Assembly: GCA_002269645.1 (NCBI GenBank)
Contig: NIVC01000910.1
Span: forward strand, 260,944-324,943
Source of the DNA: Macrostomum lignano
Taxonomy: Eukaryota
Length of the DNA stretch: 64,000 nt
Direction: 5' to 3'
The notes below the pieces were generated by a model. It did not search any database. It saw only the letters and a list, made by a program, of their open reading frames with translations, and was not told the origin of the DNA. Of this stretch, positions 1-64,000 are shown piece after piece (position 1 is the first letter of the stretch; each line of letters starts with the position of its first letter). A program made the translations under genes and the position numbers.

Positions 1-3000
1 GAAGCACCATTCTTTGTATTCGTGAGACCACGGTCCACAATGCTGAGCACTACTCATATTCAATTTGCAAAGTATTATTTGTCGGCCGTATAAGTTTAGG
101 GCGCTCACAGTCGCTTATTGTGCTTCAGGCGTGCTTGCCCTTGTTTTTGAAACACTGTCGTACACATTTTTATTATTCTCAAAATTCTGAATGACTTGTG
201 CTGCTACAATCTGCGCATTTGCTGTTACTTTAATGATTTTCAACATTTAGTCTTTCTCTCCTAGGACTGAGTTTCTTCGTAGCTATATGATAGTTATGCA
301 TTTTAAGCGGTCCAGTACAAAGTCTAACGAGTCTCGTCTCTTCCTTTACTAAGCTTTACTTGAGTCTGCTGACCCTGCCCCAACTCAAAGTGGCATTTCT
401 TTCATTTTCTTTCTTTCTCTCAAAGTTACTCTCAGTGCATTTTATAACCCACTGCTAAACTCCCTTCAACCTCCACCCACAATTCTTGGACAATTAGTCT
501 TACTGGCTGGAGTTTTTCTGGAGAAATGGAAATGACAAAAAATTGTTTAACTCCCTGACTCCCCGTAGTAGTTAACACGCACAGCGACAGCGGTTAGGGC
601 GGGGTTAGCATAGCCCACAGGTGTTAGCTAGTAAATATTGTGCTGCCAGGTTAAACTTTCTTGTAGGCAAGCTTTGCTATGTGTACGAAGTATAGCAAAA
701 GATTATAGCAAAGTCAGGTGGTTTTGTTAAATGTTCACTGTAGCACCATTTATACTCTTTACACTGTGTTTGGTTGTTTTCGAAATTGGAACTTATGAAA
801 TTATCAACTAGTCGAATGGACGCTTTCAATGTCTAGCAGTAACTAAAGGATTAACCTATTGTTACTCTCATAACCTACATGTAGAAGATGTAGAAGAGTC
901 AGTCTTTCAGAAGCTAAAATGAAATAAAGTACCATAAATCGCAGTGAATGCTCCTTTCTCCCATCCTTTGTGGATTCTTAAGGCTTTTCTAAGTCAGTCG
1001 ATGTCGTGATTGGGACATGTGAATGTTTTAACTATATTAGCTCATATATTCTGTTAAAATATGCGTGCATAGTACACAGGTTTAGTATATGTGGTAGATC
1101 AGAGTACGTCCAAGAAAAGCTCTTAGACTGAGAATACGGCGAATGTTCTAATTAGCTAGTTGTGCAGTCTGGCCCAAAGACTGCAGAGGCTTTTTGCTTT
1201 GTAATGTGCGGACATGACACGGAATTGGAGAAATTCAATTTGCTGCTGCTCAATGGATAGCATAAAGTCTTTGCTTTTAGCACATATATTTTTGCGCTTT
1301 TTACGCTCATTATGGGCCGTTGCAGTCTCTTGTGAGTTTGATTCACCAAGGTAAATAATGCATTGCAACTGCAAATGCAAAAATGTGTATGTATTTTGAC
1401 TGGCACATACAATCAAAGGTAGATAGAATAACAGAAAGGCAAGATAAATAAACCAGGAGCTACTGATAAAAGCTAAGCTTCTGCTTTCAACTCCGCTTCG
1501 ACACAATCGCCCCTGCATAGATGCAATCACTACTGTGCGAATATTCATAATACACTGTCTTTCCTTCCATCTGTCAAAGTACAACCAACGGAGGGTTTTA
1601 TTGCCGCAGCCTTAGTCGAAAAGATCCTGCTGGGCTGGCTGGCTGAATGACTGGCCGGACGCGATTGAAACTTGGGAAATGGAATTGGGCTCAGCGGCAG
1701 TTCGGTGGGTTGGTCTAGGGCTAATTTGCATCATCCCTAGATATTATATGTATACTAAATAGTAAACCCAGCGGGCAGCCCAGTTGCTGTTGGTTGGCTT
1801 AGATCAAGTAGAAGCAACTGTGTCGCTTGCAGCTTCGCTTAGCTCTTCGCCTTGCTTTACCTCCTTGCTGAACCGTTGGGTTTCTTGTACTTTATTCAAC
1901 TGTGTTCAATGCTGCCACTACTGGCATACATATGGAGGATCGCTAGGCGCCATAAATACATGGACAGAGAGACGTCTATTCTCGCCGTTACTGAAACGAA
2001 ATTGACCCCCCCCCTGCAGCTGCTGCCGGGACAGCGGGATGAAGCAGCTGCTGTGTAATCCACTGTTGCCGCTGCCGCCACATACTAAACCGAGCATAGT
2101 GTCAGTGTGCCGCCGCTCTATACTTTGTCGTTGGGGAGTGGCGGTTGGTCTTACACACCGGAGGCTATTTTGCAGTCTAACGATGCGCCTAGAACCTATT
2201 AGAGGATAGGAAAACAAGGGTGGAACGAGCTAACTTTTCTCGTTCTCTCAGTGGCTCTTTATCTCTGCCTGGTTTTGCCTTTAGGTAGATTCTCGCTTTT
2301 ACACCTAGTGGTTAATTAGCACTTCCTATGTACCCTTTAACCCTAAGCTATCTTTTATTGGTAGAAAGCATTGAATTGAGCTTATCTCAGTAGCTTTTGT
2401 ATTCTTGTGTTTCGGTAAGTGCTAGGCGTACCGATAGAGCTTACAGGTTTTGTTCTATGAAATAACAAATATCTGGTATGGTATTTTTTTTTATTTATGC
2501 AAATTTTTATTGACAGCGGGTCTGGTACAGTGGTACAGGACTAAAAATTAGAAAATTTGTGCGACTTTCCTAAGAATGTTGAAACTTTTTACCATGTTTA
2601 ATAATAAAAAAACATAATTTGAGTTACCCGCGGGTTCTCCGATTCTTGGAATGAAACAAACTCAATCCATAATTTGCCAATGGATTGACTCGTTCGCATT
2701 GACACGCAACTGTTTCTTCTGCTACTTGTCTCTCAGCTACTGGCCTTCATTTCCTGTGCGCTTCTCCTAAATCCTTGGTCTCAAAAAGGGCAAAGCTATT
2801 TGACGTCTCGTTTATCCTGCTTCTATATTCCCCGCGTGTGACCTCGAGGGCCTCTTATGTCCTTCTTCCGCCTCTGTGTCGCTAGTTCCCTTTGGAATCC
2901 CGTTGACAGTTAAGCACGAGTATATTTACTTGCGTATAAGTGAATGCGTATTCGCGTCGGCTAATCCTCGAACAGGAACAGACGGTCTTATACGGGCCGC

Positions 3001-6000
3001 GATCTCCTGGGACCGGACCGTACCCGGAAAGGGCCAATCGATCGGTGGTCTCTCTCCTTTCCTCTTTTCCTGCTTTCGTTCTCTCTCGCTAGATCTGAGT
3101 AGCTGCAGCAGTTTTTTGGTACACTTCAAATAGTATAAATTGCACTGCCATATATAAGTTGCAGTTCTGGCCTATATTCATCTGGTCAGGAATGGGGCGG
3201 GCACTTTTCTTGCGGATTAGAATAGAGCAGCAAATGCTGAATTAAATATTCAGCAGCGCGTGGATTTTGACAATGCTTAGTAAAATCCTAGCTAAGGGAT
3301 GCGTTAGATTTTGCCTACCACTTGAGCTGAGCGTGTTCACAAGTTTTTTTCAGTCCTAAAATTGTTTCAATGCAGACCAAAGCATTGATAATGCTTCAAT
3401 TTTAGTGATCACTTCCTAATATTAAAATCTAACAATATATACGAACATGCCCTGACCAGAATGTAACAGTATGATAGTCAACAGAAATTCTGATTAGTGA
3501 AGCCTGATTTCGAAGATCGATTTTTCTGTAAGCTTCCTAAATATCGGCCCACTTTAGCTATCGACCAGTTAGTTGACACTGTTATGGGCGCGAATCTGCT
3601 AAATTAAGTCAATCGAATGAGTCGAAATTAGTTTAAGGAATTTGCTGCTTCTGATCTGAACAATCTGCGACTGGCTCTGATTGACTGAAGCCGAAATCGC
3701 TAATTTGCACTTTACCTTTTTGGCGCAATAAAATTTGCATCGAATTTATGCTCAAGTCATATGAGTATAGTCTACACTGGGCCCTTATAGCCCATTCCAC
3801 CATATAGCTTGCTTTGATATATGCAGGTCTTGCATGCCTACTTATAATTCTATCTTCAGTTTGAGTGTCCTATTAGATAAGCCAATACTAAGCTATACTG
3901 AGCGTGGATATTGGCATTCGCTACACTCAATCTGATGTAGAATTGTGGTTGTTTTTAATGGAAAAAGATGCAAATATCCCAAGCATGCTACTTGCAGTGA
4001 TGTTGTGGATAAACTCACGTTATTTAAGCGAGCAGGCCTATGAAAAGCAGCCAGAAATGAAGAGTTAGATAGATGGTCAAGTATAGAATGGCCACAGTGG
4101 GATTTGACCGACTTGGCCATCTCTGATTGGTCCGTGCAGACTGGATTAGTGATACAGCGATCCACGAGTGGGTTAGCTGCAGCAATTAGGGATTGGCCCA
4201 CCTCGGACACCCAAGCCTCTTTAATAACTATAAAGTGTGCCACTCTGCGTGTGGCCCATTGCCATGTATTATACACGGCAGCCGGTTTGAAATAATTCAG
4301 TGCGAGCCAGCTGGTAAATGCCAGATGCTCCCGCTATTCATCTTTTGTAATAAGCAGCCTAAACAGGAGACGCCATCGGTTGCGCATTGTACACTTAGAA
4401 GTTATTTTTAGCTTGGCTTAAAGGCATGCCGGACATAAGCAATTGCTGCCAGCTTTACCGGCTAAGCATCTCTTGTCAATAAGCGTTTAGAATCCTCGTG
4501 TTTGTAATCTGTTTTCTCGCCTAGGATTAACTTGGTAGTTTGCATCTCTTTTCTATCGACATGGGTGAAAAGCCGCTAGTCAGCAGCAGCAGAATCTTGT
4601 CGGCATGGTTGCTTTGCATCGAATGCATGGCTGCCGGTGAGTAAACCATGTGCCGACAGTAATGATGGATGTAGATATTTAAAAAGAGGTTGATTAAGTT
4701 CAAGAGCGTATTATAGATGTGTCGCACAATGCATAGCTTTACAGAATTATAGCATGCATCGATTTTAGTGTTGGTTTCAATGCGGTACTGCTTTTTCATT
4801 TGATTGACCTGCTGGCGGCGGAAGTTAGACGAGAAGGGCCGCTCATACAATATACATGCAATGGGAATCGCACGCTGTACTCCCCTCCCTCCTTCCCACA
4901 CTGCACGTCTCTCAGCATGGCTTGGTTGCAGTCGCATGCGAGCAACTTTTACCTTAGTACGCATATGAGAGTTTGGCTGTGCAGAAACTGGTCAACAGCA
5001 TATCGCCTGATGCCTGGCCGGATCTGGTTGAGCTTAATTTTGAGCTGCGCATGCTTTAGGCATACTAAGAATTAATGCGGGTGGCTGTGCAGCTAAATGG
5101 TGCGCCGTTTGGACGGAATAAAATAATGAGCCGATAATTCTGCATTGCTGGGCCAGAGGGGGTGTACGGCGCTTTTTATACGTGGCTGCAGTGGCGGCAG
5201 GAGCGCTGGCTAGAAAGTGAACGGCTTAGGAAGAGAGAAGAGAATTTAGCTCGCCTCTCAATCAAAGACTCAATCGAACAGTTTGCGCGCCGAGCTTCAT
5301 TCTCGGATAAAAGAAAGTCCTCAATCAATTCCTGCATGGCATCAAAAAATATGCGTGAGTTTGGCCTGTCTTCGGTTCTGGCGCGTGCGCCCAGTCAGTG
5401 CTGCAGGTTGTTCGCTTTACTTGGGCAAGAAGAGGGGAGCAAAAAGAGAGGCTGAATCGCCGTCGATGCTGGACTGTCGGGTTTCGTACTGTTGAGAGGC
5501 ATAATCAGGTTACGTAGTAAAAATGTACCCTCAACGGCTTAGTCAGTCCCCCGGGGGGAAGAGGCAGGTTCGGCGAGACAAAATTCAATCATTCCTGCGC
5601 CTCGGCTTAACTCCTTGTCGAACTGTACACACGCGACATGCACGCACGCGGCCGGCTTTACTGGGCCAGAGGGGCCTACATATGAGGGGCCTTGGAAAAC
5701 ATTGCAAATTGAACTGGGGTGCCAAAATAGAAATTGTAAGGATGGGTCAGCTGCTCTGACGAGGTTTTGTTGGGCTCAATAAAAATGTCCACTGGGAGTC
5801 CGGAGTTGTCCTGCAAGATACGCCGTCTTTCTTTAACTACTGAGTCCACTCTATGCGAGTCTAGCCGCATTCGTAACCACTGCAATTTAGGTACTTTGTG
5901 TTTCTCTTCAGCCTGGATACCACAAGAAATAGCTTGTACACGGCCTTTATTATGACCCTATCTTTGTTAAACAACGGGCTTGCACTCAATTAATAAAATT

Positions 6001-7595
6001 CTTCGCATTAGTTACTATACGAGCTAGAAAAAAGAGCTGATTTCCGATTCGAAGTCAGTTCTTTTTGGTCGCAATTCCAGCAAGGTGTCTTACATGCACT
6101 TCTCCAGTAATTTCAAGCTTGGACTAACCAATAGTCGCAGATCTTTGGCTGACAAACTAACTTTTTATCTTCTGATTTCATCAGATTTCCAGCCCTACGT
6201 GAGCAGCGTAAGATCATTTAGCTTTTACCGCCGACTAATAAATCTTTTATTGTGTGTACGCATTGCACCGTCATCTATAATTAATACTCGTTAAGGGATA
6301 CTTCGTACACTGAGTTGTAGTACACCCTTGTGACCAGTTGTTACAACCGTTCACTTGCACAAAACAACACGCAAGTTTGATTACACTCGCCGTTACCTGA
6401 ATAGACCTCTGGTTGGATAGTACGGTGTAGCATAATCCTCCATTCCCTATCTGCGATCGGTGAAAGCTTAACTGCCGAGCCTCGTCGGGGCTCGCTCTGA
6501 TTGATTAGTTTGGCGGGGCTTAGGCGGGCAGCTCGACAGGAGCAACTGGATCGGTGCATTCTCCTCCGCGGCGTTTTCCTTGTTTTGCGGCGCGGGAGAG
6601 ACCAGACGCTGCGGGAGCACTGAGGACAGGTTGATGCGACATTCCCGGTGGGAGATTAACAAGCCGCTTGCTTGTTAGTGTCGGATTTCGGTCAAATCGA
6701 ACCTGGGATGAACAACGGTGTCGGAGTGCAGGGGGGGGGCAGCTTATAAACTTGCTCCTACTCATATCTGCCGTGTTTTGTATGATAAACATTTTTCCTG
6801 TATAGAAACCGTCATCTGGATTTATAAAGCTTTCACAATTTTGATAAGAAACTTATATATAACTAAAGCTAAGCATCTTCTTACAAGTGTACACAAAGTG
6901 CAGTTTATACTTTATCTAGCAACAGCAATAGTCGGACGAAGAGATCCATTAAAATTCTGCTGACATTTGACAGAGATAAATTGCCCTTTGCTACCTACCC
7001 TAGGGAGTCTCCGGTGCCACTGTCAATTTCAATATGCCACTTGGAGGTTGAAGAAGACCTTATGTATAACCGGAACATTTACAGATTGACTTAACCAGCA
7101 GTTACATGCAACGAGTTTAAATATTTTTTCTGTGCATTAGTATGGTGTAGGCAATGAGTGCCAAAATTGGTACAACTAGTACTTTGATTCCGGTAAATCA
7201 TGTTCCTAGTTTAGATTACCACTGGCCGAAATCATATATACTGAGCAAAATAGAGAGCGTATGCCCTCTCCTGTGCTGCCCACTCTTGTGGGGCAACTTT
7301 AAGCAAAACAAACCGTCAGATATTTTGCAGGGGCGCGAAAGATCGGGGAGCAATAAATCCCGCCTCGTTCGCCGAAGCCGATTAACCCCCGCCCTACAGT
7401 TGACTTCAGAGGTCCTGCGGTGCTTCGAAATCCATCATTGCAATTAATTATCTTTTTGCAGATTCCATTAGGACAGTATTGGGTTTTAATTAGACAGTAT
7501 TAGCAGTACTCCCTGTACTGCTAATCTGCTGGTTGAGTTCCCGATAAGGGCTTAAAAAAACTGAGTTTGAAACTGTTTAAACTGTTTGGGATTAA

Positions 7596-8327
7596 CCCCA
7601 AATCCGTCTCTCGATTTATCCCAAAACTGGCTCTAGATTCACCCCAAAACCTCTCGATTTACCTCAAAACTGGCTCTAGATTCACCCTAAAACATCTAGA
7701 TTTACCCCAAAACTGGCTCTAGATTCACCCTAAAGCCTCCAGATTTACCCAAAACTGGCTCTAGATTCACCCCAAAACCTCTCGATTTACCCAAAACTGG
7801 CTCTAGATTCACCCTAAAGCCTCCAGATTTACCCAAAACTGGCTCTAGATTCACCCTAAAGCCTCCAGATTTACCCAAAACTGGCTCTAGATTCACCCTA
7901 AAGCCTCCAGATTTACCCAAAACTGGCTCTAGATTCACCCTAAAGCCTCCAGATTTACCCAAAACTGGCTCTAGATTCACCCTAAAACATCTAGATTTAC
8001 CCCAAAACTGGCTCTAGATTCACCCAAAAACATCTAGATTTACCCCAAAACTGGCTCTAGATTCACCCTAAAGCCTCCAGATTTACCCCAAGACTGGCTC
8101 TAGATTCACCCTAAAGCCTCCAGATTTACCCCAAAACTGGCTCTAGATTCACCCTAAAGCCTCCAGATTTACCCAAAACTGGCTCTAGATTCACCCTAAA
8201 ACATCTAGATTTACCCCAAAACTGGCTCTAGATTCACCCTAAAACATCTAGATTTACCCCAAAACTGGCTCTAGATTCACCCTAAAGCCTCCAGATTTAC
8301 CCAAAACTGGCTCTAGATTCACCCCAT
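7596..8327. repeat. Minisatellite, 42-43-bp unit (dimer of 21 bp)
   Basis: aaaactggctctagattcacc + ctaaagcctccagatttaccc repeated. Confidence 0.95.
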
Positions 8328-9007
8328 AGCTGTCTCGGGACTTCATTCCAAAACTCCAACACCTTTAGTTGCGTCAGGGGAATACATTTTGTGCGCCCGA
8401 TTTGAAAAGTTTTAACCAAACCCCGGAGAGAGAAAGAACACGTGATAGCTAGGCAGTAAAAGCATCCAAAACTAACCGATACTTGCTTTGTTGTTTTGCG
8501 CCGGAATTCGCCGCTTTTACTGCCGTCTTTTTCTTTATTATTATTAGTTCCTGCCGTGTCTACCTGCCTTCTGTCTGACTCCGAGGCTGAAACTTGGTGC
8601 AGACTTATCTTTATTATCCCGCAGCTAATATCCCATTTCTCCAGGACTTAACGCTATCGCGCCTCCGTATCGATTTGTTCCCCTATATGTGCGCTCGTAG
8701 TTTTGTTCGGATATAATAATGCGCCATTCGGGACTCGCTAAGCCGTCGGGGTAATCTTGAACCCGTCCATAATTGGCATGCTATTCTTAATAGAACTGAT
8801 ATATTTCTGCATAAAACTTTGTACGCCTATTCTCCGGGAAACATCATTTGGCCTCTTTTCTGGAAGTCATCACTAGGCTTCTTCTTTAAAAATTGAACCA
8901 AAATATTTTGGAATTTCCCGTTGACGAAAGCCTATTAAAAGAACTCTAAAACCACAGATTCTATATTATCTGTGTCACATTGTGCTCTAAACTGCATAAA
9001 AAATCCC

Positions 9008-9301
<294 letters not shown>

Positions 9302-10127
9302 CGGTTGTTCACTCAAAACACATTTGCGGCAATATTCTGTGATGGACAATAGACAGTGAACCGTTTTTGGAAAAATATACTTCAAGTCACTAATTTGCCT
9401 GCCTTTCCATGCTTACGAGCTATTAAAGCTGCCGTATCGCTGCAAGTTAATAAACCTGAGTGGCTATTTAAGTGTTGCGTCTAGTACTGCAATCAGACGT
9501 ACGAGCCATATTAGAGCCACCCATCGTCATAAATCATAAATGGGTGTCCCAGCGGAGCTGTTTTATTTGCAAAAGTGACGCCGGGTTGCGCTGCGGGGCT
9601 GCAGGATTAAAGGCAAAGTCCTACAGGTGGCATCCGCCTCTTAATCCGCCTCCTATTTCCACTCCGCTGCTCTCCATATTAGCTTCATCTGCTATCTGAC
9701 GGTGCTAAAAATTCAATCAAATACGGCCGTATATGCAGGCGCTATCCGACGGGCTTTAAATTTCAAACAGGTCCGCTCTCCGTTCTCGCAGGGAATTCAA
9801 ACCCGCTGTTGTTGAGAAGCCGTGCAGTGGACTTCAATGCGCCAGTCAGCCTTCAGTCGCGTTGGCCCTTAGGATCTGCATTGGGTTTTGCTGCCTTGCA
9901 CAAATGCCATTAGCCTTGTTAAGCTGCCGGGTGATGCGAGAAGAAGGAGGGGCTCTCTAACTAGGCACTGGGATTCTTCCTCCGCCTTTTCCTTTCGGGC
10001 ATCAGGTTGACACTGGGATTAACGTTCAATTAGGCAAGTGTGCTCCTCCCGGCCTTGTTTTCTTAATATAGACTCCTAGGGTTGCCCGCTGTCTGACTGT
10101 CTGCCAGCGCCATCTACCTATCCGGCC

Positions 10128-10128
10128 G

Positions 10129-10213
<85 letters not shown>

Positions 10214-10216
10214 TTG

Positions 10217-10303
<87 letters not shown>

Positions 10304-10338
10304 GTCTATCTATATATCTATCCATCTATCTATCTGTG

Positions 10339-10405
<67 letters not shown>

Positions 10406-10468
10406 TTATCTTTCTATCTATCTATCCATCTATCTGTCTATCTATCTATCTTTCCATCTATCTGTCTG

Positions 10469-10539
<71 letters not shown>

Positions 10540-10540
10540 G

Positions 10541-10623
<83 letters not shown>

Positions 10624-10624
10624 G

Positions 10625-10663
<39 letters not shown>

Positions 10664-10664
10664 G

Positions 10665-10702
<38 letters not shown>

Positions 10703-10745
10703 CATCTATCCGTCCATCCATATATCCGCTCACCCATCCATCCAT
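10128..10745. repeat. (TATC)n microsatellite
   Basis: Seen directly. Confidence 0.98.
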
Positions 10746-11698
10746 CCTGTCTTAGAACTGTCTTTCTGTCTGGCTTAGACTGCCCCTCTGCCCTTCAACG
10801 TCTGTCTGCCTAAATGTCTGTCTATTTGTCTGACTCTGTTCATCCCCTTCGTTTCATCGTTTCTAAATTTTCTAGAAAATCGAATTAATTGATGCCCTCC
10901 ATCATCGCTCAGAGCACTAATGACTCCTCCCATTCATTCTGCTGCCACACCACAAGTGTCCCAGGGCAAGTGCTGGTCAATTGGGACCGCAGAATTTTGA
11001 GCAGTTTCAGTCCGAGTGAGCGCGTGCCTGTGCCTCTGCGGCTTTTCAAGTTCTAAGAAATCGGAGTTCCGCCCTAATCCCAATTCCTGACTCGCTTTGG
11101 CCTTCATTATGCGGCACACTTCAACCCCAATTATTGTTGTGACTTTATCTCCCCAGAATCTCTCCTTGCTTTGACTGCCGCAATCCTTAGTTTTTCTCTT
11201 TGTTGAAGTTAGATTTGCATTTGCAGACAGAAATTTTTAAATTACATTGTGCTAATTAAAATGAAAATGTGACAATGTAAAAACACAAAATTGATGAACA
11301 GTTAAAGTAAAGTTAGCCTACGTATATGCTTGTAACCGTTCTGAAAATTCATCACAAGACAAATCAAGTGTACCTTCAAGGAATCTTCCATGATCGCCTC
11401 GTTCCCAGGAACCTATAAGTTATAAGACGGACATCCAAATTTTAAAGCCTGTAGAACAAAGTCTGACAGGTGATAACTGAACACCAAGGTCTGCTGCTGT
11501 ATAGTTAACTATAAGTTAAAGCTAAGCAGTTCTTGAATTATGCTGGCTCTCAATCTTTGACAAAGCTCTGTGGCCATAAGTTGCAAGTTTGCCTGTCCAA
11601 TTCTTGCTGGCTTGACTCTCAGTCAGAAATTTGCCTGTTGTCTATGGCCCAGCCTATCTGTATGCTATCATATTGCAGTTAAAATTAATAAAATTCAC

Positions 11699-11890
11699 AG
11701 GAGGGCTGTGGACTCCCTGGCGCAACGCCTTCCCACAAACCATCGAGCACATCCAAGCGCGCCAATGCTGTACTCAGGCACGCACTCATACACTCGCTCA
11801 CACAGGGTGTACAGCAGCCCTGACTTTCTAATCTTGGGGTCTCTCTGTACCTTGGGGATTGGCCCTCATGGGTGTGAATCGTTTACCCCT
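11699..11890 (-). mobile_element. Dispersed repeat family X (hAT-like MITE fragment), copy 1
   Basis: Reverse complement of 15745-15915; left end caggagggctgtggactccctggcgc is TIR-like. Confidence 0.7.
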
Positions 11891-13284
11891 GAGCTGCTCC
11901 GCCCCCTTCTTAACAATATTTTCCGTAGAGTGTTTCACGCTTCTTTTTTGGGGGACAGACAAAACTGATCACTCACGGTTGGCGCAAACAGTGTGCCCGG
12001 CAGAGAACACGGTCACTTCGCACTATCCATGCAGCTTTTAAAAGTCCGTTTACCCGAGCCGCTGCTGCGCGCGGAGATAAATATTGCCTAAGCCCAGCGA
12101 CTGGCGGTAGCGATATCGGACTGAGATTAACAATGACCCGCCGGCTTTGCATTAATTAATACGAAAGCCTGGCCGGGTGGGACCAAGGCGGGGGGCAGCC
12201 TGTGAACAAAAACACAGCCGCAGCTGCTGTGCTATGTATGGCTAAAGTGCTTGCCAGGCTGTGCAGCTCGCCTAAACTGGTCCAACATTACTTTAGTCAG
12301 CTAAAATAGTGCCGATGCTGCACTAACGGTACCGTGTATTCATATTTTAGTTATGTGGAACACGATCCAGTCTCTAACTTGCTAATTAGACTTTGGAAAA
12401 TCTGTTCGCACCTTTTCTCTTCACATTGTTTCACCTTTCATTCACGCGCCAGCGGGTATTCAGTGTGTTTTATGGCTAGCTGAATATTTTTATCCCATCA
12501 TCCAATTTTACTCCCGTGCGGCACGCTGCAGGACCCGAACTTTCTGCGCCTGAACTCGCCTCGCCGTATTGGTCAATAAATTATAAACGCGGCGATGGGC
12601 AATTTTTACCTTTCCTTTTACTTTTGTATTCTTGGCCATAGTAGCCATTTGCTCAGAGTTCCCCGTCTGCCTCATCTCTGTCTGTGTTGGTCAGTTCGAC
12701 CTCGGCCAGCATTCCAGCATATATCATTAAGACGCCCATGCATGTAGTAGAAAATGAAATTTAAGGCCGCATTCGCTTTTCCCTTGGTCTAACCGTAATA
12801 ATATTGAATTAGGCGGCTATGCATGTAAATCCGGTCGGTCTGGGGCATGCTGTACAGCAGGCTTGATTTCCTGGTCCAATTTGGGCCCCTCATCAAGCCA
12901 TACTGCATTAAACTGCACCATATCAGGCTTAATAGCCGGGCTTCCTGTGCCCGCGTTGCCTGTATGATCAATTATTATATCGATTGCCGAAGTTCGTGCA
13001 GCTGCGTTATTGGCGCTCTGATGGCGACGGTTGTAGCCGCAATCAGCATAACTGCGGATGATGCGGCGCGTAGTTCTCTTGCTTTTTGTGAGTCAATTTA
13101 ATCCTTTTAGTAGGTCCACATGCGGTCTTTGTATGTTTTGCCAATTCTTTCAGCTATGACTCTTCTATAAAATTGCTCTCTGCAACTCTTTATCTTGAGT
13201 TAATATCTTAGACACCTTTTGGCCTTTCAGACCCCAATTTTGGCATTTATTATGACTCTAATTTTTTACTTTTGCACTCCAATT

Positions 13285-13760
13285 TTCCGCCTCTGACACC
13301 CATTTTGACACCTCGGACACCCATTTTGCCAATTGCCACCTTCGACATCCGTTTTGCCACCTCGAACACCCCATTTTGCCACCTCCGACACCCATTTTGC
13401 CACCTTCGACAACCCTTTTGCCATCTCGGATACCCATTTTGCCACCTCCGACACCCATTTTGTGATATCGGACACCTATTTTGCCATCTCGAACACTCAT
13501 TTTGACAGCTTGGACACACAATTTGCGATCTCGGACACCCATTTTGTTATCTCGGACACCCATTTTGTCATCTCGGACACCCATTTTGTCATCTCAGACA
13601 CCCATTTTGTCATCTCGGACACCCATTTTGCCATCTCCGACACCCATTTTTCATCTCAGACACCATTTTATTATCTTGGACACCCATTTTGTTATCTCGG
13701 ACACCCATGTTGCCATCCCGGACACCCATTTTGCCATCTCGGACACCCATTTTGGCACTT
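13285..13760. repeat. Minisatellite, 21-bp unit
   Basis: ggacacccattttgccatctc repeated. Confidence 0.95.
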
Positions 13761-14424
13761 ATGACGCTTATTTTGACATTTTGGGAAAGCCTATTTGGCT
13801 TCCTTGGCGCCCATTTGAGCGCCAACTACGACATTGCACTATTCATATTTACTCGCATCTTTGTCAACTAAGCGCATGCTTCCTGTCTTCTTGAATTTAC
13901 GTATGCCGAAGGAATTTGCAAGAAAAAACTTTCAGCTGGCTTTTAGCCCTCTTTATATGAGGGTACGTGCTTGTCTAATCGCTGGGGTGTGAAAATTTGG
14001 AAACTTAAAACGAGGACTTGAACTTAAAATAGAAGTGGCCTCTTTAAGTGTCAAAGTGTAAAAAAATGGTGTCGTTGGCATAGTAGCTGGGCGCTGAGTG
14101 TCCTCTAGAAAGGATTAGAGCGCAGTCTCGTACTTTAATTCTTCTCACCTGGCTGTGCTTCAGCTTAAAACATATCGTAGATTTACTTGACTGTTACACA
14201 TATGTGTAATGCATATAGCTTTTGCTGGCCTAATTTTTCCATGTTTGTCTGGCAAAATTAGCGCATGCGCGTGTTTGAATAACTGTGCTATCCTGGGTGG
14301 TAGGACAAATACCTGTCGCCGCTTATAATGCATCCAAAAGCTCTCGTCGTCCATGCAAAATTTTCCTTTGCTGCCTTTCTCGACTCGATTTCTAATTTGT
14401 TTTTCTAGAGGGTTGTGGCGGTGT

Positions 14425-14640
14425 GTCATCTCATCGTTCTCTTGTAGCAGAGGTTCCGGGTTCGATACCAGGTGCTGGCCACGTTAGACACTTTGATTTC
14501 CCAATATCAGCCTACAAGAATCTACCCGTTAGCCTTAGTGTAAGTTTTATGTGCGTGCCAAATAACGAGAAATTCACGGCAGCGGTACCCATCGTCTGTG
14601 TGCCTGGGTAGGACGGTTTTATCGAGGTAAACCTGACTCC
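14425..14640 (+). mobile_element. Possible second SINE family fragment
   Basis: B box GGGTTCGATACC in a tRNA-like context; single copy in the window. Confidence 0.3.
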
Positions 14641-14644
14641 AGGA

Positions 14645-14848
14645 AGAGATGCTGAGATACCAATGATCACGGTAGAGATGCTGAGATACCAATGATCACG
14701 GTAGAGATGCTGAGATACTAATGATTACGGGGGAGACGCTGAGAGGCCAATGATCGCGGTAGAGATGCTGAGAGGCCAATGATCGCGGTAGAGATGCTGA
14801 GATACCAATTATCACGGTAGAGATGCTGAGAGGCCAATGATCGCGGTG
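14645..14848. repeat. Minisatellite, 29-bp unit
   Basis: ggtagagatgctgagataccaatgatcac, about 7 copies. Confidence 0.95.
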
Positions 14849-15744
14849 TGCTAGTATACGTATAACTAAACTACATTAGAAGCGTGTATTATACAAAGCT
14901 TCTTTATCTGTGGTCGAGTGAGGCTTAAATGCTTTTCAGAAAGCTTTCGTGGTAACTTTCTGCGCTAATAAAGTTTTCTGGCTCTATTCCAGTCTGTCCA
15001 GATGTTCTTTGTAAAAGTCCCTACCACACAGGGTTTGAAGCTCTCGTACTTCTCTTTCACTTTCCCCTCTTTCTCCTCCCAGTGACAGTTTATTACAGAT
15101 GGCTTGGCTTTAACAAAACTCTAACTTTTATCTGACCAAGCAGCCATGAAATATTATTTCCCAGTGTGCCCGAGGCCTTCGATCTACATAGATCCCCTTA
15201 GTAACTACATCGGTCGGGGCGACGTATGTAACATTCCGCTTATGTGCGATTTGCTGCAGTGGGAGAAAAGTTTATTTTTGTGTGGGAGGGCGGCGGCTTC
15301 AACCATGCGCGGGTATTTTAATATGAATTGCTGAATTCCGGAGCTTCATTTGCTTCTATCTGTTTATCTTCGTCTCTGACACTTATTGCCTGTTTTTGAC
15401 TGTCCCTCTCTTTGAAATATTGCGTCTGAATGAGCTGCATCTCTAGCAGGCATCGCTGAAATGCATCTCTTGCATCCTTGAGCATGCTCAAGGGCTTCTG
15501 GACAGCTGCGGCTGAATTCTTTGAGCATCTCTGGCTGCTTTAAAGTTGCTCACAGCTGATCTTTGACAGCTTACTTGCGGCTCAGGGTCGTATTTTGGTC
15601 TTTTGAGTATCCCTGTACATGTACAATATTTAAATGAGGCTTTTTCTTCAACTACCGAGCACCTCGTAGGTGCGCGCCTGACTTTCGTGTCACAGACCCA
15701 TGGTTCGATTCCGTGTCCGACTGCATCAATCTGTGTACAAAAAT

Positions 15745-15915
15745 TGACCGGGGTTGTCGTTCGATTCACGACCATGAGGACCAACCCCAAATGCACAGAG
15801 AGTGTACATGCCTGGTGATTAGAGAGTCACAAGGGCCGCTGTACACCCTGTGTGAGCATGTGTATGAGTGCGTGCCTGCGTACAGTATTGGCGCGCTTGT
15901 ATGTGCTCAGGAGTG
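15745..15915 (+). mobile_element. Dispersed repeat family X, copy 2
   Basis: Shares gggccgctgtacaccctgtgtgagc...gtgcgtgcctg...ggcgcgcttg with the other copies. Confidence 0.7.
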
Positions 15916-16215
15916 CTCATGATTGCTCAGGAGTGCTCAGGAGTCGATGTCGCCGAAGGAGTTGCGCTAGAGCGGCCACAACTCTCCTGCAATTATTATT
16001 ACACGTATTTATACTCGTATTAGTAGGTTGGGTACTTCGATGCTGCATTCCATCCATCAGTCTGAGAATATTTCTACTGGTCCTATTTTGACACGATATG
16101 TATCGTAGTTAACTGTATCAAGCAGAAAATTGCGTTGATCTGAGAAATGTATATTAGGACTATTATTTAGACTTGCTTAGCTCACGATCCCATTGTCCAC
16201 AAATCCTATTTTCAG

Positions 16216-16293
16216 CATGGACAATGCCGATCTCTGCTTTGAGATTGTGAAGCGTGCAACGGCCGGTTTTGTATTCAGCGAAGGTGTGGCGAC
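16216..16293 (+). CDS. CASK: CASK exon, CaMK-like domain ([25 protein letters not shown]); first exon found in the window
   Basis: ttttcag acceptor and gtaagt donor; 78 nt; translation matches [29 protein letters not shown]. Too short to appear in the ORF track. Confidence 0.95.
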
Positions 16294-16421
16294 GTAAGTG
16301 ATGCGTTTTGTTGCCGTAATTAATGCACCTGCGCATTGTATGCCCGTCAATCGCGCTTCCGATACTAAGATTCTTATAAAAATTACATGATTTGGGATGC
16401 AAGTCCCGTGATAGAAATACT

Positions 16422-17225
16422 AATCCCGTCGTGATTTTGACACTAATCCCGTGATTTTGATACTAATCCTGTGATTTTGATACTAATCCCGTGATTTTGA
16501 TACTAATCCCGTGATTTTGATACTAATCCCATGATTTTGATACTAATCCTGTGATTTTGATACTAATCCCGTGATTTTGATACTAATCCCGTGATTTTGA
16601 TACTAATCCCGTGATTTTGATACTAATCCTGTGATTTTGATACTAATCCCGTGATTTTGATACTAATCCCGTGATTTTGATACTAATCCCATGATTTTGA
16701 TACTAATCCTGTGATTTTGATACTAATCCCGTGATTTTGATACTAATCCCGTGATTTTGATACTAATCCCATGATTTTGATACTAATCCCGTGATTTTGA
16801 TACTAAACCCGTGATTTTGATACTAATCCCGTGATTTTGATACTAATCCCATGATTTTGATACTAATCCCGTGATTTTGATACTAATCCCATGATTTTGA
16901 TACTAATCCCGTGATTTTGATACTAAACCCGTGATTTTGATACTAATCCCGTGATTTTGATACTAATCCCGTGATTTTGATACTAATCCCGTGATTTTGA
17001 TACTAATCCCGTGATTTTGATACTAATCCCGTGATTTTGATACTAATCCCGTGATTGCAATACTAATCCCGTGATTTTGATACTAATCTCATGATTGCAA
17101 TATCAATATGATTTTGATACTTATCCCTTAATTGAGATAGTAATATAGTAATTGCAATACTAATATAGTGATTTTGTGATACTAATCCCGTAATTGCAAT
17201 ACTAATCCCGTGATTGCAATCCTAT
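16422..17225. repeat. Minisatellite, 20-bp unit
   Basis: gtgattttgatactaatccc, highly homogeneous, decaying at the 3' end. Confidence 0.97.
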
Positions 17226-18123
17226 GATTAGAAATTAGATAATCCCGTAGTTGTATTGTATTAAAATTCATAGGACTGTGATTTACTTTCATTTTCATGG
17301 GTAAAGAGCGGAATCGCTGGGCTACTAAACTGTTGTGTATAAAAAGTCGCTCACTGTCGCTCTCACTCCTTGATTCTACGATTGATTGATAACTGGTTGC
17401 CTGGCTTCCTCTGTTCCTCTCTCTCTCTCTCTCTCTCTCTCACTCATTTGATTCGAAGCCTATTTATTTACCTCACTTCCCTAAAGAGTCCGTATTGAGC
17501 TGGTCGTATCTAGAGTGGACGGTAGGGCTAGGGAGCTGGGTGTGTCGCAGATAAATAAGATCAATAAAGTGGACTCTTGGGCTGTGTCTACTCTCCCTCG
17601 GCCCTTTCTCTCCCCCCCAATCACTCTCCTCTTAGTCTCGAAGTCGCCCTGGTTTTCCCCACAGGGTTTCAAATTGTTCTAAGCACTGAGAGGGTTCTAA
17701 ATAGGCTATTAAGTTAACCAGTTTTAGTCTACTAGTTATTGATTAAAAGTACATTTAATGGTGGCTAGTGCACCTTGTCAATTGTGTTAAGTAACATTTA
17801 CCAAAACTTAACTAATAGTTTACAGCTTAACTAATAGGCCCTGATAGAGGCAAAAACGTGTCTCCAATTTTTGCCCAGGTATGAAAGTAAAGGTTTGGGT
17901 GCTCCAGGGGACCAGGGACATTGCATGCTAAGGACCACTAAGACTGATACTTTCTCGGAAAAGAAATTTGAAGGTTAACTTTTCACGAAAAGTACATTAC
18001 AGTGAAGCACAATAGAGTACGAGTAAGTTAGGTTATAACTAAGAGGTGTTTTAAAACGTTGCTACCTAAAGTATAGAAAATCCATAGCATCTCCTTGATT
18101 ATGAAATCCTCATTCACACCCAG

Positions 18124-18299
18124 GCACTACATGCGCCAAATACTCGAGGCCGTGCGCTACTGCCACGAGCACAATATAATTCATCGCGACTTGAAGCCGC
18201 ACTGCGTCCTGCTTCACTCCAAAGAGAATTCGGCACCAGTGAAACTTGGCGGATTTGGCATCGCCGTGCAGCTGGACAGCGACGGTCTGGTTCCAGGAG
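18124..18299 (+). CDS. CASK: CASK exon, CaMK-like catalytic loop ([50 protein letters not shown])
   Basis: cccag acceptor and gtcagt donor; 176 nt; carries the CASK-diagnostic KPHC and GGFG (in place of DFG) motifs; phase 2 in, phase 1 out. Confidence 0.97.
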
Positions 18300-18450
18300 G
18301 TCAGTGACGAACTGAGGCATGGGGCGGAATTCGTGTATTTTACAATTTACAAGCTACCAGATATGCTCAACAGCAGACAAAAGTGCCCAACCCAAGGACT
18401 ATAATTCTGATGCATGAATTATGTGAATTGCTCACGAGCAGCTAGTAGGG

Positions 18451-18652
18451 CAGACCAAGGAGTTCTATAATTAGCTATCTGGATTAGAAACGAGTTTTTC
18501 ACTTTCACCTCATGAGGCCAGAATAGCATAGACAAAGTCAGACAGAGTCATAGACATTCAGTGCTGGCTGCTTATCCTTAACAATTTCCGTGGCCTCATG
18601 AGATAAAACCTCGTTCCACTCCAGATTGCTAATTATAAAACTCCTTGGACAG
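18451..18652. mobile_element. MITE-like element with ~60-bp inverted arms
   Basis: 18455-18520 (ccaaggagttctataattagctatctgg...ctcatgaggcca) is the imperfect reverse complement of 18591-18648. Confidence 0.75.
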
Positions 18653-20019
18653 GCACTCCCCAGACTAAGACGCCAAAGGTAATCCCGCGGAAGTATTTGC
18701 CAGGCGTCCGCTATCGCCTGCCGCAGCTGAGCAACGCCTTACCCTTCACCCACCCATAGACGAGTTATTTTGTCTATGGTAGAACTGTAGAAGAGAGGTC
18801 GCCCGTAGAAGAGTTGATAATTTTGGCCATAGACATCAGCACAAAGAAGGATGCCAGCAGCAACCTCTATTATAGACTGCCAGTGACGTTTTTTGATCTT
18901 GTACAGTGTACAGAAGTACATATGCAGTTAGTGGTTTTTATGTTTTCTGTAGTTTGCCGATTGTAATTTAAAGTTTACATTGTTTTCAAAACTGTTGTTG
19001 ATTTTTTAGCTCATTGAAATCATGCTCAAGCATCGACTGCCATTCAGTAAAGATCTGTCGTTTTCTGTCTATGTCTATGTCTGTGGGCAGTGTTTTGACC
19101 ATAGACTAATCATAAACTGATTTTTCTATTTTTTTGACGAAATGCATTGCATCAAATCTGGTGTTTTATCGCAGGCCTATTATCGGATGGGAATCGAAAA
19201 TATGCAGTAGTATATGTTCCAGTAGTATGTTTACCCTGCCAGATAATGCAGCCTGCAGCTAAGTTCCTGGCTTTCAAATGATCTTTGTATAAAAATACAA
19301 AAACTTCAATAATTTCTAGCGCATTTCACAGAGATTGGATAGTTAAGCAGATTCAGCCGCGGTTAGTAAGCAAGTGAGGTCGGAGAGAATTTATATTGCC
19401 TAAGATCTTGTCTAGGAACTCGCACACTTAGATAAAAGCCTTACTGTCAGACGTGCTAGAAGAAGCAAAGTCGTGTTGCCGTGAGAGCGCAGATAAGCAA
19501 CGAGAGATTTCTCTCCAAAGGGGGTAATTGTGCCGCCTGATAAAAATGTTTTTGTAATGTTACTATTTAGCTCGTTTATAAGTACATAGCTATTATGCAT
19601 ATGTACTGCTTTACTTACTACAGGCACGCCAATTAATGTAGACCAAGATATCTCTATAAGCCTAAGACCCGACCAGATGGGTAAGCAGATGCGCCTTCTG
19701 CCTATCAGCAAATATCACCGTTGGCTGACAGATTCCGCCCTTAGAAATTGTGTCCGTTATTTGTGTCTGGCCAGTGGGTGTATTTTGTCATTTTTGTACT
19801 TGTATGAGAACTGATAAGTGGCCAACAGACAGATAAGCAATTGTGCTATTGTGTTATTATAGAACTCGGCCTAACTTTTTATTTGCAATCCAAATTAGAT
19901 TCGCAGTAAAACGCGCTTTACCAACTATTTTAAGTAGGATTTGGCAAGTTTTTCTGCTTGCTTTAGGTTTTTAGGCTCAAATTTGATTTGTAATATTGCA
20001 TTGGAGAGTTAAATGGCGT

Positions 20020-20250
20020 ACCGGCTGAAGGACTTAAATGGGGTACCCACTGAAGGATTTGAGTGGCGTACCCACTGAAGAAATTGAGTGGCGTACCCGC
20101 TGATGGACTTGAGTGGGGTACCGCTGAAGACCTGAGGGGTACCGCTGAAAGACCTAAGGGTACCACTGAAGAACCTGAGGGGTACCGCTGAAGGACCTGA
20201 GTGGTACTGCTGAAGGACCTGAGTGGTACTGCTGAAGGACCTGAGGGTAG
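20020..20250. repeat. Minisatellite, 21-22-bp unit
   Basis: gtaccgctgaaggacctgagtg variants. Confidence 0.9.
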
Positions 20251-20300
20251 CTGCACCCTATACACAGCTATCTACCTCATACTCACCTACAATCCCTCAG

Positions 20301-20476
20301 GCCGTATCGGCACGCCGCACTTCATGGCCCCGGAGGTTGTCCGTCGCGAGCCGTACGGCAAGCCTGTGGACGCGTGGGGCTGCGGCGTTCTGCTGTTCAC
20401 CCTGCTGAGCGGCTCCCTGCCCTTCTGCGGCACAGGCAATTTGCTGTTTGAGCAGATCCTTAGCGGCCGGTGTCGG
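20301..20476 (+). CDS. CASK: CASK exon, kinase subdomains VIII-X ([41 protein letters not shown])
   Basis: ccctcag acceptor and gtaagc donor; 176 nt; phases fit both neighbours. Confidence 0.97.
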
Positions 20477-20643
20477 GTAAGCGTATTTATTTATTTTCTA
20501 GGACTCCAGCAGATACTACTCTTAGTAAATACGAGTATTCATTATTGACTGCTTTTTGAAGTGAGTAAGTACGCGCAAAAATTGCTAGACTAGCTTAGGG
20601 CTTGCTATGCAATCATAAGGGCCACACTGCCCCCGCTCCCCAG

Positions 20644-20935
20644 ATGAAGCCTCGCGTGTGGAGCCACATATCCACCGAGGCGAAAGACCTGGTCAACCGG
20701 CTGCTCGACCTTGACCCGAAACGGCGAATGACAGTCGATGAGGCGCTCCGGCATCCGTGGATTGCCGACAGAAGCCGGGTGCCCAAGCTGCACCTGAGCG
20801 AGTCTGTGGAAGAGATGAAGCGGTTCAATTCTAGGCGGAAGCTGAAAGGCGCCATCCTAGCTGTGGTGTCCAGCGCCAAATGGGCCGCCGAAGGCGAGGA
20901 ACGGGACCCGTTGGAGGACGAAGTCGCTGCCGCTG
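20644..20935 (+). CDS. CASK: CASK exon, end of kinase domain and CaM-binding segment ([17 protein letters not shown]...[19 protein letters not shown])
   Basis: ctcccag acceptor and gtgagg donor; 292 nt; matches CASK RKFNARRKLKGAVLAAVSS. Confidence 0.95.
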
Positions 20936-20954
20936 GTGAGGGGCAAAGCTTGAT

Positions 20955-22790
20955 CTCATTCCCCCTTCTCAGAATCTCATTACCCCTTCTCACCATCTCA
21001 ATCTCCCTTCTCACCATCTCAATCTCCCTTCTCACCGTCTCAATATCTCAATCACCCTTCTCACCATCTCAATCTCACTCCTCACCATCTCAATCTCCCT
21101 TCTCACAATCTCAATCTCCCTTCTCACCATCTCAATCCCCCTTCTCACAATCTCAATCTCCCTTCTCACCATCTCAATCCCCCTTCTCACCATATCATTC
21201 CTCCTCAATATCTCAATCCCCCTTCTCACCATCTCAATCCCCCTTCTCACCATATGATTCCTGCTCAATATCTCAATCCCCCTTCTCATCATCTCAATCC
21301 CCCTTCTCACCATCTCAATCCCCCTTCTCACCATATCATTCCTGCTCAATATCTCAATCCCCCTTCTCATCATCTCAATCCCCTTTCTCACCATCTCAAT
21401 CCCCCTTCTCACCCTCTCAATCCCCCTTCTCACCATCTCAATCCCCCTTCTCATCATCTCAATCCCCCTTCTCACCATCTCAATCCCCCTTCTCACCCTC
21501 TCAATATCTCAATCACCCTTCTCACCATCTCAATCTCACTTCTTACCATCTCAATCCCCCTTCTCACCGTCTCAATATCTCAATCACCCTTCTCACCATC
21601 TCAATCTCCCTTCTCACAATCTCAATCCCCCTTCTCACCATCTCAATCTCCCTTCTCACCATCTTAATCACCCTTCTCACCATCTCAATCTCCCTTCTCA
21701 CAATCTCAATCCCCCTTCTCACCATCTCAATCTCCCTTCTCACCATCTAAATCCCCCTTCTCACCATCTCAATCTCCCTTCTCACCATCTCAATCCCCCT
21801 TCTCACCATCTCAATCTCCCTTCTCACCATCTCAATCCCCCTTCTCACCATCTCAATCCCCCTTCTCACCATCTCAATCCCCCTTCTCACCATCTCAATC
21901 TCCCTTCTCACCATCTCAATCCCCCTTCTCACCCTCTCAATCCCCCTTCTCACCATCTCAATCCCCCTTCTCATCATCTCAATCCCCCTTCTCACCATCT
22001 CAATCCCCCTTCTCACCCTCTCAATATCTCAATCACCCTTCTCACCATCTCAATCTCACTTCTTACCATCTCAATCCCCCTTCTCACCGTCTCAATATCT
22101 CAATCACCCTTCTCACCATCTCAATCTCCCTTCTCACAATCTCAATCCCCCTTCTCACCATCTCAATCTCCCTTCTCACCATCTTAATCACCCTTCTCAC
22201 CATCTCAATCTCCCTTCTCACAATCTCAATCCCCCTTCTCACCATCTCAATCTCCCTTCTCACCATCTAAATCCCCCTTCTCACCATCTCAATCTCCCTT
22301 CTCACCATCTCAATCCCCCTTCTCACCATCTCAATCTCCCTTCTCACCATCTCAATCCCCCTTCTCACCATCTCAATCCCCCTTCTCACCATATCATTCC
22401 TGCTCAATATCTCAATCCCCCGTCTCATCATCTCAATCCCCCTTCTCACCATCTCAATCCCCCTTCTCACCATCTCAATCCCCCTTCTCACCATCTCATT
22501 CACCCTTCTCACCATCTCAATCCCCCTTCTCACCATCTCATTCCCCCCTTCTCATCATCTCATTCCTCCTCAATATCTCAATCCCCCTTCTCACAATCTC
22601 AATCCCCCTTCTCACCATCTCATTCACCCTTCTCACCATCTCAATCCCCCTTCTCACCATCTCATTCCCCCTTCTCATCATCTCAATTCCCTTCTCAGTA
22701 CTCATTCCCCCTTCTTAGCATCTCAATCTCCTTCTCAACACCTCAATCCCCTTCTCACCATCTTATTCCTCCTCACCATCTCAATCGCAC
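20955..22790. repeat. Pyrimidine-rich minisatellite, 21-bp unit, with a 520-bp higher-order duplication
   Basis: tctcaccatctcaatccccct repeated; 21564-21746 and 22084-22266 give identical translations in the ORF track. Confidence 0.97.
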
Positions 22791-23929
22791 CATCCTTCCC
22801 TTTCAGCATCCATTCTATAATCCCTTAATTCCCCTAAAACTCCTGAAGTCTCCCTGTGGCCGATCCCTTTTGGCCACCCACTAGACTTCACTGATTTTCA
22901 CTTTTGTATACAAGCTAATTATCTCCGACTTGTTTCCTGTAAATCCATAAGTTCCACAAAGCTTTGTCAACAAGTATCTGCAGTTGATATACTTTATCAG
23001 TCAATGCTGATTAGAGACTGGGCTTTAACCATGTGCCACGTATCATTTGTTGTATGTCAGTAGCTGCCGTGATTAATTTGTTCAGTTCTCTGGCCAGTTC
23101 TGCAAGAGTGAAGAGTTGGTTGGTTGGCATTGAGTTCGGCTTTGCCAGACTGTAGACTATATAGTGGTGTCCTGCCACACTGCTTGTTTGAGAGGCCGAT
23201 CGTATGTCAGTAGGGGAAATACAGCGAGGCATAATAAGCGCGCGCGAACTCCAGTTGAGCTGCTAGACAGAGAGAATAAGTGGCCTGACTGGAGTCTGAT
23301 TCCTGTGTTTTCTTTCCTCTGTCTGTCTCCCTGAGTGTGATAGAGAATTTGGCAGAGAAACTGACTTATTCCGCCTCTCTTGGAAAGCTCTGTCTAGCAT
23401 TTTCTCTCCCTCTTAGCTGGAGCTATGCATTTATTTCCCCTGGCATTAGCCGCGGATTTTGGTGTCCTAGGCTGCTGATAGTTCTGGAGGTTAATCAAAG
23501 TCTGCCATCCATCCCTCTCAGTCTGTCCTAGTGCCCTGTTTTCTAATACTTTACATCTGAAGTAAGATATTTGCCTATCTGCTGGGCAATGAATTCACAC
23601 ACTAAGTGTAGTTCTCAAATAAGACACTTCGACTTCGAAAATACGCACTTGGATTTATAAAATGCGCTTCAAATGGAAGAAAAAATCACCTCTATATTAA
23701 ACTCCAAGCATACCGGAAGACTGTTTTTTACCACTTTTCATGAAGTGAAGAGTGTTCATAGTCAACATTTCCATCTCTCTGTTACAGATCCTTCGAAACA
23801 TAAATACAAGACGTACATAAAAAACGTTGTAGCCTTGTTTATGGGAATACATATTTGTACAGATTGGACCTGTCTATGGTCCAAATTCAAACTTTCATTA
23901 CCCGTTTTGAAGAAGTAGGTAGAAGATCT

Positions 23930-24258
23930 GGCGCGGCGATCCCAGCGGCCCAGGCTCGTTTCCAAGTGCAGTCGCATTAATTTGAGGTTAAATTGGAATC
24001 TTGGCTTGGCTCTGCTTGTGCAGCTAACGCCCTTAAGGGCCAACCCCCAAGGCACAGTGAAGTGTACATGCCTAACGATAAATAAAGTTAAGGCCGCTGT
24101 ACACTCCTGTGTGAGTGTGTGCCTGTGCGTATGACTGCATAAGTATCCGCGCGCTTGTGTGCCTGCTCAGGGGAGTCGGCGGAATGGGCAGCAATGCCTC
24201 TCGCCGGTTGTGTGACAATGTCGCTTTAAAATGTGCCAGAGTGCACACAGCCCCTGCC
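23930..24258 (+). mobile_element. Dispersed repeat family X, copy 3
   Basis: About 260 bp is the reverse complement of 45260-45520; ends gccagagtgcacacagcccctg (TIR starting CAGGGG). Confidence 0.75.
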
Positions 24259-24878
24259 TAAAGAATGTATAAAAAGTTAACTAAAGTATAAAAATATCTA
24301 GAAAATCACACCTAATCGTTGATATTTATAGAATTATGAAAAAAGAAGATCCAAAAAATGCTTGAACTAGTTTCTCTATTAAAGTTTCTCCAAAATCGAA
24401 TCAACAAAGAGAATGTAAGCCGGCGTGGGAACAAATTCCTCAATTTAGCACATGCCATTTGAGCGATTTCAGATATCCATCTTACTCTGTGCACACTGGC
24501 AGAAGTGCACGGCCTCAATATTCTCTTATCCTAAAACGAAGCGCGACTAGAGTCCGTGATCATGCCTTTTTCATCACGCCCCGTGTGCTAACCATCTCTC
24601 TGATTACATCCAAGTAGTTTCGTTAATCCTGTATACCCCAATACTAAAGAGCCGCTCTGTGCTTCTTAGCCCCGCGCTGTGCGCACTTGTTATCATATTA
24701 ACCATCTTGCCGCGGTCAACTCCTAACACACACAAGGAATTCTAAATTAGTCTAGTTTGTTTATTTCGCAAAGTATAGATTTTTTCATAAGTGTGTTGGG
24801 ATCGTATAGTGTAGAGCACAGGTTTTACAATCGAGATGATTTACACTCATACGGATAAAATGAATATAACGGATTGCA

Positions 24879-25170
24879 AGCGTCGGACTCACGACTTGAA
24901 GGTCAGGGGTTCGATTCCCGATCCCACTCAGAACAATTTGTGTCCTTGAGCAAGACACTTAACTCTGCACTGCTTCAGTTCACCCAGCTGTAAAATGGGT
25001 GCCAGCATTAGCTGGGGTAATTGAGGGTGTGTGGCGACCCCCCAGTCCTTGGACTGAACAGCCGTACGCAGCCTTCTGATGGGCCGCGCAATAGCTGCAG
25101 CTGAGCTATCGGTTGCACTTCTGGTCTAATTGGGGCAGGTGTAATCAATTCTTTTTTTGTTAATATTATC
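24879..25170 (+). mobile_element. tRNA-derived CORE-type SINE, 5'-truncated copy
   Basis: B box GGTTCGATTCC; central TGTGTCCTTGAGCAAGACACTTAACTC...CTGTAAAATGGG; body shared with the copies at 33635 and 41656. Confidence 0.85.
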
Positions 25171-26142
25171 GTCATCTGCAAAATTTTTCTAGTCGAAGAT
25201 TTCAGATAAGTGGGAAGGTGAATTGGGTGCAGATCAGGAGGGTAGGTGTGCGCGACTGAGGAAAGAGGTAAGGTTAAAGAGCCTATCAGAATTGCGGAAG
25301 AGGGTAAGAGAGAACTAGACAGAGAGAACAGTAAACAGAGAGATTGAGTCATTAAGTGCAGATTAACGGCAGAATTACCAAGGGTGATCCCCCTAACAGT
25401 TATTTTGCACGCTGCGCCATCACGGAGCAACGCAGGCACACGAAATTAAAGAAAACACGGGCTTAACTTTTTGTTGCGCTTAGAAACGTTTGAGATTGGC
25501 CGAAACAGGAGGTAAACTTATAGGCGCACATTGCAAGTCAAAAGCGGCGCAGCAGAACATGCGTTAAAATATTATAGCTTTTTTATTAGGACTCCAAAAG
25601 AAGCAAAAAACGCCTCAACGAATGGTCTGCAACGTGTATGAATTCCAGATTGTGATGCAAAATTTAGAAGCAAGACTGGTGATTGGCTGATTGTCTCATC
25701 ACCCTATCCAATCAACTGTGTTGGAGAAAACTTTACTAAAATAGGCGATTGACTATTTATTTTTGATAAAATTAGTCGTCCATTACAGAGTTCCTTTGTA
25801 ATCGTCAGTTTTTACCTGTTTAATAATTTCCATATGGCTAATTAGTCTCTAGTTGAGTAAACATAATTTAATAACTGCGAGTAGATAAAATATTTAAATA
25901 TGATTGCCTATCGGAGGGTGCCCTCTTACAAAGGTAAGTTCTACCTTGCATCTTTACATAGTTTATATTTTTCTCTTATATCGAAGGGCCCGGGTTCGAT
26001 TCCTGTTCTAGCCATAGTACCGGTATTGTAGCAGTGTTCAAGCCAACTAAATATAACTAACTTACGTGTACTCATGTTACCACTATACCCTTTCTCCTTA
26101 TAGTTTCTCCTAAAAACTGTATTAATTTTTTCAACAAGTCAG

Positions 26143-27200
26143 GATAGTGAATGCTGTCAGGATAGTTAACACTGCCACAATAGTGAATGCTGTCACAATA
26201 GTGAATGCTGTCAGAATAGTGAATGCTGTCAGAATAGTGAATGCTGTCAGAATAGTGAATGCTGTCAGAATAGTGAATGCTGTCAGAATAGTGAATGCTG
26301 TCAGAATAATGAATGCTGTCAGAATAGTGAATGCTGTCAGAATAGTGAATGCTGTCAGGATAGTGAATTCTGTCTGGATAGTGAACACTGCCACGATAGT
26401 GAACACTGCCACGATAGTGAAAACTGCCACGATAGTGAACACTGCCACGATAGTGAACACTGCCACGATAGTGAATGCTGTCAGAATAGTGAATGCTGTC
26501 AGGATAGTGAATGCTGTCAGAATAGTGAATGCTGTCAGGATAGTGAATGCTGTCTGGATAGTGAACACTGCCACGATAGTGAACACTGCCACGATAATGA
26601 ACACTGCCACGATAGTGAACACTGCCACGATAGTGAACACTGCCACGATAGTGAACACTGCCACGATAGTGAATGCTGTCAGAATAGTGAATGCTGTCAA
26701 GATAGTGAATGCTCTCACTGCTATCAGGATAGTGAATGCTGTCAGAATAGTGAATGCTGTCAGGATAGTGAATGCTGTCTGGATAGTGAACACTGCCACG
26801 ATAGTGAACACTGCCACGATAGTTAACACTGCCACGATAGTGAACACTGCCACGATAGTGAATGCTGTCAAGATAGTGAATGCTCTCACTGCTATCAGGA
26901 TAGTGAATGCTGTCAGAATAGTGAATGCTGTCAGGATAGTGAATGCTGTCTGGATAGTGAACACTGCCACGATAGTGAACACTGCCACGATAGTGAATGC
27001 TGTCAGAATAGTGAATGCTGTCAAGATAGTAAATGCTCTCACTGCTATCAGGATAGTGAATGCTGTCAGGATAGTGAATGCTGTCAGGATAGTGAATGCT
27101 GTCAGGATAGTGAATGCTGTCAGGATAGTGAATGCTGTCAGGATAGTGAATGCTGTCAGGATAGTGAATGCTGTCAGGATAGTGAATGCTGTCAGGATAA
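26143..27200. repeat. Minisatellite, 18-bp unit with two variant types in blocks
   Basis: gatagtgaatgctgtcag and gatagtgaacactgccac. Confidence 0.97.
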
Positions 27201-27740
27201 ACGGATAATGGCTTCATGCATCAGATGTATGCATATACTATATATTTCTTCCCTAAAACGACCTTGACTCAGTAAGGTGAGAAATAGTACTAGTCTTAAA
27301 ATAAAACTAATGGAGCTTCTATCCCCTGAAGCAGGTCAGTTAAAAGCCAGCTTAAAGAAGTGCATCTCTTTAGCTTTTAGACTCTGTTTGCTGTTTAATT
27401 CCGCCTCAGCGAGAGCCAGCATGACTGCATAGCTGTATACCTTTGCCAAAAAGAACAGATTATACAAGAGGTAACAATCTTAGGCTAGCCTTCCTTTGAC
27501 AGTGAGGTATCTCGTGTTGCTAGTCAATGTAGCTAAGTTATTTTAATATTCAACAGCCTACGCCTATCTTGGAGCTTTGTAATTAATGATCTCTGTCTTT
27601 ATTGTCGACTCTGTCATACATTTTTTGAGCCAATTAGTTTCATTTGTATTCGCACGCAATAAAATGATATTATATAAGGCTACCGATTAGTGAGTGTCTA
27701 CAGCAATTGCAAATATTTGATCCTCTTAACTCTTTATCAG

Positions 27741-27859
27741 CCGTGTCGACCATCTTGGACAGCCTGGAGGACATGCAGTGCCTCACCGATTGCAGCGAAC
27801 AGGATCGCGACCTACTGCAGGGCGTCTTCGAGGACTGCGCGCTGCTCTCCCTGCTGGAG
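27741..27859 (+). CDS. CASK: CASK exon, first L27 domain (AVSTILDSLEDMQCLTDCSEQDRDLLQGVFEDCALLSLLE)
   Basis: ctttatcag acceptor and gtaggc donor; 119 nt; matches [26 protein letters not shown]; ends in phase 0. Confidence 0.95.
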
Positions 27860-28019
27860 GTAGGCTCATTGTTTGTGCCCGAATTTGCTGGTACATGCTG
27901 GATTGGTAGTTATATGCGCGTATTTTGCTACTGTTGCTACTATGATCAGTTCTTTATCAGATGTTTATTATGCTAACATCTATTTTTTCTTAAATGTTTT
28001 TTAATCAAATGGTAGATGG

Positions 28020-28580
28020 TAGATTACTAGATTGATAGACTGATCGATTGATAGGCTGGTCGATTGATAGATTGATAGACTGGTTGATTGATAGATTGAT
28101 AGACTGGTCGATTGATAGATTGATAGACTGGTCGATTGATAGATTGATAGACTGTTCGATTGATAGATTGATAGGCTGGTCGATTGATAGATTGATAGGC
28201 TGGTCGATTGATAGATTGATAGACTGGTCGATTGATAGATTGATAGACTGGTCCATTGATAGATTGATAGACTGGTCGATTGATAGATTGATAGGCTGGT
28301 CGATTGATAGATTGATAGACTCGTCGATTGATAGATTGATAGACTGGTCGATTGATAGATTGATAGACTGATAGATCTATAGATAGATTGATAGACTAAT
28401 GTATTTATAGACTGATAGACAGATTGATGGACTGATAGATTGATAGACTGATAGATAGATAGATAGATGGATAGATAGATTGATAGACTAATAGATTTAT
28501 ATACTAATAGACTGCTAGGTTGATTAATAGATTGATAGACTGATAAATTGATAGACTGGTAGATTGATAAACTGGTAGGC
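28020..28580. repeat. GATA-derived minisatellite, 24-bp unit, grading into (GATA)n
   Basis: gattgatagattgatagactggtc repeated. Confidence 0.95.
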
Positions 28581-29914
28581 TGATATTTTAAGTCCAGTAT
28601 TGTCATCAAAGAGTTGTAAATCTTGTCTTTTATACAGAATGACTATTTTATTACTGGATACTACTACTAGTAGAGCACTTTGCTTGAATTGTTTTTCAAG
28701 TACACCCGACAACTTTTCAGTATATATATTATATTCAATAGTTTCTTATGCTTGCAATTATGAATAACAGCTAAGCACTGCTGTTAACAACTTATTGATT
28801 GACTCCCTATATCTGAGAGTTGATATGCTGCTAAGGATTCGCTACTCCTTTGTGACGTGCTGCTCTGTTTTTGACCTTCTAATTTGGTCTGAAAAATTCT
28901 CTTTATTTGCATTGCAACTCCCAATTATTCTTGTCTTGCCCTTAGCTAAAGTGTCATCGACTTTTCTCCAATACTGTCTTTGAACCTTTTGGGTTGGGGG
29001 CGGCTGAAAGTGCAGTGTTGCTATTTGATTGTGGCGTACAGTGTGTTCTTGTTCTTCAAGGTTGTGCAGGCCTAACTTTTCAAGCTTCTTGAACCGTCAC
29101 CTGAATGTATGATTGATAAAATCATACTTGGTGCTAAAGTCGAAGAGTCATTGGAATGAGTCTCAGAGAAGTGGATTTTGTAGTAGCTATACGGTTAATT
29201 TTAATTGTTATGATATCGATTTTTGTTATTGCTCTATTACTTCCCATATTAGTAACATTATTACAATATTCCTGGGCACATACAAGCGTTATGGCTACAC
29301 ATACAATGCCTTATGGCTTTGGTTAAGTTAAATTTAGTGATACAAGCGTCAAATGCGTCGAGACTACTGACAAATTCGAGTCCAGTAGTTGACTCATCGC
29401 ACCGTGCGTCTCAAGTACCAGCTAATTGGGCCAGGCTGTCTGCATGTGCATATGGATTTTACCCTCGGCCTATTAGTTAATGTTAGCCAATATCTATTCG
29501 AGCGTGTCTATATTAGGCTTGACAGATCTATAGATCTGAGTTGGTTTATTTATATCATATTTTCTAGCCCAATAGGCACTGAAGCGCATGCACTTGCTCT
29601 GCCTTTTCCCATTTTTTTCTTCCATTCACGTTTCTTCCATCTTTAGTTGGTTTCGAGCCTATCTTGATGCGATCAATTTGCTCCGGAATCGCGACTAAAC
29701 CCCAAGGAGAAGGAGAATTTATATAAAGGGTAGAGAAACAGAGGCCCTGGGAAGGTTGCTGAGTCATGGAGCTTTGGATGTAGATTCTGGACCCGAAACG
29801 AGCTGAGATTTTTGTTGCTGCAAAAAAAGCATAACGCGAGATTAACAAAACAATATTTATACAAGTTTAGTAAGAAAAATTAGCCTTGAATAAACCTTCG
29901 ATTAAAAAGAAAAT

Positions 29915-30968
29915 CGGGGGGGGTGATTTAGCTGCCACTCCAGAGTGCTAGTTCTTGAACTCCTTGGCCGATTAGAAAATCGGGGGTGGTGGTGGTTTAG
30001 CTGTAACTCCAGAGTGCTAGTTCTTGAACTCCTTGGCCAATTGGAAAATCGGGGGTGGTGGTGGTTTAGCTGTAACTCCAGAGTGCTAGTTCTAGAACTC
30101 CTTGGCCGATTAGAAAATCGGGGGTGGTGGTGGTTTAGCTGTAACTCCAGAGTGCTAGTTCTAGAACTCCTTGGCCGATTAGAAAATCGGGGGTGGTGGT
30201 GGTTTAGCTGTAACTCCAGAGTGCTAGTTCTAGAACTCCTTGGCCGATTAGAAAATCGGGGGTGGTGGTGGTTTAGCTGTAACTCCAGAGTGCTAGTTCT
30301 TGAACTCCTTGGCCAATTGGAAAATCGGGGGTGGTGGTGGTTTAGCTGTAACTCCAGAGTGCTAGTTCTAGAACTCCTTGGCCGATTAGAAAATCGGGGT
30401 GGTGGTGGTTTAGCTGTAACTCCAGAGTGCTAGTTCTAGAACTCCTTGGCCGATTAGAAAATCGGGGTGGTGGTGGTTTAGCTGTAACTCCAGAGTGCTA
30501 GTTCTAGAACTCCTTGGCCGATTAGAAAATCGGGGGTGGTGGTGGTTTAGCTGTAACTCCAGAGTGCTAGTTCTAGAACTCCTTGGCCGATTAGAAAATC
30601 GGGGGTGGTGGTGGTTTAGCTGTAACTCCAGAGTGCTAGTTCTAGAACTCCTTGGCCGATTAGAAAATCGGGGATGGTTTAGCTGTCACTCCAGAGTGCT
30701 AGTTCTAGAACTCCTTGGCCGATTAGAAAATCGGGGGTGGTGGTGGTTTAGCTGTAACTCCAGAGTGCTAGTTCTAGAACTCCTTGGCCGATTAGATAAT
30801 CGGGGATGGTTTAGCTGTCACTCCAGAGTGCTAGTTCTAGAACTCCTTGGCCGATTAGAAAATCGGGGGTGGTGGTGGTTTAGCTGTAACTCCAGAGTGC
30901 TAGTTCTAGAACTCCTTGGCCGATTAGAAAATCGGGGATGGTTTAGCTGTCACTCCAGGTTCTAGAAC
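29915..30968. repeat. Minisatellite, 69-bp unit (63-bp variants), about 15 copies
   Basis: ctccagagtgctagttctagaactccttggccgattagaaaatcgggggtggtggtggtttagctgtaa. Confidence 0.97.
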
Positions 30969-31679
30969 TCTTTGACCGGCGGAGGCTGCAGAAGTTTCAA
31001 GAACCGGCTGCTGCTGCTGCTGCTGCTGCAGCAATTCTTTTTTCGCAACGATTCTGACTCCCGGTCGCCCGACCCCCCCCCCTTCTTCCGTGTTCCCATC
31101 TGGGGCGGTAGCAAATTTTCCTGCCAGACTGGGGCTTAGGCAAATATTAAGCTGTCGTGACTTGTGTATTAGTAGCCGCCTCCCTGCGGCCGCCCGCCCC
31201 GTCATGCAGTTATACGGTCTCAGCTTCTGAGCTTCATCATCTTCATAATTCTCTCTAGTCTGCCCCAAGTCAGTTTTTTGCCACAAATATGCAGCTGCTA
31301 CCGGTCTTGAGATCCGCTTCGACTTTGGGAATTATTATATCCGCTCTGTCATCTCTTCCCCGCTCCCGTGTCGTCTTGCCCCCCCCCCCCCAGAATCCTT
31401 GGATGTATCTGTTGCTAGCCACTGACGTCTCAAATCTTTTTGATCAAAGCAGAGTCTGATAGCATTCTCAGGCCGGATTTGATGAGATTTTTATTCTTTC
31501 AAGGCTTTAGAATGTCGCTGCGGGCATCCCGCTGGGATCCAGCTAATTCTTCCCTAGATTGGGATCTCATCTCGCGTATCAACATATTCATCATCTTAAT
31601 AATTCTTGCCATGATTTAGTGCCATGATTTAGAATCTCACACCGATCCTTATCTTCTCAGATTCATTATGAGTTCGGAT

Positions 31680-32170
31680 TATCCGATTGGAATTTTGATT
31701 CTGAGATTGGAATTTTGGTTCTCAGATTGGACTTTCGGTTTTCAGATTGGACTTTCGGTTCTCAGATTGGAATTTCGGTTCTCAGATTGAAATTTAGATT
31801 CTCAAATTGGAATTTCGGTTCTCGGATTGAAAATTCGGTTCTCAAATTGGAATTTCGGTTCTCGGATTGGAAATTCGGTTTTCAGATTGGAATTTCGATT
31901 CTCAGATTGGAAATTCGATTTTCAGATAGGAATTTCTGTTCTCAGATTGGAATTTCGGTTGTCAGATTGGAATTTCGGTTCTCAGATTGGAATTGCGGTT
32001 GTCAGATTGGAGTCTTAGAATTCGGTGTTTAGATTGGAATTTCGGTTCTCAGATTGGAATTGCGGTTGTCAGATTGGAGTCTTAGAATTCGGTGTTTAGA
32101 TTGGAATTTCGGTTCTCAAAGTAAAATTTGATTCTCAGATTGGAAACCCGCATTCTCAGATTCGATAACT
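31680..32170. repeat. Minisatellite, 20-bp unit
   Basis: ttctcagattggaatttcgg repeated. Confidence 0.93.
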
Positions 32171-32844
32171 GGGATCTTAAATTCGGTTTTTCAGGCGAGT
32201 TGGGATCCTAAGGCCAAAATTCTTCCTCAGATTTGAATGAATCAGCAATTTTTTCTCTGCCTACCGCCAGCTACCAGCACCCCATCGGATTGGAACTAGC
32301 AAGCAGGCAAATGGTTCCCTATGTGGCCGGATCCTCGCTGCTAGGCGTTTACCTTAGCGTTTTTTAAAGCTTTGGTGCAAACACGCTGTCTGGAGCCGGG
32401 GCCGCAGAAAATCTTGCACCTGTTTTCAATTCGTCTGCTGATTTCTAGTTGACCTTTCTATATACATACCAACTCGATTTTGCTCCCATTCCTCTTGGGA
32501 TCGATGGGCGATCGGAGCGCGCGCATAAACCCCAGAGGAGTCTGGGGATATTGAGACCCCACATGACTCATTTGCATATTTTTGTTTCTACCCGTCGATT
32601 CGAGTTCACCTCGTTGGTGTCGCATTGAAAATCTAATTAGCATTATTCTCTACTTTTGGATCTTGGCTGACAACCAACTGCATTTGGCTGCTGGATTTGT
32701 TGGCGATGAATTTCTGCTGCTGCAATCTTTGTCCCGGTTCTGTGACGGCCAAGTCCGGATTAGGCTGTTTGGATTATTCAAACTCCTGCTGGCAAAATCT
32801 GCTTCATCTGCTCAGACTGATCTGTCGGGAATTTTCCTGTATTT

Positions 32845-33290
32845 TGGAGTCTCAGATTTCGGATCTGGAATTCGGAATCTCAGATTTCGGATCTGGAATT
32901 CGGAGTCTTAGTTTTCGGATCTGGAATTCGGAGTCTCAGATTTCGGATCTGGAATTCGGAGTCTCAGATTTCGGGTCTGGAATTCGGAGTCTCAGATTTC
33001 GGATCTGGAATTCGGAGTCTCAGATTTCGGATCTGAAATTCGGAATCTCAGATTTCGGATCTGGAATTCGGAATCTCAGATTTCGGATCTGGAATTCGGA
33101 GTCTTAGTTTTCGGATCTGGAATTCGGAGTCTCAGATTTCGGATCTGGAATTCGGAGTCTCAGATTTCGGATCTGGAATTCGGAGTCTCAGATTTCGGAT
33201 CTGGAATTCGGAGTCTCAGATCTCAGAATCGGGATTTGGGATCTCCAACTTGTGCTCTCAAATTCGGGATTTGGGATCTGGAATTTGTGA
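32845..33290. repeat. Minisatellite, 28-bp unit
   Basis: ggatctggaattcggagtctcagatttc repeated. Confidence 0.95.
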
Positions 33291-33634
33291 TCATATTTAC
33301 GGGCGTACGGACACTACAGTCCAATTTCCTAATGCCAATCTAGTTCAGCCCTTGCGAGAATGACCAGAGCAGTTTTTTGTCCCGAGTTGCTGCTTACAGG
33401 AGTGGGTGTCGCACCGATGGAAATGCTTTGGATGGCAGAACTGTCGAGGCCGCGGATTAATTAATTGCTACGCGCGCGTCCAGCGGTTCCCAATTTTATG
33501 TATTTGCTCTCTTCAAAACCGGATTTATTGAAGAGCCTTGTAATAAAGTGAGCAAGGATTATTTTGGGTTGCGGTTTAATTCAGTCAGCAGTTGATGCCC
33601 TTTGATTTATTGGCTGTAGTGTATTGCTGCTACA

Positions 33635-33905
33635 GGGGAGGATGTAGCCTAGTGGTTAGAGCGTCGGACTTACGACTTGAAGGTCGGAGGTTCGATTTCC
33701 GATCCCACTAGAACAACTTGTGTCCTTGAGCAATGGGTGCCAGCATTAGCTGGGGTAATTGAGGGTGTGTGGTGACCCCCCAGTCCTTGGACTGAATAGC
33801 CGGACGCAGCCTTCAGATGTGCCGTGCAATAGCTGCGGCTGAGCTGTCGGTTGCACATCTGGTCATTAGGGCAGGTGTAATCAATTATTGTTATTAATAT
33901 TATTC
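33635..33905 (+). mobile_element. tRNA-derived CORE-type SINE, full head, 42-bp deletion in the core
   Basis: A box TAGCCTAGTGG and B box GGTTCGATT; gagcaa is joined directly to tgggtgccag; (ATT)-rich tail. Confidence 0.87.
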
Positions 33906-34202
33906 TTATCTGCCAGAATTATGTGTCAGTAATAAAAGTTTGATATCTCACCTCTTGTAACATGGAACTTTGGATCGATGTAAAAATGCTATCCACTGGA
34001 ACTATGCATCAAACATATGCACTTTTTTCTACTTCTTCTCTTCAGGGCTTGTGTAGATGGCCTGCTGCCATTTTTGATCTATAATTCTTTTGAGTAAAGA
34101 CTCACAGACAGACAGCTGCGCTTTCTTGGTTCTGGCACGCAAGTGCCTGCAACAGCGTATCATTGGCTTCTCTCTATATCCCCTGCTGTTCCACAAGGTC
34201 TA

Positions 34203-35050
34203 TCATCTGGATTTGTGATTCGGGATCTGGAATCCATGATCTGGATTTGTGATTCGGGATCTGGGATCCATGATCTGGATTTGTGATTCGGGATGTGGGA
34301 TCCATGATCTGGATTTGTGATTCGGGATCTGGGATCCATGATCTGGATTTGTGATTCGGGATGTGGGATCCATGATCTGGATTTGTGATTTGGGATCTGG
34401 GATCCATTTTCTGGATTTGTGATTCGGGATCTGGGATCCATGATCTGGATTTGTGATTCGGGATCTGGGATCCATGATCTGGATTTGTGATTCGGGATCT
34501 GGGATCCATTTTCTGGATTTGTGATTCGGGATCTGGGATCCATGATCTGGATTTGTGATTCGGGATGTGAGATCCATGATCTGGATTTGTAATTAAGGAT
34601 CTGGGATCCATGATCTGGATTTGTGATTCGGGATCTGGGATCCATGATCTGGATTTGTGATTCGGGATGTGGGATCCATGATCTGGATTTGTGATTCGGG
34701 ATCTGGGATCCATGATCTGGATTTGTGATTCGGGATGTGGGATCCATGATCTGGATTTGTGATTCGGGATCTGGAATCCATGATCTGGATTTGTAATTCG
34801 GGATGTGGGACCCATGATCTGGATTTGTGATTCGGGATCTGGGATCCATGATCTGGATTTGTGATTCGGGATGTGGGACCCATGATCTGGATTTGTGATT
34901 CGGGATCTGGGATCCATGATCTGGATTTGTGATTCGGGATCTGGGATCCATGATCTGGATTTGTGATTCGGGATGTGGGACCCATGATCTGGATTTGTAA
35001 TTAAGGATCTGGGATCCATGATCTGGATTTGTAATTCGGAATCTGGAATC
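34203..35050. repeat. Minisatellite, 34-bp unit
   Basis: gggatccatgatctggatttgtgattcgggatct repeated. Confidence 0.97.
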
Positions 35051-36331
35051 GGACGTTTGAGCTTTCCTAGAAAAGCTTTCTCGCTTTCAATATAAGAAGT
35101 CAAGTAAAGTTTGTGGTTGCTGTCCTTTAGCCTGAATGTCAGCTAAGCTGCCCCTCGCTGGACGGTGCCTAAGTCGGGGAGAGAGAGATAGGGAAGAGAG
35201 TGGGTGGGACTCTCTCAGCTCTTAGTTTCGGATAAATCAATCAAGTTTTCCGTCGCCGGAGGGTCTCAAAAGTGACTCGAGTGCACATTGTAACTAACTA
35301 GTAAGTTGTTACTCGCCTTCGCCATCGATACTCCTATATATACACGAGTGAGTTGCTAGCTGCAAACACTGTGCCAGAGTGTGCGAACTCTTTTCCAGGT
35401 GAGCATATTTTTTATTCCTGACTCGAAAATCTATGCTAGTTCCGCAGCACCGCACCGCTAAAAAAACGGTTCGTAGAGCCAACAAAAAATAATGCAAGCT
35501 AAATCCATCGGCGCATATGCAGACAAGTGCTAGTATAGACGTGCTTATGACGTTTGAATCGGTTCTCTGGAATCTCTGGAATACTTCAGCGAAACATCTG
35601 TATAAATATAAATATGAGTGTTACAGCTTCCTGGGATTATTCGTGCATTTTTTGAAATGTATTCAATGCAGCTGTCAGATGATCAAACTTGAATGTATTT
35701 AACTCTGTCAGAGCGGAGACGCAACTAGACTCAGGATGATGACCAGCGATGCCTTCTAGTTCAGTTTATTTCCGAAGGTACGAGTAGATCAGGAAACTGT
35801 CGGCATTCTGTGGCTGTAGAGACACCCCGTCCCGGATATTGTTTAACCGTCCAGATGTCGCGATCACTTGGACATCCGTTGTTCATTGTCCGTCTAGTTG
35901 ATAGATAATGAAGAAGCGTTATTGCTCTTTTACGCGTATGCCGTGTATGATTGGGAAATAGTTGACCCAGAAAGGATAGCTGAAATTCACCCGGAGTAAG
36001 ATCCTCGCGAGTGCAAAAGCAAGCTTACTCTTGTTGTTCACATCTTTCGCACTGGCATCGGGTAACTGCTCATTACGCGCTACGTTATTGCTTCTACCAG
36101 TAATTAAGCAGCATAAAAACTATTGGTGCAATGTTGCTTAATTCGCAACTTAAAAGCTTAAAACAAGAGAAAATCGGTTTTCAACGCCAAGTGTTACCTT
36201 CGAAGCCTTTTTGGTAGCGGTGCGCAGTAGAAAGTCAATTAGGGGTTAGGCGAGTGACGAAGACCGAACGCAGAACGTGGGCACAAAGCAGCGAGCAGGG
36301 GAGCAACCCCAAACTCCAAAAAGCAGGCGAG

Positions 36332-36855
36332 TCAGAGGGGAGAGGAGGCAAATGATGAACAGTAGGAGCCAAGGCAAGCAGACATAGATCGACGGGCCGC
36401 TAGGTTACCGGCATTGCCATCAGAGATGTACCGCGAAACCGCCGAGCTGCGCCAATCTCCCAGCAGCTTGATGCGGTCCACGCTCAGCCGAGCATTGAAA
36501 GCAAACGTCGCTCCACCACGCCGGAGCGAGTGCGCCGAGAAGCTAGAAGCTTCCAGTCCGGCCTTGCAGAACAGGCGATGCAGGCGGTGGCGACCCCCCC
36601 GCTGAGTCAGAGGCCGCCAGGATCGCGGCGCTGATGAAACTGAGAATATGGGCAGACTGTGAGACGCATCAAAAAGGCGATTCAGCTGCCAGTGATGTCG
36701 GAGCGCAGCCACAGGACACAATCTGAGAGCAGCTGCTGAGCTCGGGCCCATAACCGGGAGCTGGATGGTGTGAATGCGCTCACCGAACTGCACTGTCTTT
36801 GAACGGGCTACAAAGATGGTGTGCGACACCGCGAGCAGAGCACAAGCTGGGGGTT
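36332..36855 (-). mobile_element. Tyrosine recombinase C-terminal fragment of a DIRS/Ngaro-type (or Crypton) element
   Basis: RSKTVQF...LCPVAAL...SAHSLRRGGATFAF...IKLLGDWRSSAVSRY includes the K, HxxR, W and catalytic Y motifs; the frame is closed upstream at about 36855, so the N-terminal half is missing. Confidence 0.85.
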
Positions 36856-38087
36856 AAAAGCTAGCCGCCCCGCGACAACCCCCCCAACGCAGACGCCACC
36901 CCGCCACCCCTAACACACTTTGTACGCGGCCTACGGCCGCCCACAAAGCACACCTACAGAATAATATTTAGTACTACAAGAAGTACAGGCTTACGTTTCT
37001 TCTTCCGCTAGAGGTATTAGTTTCTGTAACCTTTCTAACGGTCATGTAAGCTGCCTGTTAAACAAGCGTCAGTATAATTAATAATTAATAAGATTCCGAG
37101 CTACTGGCCGGCTCAGAAATGTGTTGCGCGTGAGCACAGTCTGGATTTTTGCCCGATTGTTTATTGATTTACATTTCATCGCGAAACAAGAACACGCCAC
37201 ACGCGCTCTGCCTCCGCTGGTTGGGCTTAGATGACCCTGTATGCTTCGCTCTTAGACGACTATATTTAGCTCCATGCAGGTCTCGCTGGCTTCCTTCGTG
37301 CATTGATTTCGCATTGCGATGGACATTTCTCGTCCAACGATTTCCCATTTCCATCTGTCTGTTGTTGTTACCCTAGCAGCACTTTCCTACTAGCTACTTG
37401 CCAGCGAATCCAACTTCAAAATTGATACAAGGAAATGTATTAAATCGATAATTATTAATTTCAAGCTTGCTGAGTAACAACCAAGTGATTCTTCACCAGT
37501 CGAGGGTAGTCCTCATTTATTGATGTGCGTGCAAGCAGCTTGCAAACACGAAAGTTAATGATTGTCGCGGTGAGCTTATCGCTATTATCTATGAGCGTAT
37601 TCTTGGAAATGGATAATGAGAACGAGGAGCTTCCCAATGCACTTGGCCCTATATCCATGCCTACTTTCCCCATCAAACCTCGATGTCGTGATTGTCGCTC
37701 CTCCGAATCAGCTTCAGTTTTCTTCCTTCGCCTTGCCCCTGCGTCTATTCCGAGGTAGTCCCAGTCTACCCCTAAGTCGCCTTCTCCTTCCTCGCTCTTC
37801 GAGCTGTTCCTTCAGCTGCGGATTTCCCCTGCAGATTAACTTAGTCTACGCCCTATCGTCGCGTCCTTGCGCAGGCCTGTTTGCGATTATTGGCTGTCAG
37901 TTTGTCCTACCTCTCTCTTTCGAAGTCTCCCGTCTCCTCCAAACTATGCGACCCAAAGCTACTCTCTGCTAGTAGGCAAAGAGCGCGTCTGGCCCTGCGC
38001 AGCGCAACTAGGAATCTAGGCATAGACGAGGAGTAGGAAGGGGTCCGGGAGACACGCATGATAGGAGAGAGAGAAAGAGGAGGGTGA

Positions 38088-38108
38088 GGGGCGGGGCGAT
38101 ATAAATAG
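38088..38108 (+). promoter_or_regulatory. GC box plus TATA-like element, candidate internal promoter
   Basis: ggggcggggc followed by tataaatag, about 0.95 kb upstream of the ATG at 39051. Motif match only. Confidence 0.3.
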
Positions 38109-39050
38109 CGAGTTGAGTGGGGAGGCCCAGCCGTTTCCATGCCCTATACTTTTCTCCAGCTGCCCTTGTGAGCGCGCTTTGGTCTTAGTCTTTTCCCCTC
38201 TCCTTATTCCTTTATTGCTTTCTTAGTTCAAACTCTCCAGCGCTCCCAGCCTGCCTAACAGTCACTTGTTTCACTCTGGCCTGTCGTGAAATCTACTCTT
38301 CAACTCTCTTACCCCCGTAGCCTCGTCCTCTTGGTCCCAGCTGCCTGAAGAATTTAAACCCCGCCTCCTGCCTCGCTACCGCATCCATTTGTCGGAATTC
38401 CCCCAGTCCAGTCCCGGCATCCGCTTCTCCCTTATCCCCGCCTCCCGTTAATCCTCGCAACCTAAGGGGTGAGCAAATTCGCCCTCAACAGCCGTTCCGT
38501 GCTCAAGTGGCCGCCGCTGCTCCCACACACTACTGGGGGCGGCGGCCGTAGAACGAGCGACAAGCAGCGCCGGTCCAACTCACCGAGGGGTGGCGGCCCG
38601 CTAATCCCCAGCCTACAGGCGATCCCCACCTCTCCGCCATCTCTCCGCTCCGCTTCTACTTCTCCCTTCCTGTTCCCCTTTTCCGCCTCCTTGGCAGTTC
38701 AGCTTCGTTCAATTTAAAAATTTAACAGAGCACAACTCCTAACCAGTCCGGTCCAATCCCATTGCCCCGTATTTTACTCAACTGGCTGCTCCCCCGTCAG
38801 CGCAGCTATTCTCGCAGCCGCCTCCCAGCAGATAGCGGAGAAAACCGGACACCAAAATTGTAGAGAAATACTCACTGGTCCGACCCAGGCCTCCTTATAC
38901 CCTCCCCTGTCGCGTGGATGGGGCCGAATAATTAATGGACCCCGGACACTGTCAGCTTACCGGCACCGGCATCTGGCGCGACTGACCCGGCACCGCCAAG
39001 CACCTGTTTAGCCGTTCTGTGTCTGCTTCTCTGGGTCTAATAATAATAAT

Positions 39051-40474
39051 ATGGACCTTCGCGGAGACCAACAGTGCCATCATCAGCAGCAGCAGCAGCA
39101 ACCACAGCAGCAGCAGCAGCAGGCCCAGCAACAGCCGCCGGAGTTAGACTGGGTTCGCCTGGCCGAAGCGCTCCGCATCTCCTTAGCAGCCTGCGGTGCA
39201 GTCAAAGTTTCCCAACAGTCCTCGGCCGCCTCCGCCACCGCTGAGCTGCCCTGCCCAGCGCAGCATTCGCAGCTGCCGCCGCCGCCTCCGCCACAGCAGT
39301 TTGCCGATCAGCACTATCCCGCAGCCTGTCCCCAGCTGGCCTCAGCCTCTGTGGTCTGGCCAACCGCGCTAGCCAACTCGCTGCACTCAGTTGCGTCAAA
39401 TGGCGCCGGATCGACCTGCACCTGTCATAGCGGAGCCGGCGGCTGCTACCAGCAGCACCAGCCGCAGGCGCATCTGCCGCCGCAGAACCTCGCATACACC
39501 TGCACGTGCAGCGCCGCGCCGCCTCCTCAGACACCACAGCAGCCACCGCCGCCCCCGCCAGATCAGCGGTTGTTGGCGGTGGCAGCCTCCTGGGACAATC
39601 TATGCTCCACCCTGCGCCCCCTGCTGCACCAGTGCACCTGCCATCAGAGCCAGCCAAACATCTTCAGCGCCGCGGCGGCGCCCTGCCAATCGGCTGTCGA
39701 CGATTCCCTGTTTCAGTCGCTGCCTCCGCTGATGCTGTCCTCCTTGCACCACAGCCGGTGCGGGGGTGACTCTGCAGCGGCAACGACCGCCGCGGCGCTG
39801 GTGACGCCTACTCCTTCCATTCGCGAGCCAGCGTCCACAGCGGCCGGGGCAGCGGTGGCGGCCACTACCACTTTAACTCCCCCGTCGGCACGGCTGCCTC
39901 GACGCCGGCGCACCGGTGGGTGCCCCGAGCCGCTCTGGACCGGCTGTCGGCCTGCTACTCGGACAGTCGCGAGCAGCTCCGGCGGCCCAGCGGCGGCTCC
40001 CCGGCCAGGCATTCCAGCCTGACGGCTTCGTCTATTCAGCGCCGACCGCCGCCCGCTCAGCCGTCGGTCTCCGTCAGCGCCGACGTCTCCGCGGCCGTTG
40101 AAGCCGATGCTGAGAGCCGCGCCAGCTGTTGCAGCAGCGGCGCCAACAGCGGCAGCAGCGCGCCGCAGAGTCCCCGCCGCGCCTACCTGTCAGCCAGGGA
40201 CACCGCGCTGCTGCTCTACGGCATCGTCAATTCGGCCGCTTCTGCCGGCGCCGCGGCGGCTGCCGCTTCAAACTCAATGCCCGTCGACTACGAGCAGATT
40301 TCGCCGTCGCTTCATCAGCCACAGCATCAGCAGCAGCCTTCAGCAAATCAACAGGGACAAGCAATGTCGACTGTTTCGCCAAACATGATAGCCGCATCAA
40401 GCGCTGCCGTTGTCGCCTCCGTGATGGATTTGGGCGCCGAGGAGGTCGGCCTGATCAGCCAGCGGCTTTGCCAG
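39051..40474 (+). CDS. Candidate alternative first exon (or cassette exon) of CASK; Q/P/A/S-rich, with a frame discontinuity near 39770
   Basis: GC-rich coding-like island in the 23-kb intron. ATG at 39051 opens a 323-codon frame; a second frame is open from 39770 to a CAG|gtaaca donor at 40474/40475, in phase 0 like the acceptor at 51112. Confidence 0.55.
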
Positions 40475-41655
40475 GTAACAGACTGGCTGGCCGTGACTGC
40501 CGCCGCTGAAGTGGCAACCGTATGGGAAGATTGGGATTTTCAAATTTCCTATTCGAGTCGGGGCTTTTTCTTTCGCTTCTTTTTTCCCTCTCTTAAAATC
40601 TAGTCTTCTCTTCTCATTTTCTTGCCGTTCAAGTGCTCTTGGCCCTGCCTGTTTTACCCAGTCTGAAGAGTGGCTATTTAGGAGACCTTTGCAGCCGAAC
40701 ACGCGTCTGTCCATGGCAGGTTGCTGCTCGAATTTTTGGAGAAAATTTCTTGCTTTTTTAATATCCGCATCTGGTTTTTACGGTTAGGGGTTTAACTACA
40801 CTGGGAAAAGTACATATTTTCTGGCAAAGAATGGGATAAATTTAAGTGTTGCAGCAAGTTGTAGTCAATTTACCACAAAGTCAGAAACGGTTGCTTTTTA
40901 ATTTTCCCTACATACTGGATACACGAGAAGGCACGCAGGTGGCCAGTTCAAGAGTGAGGGTGCCACTTCTATGAGATCAGGAGTGAAGCATCTTTCTTCC
41001 TTCCTTCCTTCCTTTCGTTGCCCGGGCTGCTTCTGAAGCAGCAATAGTGTGAGAGCAGGAGATCATTGAAAGCAGAAGAGAAGAAGATGGTTGGGCAAGG
41101 CAACTGCTACCTGCCTAAGAACGATAATCAAAGGTGCTCAGAGCAACCTGAGTAAGTGGGTGCGTGGAGTTATCGTCTCCTTTAAGCAGCCTCTTCTTGC
41201 CAGTAGCGCAACAGATCATTTCCTAGCGACTCCCCCCGGGGGAATGGAAGGCATCTAATTTCCTCCCAACTGCAGCCCCCAACCCAGCATTGGGGTCTCG
41301 GCTTTGAAAGACCCCGCAGGCCCTGTCTGTAGCGTCCCTCCAAGTGTCCGGCTCTGGAATGCCAGTTTTTACCTGAGCTATGACGGCGTAAACATCCGGT
41401 GCTTTTTTATATCCTATCTCACTTTTTTGTATCCTTCTTTCTTTATTATCGATTTTATTATTAGACGGCTCGCTTTCGGGACTCCAGTTTGTGCGCAAAA
41501 ATTGCTAGTCTATGCGGTAAAGAAGAGAAATCACATAACTGAGGGTCTAATTGTCTCAGTTAGTAGCTGGGCTTTTGTTATGCAACTTTTGCTTTCTTAA
41601 TACGTAGCTGATTGTTAGCAGTTAGTAAAAGCACTGTGTTCTGTGTCTGCTCCAA

Positions 41656-41970
41656 GGAGTTGTAGCCTACTGGTTAGAGCGTTGGACTCACGACTTGAAG
41701 GTCGGGGGTTCGATTCCCGATCCCACTTGGAACAATTTGCGTCCTTGAGCAAGGCACTTAACTCTGCATTGCTTCAGTTCACCCAGCTGTAAAATGGGTG
41801 CCAGCATTAGCTGGGGTAATTGAGGGTGTGTGTGGCGACCCTCCAGTCCTTGGACTGAACAGCCGTACGCAGCCTTCAGATGCGCCGCGTAATAGCTGCG
41901 GCTGAGCTGTCGGTTGCACTTCTGGCCCAATTAGGGCAGGTGTAATCAATTATTACTATGATTATTATTT
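41656..41970 (+). mobile_element. tRNA-derived CORE-type SINE, near full length
   Basis: A and B boxes, intact core, shared 3' body and (ATT)n-like tail. Confidence 0.87.
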
Positions 41971-42499
41971 TTAATGTTGCTAGTGTGACTCTTCAGTGTG
42001 ACTTGAGGACTTGACAGTACATTGTAGGGTTTGATTCCGCCCTTAAAAATCTCTCTCTCTCTCTTTATGAGACAAAAAGACTTGAATCAGCTTCCGCTGA
42101 AACCAGTATTGCAATATGTGATGCAGGAGCTGGAGGCTGAGAGACAGCTTAGCCCATTGAGAATGACTTGGTCCTTAGTGTGGACGGGCCGCCAGAATGT
42201 TGTACGATGCTGCCGCTATTGCCACAGTAGTCAATATTTGTTCTTAACTTCTCAAGAATCCGGCAGCGCTTAGGTGGCCTTGCCGACCACCCGTGGAGGC
42301 GCCAGTGTTGAGAGTGTACGCGGGCGTTTACTGAGTCCTGTTGCTCACAGCTCTCTGCTCTATGCTTTGGCAGTTCTCACTTCCTTTGTTCTCTTGTCCC
42401 AACCGGCGGATCAACCAGTTTTTTTCACCATCATTTTTGTTCTCTTCTCAACTTTATAGGCTGTATTTACATGTATAACCTCATCATTTTTTATAATTC

Positions 42500-44660
42500 A
42501 CCAGTTCTATGCATAGTCCCAATCGTTTCTATTCATAACCCTAATCGGTTCTATTCATAATCCTAATCGTTTCCATTTATAATCCCAATCGGTTCAATTA
42601 ATAATCCTAATCGTTTCTATTCATAACCTCAATCGGTTCTATTCATAACCCCAATCGGTTCAATTCATAATCCTAATCGGTTCCATTTATAATCCCAATC
42701 GGTTCCATTCATGATTCCAATCGGTTGAATTCATAATCCTAATCCGTTCATTTCATAATCCCAATCGTTTTCTATTCATAATCCCAATCGTTTCTATTCA
42801 TAATCCTAATCGGTTCAATTCATAATCCCAATCGTTTCTATTCATAATCCCAATCGGTTCAATTCATAATCCTAATCGGTTCCATTTATAATCCCAATCG
42901 GTTCCATTTATGATTCCAATCGGTTCAATTCATAATTCTAACCCGTTCATTTCATAATCCCAATAGTTTCTATTCATAATCCTAATCGGTTCAATTCATA
43001 ATCCCAATCGTTTCTATTCATAATCCCAATCGGTTCAATTCATAATCCTAATCGGTTCCATTTATAATCCCAATCGGTTCCATTTATGATTCCAATCGGT
43101 TCAATTCATAATTCTAACCCGTTCATTTCATAATCCCAATCGTTTCTACATGTATTCATAATCCCAATCGGTTCAATTCATAATCCCAATCGGTTCCATT
43201 TATAATCCCAATCGTTTCTATTCATAATCTTAATCAGTTCCATTCATAATCCTAATCGGTTCTATTCATAATCCTAATCGGTTCTATTCATAATCCCAAT
43301 CGTTTCTACATGTATTCATAATCCCAATCGGTTCCATTCATAATCCCAATCGTTTCTATTCATAATCTTAATCAGTTCCATTCATAATCCTAATCGGTTC
43401 TATTTATAATCCTAATCGGTTCTATTCATAATCCCAATCGTTTCTACATGTATTCATAATCCCAATCGGTTCCATTCATAATCTTAATCGGTTCCATTCA
43501 TAATCTTAATCGTTTCCATTTTTAATCCCAATCGGTTCCATTTATGATTCCAATCGGTTCAATTCATAATCCTAATCCGTTCATTTCATAATCCCAATCG
43601 TTTTCTATTCATAATCCCAATCGTTTCTATTCATAATCCTAATCGGTTCAATTCATAATCCCAATCGTTTCTATTCATAATCCCAATCGGTTCAATTCAT
43701 AATCCTAATCGGTTCCTTTTATAATCCCAATCGGTTCCATTTATGATTCCAATCGGTTGAATTCATAATCCTAACCCGTTCATTTCATAATCCCAATCGT
43801 TTCTACATGTATTCATAATCCCAATCGGTTCGATTCATAATCCCAATCGGTTTAATTCATAATCCCAATCGGTTCCATTCATAATCCCAATCGTTTCTAT
43901 TCATAATCTTAATCAGTTCCATTCATAATCCTAATCGGTTCTATTCATAATCCTAATCGGTTCCATTCATAATCCTAATCGTTTCTACATGTATTCATAA
44001 TCCCAATCGGTTCAATTCATAATCCCAATCGGTTCCATTTATAGTCCCAATCGGTTCAATTCATAATCCCAATCGGTTCCATTTATAATCCCAATCGTTT
44101 CTATTCACAATCCCAATCGGTTCCATTCATAATCCCAATCGGTTCCATTCATAATCCTAATCCGTTCGTTTCATAATCCCAATCGTTTCTATTCATAATC
44201 CCAATCGGTTCAATTCATAATCCTAATCGGTTCCTTTTATAATCCCAATCGGTTCCATTTATGATTCCAATCGGTTGAATTCATAATCCTAACCCGTTCA
44301 TTTCATAATCCCAATCGTTTCTACATGTATTCATAATCCCAATCGGTTCGATTCATAATCCCAATCGGTTTAATTCATAATCCCAATCGGTTCAATTCAT
44401 AATCCCAATCGGTTCCATTTATAATCCCAATCGTTTCTGTTCACAATCCCAATCGGTTCCATTCATAATCCCAATCGGTTCCATTCATAATCCTAATCCG
44501 TTCGTTTCATAATCCCAATCGTTTCTACATGTATTCATAATCCCAATCGGTTCTATTCATAATCCCAATCGGTTTCATTCATAATCCTAATCCGTTCATT
44601 TCATAATCCCAATCGGTTCAATTCACAATCCCAATCGGTACAGTTCATAATCCCATAAGT
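42500..44660. repeat. Minisatellite, 22-bp unit; largest array in the window (about 2.1 kb)
   Basis: attcataatcccaatcggttcc variants with recurring variant blocks. Confidence 0.97.
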
Positions 44661-45119
44661 TACCGTATATTGATAATCAATTCCATAATCCCACTATATT
44701 TTCATGTAAACTCTACATTGCTCAGAGTGGCAGGCACAGAGGCGCTCCCTACATGTAATTGAGTGCAAGCTTGCAATCACACAGCGATAATTCTATACTA
44801 TTATCGATAGGCGGCTGTGTTAACTTAGGCAGGCCAATAGCCCCAGTGCTATAGCTGCTACTTCATCAAAGTCAGCTGCTACACACGCGATCCTTATATT
44901 CCAATCACAGTCGCATCTGTAATCCTATAATGATTGATGACTCATATTGTGTTGGCCCCTCAGCCTGTGATGTTTAATCTCTTAGTGGCAGTTTGAAGTT
45001 CGAATAGTTACTTATTCAGTCGGTTAGTTTGTCGCACAGTGAGAAAAGGGGATCGTATTTTTCAAAGCCGCCGCAAATCGACTCGGAGTTGGAGAGAAGG
45101 AAAAATTGTAGATATGCCA

Positions 45120-45550
45120 CACTGACCCCTGAGCACGCACGCTCACACAGGGTGTACAGCGGCCCTGACTGTCTCCTAGTCAGGCACTCTCTGTGTGCTT
45201 TGGAGGTTGACCTTCGAGGGCGTGAATGTACCATATGTGTATGTAATAGAAATATAGTCCAACCATTCCGCCGACTTCCCTGAGCAGGCACACAAGCGCG
45301 CGGATACGTACGCAGTCATACGCACAGGCACACACTCACACAGGAGTGTACAACGGTCCTAACTTTATTTATCGTTAAACATGTACACTTCACTTTGCTT
45401 TTATGGGGTTGGCCCTCAAGGGCGTTAGCTGCACGAGCAGAGCCAAGCCGAGATTCCAATTTAGCCCTGAATTAAAGCGACTGCACTTGGAATCGGGCCG
45501 CTGGCACATTAAAGCGCCGCGCTAGACCACTTGGTTGCGCCAGGGTGCCC
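45120..45550 (-). mobile_element. Dispersed repeat family X, two adjacent partial copies (4 and 5)
   Basis: 45120-45235 and 45260-45550 both match the family; right end gcgccagggtgcccacagc is TIR-like. Confidence 0.75.
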
Positions 45551-46019
45551 ACAGCATATTCATATTTATCTTTTTAATCATATTCAACAGTAAGTGCCGC
45601 TTGTCTATTATATTTGCTTGAGACAAATTGCAGAGAGGTGTAGAGGACCAGACCTGAAGTGAAGAGTTCCGTAAAAAAACCGAAACCTCCAGGGAGAAAC
45701 GTTGATTACCCGGTCCAGATGGCTTCCCATTGACTGTCTGCACTGGATATGCCCTTCCTATATCCTATTTCCCTGTTTTACTCGCGCATCCTTGCATCGT
45801 CCACTGTTTGCCTTTTTTCTTTGGTTCGTCTTAGTGTTCTTCTCGACATTTTTCATTTCACTTTTTGAAGGGATGGTGCTAATTTGGATTGGGAAGTGGG
45901 ATTCCCTGTCTTGTTTGCTTACAGTCACCTGCTGCAGCTGCAGCGCTGTTTGCTTTTCCAGTTCAAATTCTCCTCTAAAGTCTTTCTATGTCTCGATGAA
46001 TAATAAATAACGCCATTTA

Positions 46020-47095
46020 TTGTCTTGTAGGGATCTGGGATCTTTAGTTGAAGGGATCTGGAATTTTTATTTTCAGGTATCAGGGCTCATTATTTGTAGG
46101 CATCTGGGATATTTAGTTTTAGGGATCTGGGATCTTTATTTTCAGGTATCTGGGCTCATTAGTTGTAGGGATCTGGGCTCATTAGTTGTAGGGATATGGG
46201 ATCTTCAGATGTAGGGATCTGGGCTCATTAGTTGTAGGGATATGGGATCTTCAGATGTAGGGATCTGGGCTCTTTAGTTGTAGGGATCTGGGATCTTTAG
46301 TTGTAGGGATCTGGGATCTTTAGTTGTAGGGATATGGGATCTTCAGATGTAGGGATCTGGGCTCATTAGTTGTAGGGATCTGGGATATTTAGTTTTAGGA
46401 ATCTGGGATCTTTATTTTCAGGTATCTGGGCTCATTAGTTTTAGGGATCTAAGCTCATTAGTTGTAGGGATATGGGATCTTTAGTTGTAGGGATATGGGA
46501 TCTTCAGATGTAGGGATCTGGGCTCTTTAGTTGTAGGGATCTGGGATCTTTAGTTGTAGGGATCTGGGATCTTTAGTTGTAGGGATATGGGATCTTCAGA
46601 TGTAGGGATCTGGGCTCATTAGTTGTAGGGATCTGGGATATTTAGTTTTAGGAATCTGGGATCTTTATTTTCAGGTATCTGGGCTCATTAGTTTTAGGGA
46701 TCTAAGCTCATTAGTTGTAGGGATATGGGATCTTTAGTTGTAGGGATATGGGATCTTTAGTTGTAGGGATATGGGATCTTCAGATGTAGGGATCTGGGCT
46801 CATTAGTTGTAGGGATCTGGGATCTTTAGTTGTAGGGATATGGGATCTTCAGATGTAGGGATCTGGGCTCATTAGTTGTAGGGATCTGGGATATTTAGTT
46901 TTAGGAATCTGGGATCTTTATTTTCAGGTATCTGGGCTCATTAGTTTTAGGGATCTAAGCTCATTAGTTGTAGGGATATGGGATCTTCAGATGTAGGGAT
47001 CTGGGCTCATTAGTTGTAGGGATCTGGGATCTTTAGTTGTGGGATCTGGGATCTTTAGTTTTAGGGATCTGGGATCTTCAGATGTAGGGATCTGA
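46020..47095. repeat. Minisatellite, about 23-bp unit
   Basis: gggatctgggatctttagttgta variants. Confidence 0.95.
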
Positions 47096-48679
47096 CAGGA
47101 ATATAACTGACTATGATGAGATACCCGACCAAGCGGTGGGTCAACCGCAGTGGGTAGAGTTAGAGACTACTGGGAAATCAAAGTATTATTAGTCTAAAGG
47201 AACTCGCTGTAATCAGCTCAAGTACACGGCCAACCTCTGCTGCCTCTCCTGCCACCCAGCCCTCTCTCTCCTCACCTCCCCATCCGCCCCTAATTAGCTG
47301 GGACTTTGGGGAGCTCGGCGCCGCTAGAAGAGGCGACGAGTTCTTTTTTTGGCGAGCGAGCGAGCAAACGAGCGTGCGCTGATGGTGGCGGGGCTCCTTG
47401 CGGAGGGTGCAGAACCGAGAAGGGGCACTGCAGAGGGGAGTGGAAAGAAGGAGAGATGCTCTGCAGCGGATTGGAATTTGAAATGCTGCTGCCAGGACAG
47501 CCCAAAATTGTCTCCCAGTGCCCACCTCAGCGCTCTCCCCTGCCCTCTTAGAGCTCCTCCTCTTCTTATGTGCTGTGCTCTCCCTCCCGACCCTGTCCTC
47601 GACCTGGTCAAGCCTTCCACTGCTTCTTGTAGCTTCCCTTCTTTGCCTTTCCTTTTTGCCAGCTAATGAATTATGAGAGTCTCATAATTTGCCCCTCTGC
47701 CCCCCTCATCTCTGTCTATTTTTCCCAGCTTCCCAGCTTCAATTCCCAGAGGGCTCATTGGGCTTGGGTTCGGTTTGAAAACCAGCGCCGCCCAAGCATC
47801 GGCCCCGCGTGTTAAACTAGCGTTGACCTTCAATTCCCATTGCTTCCCGCCTTCATATTTCCCAGCCCCGAATGAAACTGACTGGCGACTCTGTCTTTGC
47901 AATCTTCTTTTAATAACTGCGCCTAAACTGGAGAGAGGAGAGATGCGCTGGTGTGGTCACAAAGAGGGATTCTAATCAAGCACGAATAGTTCCCAGCTCA
48001 CGACGGGAGCTTAGCACTTATATAATACTGATAATAATAATTATTATTATTATATTTTGCCCAGCATAGAAGTCCGAGCAAAAACTTCTTCAAGCATCCG
48101 GCATATTGAGCTGCATTGCGTGTTTTAAATCGACTTCTCTACACTCCTTCTTCATCATCAATTGGACGCGTGGCGTGCTGGCTACTCAAAAAAACGGACG
48201 GCAAGCAGATCGGGGAGAAAGAAATCAATTTTTGTTTTGCAATGTGTGCAAAAAAGCTTTGCTAATAAATGCGACTTATCGGATTGGCTCAGATTATCTT
48301 GATGCTGAAAAAATTCGCTAATTTATGGGATTTTGGAGCGGGGGTAGTTTTGTGATGTAGATAACTTTATATTTTTCAGAAGCTGAGTGTCACGCGATTC
48401 GATGCCACCAGATACTGGATTTCCTAGGCTTCTCCCATACGCTCCTGTGCTTGCGCGCGTACTTTTTATTCGTTGCTATGGAAACGATATCGTTTGGGAA
48501 AGACGGTTTTTCAGCGAACCGACGATGATAGAAAATATTAGTGGGATGTTTTTCCGCATCGGAGCGCGCAAAAATGGATATAAATCATATCAAATCTAAG
48601 GCACCCTCAGCGGCTCAAAGATTTAAGCTCATTGAGGCCCAGATTTTGCTTTGGGTACCTCTTTCTGCGCCACTGGCAA

Positions 48680-49570
48680 CCAATCTTGGCAATCCCATCA
48701 ACCAACCTTGCTTCGCACTCCTGACACCAATCTTGATGCTCCTGACACCACACTTGGTGCTCCTGACACCACTCTTGCCACTCCTGACAACCAATCTTGG
48801 TGCTCCTGACATCCAATCTTGGTGCTCCTGACAACCAATCTTGGTGCTCCTGACACCACTCTTGCCACTCCCGACAACCAACCTTGGTGCTCCTGACACC
48901 ACTCTTGCCACTCCTGAAACCAATCTTGGTGCTCCTGACATCCAATCTTGGTGATCCTGACAACCAATCTTGGTGCTCCTGACACCACTTTTGCCACTCC
49001 CGACAACCAACCTTGGTGCTCCTGACACCACTCTTGCCACTCCTGATAAACAATCTTGGTGCTCCTCATAACCAATCTTGGTGCTCCTGACATCCAATCT
49101 TGGTGCTCCTGACAACCAATCTTGGTGCTCCTGACACCACTTTTGCCACTCCCGACAACCAACCTTGGTGCTCCTGACACCACTCTTGCCACTCCTGATA
49201 AACAATCTTGGTGCTCCTCATAACCAATCTTGGTGCTCCTGACATCCAATCTTGGTGCTCCTGACACCACTCTTGCCACTCCTGACAACCAATCTTGGTG
49301 CTCCTGACACCACTCTTGCCACTCCTGATAACCAATCTTGGTGCTCCTGACACCACTCTTGCCACTCCTGATAACCAATCTTGGTGCTCCTCCTCATAAC
49401 CAATCTTGGTGCTCCTGACATCCAATCTTGGTGCTCCTGACAACTAATCTTGGTACTCCTGACAACCAATCTTGGCACTCCTGACGACCAATCTTGGCAC
49501 TCTTGACACCAATATTTGTGCTCCTGACACCAATCTTATTGCTGCTGACATCAATCTTGGCACTCCTGAC
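48680..49570. repeat. Minisatellite, 21-22-bp unit
   Basis: gacaaccaatcttggtgctcct and gacaccactcttgccactcct. Confidence 0.95.
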
Positions 49571-50289
49571 CAAACTCGACTCTTTGATTCGTTGAGTGAG
49601 GCTTTTGAACAGCAAAAAAAATTTAAACTCGAAAGCCTTCAGGAACAGCAAATTCTTCTTTGTCATTAAAAAGTTTTCGCAAACGAGATTTTTTATTGCT
49701 GATAATGAGGCCTATTCCGCTGGTGCCTCCGACTGTCACGGACTTTGACTGCTCAAACAGTCGTTTGCTCAGCATCATTAGTCGGAGTTTTTTTCCTCAA
49801 CTAAAATTTGACCTCCCCTCAGGCACGAGGGCTCAAGTCGGAGAAGAGCAGGCTTTAGGAAATCGTTAATCATTAGTTTGCGTTTTCTAACAAACAAATA
49901 TATCTTGAAATTGGTGTTAGGGCTGCGCGCGACTGTACGCTGCTAGGGTTTGGGGTGGATTCTAGTGACCTGGGTGTTTCATAATAAATTAAGCTAACTG
50001 TATTTTAACTGGATCCTGTCAGTCCAACTGGACAGTTTTGTTAGTGATTTATGTTATGCAATCTTTGCGCGTATGTGTTTGTGTGTTTTAGATATTTTCT
50101 GTTATTAAGATTCACAGCTGAGTTTATAAATAAATACAGCTGGATTGAGTGCTTGACTTGAAATATGACTTGCTTTGATTTCTTCAGAATGCGGGAATGA
50201 GGGAGTATGCGCAGCATTGTACCCTTATATTTCTTTATTTCTATTTTTCATTCTTTTGCGTTCGTGAGCTGTGATGGGCTGAACAGAAA

Positions 50290-50890
50290 GCTGAGCTAAA
50301 CTGAAATGAACGGAACGGAACTAAACTGAACTGAACTGAACTGAACTGAACTGGAATAACTGAACTCAAATGAAATGAACTGAAGTTAACTGAACTGAAC
50401 TGAACTGAACTGAACTGAACTGAACTGAACTCAAATGAAATGAACTGAAGTTAACTGAACTGAACTGAACTGAACTCAACTGAACTGAACTGAACTGAAC
50501 TGAACTGAACTGAACTCAAATGAAATGAACTGAAGTTAACTGAACTGAACTGAACTGAACTGGAATAACTGAACTGAACTGAACTGAACTGAACTGAACT
50601 GAACTGAACTGAACTAAACTGAACTAAACTAAACTAAACTGAACTGAACTGAACTAAACTGAACTGAACTGAACTGAACTGAACTGAACTGGAATAACTG
50701 AACTGAACTGAACTGAACTGAACTGAACTGAACTGAACTGAACTGAACTGAACTGAACTGGACTAAACTGAACTGAACTGAACTAAACTGAACTGAACTG
50801 AAGTGAACTGAACTGAACTGAACTGAACTGAACTGGAATAACTGAACTCAAATGAAATGAACTGAAGTTAACTAATCTCAACTGAACTGG
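50290..50890. repeat. (CTGAA)n pentanucleotide array
   Basis: Seen directly. Confidence 0.97.
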
Positions 50891-51111
50891 CTTAAACTTA
50901 ATTGATTTAATAGCTAAAATAACTATCGTTGACGTGAACTGCATGAATTGATTTATGACCTGAAACTGAACTCAAATTAGTCATAGCTCGATTATATTTG
51001 TCTGCTCGCTTGCTTGTCAACTTTAATTTTGGAATACGAGTATTTCAATACTCGCTCGTATCTCCTATGGTGATTTTAAAACACAGCCGCCACCCCCCGC
51101 TTTCCTGTCAG

Positions 51112-51285
51112 CTCTACGACCAGATCAACAGCAGAAACCTGGGCGCCAGCATACGCGGCCAGATACCGGCGGACGCTGTGTCGCGAACTCAAGACGCCCT
51201 GGACTGCCTGGCCGAGTGCCACGACAAAGATTATGTAGCAGACTGCCTGCAGCTGCGCCAGCTGCTCAATGGGCCGCATCTCAGG
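51112..51285 (+). CDS. CASK: CASK exon, end of L27N and start of L27C (LYDQINSRNLG...DAVSRTQDALDCL...LRQLLNGPHLR)
   Basis: tttcctgtcag acceptor and gtgaga donor; 174 nt, phase 0/0; follows an intron of about 23.2 kb. Confidence 0.92.
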
Positions 51286-51344
51286 GTGAGAGTCTCAGTT
51301 CATCTCTGCCCGAGTCCCGTATCCGCCTCTCATCTTCATCACCA

Positions 51345-51870
51345 GTGAGTCATCCATGTTGACCCACTGAATGACCCAATGTCCCTCAGTCATCAAATGA
51401 CCCGCTGTCCCTCAGTCATCTAATTACCCACTGTCTCTCAGTCATCAAATGACCCGCTGTCCCTCAGTCATCAAATGACCCACTGTCCCTCAGTCATCAA
51501 ATGACCCACTGTCCCTCAGTCATCAAATGACCCACTGTCTCTCAGTCATCAAATGACCCGCTGTCCCTCAGTCATCAAATGACCCGCTGTCCCTCAGTCA
51601 TCAAATGACCCGCTGTCCCTCAGTCATCAAATGACCCGCTGTCCCTCAGTCATCAAATGACCCGCTGTCCCTCAGTCATCAAATGACCCGCTGTCCCTCA
51701 GTCATCAAATGACCCACTGTCCCTCAGTCATCAAATGACCCACTGTCCCTCAGTCATCAAATGACCCGCTGTCCCTCAGTCATCAAATGACCCGCTGTCC
51801 CTCAGTCATCAAATGACCCACTGTCCCTCAGTCATCAAATAACCTACTGTTCCTCGGTCATCTAATTACC
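51345..51870. repeat. Minisatellite, 26-bp unit
   Basis: gacccgctgtccctcagtcatcaaat repeated. Confidence 0.97.
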
Positions 51871-52789
51871 GTACTCGTAGCATTGAAGTGCGAGTATTTG
51901 CGTAGCTTTTTTTAACAGTTGAATAGCAGTCGACACTACTGTTCATCACATGACAGTAGTAGATCGCGTTTTTTATCTCTATATGCAAATTATTGCTCTA
52001 AAACTAAACTAATGGACCCAATCTAACCATTCCTATTCCCTTAGGCTTTCCCCATTATCTCTAGTCAGATCTCTGCCTCAAGTTTTTATTTAACATCCGT
52101 AGTTAAGTCTGATTGCTCCGGATCCGTTCGTTGATTGAACAGGCGGCCTCTGCCGCCGACCCTTGGTGACCTCCCTGGGGGGAAATGGGAAATATAAAGT
52201 ACGGGACTGCTGGATAAGTGGCAGAGTGAGTTATAAACAGCAAATCATATATGCATACTCTAAACTACTGCTCCATCCAACTCTATTAGCAATAAGTGTG
52301 CTGAAATTCTCTTGGGGCCCTCGGCCGGTGCCCACCAACCAAACTACAGCTGATGAGGCTAAAAGCGCGAGGGCGCATGCCAGTGTGTACAAGGCCTCTC
52401 TGTGCGTGATCTTGCACACTCCAAGATCGGCATAGGAAGTGAATAAGTGGCAAGCTGCCGCGGCCTCCGACATGGAAGCGGGGTTGGGGTGGCCAGGTCA
52501 GGGGGGAGGGCAGCTGAAAACTTTTCGGCCCCAGCAGCAATTGGCTGTTTGAGGTTGCAAACCCGGTTAGGGGAGGACGCGCTGTCCTCCAGCAGTTCCC
52601 CTCCCTGTTAGATGGGATAACTGGCTGCTCAGTGATCGAATCCAAGCTCTGTGTGTGTCTGGTGTAGTTTCTCCTCATCAGCTCTGCTCAGCTGTGCGCT
52701 CTTGTTTGGACTTCAGGGCGTCGCAAGATCTCCGTGAGTTCGCTTTTTCTGGTTATTAAAGTGCTTTAGAGTGGTTTTGTGTTGGTGCT

Positions 52790-53615
52790 GCTAGGGGTAT
52801 ATAATGGGGTGTTGGTGCTGGTCTGGGGTATATAATGGGGTGTTGGTGCTGGTCTGGGGTATATAATGGGGTGTTGGTGCTGCTCTGGGGTATATAATGG
52901 GGTGTTGGTGCTGGTCTGGGGTATATAATGGGGTGTTGGTGCTGCTCTGGGGTATATAATGGGGTGTTGGTGCTTGTCTGGGGTATATAATGGGGTGTTG
53001 GTGCTGCTCTGGGGTATATAATGGGGTGTTGGTGCTTGTCTGGGGTATATAATGGGGTGTTGGTGCTGGTCTGGGGTATATAATGGGGTGTTGGTGCTGC
53101 TCTGGGGTATATAATGGGGTGTTGGTGCTTGTCTGGGGTATATAATGGGGTGTTGGTGCTGCTCTGGGGTATATAATGGGTGTTGGTGCTTGTCTGGGGT
53201 ATATAATGGGGTGTTGGTGCTGATCTGGGGTATATAATGGGGTGTTGGTGCTGCTCTGGGGTATATAATGGGGTGTTGGTGCTTGTCTGGGGTATATAAT
53301 GGGGTGTTGGTGCTGGTCTGGGGTATATAATGGGGTGTTGGTGCTGCTCTGGGGTATATAATGGGGTGTTGGTGCTTGTCTGGGGTATATAATGGGGTGT
53401 TGGTGCTGCTCTGGGGTATATAATGGGTGTTGGTGCTTGTCTGGGGTATATAATGGGGTGTTGGTGCTGATCTGGGGTATATAATGGGGTGTTGGTGCTG
53501 CTCTGGGGTATATAATGGGGTGTTGGTGCTGCTCTGGGGTATATAATGGTGTGTTTGTGCTGCTCTGGGGAATATAATGGGGTGTTGGTGCTGCTCTGGG
53601 GTATATAATCGGGTG
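52790..53615. repeat. G-rich minisatellite, 31-bp unit
   Basis: ggggtatataatggggtgttggtgctggtct, about 26 copies. Confidence 0.97.
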
Positions 53616-54054
53616 TTAAATTTTCAGGAGTTTCATTCCGGTAAATCTAATAGTTTTGTTGTACTAGGCAGGCTAATCGAGTTTTAGAATATGCAAATAT
53701 AGTTAAGTAGTATATATAGATGCAGGGTAACGAGAAACATCAATTTCGCCAAACCTAGCCACTGGTGGAATTAAACTAGCTTTAGACTTGTGTGGCGCGT
53801 TCGGGTCACGCACTGTGTAACAACTAGCTATCCTGCTTTCAAGACGGGTAGTTGAATTAATTATGGAGATTTTGGGACTGCTCTGTAAGGCCTGTGTTTT
53901 ACTCGTTGCAGAGTTTCGCTCAAGCGCACGAGTTGTGGGCTTGTAGTGCACAATTCATTAACTTCATTAACCACTCCTGTGTTCTCAGAAGCAGTCTGCA
54001 CTTTTGAAAGCACTGCTTCATGATTTGCCTTCAAGAACACGTCTCGTTACTCTC

Positions 54055-55320
54055 CGAAAATCGCCCTGAATCCTCCCCAGAATCGCCCTGAATCCTCCCC
54101 AGAATCGCCCTGAACCCTCCCCAGAATCGCCCTGAACCCTCCCCAGAATCGCCCTGAATCCTCCCCAGAATCGCCCTGAACCCTCCCCAGAATCGCCCTG
54201 AACCCTCCCCAGAATCGCCCTGAATCCTCCCGAAGAATCTCCCTGAACCCTCCCCAGAATCGCCCTGAACCCTCCCCAGAATCGCCCTGAATCCTCCCCA
54301 GAATCGCCCTGAATCCTCCCCAAGAATCTCCCTGAACCCTCCCCAAGAATCGCCCTGAATCCTCCCCAAGAATCGCCCTGAAACCTCACTAAAAATCGCC
54401 CTGAAACCTCCCGAAGAATCGCCCTGAAACCTCACTAAAAATCTCCCTGAAACCTCCCGAAGAATCGCCCTGAATCCTCCCTAAAAGTCACCATGAAACC
54501 TCCCCAAGAATCGCCCTGAATCCTCCCCAAGAATCGCTCTGAAACCTCACTAAAAGTCACCATGAAACCTCCCCAAGAATCGCCCTGAATCCTCCCCAAG
54601 AATCGCCCTGAAACCTCACTAAAAATCGCCCTGAATCCTCCCCAGAATCGCCCTGAATCCTCCCCAAGAATCTCCCTGAACCCTCCCCAGAATCGCCCTG
54701 AATCCTCCCGAAGAATCTCCCTGAACCCTCCCCAGAATCGCCCTGAATCCTCCCCAGAATCTCCCTGAACCCTCCCCAAGAATCGCCCTGAATCCTCCCC
54801 AAGAATCGCCCTGAAACCTCACTAAAAATCGCCCTGAAACCTCCCGAAGAATCGCCCTGAAACCTCACTAAAAATCTCCCTGAAACCTCCCGAAGAATCG
54901 CCCTGAATCCTCCCTAAAAGTCACCATGAAACATCCCCAAGAATCGCCCTGAATCCTCCCCAAGAATCGCTCTGAAACCTCACTAAAAGTCACCATGAAA
55001 CCTCCCCAAGAATCGCCCTGAATCCTCCCCAAGAATCGCCCTGAAACCTCACTAAAAATCGCCCTGAATCCTCCCCAGAATCGCCCTGAATCCTCCCCAA
55101 GAATCTCCCTGAACCCTCCCCAGAATCGCCCTGAATCCTCCCCAAGAATCTCCCTGAACCCTCCCCAGAATCGCCCTGAATCCTCCCCAAGAATCTCCCT
55201 GAACCCTCCCCAGAATCGCCCTGAATCCTCCCCAAGAATCTCCCTGAACCCTCCCCAGAATCGCCCTGAATCCTCCCCAAGAATCGCCCTGAATCCTCTC
55301 CAGAATCGCCCTGAAGCCCC
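54055..55320. repeat. Minisatellite, 22-23-bp unit, with a ~430-bp higher-order duplication
   Basis: agaatcgccctgaatcctcccc; the variant block tcaccatgaa recurs at 54488 and 54921. Confidence 0.96.
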
Positions 55321-56277
55321 CTGTCTACGCCTAAGACGCTGCTCTACTATCCGAGAATCTCAGAAAACACATCCAGTTGCTGTGTTGGCCGAAATATTAA
55401 TTGCTGTCTCGGCTTGTATTTTCGTAATCCTAATCCACCTCTGCAATGAAAATCTACACGAGTCTAATTAAAATCGGTGTCAGCCGCCTCTCCCGCGCTC
55501 TCTAATCCTCCTCTCTTCGCTTCTCCGGTTGTCCGCAATATCCGGCTTATTTTCCTCACACTGTGGCATTCGGATTAAATGGACAGTCACGCCGGAGGTG
55601 CCGCTTGCATCCCGTTAGTTTTGTTTTACCAAATCGGCTCTCTATACTGCTGTCTCACGCAGAGTCTGTCCGCCCGTCTGTCAAGCTGTAATTTTCCCCA
55701 ATCCCAGCTGCCCAATGGAGTGGGAGCGGCGGCGGCGCAAGTGCAAGCGCTATAGGCTAATTAATGCTTCATCTACGCTTCCCCCCTTTAACTCCGTCTT
55801 GCTATGCCTATTTACGACTGGCTTCCACTTTGCTCGCCTGCCCTCTTTGCTGTCAGCACATTTCCCCAGCTATTAACACCACTGCTACAGGGGACTCAGA
55901 CATTTGAGTTGCCTGTCTCTCTCTCTCTCCCCGAAAGTCTTCGTTCCGCATTTTTATTAAATGCTGTGCGGCCATCGAGACGATATTGTCCTGTGGGTAA
56001 GCCTCAACTAGGCTTCGCATGGATTGATTGGTCTCGATTTCATTATCGATTTTTGTTGAATATGCTCATTTCTCCGGGTCCCGTGGGTGCTTGATAGGGC
56101 TGCTTTCTCGGCTCTTGTGTGTTGGCAACTTTTTTTACTGGACTTCTTTTGAGGATATCCAACTGCTTTTTGAGCGAGACCATCCGCTGGCAACCCCTTT
56201 GAGTTCAGGGCCGACCCGGCCCCACTGTGGGACAGGCAGTCCCTGCATAGAACACAGCCCTCCACTGCCACCCGCAG

Positions 56278-56460
56278 GCCCTGCTGCAAGCGCACGACGT
56301 GCTAGCCCAGGATGTGTACAGCGACCAGGCAATAAGAGTGACCCCGCCGCCAGTGTCGTCCTATTTGAACGGCGACGCGGAGGAGCCTCCCGAGGTTGAG
56401 ATGGACAATGTGACCCGTGTGCGCCTGGTGCAGTTTCAGAAGAATACTAACGAGCCTATG
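56278..56460 (+). CDS. CASK: CASK exon, end of L27C to start of PDZ ([25 protein letters not shown]...[18 protein letters not shown])
   Basis: cccgcag acceptor and gtgagc donor; 183 nt, phase 0/0; near-identical to the CASK motifs. Confidence 0.97.
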
Positions 56461-56533
56461 GTGAGCTCAGCTTTAGCGTTACCCATCCATCCAATGACTT
56501 ATCAATAACAAATCAATTTGTTATAAATTGTAG

Positions 56534-56612
56534 GGAATCACTCTGAAGATGTCTGAGGACGGCAAGATAATTGTGGCCCGAATCATGCACGGTGGAATGA
56601 TTCACCGGCAAG
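56534..56612 (+). CDS. CASK: CASK exon, PDZ ([26 protein letters not shown])
   Basis: ttgtag acceptor and gtgagt donor; 79 nt; follows a 73-nt intron. Confidence 0.97.
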
Positions 56613-56707
56613 GTGAGTTTGATCATATAATTCTCAAAACACGCTCGTAGTCATCAATGTACTTTTTCCAAGTTATTCATATTTACATATGCCATATTTT
56701 TCCTCAG

Positions 56708-56793
56708 GCACTCTGCACGTTGGCGACGAGATTCGAGAAATCAATGGCGAACCAGTCATTGGCCAATCAGTGGAAGTTCTACAACGAATGCTG
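56708..56793 (+). CDS. CASK: CASK exon, PDZ ([29 protein letters not shown])
   Basis: tcctcag acceptor and gtgtgt donor; 86 nt; ends in phase 0. Confidence 0.96.
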
Positions 56794-56967
56794 GTGTGTG
56801 TTTTTCTGATTCACGATACTATCTTTCGATACATATCGGGGAAGTGCTTAGTAATTGAGCGTTGTCAAATATCAATTGATAATTTCAAATTATAACGGCA
56901 TTGTTGCACGCTATTAGCAGTAGTTAGAAATGCTTTTTGTTATGAAAAACCCTGATAAATATTTTTA

Positions 56968-57051
56968 AATGGCCGCAAAGATTCGAACCCGCCTGAAATC
57001 CAGACCAGATGAATGGAAAGCGGGCACTATAACCGCTGGGCTACTATCCCT
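56968..57051 (-). other. tRNA-like fragment (SINE head or tRNA pseudogene)
   Basis: Minus strand TAGCCCAGCGG (A box) ... GGGTTCGAATC (B box) with long-variable-arm spacing; no good acceptor stem. Confidence 0.5.
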
Positions 57052-57136
57052 AGTTCTTTTATTCACTAGAATTGTTACTTTATAAGTAAGCGTATTTACC
57101 GCTCTCATCTCGGCCGGATGAACATCACACGTCCAG

Positions 57137-57238
57137 ATGGACTTGCGCGGCAGGGTGACGCTGAGGCTGGTGTCCCACCCTGCCGGGCGGCCCGGCGGCC
57201 CTCGAACCGCGGCGGGCAGTCAATCGGCGGCTAAGGAG
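57137..57238 (+). CDS. CASK: Candidate alternative (duplicated) PDZ-terminal exon A (MDLRGRVTLRLVSHPAGRPGGPRTAAGSQSAAKE)
   Basis: gtccag acceptor and GAG|gtactt donor; 102 nt, phase 0/0, no stop; GC-rich island in AT-rich intron; aligns with KEARGSVTLKIVPS of exon B. Confidence 0.65.
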
Positions 57239-57943
57239 GTACTTTTTAAATAAAAAACTTTAGTAGCGCTTTGAAGTGTTGCTATAAAACCGACTATAAA
57301 ACCGATATGGGTTCGATTTGCGTTATTAATAATTACATTATTTTATTGCTTGATTAACAGAAACTGAGATCTTACTGAGAGTTTTGCTCTTCAAATAATC
57401 TGTTCAATTCAGTAATAATCAATTTTTTCGATAGTTTTAATGTACCAATTCAGCTGAAGAAATGTGGAGAGAAAACTGCCAATCTAACCTGATTAGGTGT
57501 TGGAGACAGAGTAATTCGTTAGTCTCGTTATTACATTACCCAGAGGCTATCTACTGTCTTTAACATGTACTTTTATATAAAAGTACAATAGAGCGAGATA
57601 TAAGTGGTGCAGAAAGGAAGAGAGGAGAAAGAAGTGAAGGGCCTAAGCCGCGGGTTGAAGTTGTATTTATACTAACAATGATGAACAGGCCAGCCAAATT
57701 GTCTGTGGTAAATGAACGGTTACGATAGTCTGTGGGAAAGGCATGGTAGACAAAGGGAGACGGCTAACTGAAAAGTACAAGGTAATAGAAAGTACAAATA
57801 TTTGGAGGATGGAAATCCGACAGGCTCGGGGGGCCAACGGGTAACGATAGATAGAGGGGATTTGAACGGCAAAAACAGTAGAATGATTAAATAGCGAGTA
57901 TTTGCGCATTGAGTTTAGTTCGTGAAAGCGGTCAACTGTTTAG

Positions 57944-58600
57944 TCAGGTTGTAACAATGCCGGGCCGGAAGCCGAGCCGGCAGGCGGGCCAGCAGACGAG
58001 ACGGGCAGCATCTTCCTTGGTGTCAGTGCCGATGACGATGTTGCCGACATAGAGGCTGCCAATGATGCGCTCGAGCTCGGATTGGGTGAGGTCGGAATCT
58101 CCCGAGTTAATTGCGTCTAAGCATATCTTGTGGAGGACCGCCAGGAGAATACACGCTCTGGGAGAGGCGCCCATGACGATGCGAGTGAAGCGCCAGAGCT
58201 CGAAGCTGCCCTGTACTAGCGGCTTGGTGATGTACTTCGGAGGATGATGCAGAGGACGTCGCGGTGAGGTTCGTGAACGCCTTTCTGGTAGAAGGCGGCC
58301 TTGAGGTCAGATGAGATGCCGAACTGGTGAGCGCGGTGAACTAGAAGGACTTGAAGCATTGACGTCAGCAGGTTGGGCCCAGGCTCTAGGAGGTCGTTGA
58401 GTGTGGCGCCAGCGAGCGAGGTCTTGGTAGAAGCGTCGACGACGGGGCGGATCTTCGTCGTGTTGGAGCTCCTCTTTATGACTGGGAAGTGCGGCAGAGT
58501 CTGGATGACTGGGCCAGCTACCTGGCCAGGGCTGACTCGTTCCAGGACACCTTCTTGCTTGCGCTTCTCGAACTCGGCGTAGTAGGCCTCGCGCTCGGAA
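57944..58600 (-). pseudogene. Frameshifted BEL/Pao reverse transcriptase remnant
   Basis: Manual translation gives LPHFPVIKRSSNTTKIRPVVDAS...LNDLLEPGPNLL...SSDLKAAFYQ, then after a frameshift WRFTRIVMGASP...SLYVGNIVIG; YVDD reads YVGN at 58040-58051. Confidence 0.88.
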
Positions 58601-60149
58601 GGCTGAGGCGGCGGTGGGTGGCTTGAGCACGACCGAAGGCCTGGCCAAAGTTGGAAGGTAGGAGCTCGGCTCCAGGTTCGAATGGCAGGTCGACGGAGAT
58701 TCGAACGTCGGTATCGCGCATGATGGAGTCGGGCAGGCGTTCCTGGGGTCTGTCGTTCCTGGCGTCGGGCCTTTCAGCATCCTTTGCCGTGCCGAGAGCT
58801 TCGAGGTTGGACATGCTGTCCAGAAGTCGGTCGAGGTGGAGCCCATCGTTGTTAGGGAAAGTGTTCGCAATGACCACTTGCGAGGAGCCGAGGAAGCCGT
58901 TATGACGAGAGGCTGTGATATCAAGGGAGCCGTCGAGGATGGCCCCGAAGGGTGTCGGGCAGGCTTTGAGAGTCGGTCGAAGCGCTTGGGCGGGTACGTT
59001 AGGGCTGATAGGCTGACTGGCGTTGCTGCAGGGACAAGAACTCTTGGGCTCTTGGCTGGCAGTGGAACTTAACTTCGCGGCTGGGCGAGATTTAATGTCG
59101 GCGCAAGGAGCGGGGTCAGGTCGATAGGCGTCCGACGATAAGCTATTGCCAATGCTGCGGGCTTGTAGCGGCTGGGAACTGGCGTTGCCCAGAAGGATGG
59201 CGGAAGCGAAGGTCGCAGCCGGAGGGGTAGCGGAAGCGGCTCTGAGCGTCTTCAGCTTGTAATCGAGGTGGCACTGGAGCTGTGTCATAGTTGGCATGAG
59301 AGGCTGCCCGTTGGCAGCACGAAGGTTGCGGATCTCGCTCTGCAGCTCGATCGGGAGGCGGCTCCACAGGGCGTAGACGTAGCCGTCGATGGTGCTGGCG
59401 GGCTCGCCAAGGCGGAGGAGCTGGCCGGTAGCGAGTCGGAGGGCGTCGGTGTAGGTCTCGAGCTCGTCTATGTCGGAGGCAGAGTTGCAGTGAAGGGCGA
59501 GGAGACGCTGGAAGGAGGCGTTCTTTTGCTCCTGTGTGTCGGTGTAGTTGGCCTGGAGGACACGGCAGGCTTCGGCGTAGGCGTTGGGTTGGTAGGCATT
59601 GAGGGCACCGAGCTTCTTGAGAGCGGAGCCGGAGAGCAGACCGCGAAGCGCCTCGAATTTGTCGACGTCGTTGAGGCTGGAGCGGTCAACGCGGTAGACG
59701 AAGGCGTCCCAGAAGCCCGGAAATGCAGCAGGGTCCGTACCGTCGAAGGTCGGGAGATGTACGTTCTTGTGAATGGTGGAGCGGACGAGCCCGGCCGGAT
59801 CGTGAGCATCTGGTGCGGGTGTTGAAGCAGTTGGTGTTGAGGCTGGACGGACGGTGGCGGCGAGCTGCTGAATGAGCTGCTGGTTCTGCTGCATCATCGC
59901 GGTCATTGAGGCGATGAGGGCGTTTACGTCGACGGAGGCAGCGGGAGCTGTTGCAAGGATCGGAGTTGTGGAAGTAGCAGCGAGAGGAGCAGTAGATGTC
60001 GTGGCGGATGAAGCAGCTGGCGGCGGGTCACTGGCTTCGACGGGTGGCTGCTCCGCGGCAGTGGTCGCTTCAGTAGAGGTTGAGAGGTGGTCGTTCTGGG
60101 ACTGCTGATGGTCGCCAGATTGGTCAGTTGTCGATCGTGTGATGACCAT
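58518..60149 (-). CDS. BEL/Pao gag-like ORF (543 aa) running into a pol remnant
   Basis: LPTFDGTDPAAFPGFWDAF...SLNDVDKFEALRGLLSGSA...AYAEACRVLQANY matches the BEL gag DUF1759 pattern; ATG lies 5 nt after the PBS. Confidence 0.88.
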   Translation of the reverse strand: MVITRSTTDQSGDHQQSQNDHLSTSTEATTAAEQPPVEASDPPPAASSATTSTAPLAATSTTPILATAPAASVDVNALIASMTAMMQQNQQLIQQLAATVRPASTPTASTPAPDAHDPAGLVRSTIHKNVHLPTFDGTDPAAFPGFWDAFVYRVDRSSLNDVDKFEALRGLLSGSALKKLGALNAYQPNAYAEACRVLQANYTDTQEQKNASFQRLLALHCNSASDIDELETYTDALRLATGQLLRLGEPASTIDGYVYALWSRLPIELQSEIRNLRAANGQPLMPTMTQLQCHLDYKLKTLRAASATPPAATFASAILLGNASSQPLQARSIGNSLSSDAYRPDPAPCADIKSRPAAKLSSTASQEPKSSCPCSNASQPISPNVPAQALRPTLKACPTPFGAILDGSLDITASRHNGFLGSSQVVIANTFPNNDGLHLDRLLDSMSNLEALGTAKDAERPDARNDRPQERLPDSIMRDTDVRISVDLPFEPGAELLPSNFGQAFGRAQATHRRLSLPSARPTTPSSRSASKKVSWNESALAR

Positions 60150-60153
60150 GACG

Positions 60154-60164
60154 CTCTGCTACCA
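60154..60164 (-). promoter_or_regulatory. Primer-binding site TGGTAGCAGAG, complementary to the 3' end of initiator tRNA-Met
   Basis: Lies 4 nt inside the 5' LTR; metazoan tRNAi-Met ends CUCUGCUACCA. Confidence 0.85.
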
Positions 60165-60565
60165 AAATTGTCGATTAGACAATAAACTAATAGAGCGAGA
60201 TATAAGTGGTGCAGAAAGGAAGAGAGGAGAAAGAAGTGAAGGGCCTAAGCCGCGGGTTGAAGTTGTATTTATACTAACAATGATGAACAGGCCAGCCAAA
60301 TTGTCTGTGGTAAATGAACGGTTACGATAGTCTGTGGGAAAGGCATGGTAGACAAAGGGAGACGGCTAACTGAAAAGTACAAGGTAATAGAAAGTACAAA
60401 TATTTGGAGGATGGAAATCCGACAGTACACTAACGATTTTCGTATTGAAAGTGATTTTTAAGCGAATTAACTTCAATTGTTTTTCGCTCTGTTAATCGTT
60501 AATAATAAAAAATTTATAATATAGCAAACTTACTGCACCTGCTGGGTGTTATCAATTGATTGCAG

Positions 60566-60634
60566 AAGGAGGCCAGAGGCAGTGTAACGCTGAAAATTGT
60601 GCCCAGCTACCGGAATCACCCGATGCAGTGCGAG
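60566..60634 (+). CDS. CASK: CASK exon, canonical PDZ-terminal exon B (KEARGSVTLKIVPSYRNHPMQCE)
   Basis: ttgcag acceptor and gtaaaa donor; 69 nt, phase 0/0; matches REMRGSITFKIVPSYR. Confidence 0.95.
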
Positions 60635-60689
60635 GTAAAAATTTATTATTATATTTCGCTGCTATTGTTACTATTTGAAACAAACACTT

Positions 60690-61172
60690 AAGCTTCACAA
60701 TCCCCAAGCTTCACAATCCCCAAACTTACCAAACCCAAACTTTACAATCCCTAAACTTCCCAAGCCCAAGATTCAAATCCCTAAGCTTCAAATCCCCAAG
60801 CTTCACGATCCCTAAAGTTCCCAAATCCAAGCTTCAAATCCCCAAGCTTCTAATCCCTAATCTTCACAATCCCCAAGCTTCAAGATTCCTTAACTTCCCA
60901 AACCCAAGCTTCCAATCCCCAAGCTTCACGATCCCCAAGCTTCACGATCCCCAAGCTTTACGATCCCCAAGCTTCATGATCCCCAAGCTTCACGATCCCC
61001 AAGCTTCACGATGCCCAAGCTTCACGATCCCTAAACTTCCCAAATCCAAGCTTCAAATCCGCAAGCTTCACAATCCCCGAGCTTCACAATCCCCGAGCTT
61101 CACAATCCTCAAGCTTCACATTCCCCAAGCTTCACAATCCCCGAGCTTCACAATCCCCAAGCTTCACAAACC
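60690..61172. repeat. Minisatellite, 16-bp unit
   Basis: cttcacgatccccaag variants. Confidence 0.93.
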
Positions 61173-61237
61173 GTGAATGGTGAAGTTCCGTGGCTGCTCT
61201 GATGCTAGTTATTCTGATTTCCTCTATTAACCCGCAG

Positions 61238-61369
61238 ATCTACGTGAAGGCCATGTTCAGCTACAATCCGGACGACGACGAATTGAACCCCTGCCCTCAG
61301 GCTGGCATCCGCTTCCGGGTTGGCGACATCCTGCAGGTCATCAGCAAGGACGATCACAACTGGTGGCAG
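61238..61369 (+). CDS. CASK: CASK exon, SH3 ([44 protein letters not shown])
   Basis: cccgcag acceptor and gtcagc donor; 132 nt, phase 0/0. Confidence 0.97.
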
Positions 61370-61473
61370 GTCAGCAACTGAATCTGTTCTAAATTTACTG
61401 ACCCACTCTACCGTCTACCCTACTGATCCACTCTACTCTCTACCCTACTGACTCCGCCGCGCCATTTTCACAG

Positions 61474-61915
61474 GCTCGGTCGTGGAACGCCCCGGCCAAC
61501 ACGCCGGCCAGCCTGATCCCCTCGCCGGAGCTGCAAGAATGGCGCACCGCCTGCAGCGCCATCGAGCGCTCCAAGAAGCTCGACAGCGCTTTGAACTGTT
61601 CTGGCCTGCCGTTTTTCTCGTTCGGCCGTCGACATCACGGTTGGCGCTCCGGCGGCGGCGGCGGAGGCGGCGGCAAGTCGCGCAGCAAGCACGCCTCGGG
61701 CTCGGGCCTTGCCGCCTCGTCCACTGCGGCGTCATCAGCATCGGCGCCGACTCCCTACGACCAGCTGGAGATGGTCACCTACGAGGAGGTGGTGCGGCTG
61801 ACCAACTTCCGGCGGAAGACTCTGGTGCTGCTGGGGGCTCACGGAGTTGGCAGGCGGCACATCAAAAATACGCTCATACAGACTGCGCCTGACCGCTTCG
61901 CGTATCCGATTCCGC
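61474..61915 (+). CDS. CASK: CASK exon, end of SH3, HOOK and start of GuK ([12 protein letters not shown]...[13 protein letters not shown]...[21 protein letters not shown]...RFAYPIP)
   Basis: ttttcacag acceptor and gtgaga donor; 442 nt; open throughout. Confidence 0.96.
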
Positions 61916-61944
61916 GTGAGACTTCCGGCTGCTGACTGGTTGCC

Positions 61945-62385
61945 AGCGCACCCTCACCACTGATTCTGATTGGTTACCAGCCACCTCCCCACCGCTGATT
62001 CTGATTGGTTGTTACCAGCGCACCCCCCACCGCTGATTCTGATTGGTTGTTACCAGCGCACCCCCCACCGCTGATTCTGATTGGTTGTTACCAGCGCACC
62101 CCCCACCGCTGATTCTGATTGGTTGTTACCAGCGCACCCCCCACCGCTGATTCTGATTGGTTGTTACCAGCCACCTCCCCACCACTGATTCTGATTGGTT
62201 GCCAGCCACCTCCCTCACCACTGATTCTGATTGGTTGCCAGCCACCTCCCCCACCACTGATTCTGATTGGTGCCAGCCACCTCCCCCACCACTGATTCTG
62301 ATTGGTGCCAGCCACTTCTTCACCACTGATTCTGATTGGTTGCCAACCCCCTCCTCACCACTGATTCTGATTGGTTGCCAACCCT
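61945..62385. repeat. Minisatellite, 35-38-bp unit
   Basis: cagcgcaccccccaccgctgattctgattggttgttac variants. Confidence 0.95.
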
Positions 62386-62454
62386 GCGCAACTGTCCTCT
62401 GTCTTTAACTGTCGTTTACAATCGCTGACCTTAAATGCCCTCCCCAACCTGCAG

Positions 62455-62753
62455 ACACGACCCGACTGCCCAGCAAAGGGGAGGTGAACGGTCGCAGCTA
62501 TTATTTTGTCGGACGCGAGGAGATGATGCGCGATATAACCAACAACGAGTACCTGGAGTACGGCACCCATGAGGACGCCATGTACGGCACCAAGTTGGAT
62601 ACCATCCGGGACATTCACCGGCAGGGTCGCATCGCTATTCTCGACGTGGAGCCGCAGGCGTTGCGCGTGCTTCGAACGGCAGAATTTGCGCCCTACGTTG
62701 TGTTCATTGCCGCCCCGGAGCTCAGCGCCATGAGCGACGTGCACGGGCTCAAT
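62455..62753 (+). CDS. CASK: CASK exon, GuK (HTTRLP...[23 protein letters not shown]...[27 protein letters not shown])
   Basis: cctgcag acceptor and gtgagt donor; 299 nt; phases consistent. Confidence 0.97.
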
Positions 62754-62839
62754 GTGAGTGCCGTAAAACTTTTACTATTGATGTCCCCTCAGTCAGGAGA
62801 CACTGACCTGATCATCAAGTATTAATTTCGCTTGTGCAG

Positions 62840-63016
62840 GACGGAAGTCTGGAGCGCCTGGCCAAGGAAAGCGAACTTTTAGAGCGGCACTACGGCCACT
62901 ATTTCGATCAGAAGATCGTTAATAATGACATCGAGGAGACAATAAGCCAGCTGAAGCACTGCATTGACCAGGTTCAGACTAAGCCGCAATGGGTGCCAGT
63001 CAATTGGGTTTATTGA
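62840..63016 (+). CDS. CASK: CASK last coding exon ([11 protein letters not shown]...QWVPVNWVY-stop)
   Basis: gtgcag acceptor; ends with the conserved CASK C-terminus QWVP(V)xWVY and TGA. Confidence 0.97.
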
Positions 63017-63140
63017 AACGCTTCTCTGTCTGACACTCCATGCATATCTAGGTATTCTTTTAATTTGCGTCACTATTGCATATTTTTAGTTAATTTGATT
63101 TGGCATCGACTTTTGCCTCTGTATTTCTCTCTCTTTCCAT

Positions 63141-63873
63141 GAGGTGGCTGCAGGAAGAGTTGGGGTGTTGGGGCAGGGAGTGAGGTGGCTGCAGGAAGAG
63201 TTGGGGTGTTGGGGCAGGGAGTGAAGTGGCTGCAGGAAGAGTCGGGGTGTTGTGGCAGGGAGTGAAGTGGCTGCAGGAAGAGTTGGGGTGTTGTGGCAGG
63301 GAGTGAGGTGGCTGCAGGAAGAGTTGGGGTGTTGGGGCAGGGAGTGAGGTGGCTGCAGGAAGAATCGGGGTGTTGGGGCAGGGAGTGAGGTGGCTGCAGA
63401 AAGAGTCGGAGTGTTGTGGCAGGGAGTGAGGTGGCTGCAGGAAGAGTCGGGGTGTTGGGGCAGGGAGTGAGGTGGCTACAGGAAGAGTTGGGTGTTGGGG
63501 CAGGGAGTGAGGTGGCTGCAGGAAGAGTTGGGGTGTTGGGGCAGGGAGTGAGGTGGCTGCAGGAAGAGTTGGAGTGTTGGGGCAGGGAGTGAGGTGGCTA
63601 CAGGAAGAGTTGGGTGTTGGGGCAGGGAATGAGGTGGCTGCAGGAAGAGTTGGAGTGTTGGGGCAGGGAGTGAGGTGGCTGCAGGAAGAGTTGGGGTGTT
63701 GGGGCAGGGAGTGAGGTGGCTGCAGGAAGAGTTGGAGTGTTGGGGCAGGGAGTGAGGTGGCTGCAGGAAGAGTTGGAGTGTTGGGGCAGGGAGTGAGGTG
63801 GCTGCAGGAAGAGTTGGAATGTTGGGGCAGGGAGTGAGGTGGCTGCAGAAAGAGTCGGGGTGTTCTAAGATGC

Positions 63874-63915
<42 letters not shown>
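63141..63915. repeat. G-rich minisatellite, 41-bp unit, followed by (AG)n
   Basis: gaggtggctgcaggaagagttggggtgttggggcagggagt; (AG)n at about 63875-63915. Confidence 0.96.
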
Positions 63916-63920
<5 letters not shown>

Positions 63921-64000
63921 AGAAATGCGGAAAAGCTCAAAAGTCAAAAGGAGAGAATACAAAGAGTAAGTTACAGATGAGTTGATTTTGTCCAATATTT

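What the first reader, a model, noticed from the sequence alone, without database searches (positions are those of the whole stretch)
57137..60634. Two homologous exons for the last strand of the CASK PDZ domain (candidate mutually exclusive pair)
Seen: between the PDZ exon ending QRML (56793) and the SH3 exon (61238) there are two phase-0/0 exons with GT-AG sites, A (57137-57238, MDLRGRVTLRLVSH plus a G/P/A/S tail, 34 aa) and B (60566-60634, KEARGSVTLKIVPSYR, 23 aa). They align residue for residue over 14 aa (RG.VTL[RK][LI]V). Known: this segment is the end of helix B and the final beta strand of the PDZ, plus the PDZ-SH3 linker that couples PDZ to SH3-GK in MAGUK supramodules. Inference: an exon duplication gives two PDZ/linker isoforms. 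I know of cassette exons in this linker in vertebrate CASK, but not of a duplicated PDZ-completing exon. A young LTR element sits between the two exons and could change the choice.
Basis: partly seen in the sequence, partly recalled or inferred. Interest (0 to 1): 0.7.

Follow-up and report, generated by a model that had tools for sequence, protein, structure and literature searches.

The report
Old duplicated exon in flatworm CASK
The flatworm Macrostomum lignano keeps two related exons for the last strand of the PDZ domain of the scaffold protein CASK. The extra one is a real, old, alternatively spliced exon also found in molluscs and ribbon worms, but in this animal the only known mRNA with it carries both copies rather than one or the other.

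Summary
The window is Macrostomum lignano contig NIVC01000910.1, holding the 3' part of a CASK gene. Exon A (57137-57238) and exon B (60566-60634) have AG/GT sites, are phase 0/0 and translate as stated.

Their 14-residue likeness is only borderline on its own, but relatives settle it. The two older M. lignano CASK paralogues carry an A-like exon in the same intron. Its strand part is under strong purifying selection (pN 0.03, pS 0.48), while the introns around it cannot be aligned.

A-type exons also occur in a bivalve and two nemerteans. Gastropod and chiton proteins use an A-type exon alone. Amphioxus has a separate duplication of the same exon.

GenBank models for this genome were built from RNA-seq. 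One model has B only, and two have A followed by B. No A-only model exists, so "mutually exclusive" is not supported here. A behaves as a weak cassette exon, and the window's copy evolves fast (dN/dS about 0.45).

The element between the exons is a 2.8-kb insertion with identical LTRs and a gag-like ORF. It is absent from the two sister copies of the locus. The effect on the protein remains an inference, because both structure predictions failed.

The parts
56269..56460 (+). CASK exon for the L27-PDZ linker and the first PDZ strand (...[19 protein letters not shown]). The 5' boundary is approximate.
   Evidence: tblastn with P0242 and an approximate Drosophila CASK sequence
56534..56612 (+). 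PDZ exon ([26 protein letters not shown]). The CDS of the A+B GenBank model starts at its first base.
56708..56793 (+). PDZ exon ending ...SVEVLQRML (helix B), phase 0 at its 3' end
57137..57238 (+). Exon A: alternative A-type duplicate of the last-strand and linker exon. 34 codons, phase 0/0, with the weakest acceptor tested (pyrimidines 0.45, T 0.14) and a GTACTT donor. Codon 57221-57223 is Q here and H in both sister loci.
57587..60425 (-). LTR-bounded insertion of 2839 bp in the A-B intron, with a TAC or GTAC target-site duplication. It is absent from sister loci L003 and L004.
57587..57823 (.). LTR copy 1, 237 nt
60189..60425 (.). LTR copy 2, 237 nt, 100% identical to copy 1
58518..60149 (-). 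543-aa ORF of the element, matching DUF1759 (a domain I know from gag regions of Bel/Pao elements). No reverse transcriptase or integrase domain was found among the three ORFs tested.
60566..60634 (+). Exon B: the canonical exon for the last PDZ strand and the PDZ-SH3 linker. 23 codons, phase 0/0, with a protein sequence identical in all three M. lignano paralogue groups.
61238..61369 (+). First SH3 exon ([15 protein letters not shown]...DHNWWQ)
56871..56882 (+). 12-nt palindromic motif ATCAATTGATAA, about 80 nt downstream of the QRML donor. It is perfectly complementary to 60549-60560. Significance not shown.
60549..60560 (+). Second copy of the palindromic motif (TTATCAATTGAT), ending 5 nt before exon B

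Best explanation
Exon A is the Macrostomum lignano copy of an old alternative 'A-type' exon. It arose as a tandem duplicate of the exon that encodes the end of helix B, the last beta strand of the CASK PDZ domain, and the short PDZ-SH3 linker.

Shown: the pair predates the split of the three M. lignano CASK paralogue groups. Splicing yields a canonical B-only mRNA and a rarer mRNA in which the weak exon A is included ahead of B.

Likely: the pair goes back to an early spiralian ancestor.

Inferred: in the A+B protein, the A strand follows helix B directly and keeps the V-T-L-x-L-V core pattern, so it most likely completes the PDZ fold. Its 20-residue Gly/Pro/Ala/Ser tail plus the displaced 23 residues of B would then lengthen the PDZ-SH3 linker from about 9 to about 43 residues. 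That would loosen the PDZ-SH3-GK supramodule. The window's paralogue group evolves its A exon much faster than the other two groups.
For: 1. Organism and locus. The window is 100% identical to NIVC01000910.1.

2. Transcript-derived models. The GenBank annotation was made only from RNA-seq and de novo transcripts (StringTie, TACO, BLAT-mapped Trinity contigs, TransDecoder; PMC5730564). P0124 and P0241 read QRML|MDLRG...AAKE|KEARG...QCE|IYV, while P0242 lacks A.

3. Paralogues. L002 26622-26702 encodes KSLRGMVTIKIVPSLCAPKTVCQSFKE. L001 25420-25506 encodes KSLRGMVTIKIVPNLSVSRSSHQLSMLKE. Both have AG/GT sites, are phase 0/0, lie in the same intron and end in KE.

4. Selection. Between these two groups the A strand has pN 0.032 against pS 0.48, while constitutive exons show dS of 0.8-2. 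The introns cannot be aligned, and the A exon stands out as a conserved island of 52 nt at 86.5% identity, E 3e-12. A strand motif hits only A and B in each locus.

5. Other phyla. Pinctada and Lineus isoforms X1-X6 carry an A-type exon followed by a B-type exon. Lineus X8-X10 carry B only. Tubulanus, Aplysia, Gigantopelta and Liolophura proteins carry an A-type exon only. Aplysia nevertheless keeps an intact, unannotated B-type exon.

6. Structure reference. Exon B supplies the last 16 residues of the crystallised human CASK PDZ domain, PDB 1KWA and 6NH9.

7. Splice-site strength. Exon A has the weakest acceptor among the exons checked.
Against: I saw no read-level data. RNA-seq reads were multi-mapped across three near-identical loci, so the models do not show which copy is spliced this way.

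The A+B models are 5'-partial and begin inside the PDZ domain. The A-containing mRNA could therefore be a short isoform whose PDZ cannot fold at all.

The assembler settings kept only dominant isoforms (--isoform-frac 0.75), so an A-only mRNA could have been filtered out.

The window's exon A has dN/dS of about 0.45 against the other groups, has lost the conserved Pro (VPS became VSH), and has a low-complexity tail. That fits relaxed constraint.

Homology of the flatworm A exon with the mollusc and nemertean A-type exons rests on position, phase, length, the terminal KE and about 14 residues. Independent duplication is not excluded.

The effect on the protein is pure inference, because both AlphaFold runs gave pLDDT below 50 over the PDZ domain.
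Confidence: 0.72

Rival explanations
1. True mutually exclusive pair. Mature full-length CASK mRNAs carry either A or B, giving two PDZ domains with different last strands and different PDZ-SH3 linkers. The A+B model would then be a minor or artefactual form.
For: Exon A has everything needed to replace B. It starts at the homologous acceptor with x-[SD]-L-R-G, carries the strand, and ends in E just before IYVKA, as B does. RefSeq proteins of Aplysia, Gigantopelta, Liolophura and Tubulanus use an A-type exon alone. Aplysia still has an intact B-type exon. Amphioxus has isoforms with exon 1 only, exon 2 only, and both. Strong purifying selection on the A strand in two paralogue groups is most simply explained if A serves as the only last strand in some isoform. 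The annotation pipeline discarded minor isoforms.
Against: No A-only model exists in M. lignano or in Lineus. In both species the A-containing models also contain B. Both exons are multiples of three (102 and 69 nt), so double inclusion is not removed by frameshift. The A-B intron is 492 nt without the insertion, so there is no steric block. All splice sites are GT-AG. A test for pairing between the start of intron 1 and the region upstream of B was not significant (p 0.05-0.6 against shuffles, 0.3-0.5 against genomic windows).
Confidence: 0.25
2. In this paralogue group exon A is a decaying relic. The ancestral A-type exon is still functional in the other two groups, but here it is under relaxed constraint and is spliced in only as noise.
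For: Against both other groups the strand has dN of about 0.5 and dN/dS of about 0.45, compared with 0.04 between those two groups. The conserved Pro after the strand is lost. The tail is Gly/Pro/Ala-rich and low in complexity. The exon has the weakest polypyrimidine tract and a GTACTT donor. blastn no longer detects it against the other A exons. The only models containing it are 5'-partial.
Against: The frame and both splice sites are intact in all three copies of this group. The substitutions are conservative and keep the alternating hydrophobic pattern (I>L, K>R). The length differs from the other A exons by multiples of three (102, 81 and 87 nt). RNA-seq-derived models at two loci include it as the retained isoform.
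Confidence: 0.18
3. Chance resemblance: exon A is an open stretch in GC-rich intron DNA that happens to look like exon B.
For: Within the window alone the match is weak. The score is 29, another unrelated 14-mer scores 30, and shuffles give about 0.45 hits of that strength per window.
Against: A-like exons lie at the same intron position, phase and boundaries in two paralogues that are saturated at silent sites. Transcript-derived models splice exon A in at exactly these sites. The segment is not part of any repeat in the window or the fetched loci.
Confidence: 0.01

Closest known systems
A-type plus B-type exon pair in other spiralian CASK genes (RefSeq and GenBank proteins of Lineus longissimus, Tubulanus polymorphus, Pinctada imbricata, Aplysia californica, Gigantopelta aegis and Liolophura sinensis)
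   Same: An extra exon lies directly after the QRML-type exon. It is in frame, 27-35 residues long, and has the pattern x-x-[LM]-x-G-x-V-x-[FL]-K-V-x-P followed by a variable tail, ending in KE, QE or PE in all but Tubulanus (QQ). Where a B-type exon (KEARGS..KIVPS[YH]R..QCE) is also present in the model, it follows the A-type exon. Lineus, like M. lignano, has A+B and B-only isoforms.
   Different: In the gastropods, the chiton and Tubulanus the annotated proteins use the A-type exon alone. The M. lignano copy in this window is the most divergent of all (RLVSH instead of K[VI]xP). Orthology rests on few residues. I found no publication on any of these.
Tandem duplicated last-strand exon of amphioxus CASK (Branchiostoma belcheri, B. 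lanceolatum and a B. floridae hybrid; RefSeq isoforms)
   Same: Two adjacent 23-codon exons both encode the last PDZ strand plus linker: RDARGSVTLKIVPSYRPPPPNIE and KDARGSVTFKIVPSYRSTSPVCE. Isoforms with either exon or with both are annotated.
   Different: Both amphioxus copies are B-like (SYR...E, 23 residues), so this looks like a separate and younger duplication. Single-exon isoforms are annotated there but not in M. lignano.
Cassette exons 19 and 20 of vertebrate CASK (PMC8208546)
   Same: [quoted passage not shown] It is proposed to tune the flexibility of the PDZ-SH3-GK module and partner binding.
   Different: The vertebrate inserts lie after the last PDZ strand and are unstructured linker. 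They do not duplicate a structural element of the PDZ domain.
Tandem exon duplication with alternative or mutually exclusive use (from my own knowledge: tropomyosin, ion channels, Dscam; surveys by Kondrashov and Koonin 2001, Letunic 2002, Hatje and Kollmar)
   Same: Adjacent homologous exons in the same phase encode interchangeable versions of one structural element.
   Different: Here the documented A-containing mRNA includes both copies. Nothing in the sequence enforces a choice between them.

Membership tests
Mutually exclusive tandem-duplicated exon pair | Two neighbouring exons in one intron that are homologous to each other | tested here: met
   A and B are adjacent. Homology is shown through the paralogues: KSLRGMVTIKIVPS against KEARGSVTLKIVPS, 10 of 14 identical.
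Mutually exclusive tandem-duplicated exon pair | Same splice phase, so that either exon fits between the flanking exons | tested here: met
   Both are phase 0/0. Either junction, QRML|A|IYV or QRML|B|IYV, stays in frame.
Mutually exclusive tandem-duplicated exon pair | Every mature mRNA contains exactly one of the two | tested here: not met
   Transcript-derived models P0124 and P0241 contain A and B together, and P0242 contains B only. No A-only model exists. Reads themselves were not available.
Mutually exclusive tandem-duplicated exon pair | A mechanism that enforces exclusion: frameshift on double inclusion, an intron too short to splice, U2/U12 incompatibility, or competing RNA pairings | tested here: not met
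   The exons are 102 and 69 nt, both multiples of three. The A-B intron is 492 nt in the copies without the insertion. All sites are GT-AG. The pairing test was not significant. A 12-nt palindrome pair remains unexplained.
Cassette (skipped or included) exon | Transcripts both with and without the exon, and otherwise the same exon chain | tested here: met
   P0242 lacks A, while P0124 and P0241 have it, over identical downstream exons. This is model-level evidence only.
CASK / MAGUK PDZ domain, last strand | The segment aligns with the C-terminal strand of a solved CASK PDZ structure | tested here: met
   Exon B aligns with REMRGSITFKIVPSYR at the C-terminus of 1KWA and 6NH9. Exon A keeps R-G-x-V-T-L-x-L-V. 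Whether it folds as that strand is unresolved, because the AlphaFold models are low in confidence.
Spiralian A-type CASK exon | Lies between the QRML-type exon and the B-type exon, in frame, 27-35 residues, a strand motif followed by a variable tail ending in [KQP]E | tested here: met
   All three M. lignano paralogue groups fit, with tails ending AKE, FKE and LKE.
Spiralian A-type CASK exon | Common descent rather than repeated independent duplication | tested here: inconclusive
   Only about 14 residues can be aligned. Leu at position 3 is shared, but some B-type exons (sea star RELRG) also have it. The trematode locus L006 has only a B-type exon.
LTR retrotransposon, possibly Bel/Pao-related | Two direct LTRs, a target-site duplication, and an empty site in a homologous locus | tested here: met
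   237-nt LTRs at 100% identity, a TAC or GTAC duplication, and an empty site in L003 and L004.
LTR retrotransposon, possibly Bel/Pao-related | gag and pol (protease, reverse transcriptase, integrase) coding capacity | tested here: not met
   Only a DUF1759 match (E 1e-9) in one 543-aa ORF. No pol domain was found, and the element is only 2.8 kb. It is therefore a deleted or non-autonomous element.

The most novel reading that the evidence does not exclude
The A+B protein carries two competing candidates for the last strand of one PDZ domain. Splicing would then install a strand-swap switch. Either A completes the PDZ and B is released, giving a long, loose PDZ-SH3 linker or a free strand available for domain-swapped pairing. 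Or B completes it and A loops out. This would set whether the PDZ-SH3-GK module of CASK can close on partners such as neurexin. Co-inclusion of both copies in a flatworm, a nemertean, a bivalve and amphioxus would then be a conserved design rather than an annotation artefact.
Probability: 0.15. Interest if true: 0.75.

Novelty: new member of a known kind. Interest (0 to 1): 0.45.

Why it matters
CASK links neurexins, syndecans and calcium channels to the presynaptic scaffold, and its PDZ, SH3 and GK domains work as one unit. If this reading holds, many invertebrates alternatively splice a structural strand of the PDZ domain together with the PDZ-SH3 linker. In vertebrates only the flexible linker is known to be spliced this way.

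That offers a natural experiment on how PDZ-SH3 coupling controls ligand binding, in a flatworm where transgenesis works. It also gives a clean case for asking what happens when both copies of a duplicated strand end up in one protein.

For genome annotation, B-type or A-type exons are missing from some RefSeq models (Aplysia is one example), and models carrying both exons should be checked against reads.

Tried and rejected
1. Structure prediction. P0124 (A+B, lacking the first PDZ strand) gave pLDDT below 50 over residues 1-110. P0123 (paralogue, A'+B, 937 aa) gave a mean pLDDT of 45. Neither model can say which strand completes the PDZ domain.

2. RNA looping or competing structures. Inverted repeats and window-by-window duplex energies suggested pairing between the start of intron 1 and the region just upstream of B in two paralogue groups. 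A pre-defined region-against-region test was not significant, so I dropped the idea.

3. Short transcript fragments. The first protein search (156-aa query with A and B) returned no M. lignano fragment at all. The tool only returns proteins up to about 1.75 times the query length. This collection therefore gives no independent junction evidence.

4. tRNA-like look of 56960-57050. ARAGORN and Rfam both found nothing.

5. Exon A as part of a repeat. There are no other copies in the window or the fetched loci.

6. Heat-shock elements in the LTR, which are reported for some M. lignano LTR families (PMC12801592). None were found.

7. Supplementary tables of two M. lignano papers, searched for Mlig017014, Mlig003891, Mlig029367 and Mlig028881. 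No occurrences.

8. Genomic loci of amphioxus, Tubulanus and Lineus CASK. The genes were either too long for DNA to be returned or not on record.

9. The trematode Opisthorchis locus holds only a B-type exon.
Full report
**What is there**

The stated coordinates hold. Exon A (57137-57238) is preceded by cag and followed by gtac. It encodes MDLRGRVTLRLVSHPAGRPGGPRTAAGSQSAAKE. Exon B (60566-60634) is preceded by gcag and followed by gtaa. It encodes KEARGSVTLKIVPSYRNHPMQCE.

Both exons are phase 0/0. They lie between the exon ending ...VEVLQRML at 56793 and the SH3 exon starting IYVKAMF at 61238. Over the first 14 codons, 6 residues are identical and 3 conservative, and 26 of 42 bases match, including a run GGCAGnGTnACGCTGA.

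On the window alone this is only borderline. The ungapped BLOSUM62 score is 29. An unrelated 14-mer at 6721 scores 30, and locally shuffled windows give about 0.45 hits of that strength per 64 kb in six frames.

**Organism and gene**

A 760-residue query built from the window's exons identifies Macrostomum lignano CASK. The window is 100% identical to GenBank contig NIVC01000910.1 (locus L005). It holds CASK exons from about residue 124 to the stop codon at 63013.

Two further loci, L003 and L004, are 97-98% identical copies of the same gene. Two older paralogue groups, L002 and L001, are about 86-87% identical in protein.

**Transcript-level evidence**

The GenBank annotation of this assembly contains no ab initio models. 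It comes from StringTie and TACO assemblies of RNA-seq, BLAT-mapped de novo transcripts, and TransDecoder (PMC5730564).

In that annotation PAA74978.1 (P0124, this locus) and PAA76839.1 (P0241, L003) read ...QRML|MDLRG...AAKE|KEARGS...MQCE|IYVKAMF. PAA89370.1 (P0242, L004, full length) has B only. No model has A without B.

Three caveats apply:

- Reads were allowed to map to all near-identical loci.
- Only dominant isoforms were kept (--isoform-frac 0.75).
- The A+B models are 5'-partial, and their CDS starts at the first base of exon 56534. That would fit a cut at a trans-splice acceptor, but I could not test it.

**Evidence from paralogues**

In both older paralogues an A-like exon lies in the same intron, upstream of an exon B whose protein sequence is identical to the window's. 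L002 26622-26702 encodes KSLRGMVTIKIVPSLCAPKTVCQSFKE. L001 25420-25506 encodes KSLRGMVTIKIVPNLSVSRSSHQLSMLKE.

Both have AG/GT sites at the homologous positions, are phase 0/0, and end in AAG GAG|gta like the window's exon A. The three A exons are 102, 81 and 87 nt long, all multiples of three.

Silent sites between the paralogue groups are near saturation: dS is 0.8-2.1 on the flanking constitutive exons. The introns cannot be aligned. Even so, the strand part of A differs between L002 and L001 by five synonymous changes and one replacement (pN 0.032, pS 0.48). It stands out as a conserved island of 52 nt at 86.5% identity, E 3e-12. A strand motif finds exactly two hits, A and B, in each 10-35 kb locus.

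This shows that the A exon is translated and constrained in those two groups, and that the duplication predates the paralogue split.

The window's own A exon is the outlier. Its dN is about 0.5 and its dN/dS about 0.45 against either other group. VPS has become VSH, the tail is Gly/Pro/Ala-rich, and the acceptor has the poorest pyrimidine tract of the exons I checked, with a GTACTT donor. The core pattern V-T-L-x-L-V is nevertheless kept.

**Wider distribution**

The pair is not peculiar to this flatworm.

| Species | Exons in annotated proteins |
|---|---|
| Lineus longissimus (nemertean), isoforms X1-X6 | KYTTDDSQVSGDVTFKVLPDLDAPLHDENDNCHQE, then REARGSVTLKIVPSYRNNPVQCE |
| Lineus longissimus, isoforms X8-X10 | second (B-type) exon only |
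| Pinctada imbricata (bivalve) | KDLHGNVTFKVVPQDSIPIFHQRMENNNHKE, then KEARGSVSLRIVPSHRNNPIQCE |
| Tubulanus polymorphus, Aplysia, Gigantopelta, Liolophura | A-type exon alone, for example RDLKGSVVLKVLPSAASVKSENAPQKE |

The Aplysia locus still holds an intact, unannotated B-type exon of 69 nt, KEARGSIILKIIPSHRVYVPQCE, with good splice sites (L007 10815-10883).

Amphioxus has two B-like 23-codon copies, and RefSeq lists isoforms with either copy or both. A trematode locus has only a B-type exon.

So an A-type exon can serve as the only last strand in some animals, and in others it is included together with B. Common descent of the flatworm, mollusc and nemertean A-type exons is likely from position, phase, length and the terminal KE. 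It is not proven, because only about 14 residues align.

**How it most likely works**

Exon B supplies the last 16 residues of the crystallised human CASK PDZ domain (1KWA, 6NH9). The B-only protein has a nine-residue link (YRNHPMQCE) to the first SH3 strand.

In the A+B protein the A strand follows helix B directly, at the normal spacing, so I infer that it completes the fold. The A tail plus the 23 residues of B would then form a linker of about 43 residues, uncoupling the PDZ domain from SH3-GK. The alternative is that B completes the fold and A forms a 34-residue loop.

This step is inference. Both AlphaFold attempts were low in confidence over the PDZ domain, and spliced constructs could not be submitted. 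Vertebrate CASK also splices its PDZ-SH3 linker (exons 19 and 20), with proposed effects on the flexibility of the PDZ-SH3-GK module (PMC8208546). That makes a linker-tuning role plausible.

**Is the pair mutually exclusive?**

Nothing in the sequence enforces a choice. Both exons are multiples of three. The A-B intron is 492 nt in the copies without the insertion. All splice sites are GT-AG.

A 12-nt palindrome occurs both about 80 nt after the QRML donor and 5 nt before exon B (56871-56882 and 60549-60560). A perfect 13-nt complement has a similar layout in L002. However, a pre-defined test of pairing between those regions was not significant.

With the A+B models in M. lignano and Lineus, I rate a cassette-type use as more likely than strict exclusivity in this species. 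The A-only proteins of molluscs keep exclusivity open.

**The insertion**

The element at 57587-60425 has 237-nt LTRs that are 100% identical, a TAC or GTAC target-site duplication, and an empty site in both sister loci. It is a recent insertion specific to this copy.

It is 2.8 kb long and carries one 543-aa minus-strand ORF with a DUF1759 match and no pol domain. That makes it a deleted or non-autonomous element, antisense to CASK. It lengthens the A-B intron from 492 to 3327 nt.

Whether it changes splicing cannot be told from the annotation, because the exons of the three copies are nearly identical. The Q/H difference at 57223 would allow a test.

**Novelty**

I found no paper describing a duplicated last-strand exon in CASK. 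The exons are, however, already present in public protein records.

I file this as a new member of a known kind: a tandem-duplicated, alternatively spliced exon. It has one unusual feature, which is the documented inclusion of both copies in a single mRNA.

Noticed in passing
window 19625-19680 (+): Candidate alternative microexon inside the kinase domain: ctacag|GC ACG CCA ... CAG ATG G|gtaagc, encoding TPINVDQDISISLRPDQM. It is homologous to the insert DTPVKVEQEIFVSLRDDQL seen between GLVPG and GRIGTPHF in the paralogue model P0243 and in P0123. It is absent from the full-length model of this gene group (P0242).
   Followed up: partly
window 57587-60425: Recent LTR-bounded insertion with identical LTRs, present only in this copy of the locus, with a gag-like (DUF1759) ORF on the minus strand and no pol. 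It contains no heat-shock element of the kind reported for some M. lignano LTR families.
   Followed up: yes
window 56534 (start of the CDS of GenBank model PAA74978.1): The A+B model's CDS begins at the first base of an internal exon and is flagged 5'-partial. This would fit a transcript cut at a spliced-leader acceptor, giving a short CASK without the kinase and L27 domains and with a truncated PDZ domain.
   Followed up: no
window 56871-56882 and 60549-60560: The same 12-nt palindrome (ATCAATTGAT core) lies just after the QRML donor and just before the exon B acceptor. Pairing of the two would loop out exon A. L002 has a perfect 13-nt complement in a similar layout (26466-26478 and 28557-28569). 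A region-level test was not significant.
   Followed up: partly
window 53000-53617, 54052-55315, 60690-61169, 61932-62380, 63140-63864: Five tandem-repeat arrays lie in introns and just past the stop codon, with periods of 31, 23/46, 16, 38 and 41 nt. The 16-nt array fills most of the intron between exon B and the SH3 exon and differs in length between the sister loci.
   Followed up: no
window 56960-57050 (-): This segment looks like a tRNA by eye (GGTTCGAATC-like T arm). Neither ARAGORN nor Rfam calls it, and it is not repeated in the window.
   Followed up: yes
L007 10815-10883 (Aplysia californica KB941495.1): An intact 69-nt B-type CASK exon (KEARGSIILKIIPSHRVYVPQCE) with AG/GT sites. It is not part of the single RefSeq CASK protein of Aplysia, which uses an A-type exon.
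   Followed up: partly
proteins P0128, P0247-P0260 (Branchiostoma species): Amphioxus CASK has two near-identical 23-codon last-strand exons in tandem. RefSeq lists isoforms with the first, the second, or both. This appears to be a duplication independent of the spiralian one.
   Followed up: partly
window 61474-61920 (+): The SH3-GK hinge exon of this paralogue group carries a Gly8 run and a Ser/Ala-rich insert ([35 protein letters not shown]). The other two paralogue groups lack it.
   Followed up: no
window 6721 (+): A 14-residue stretch (SECRGGAAYKLAPT) scores as high against exon B as exon A does. I take it as chance. It shows how weak the within-window similarity is.
   Followed up: no
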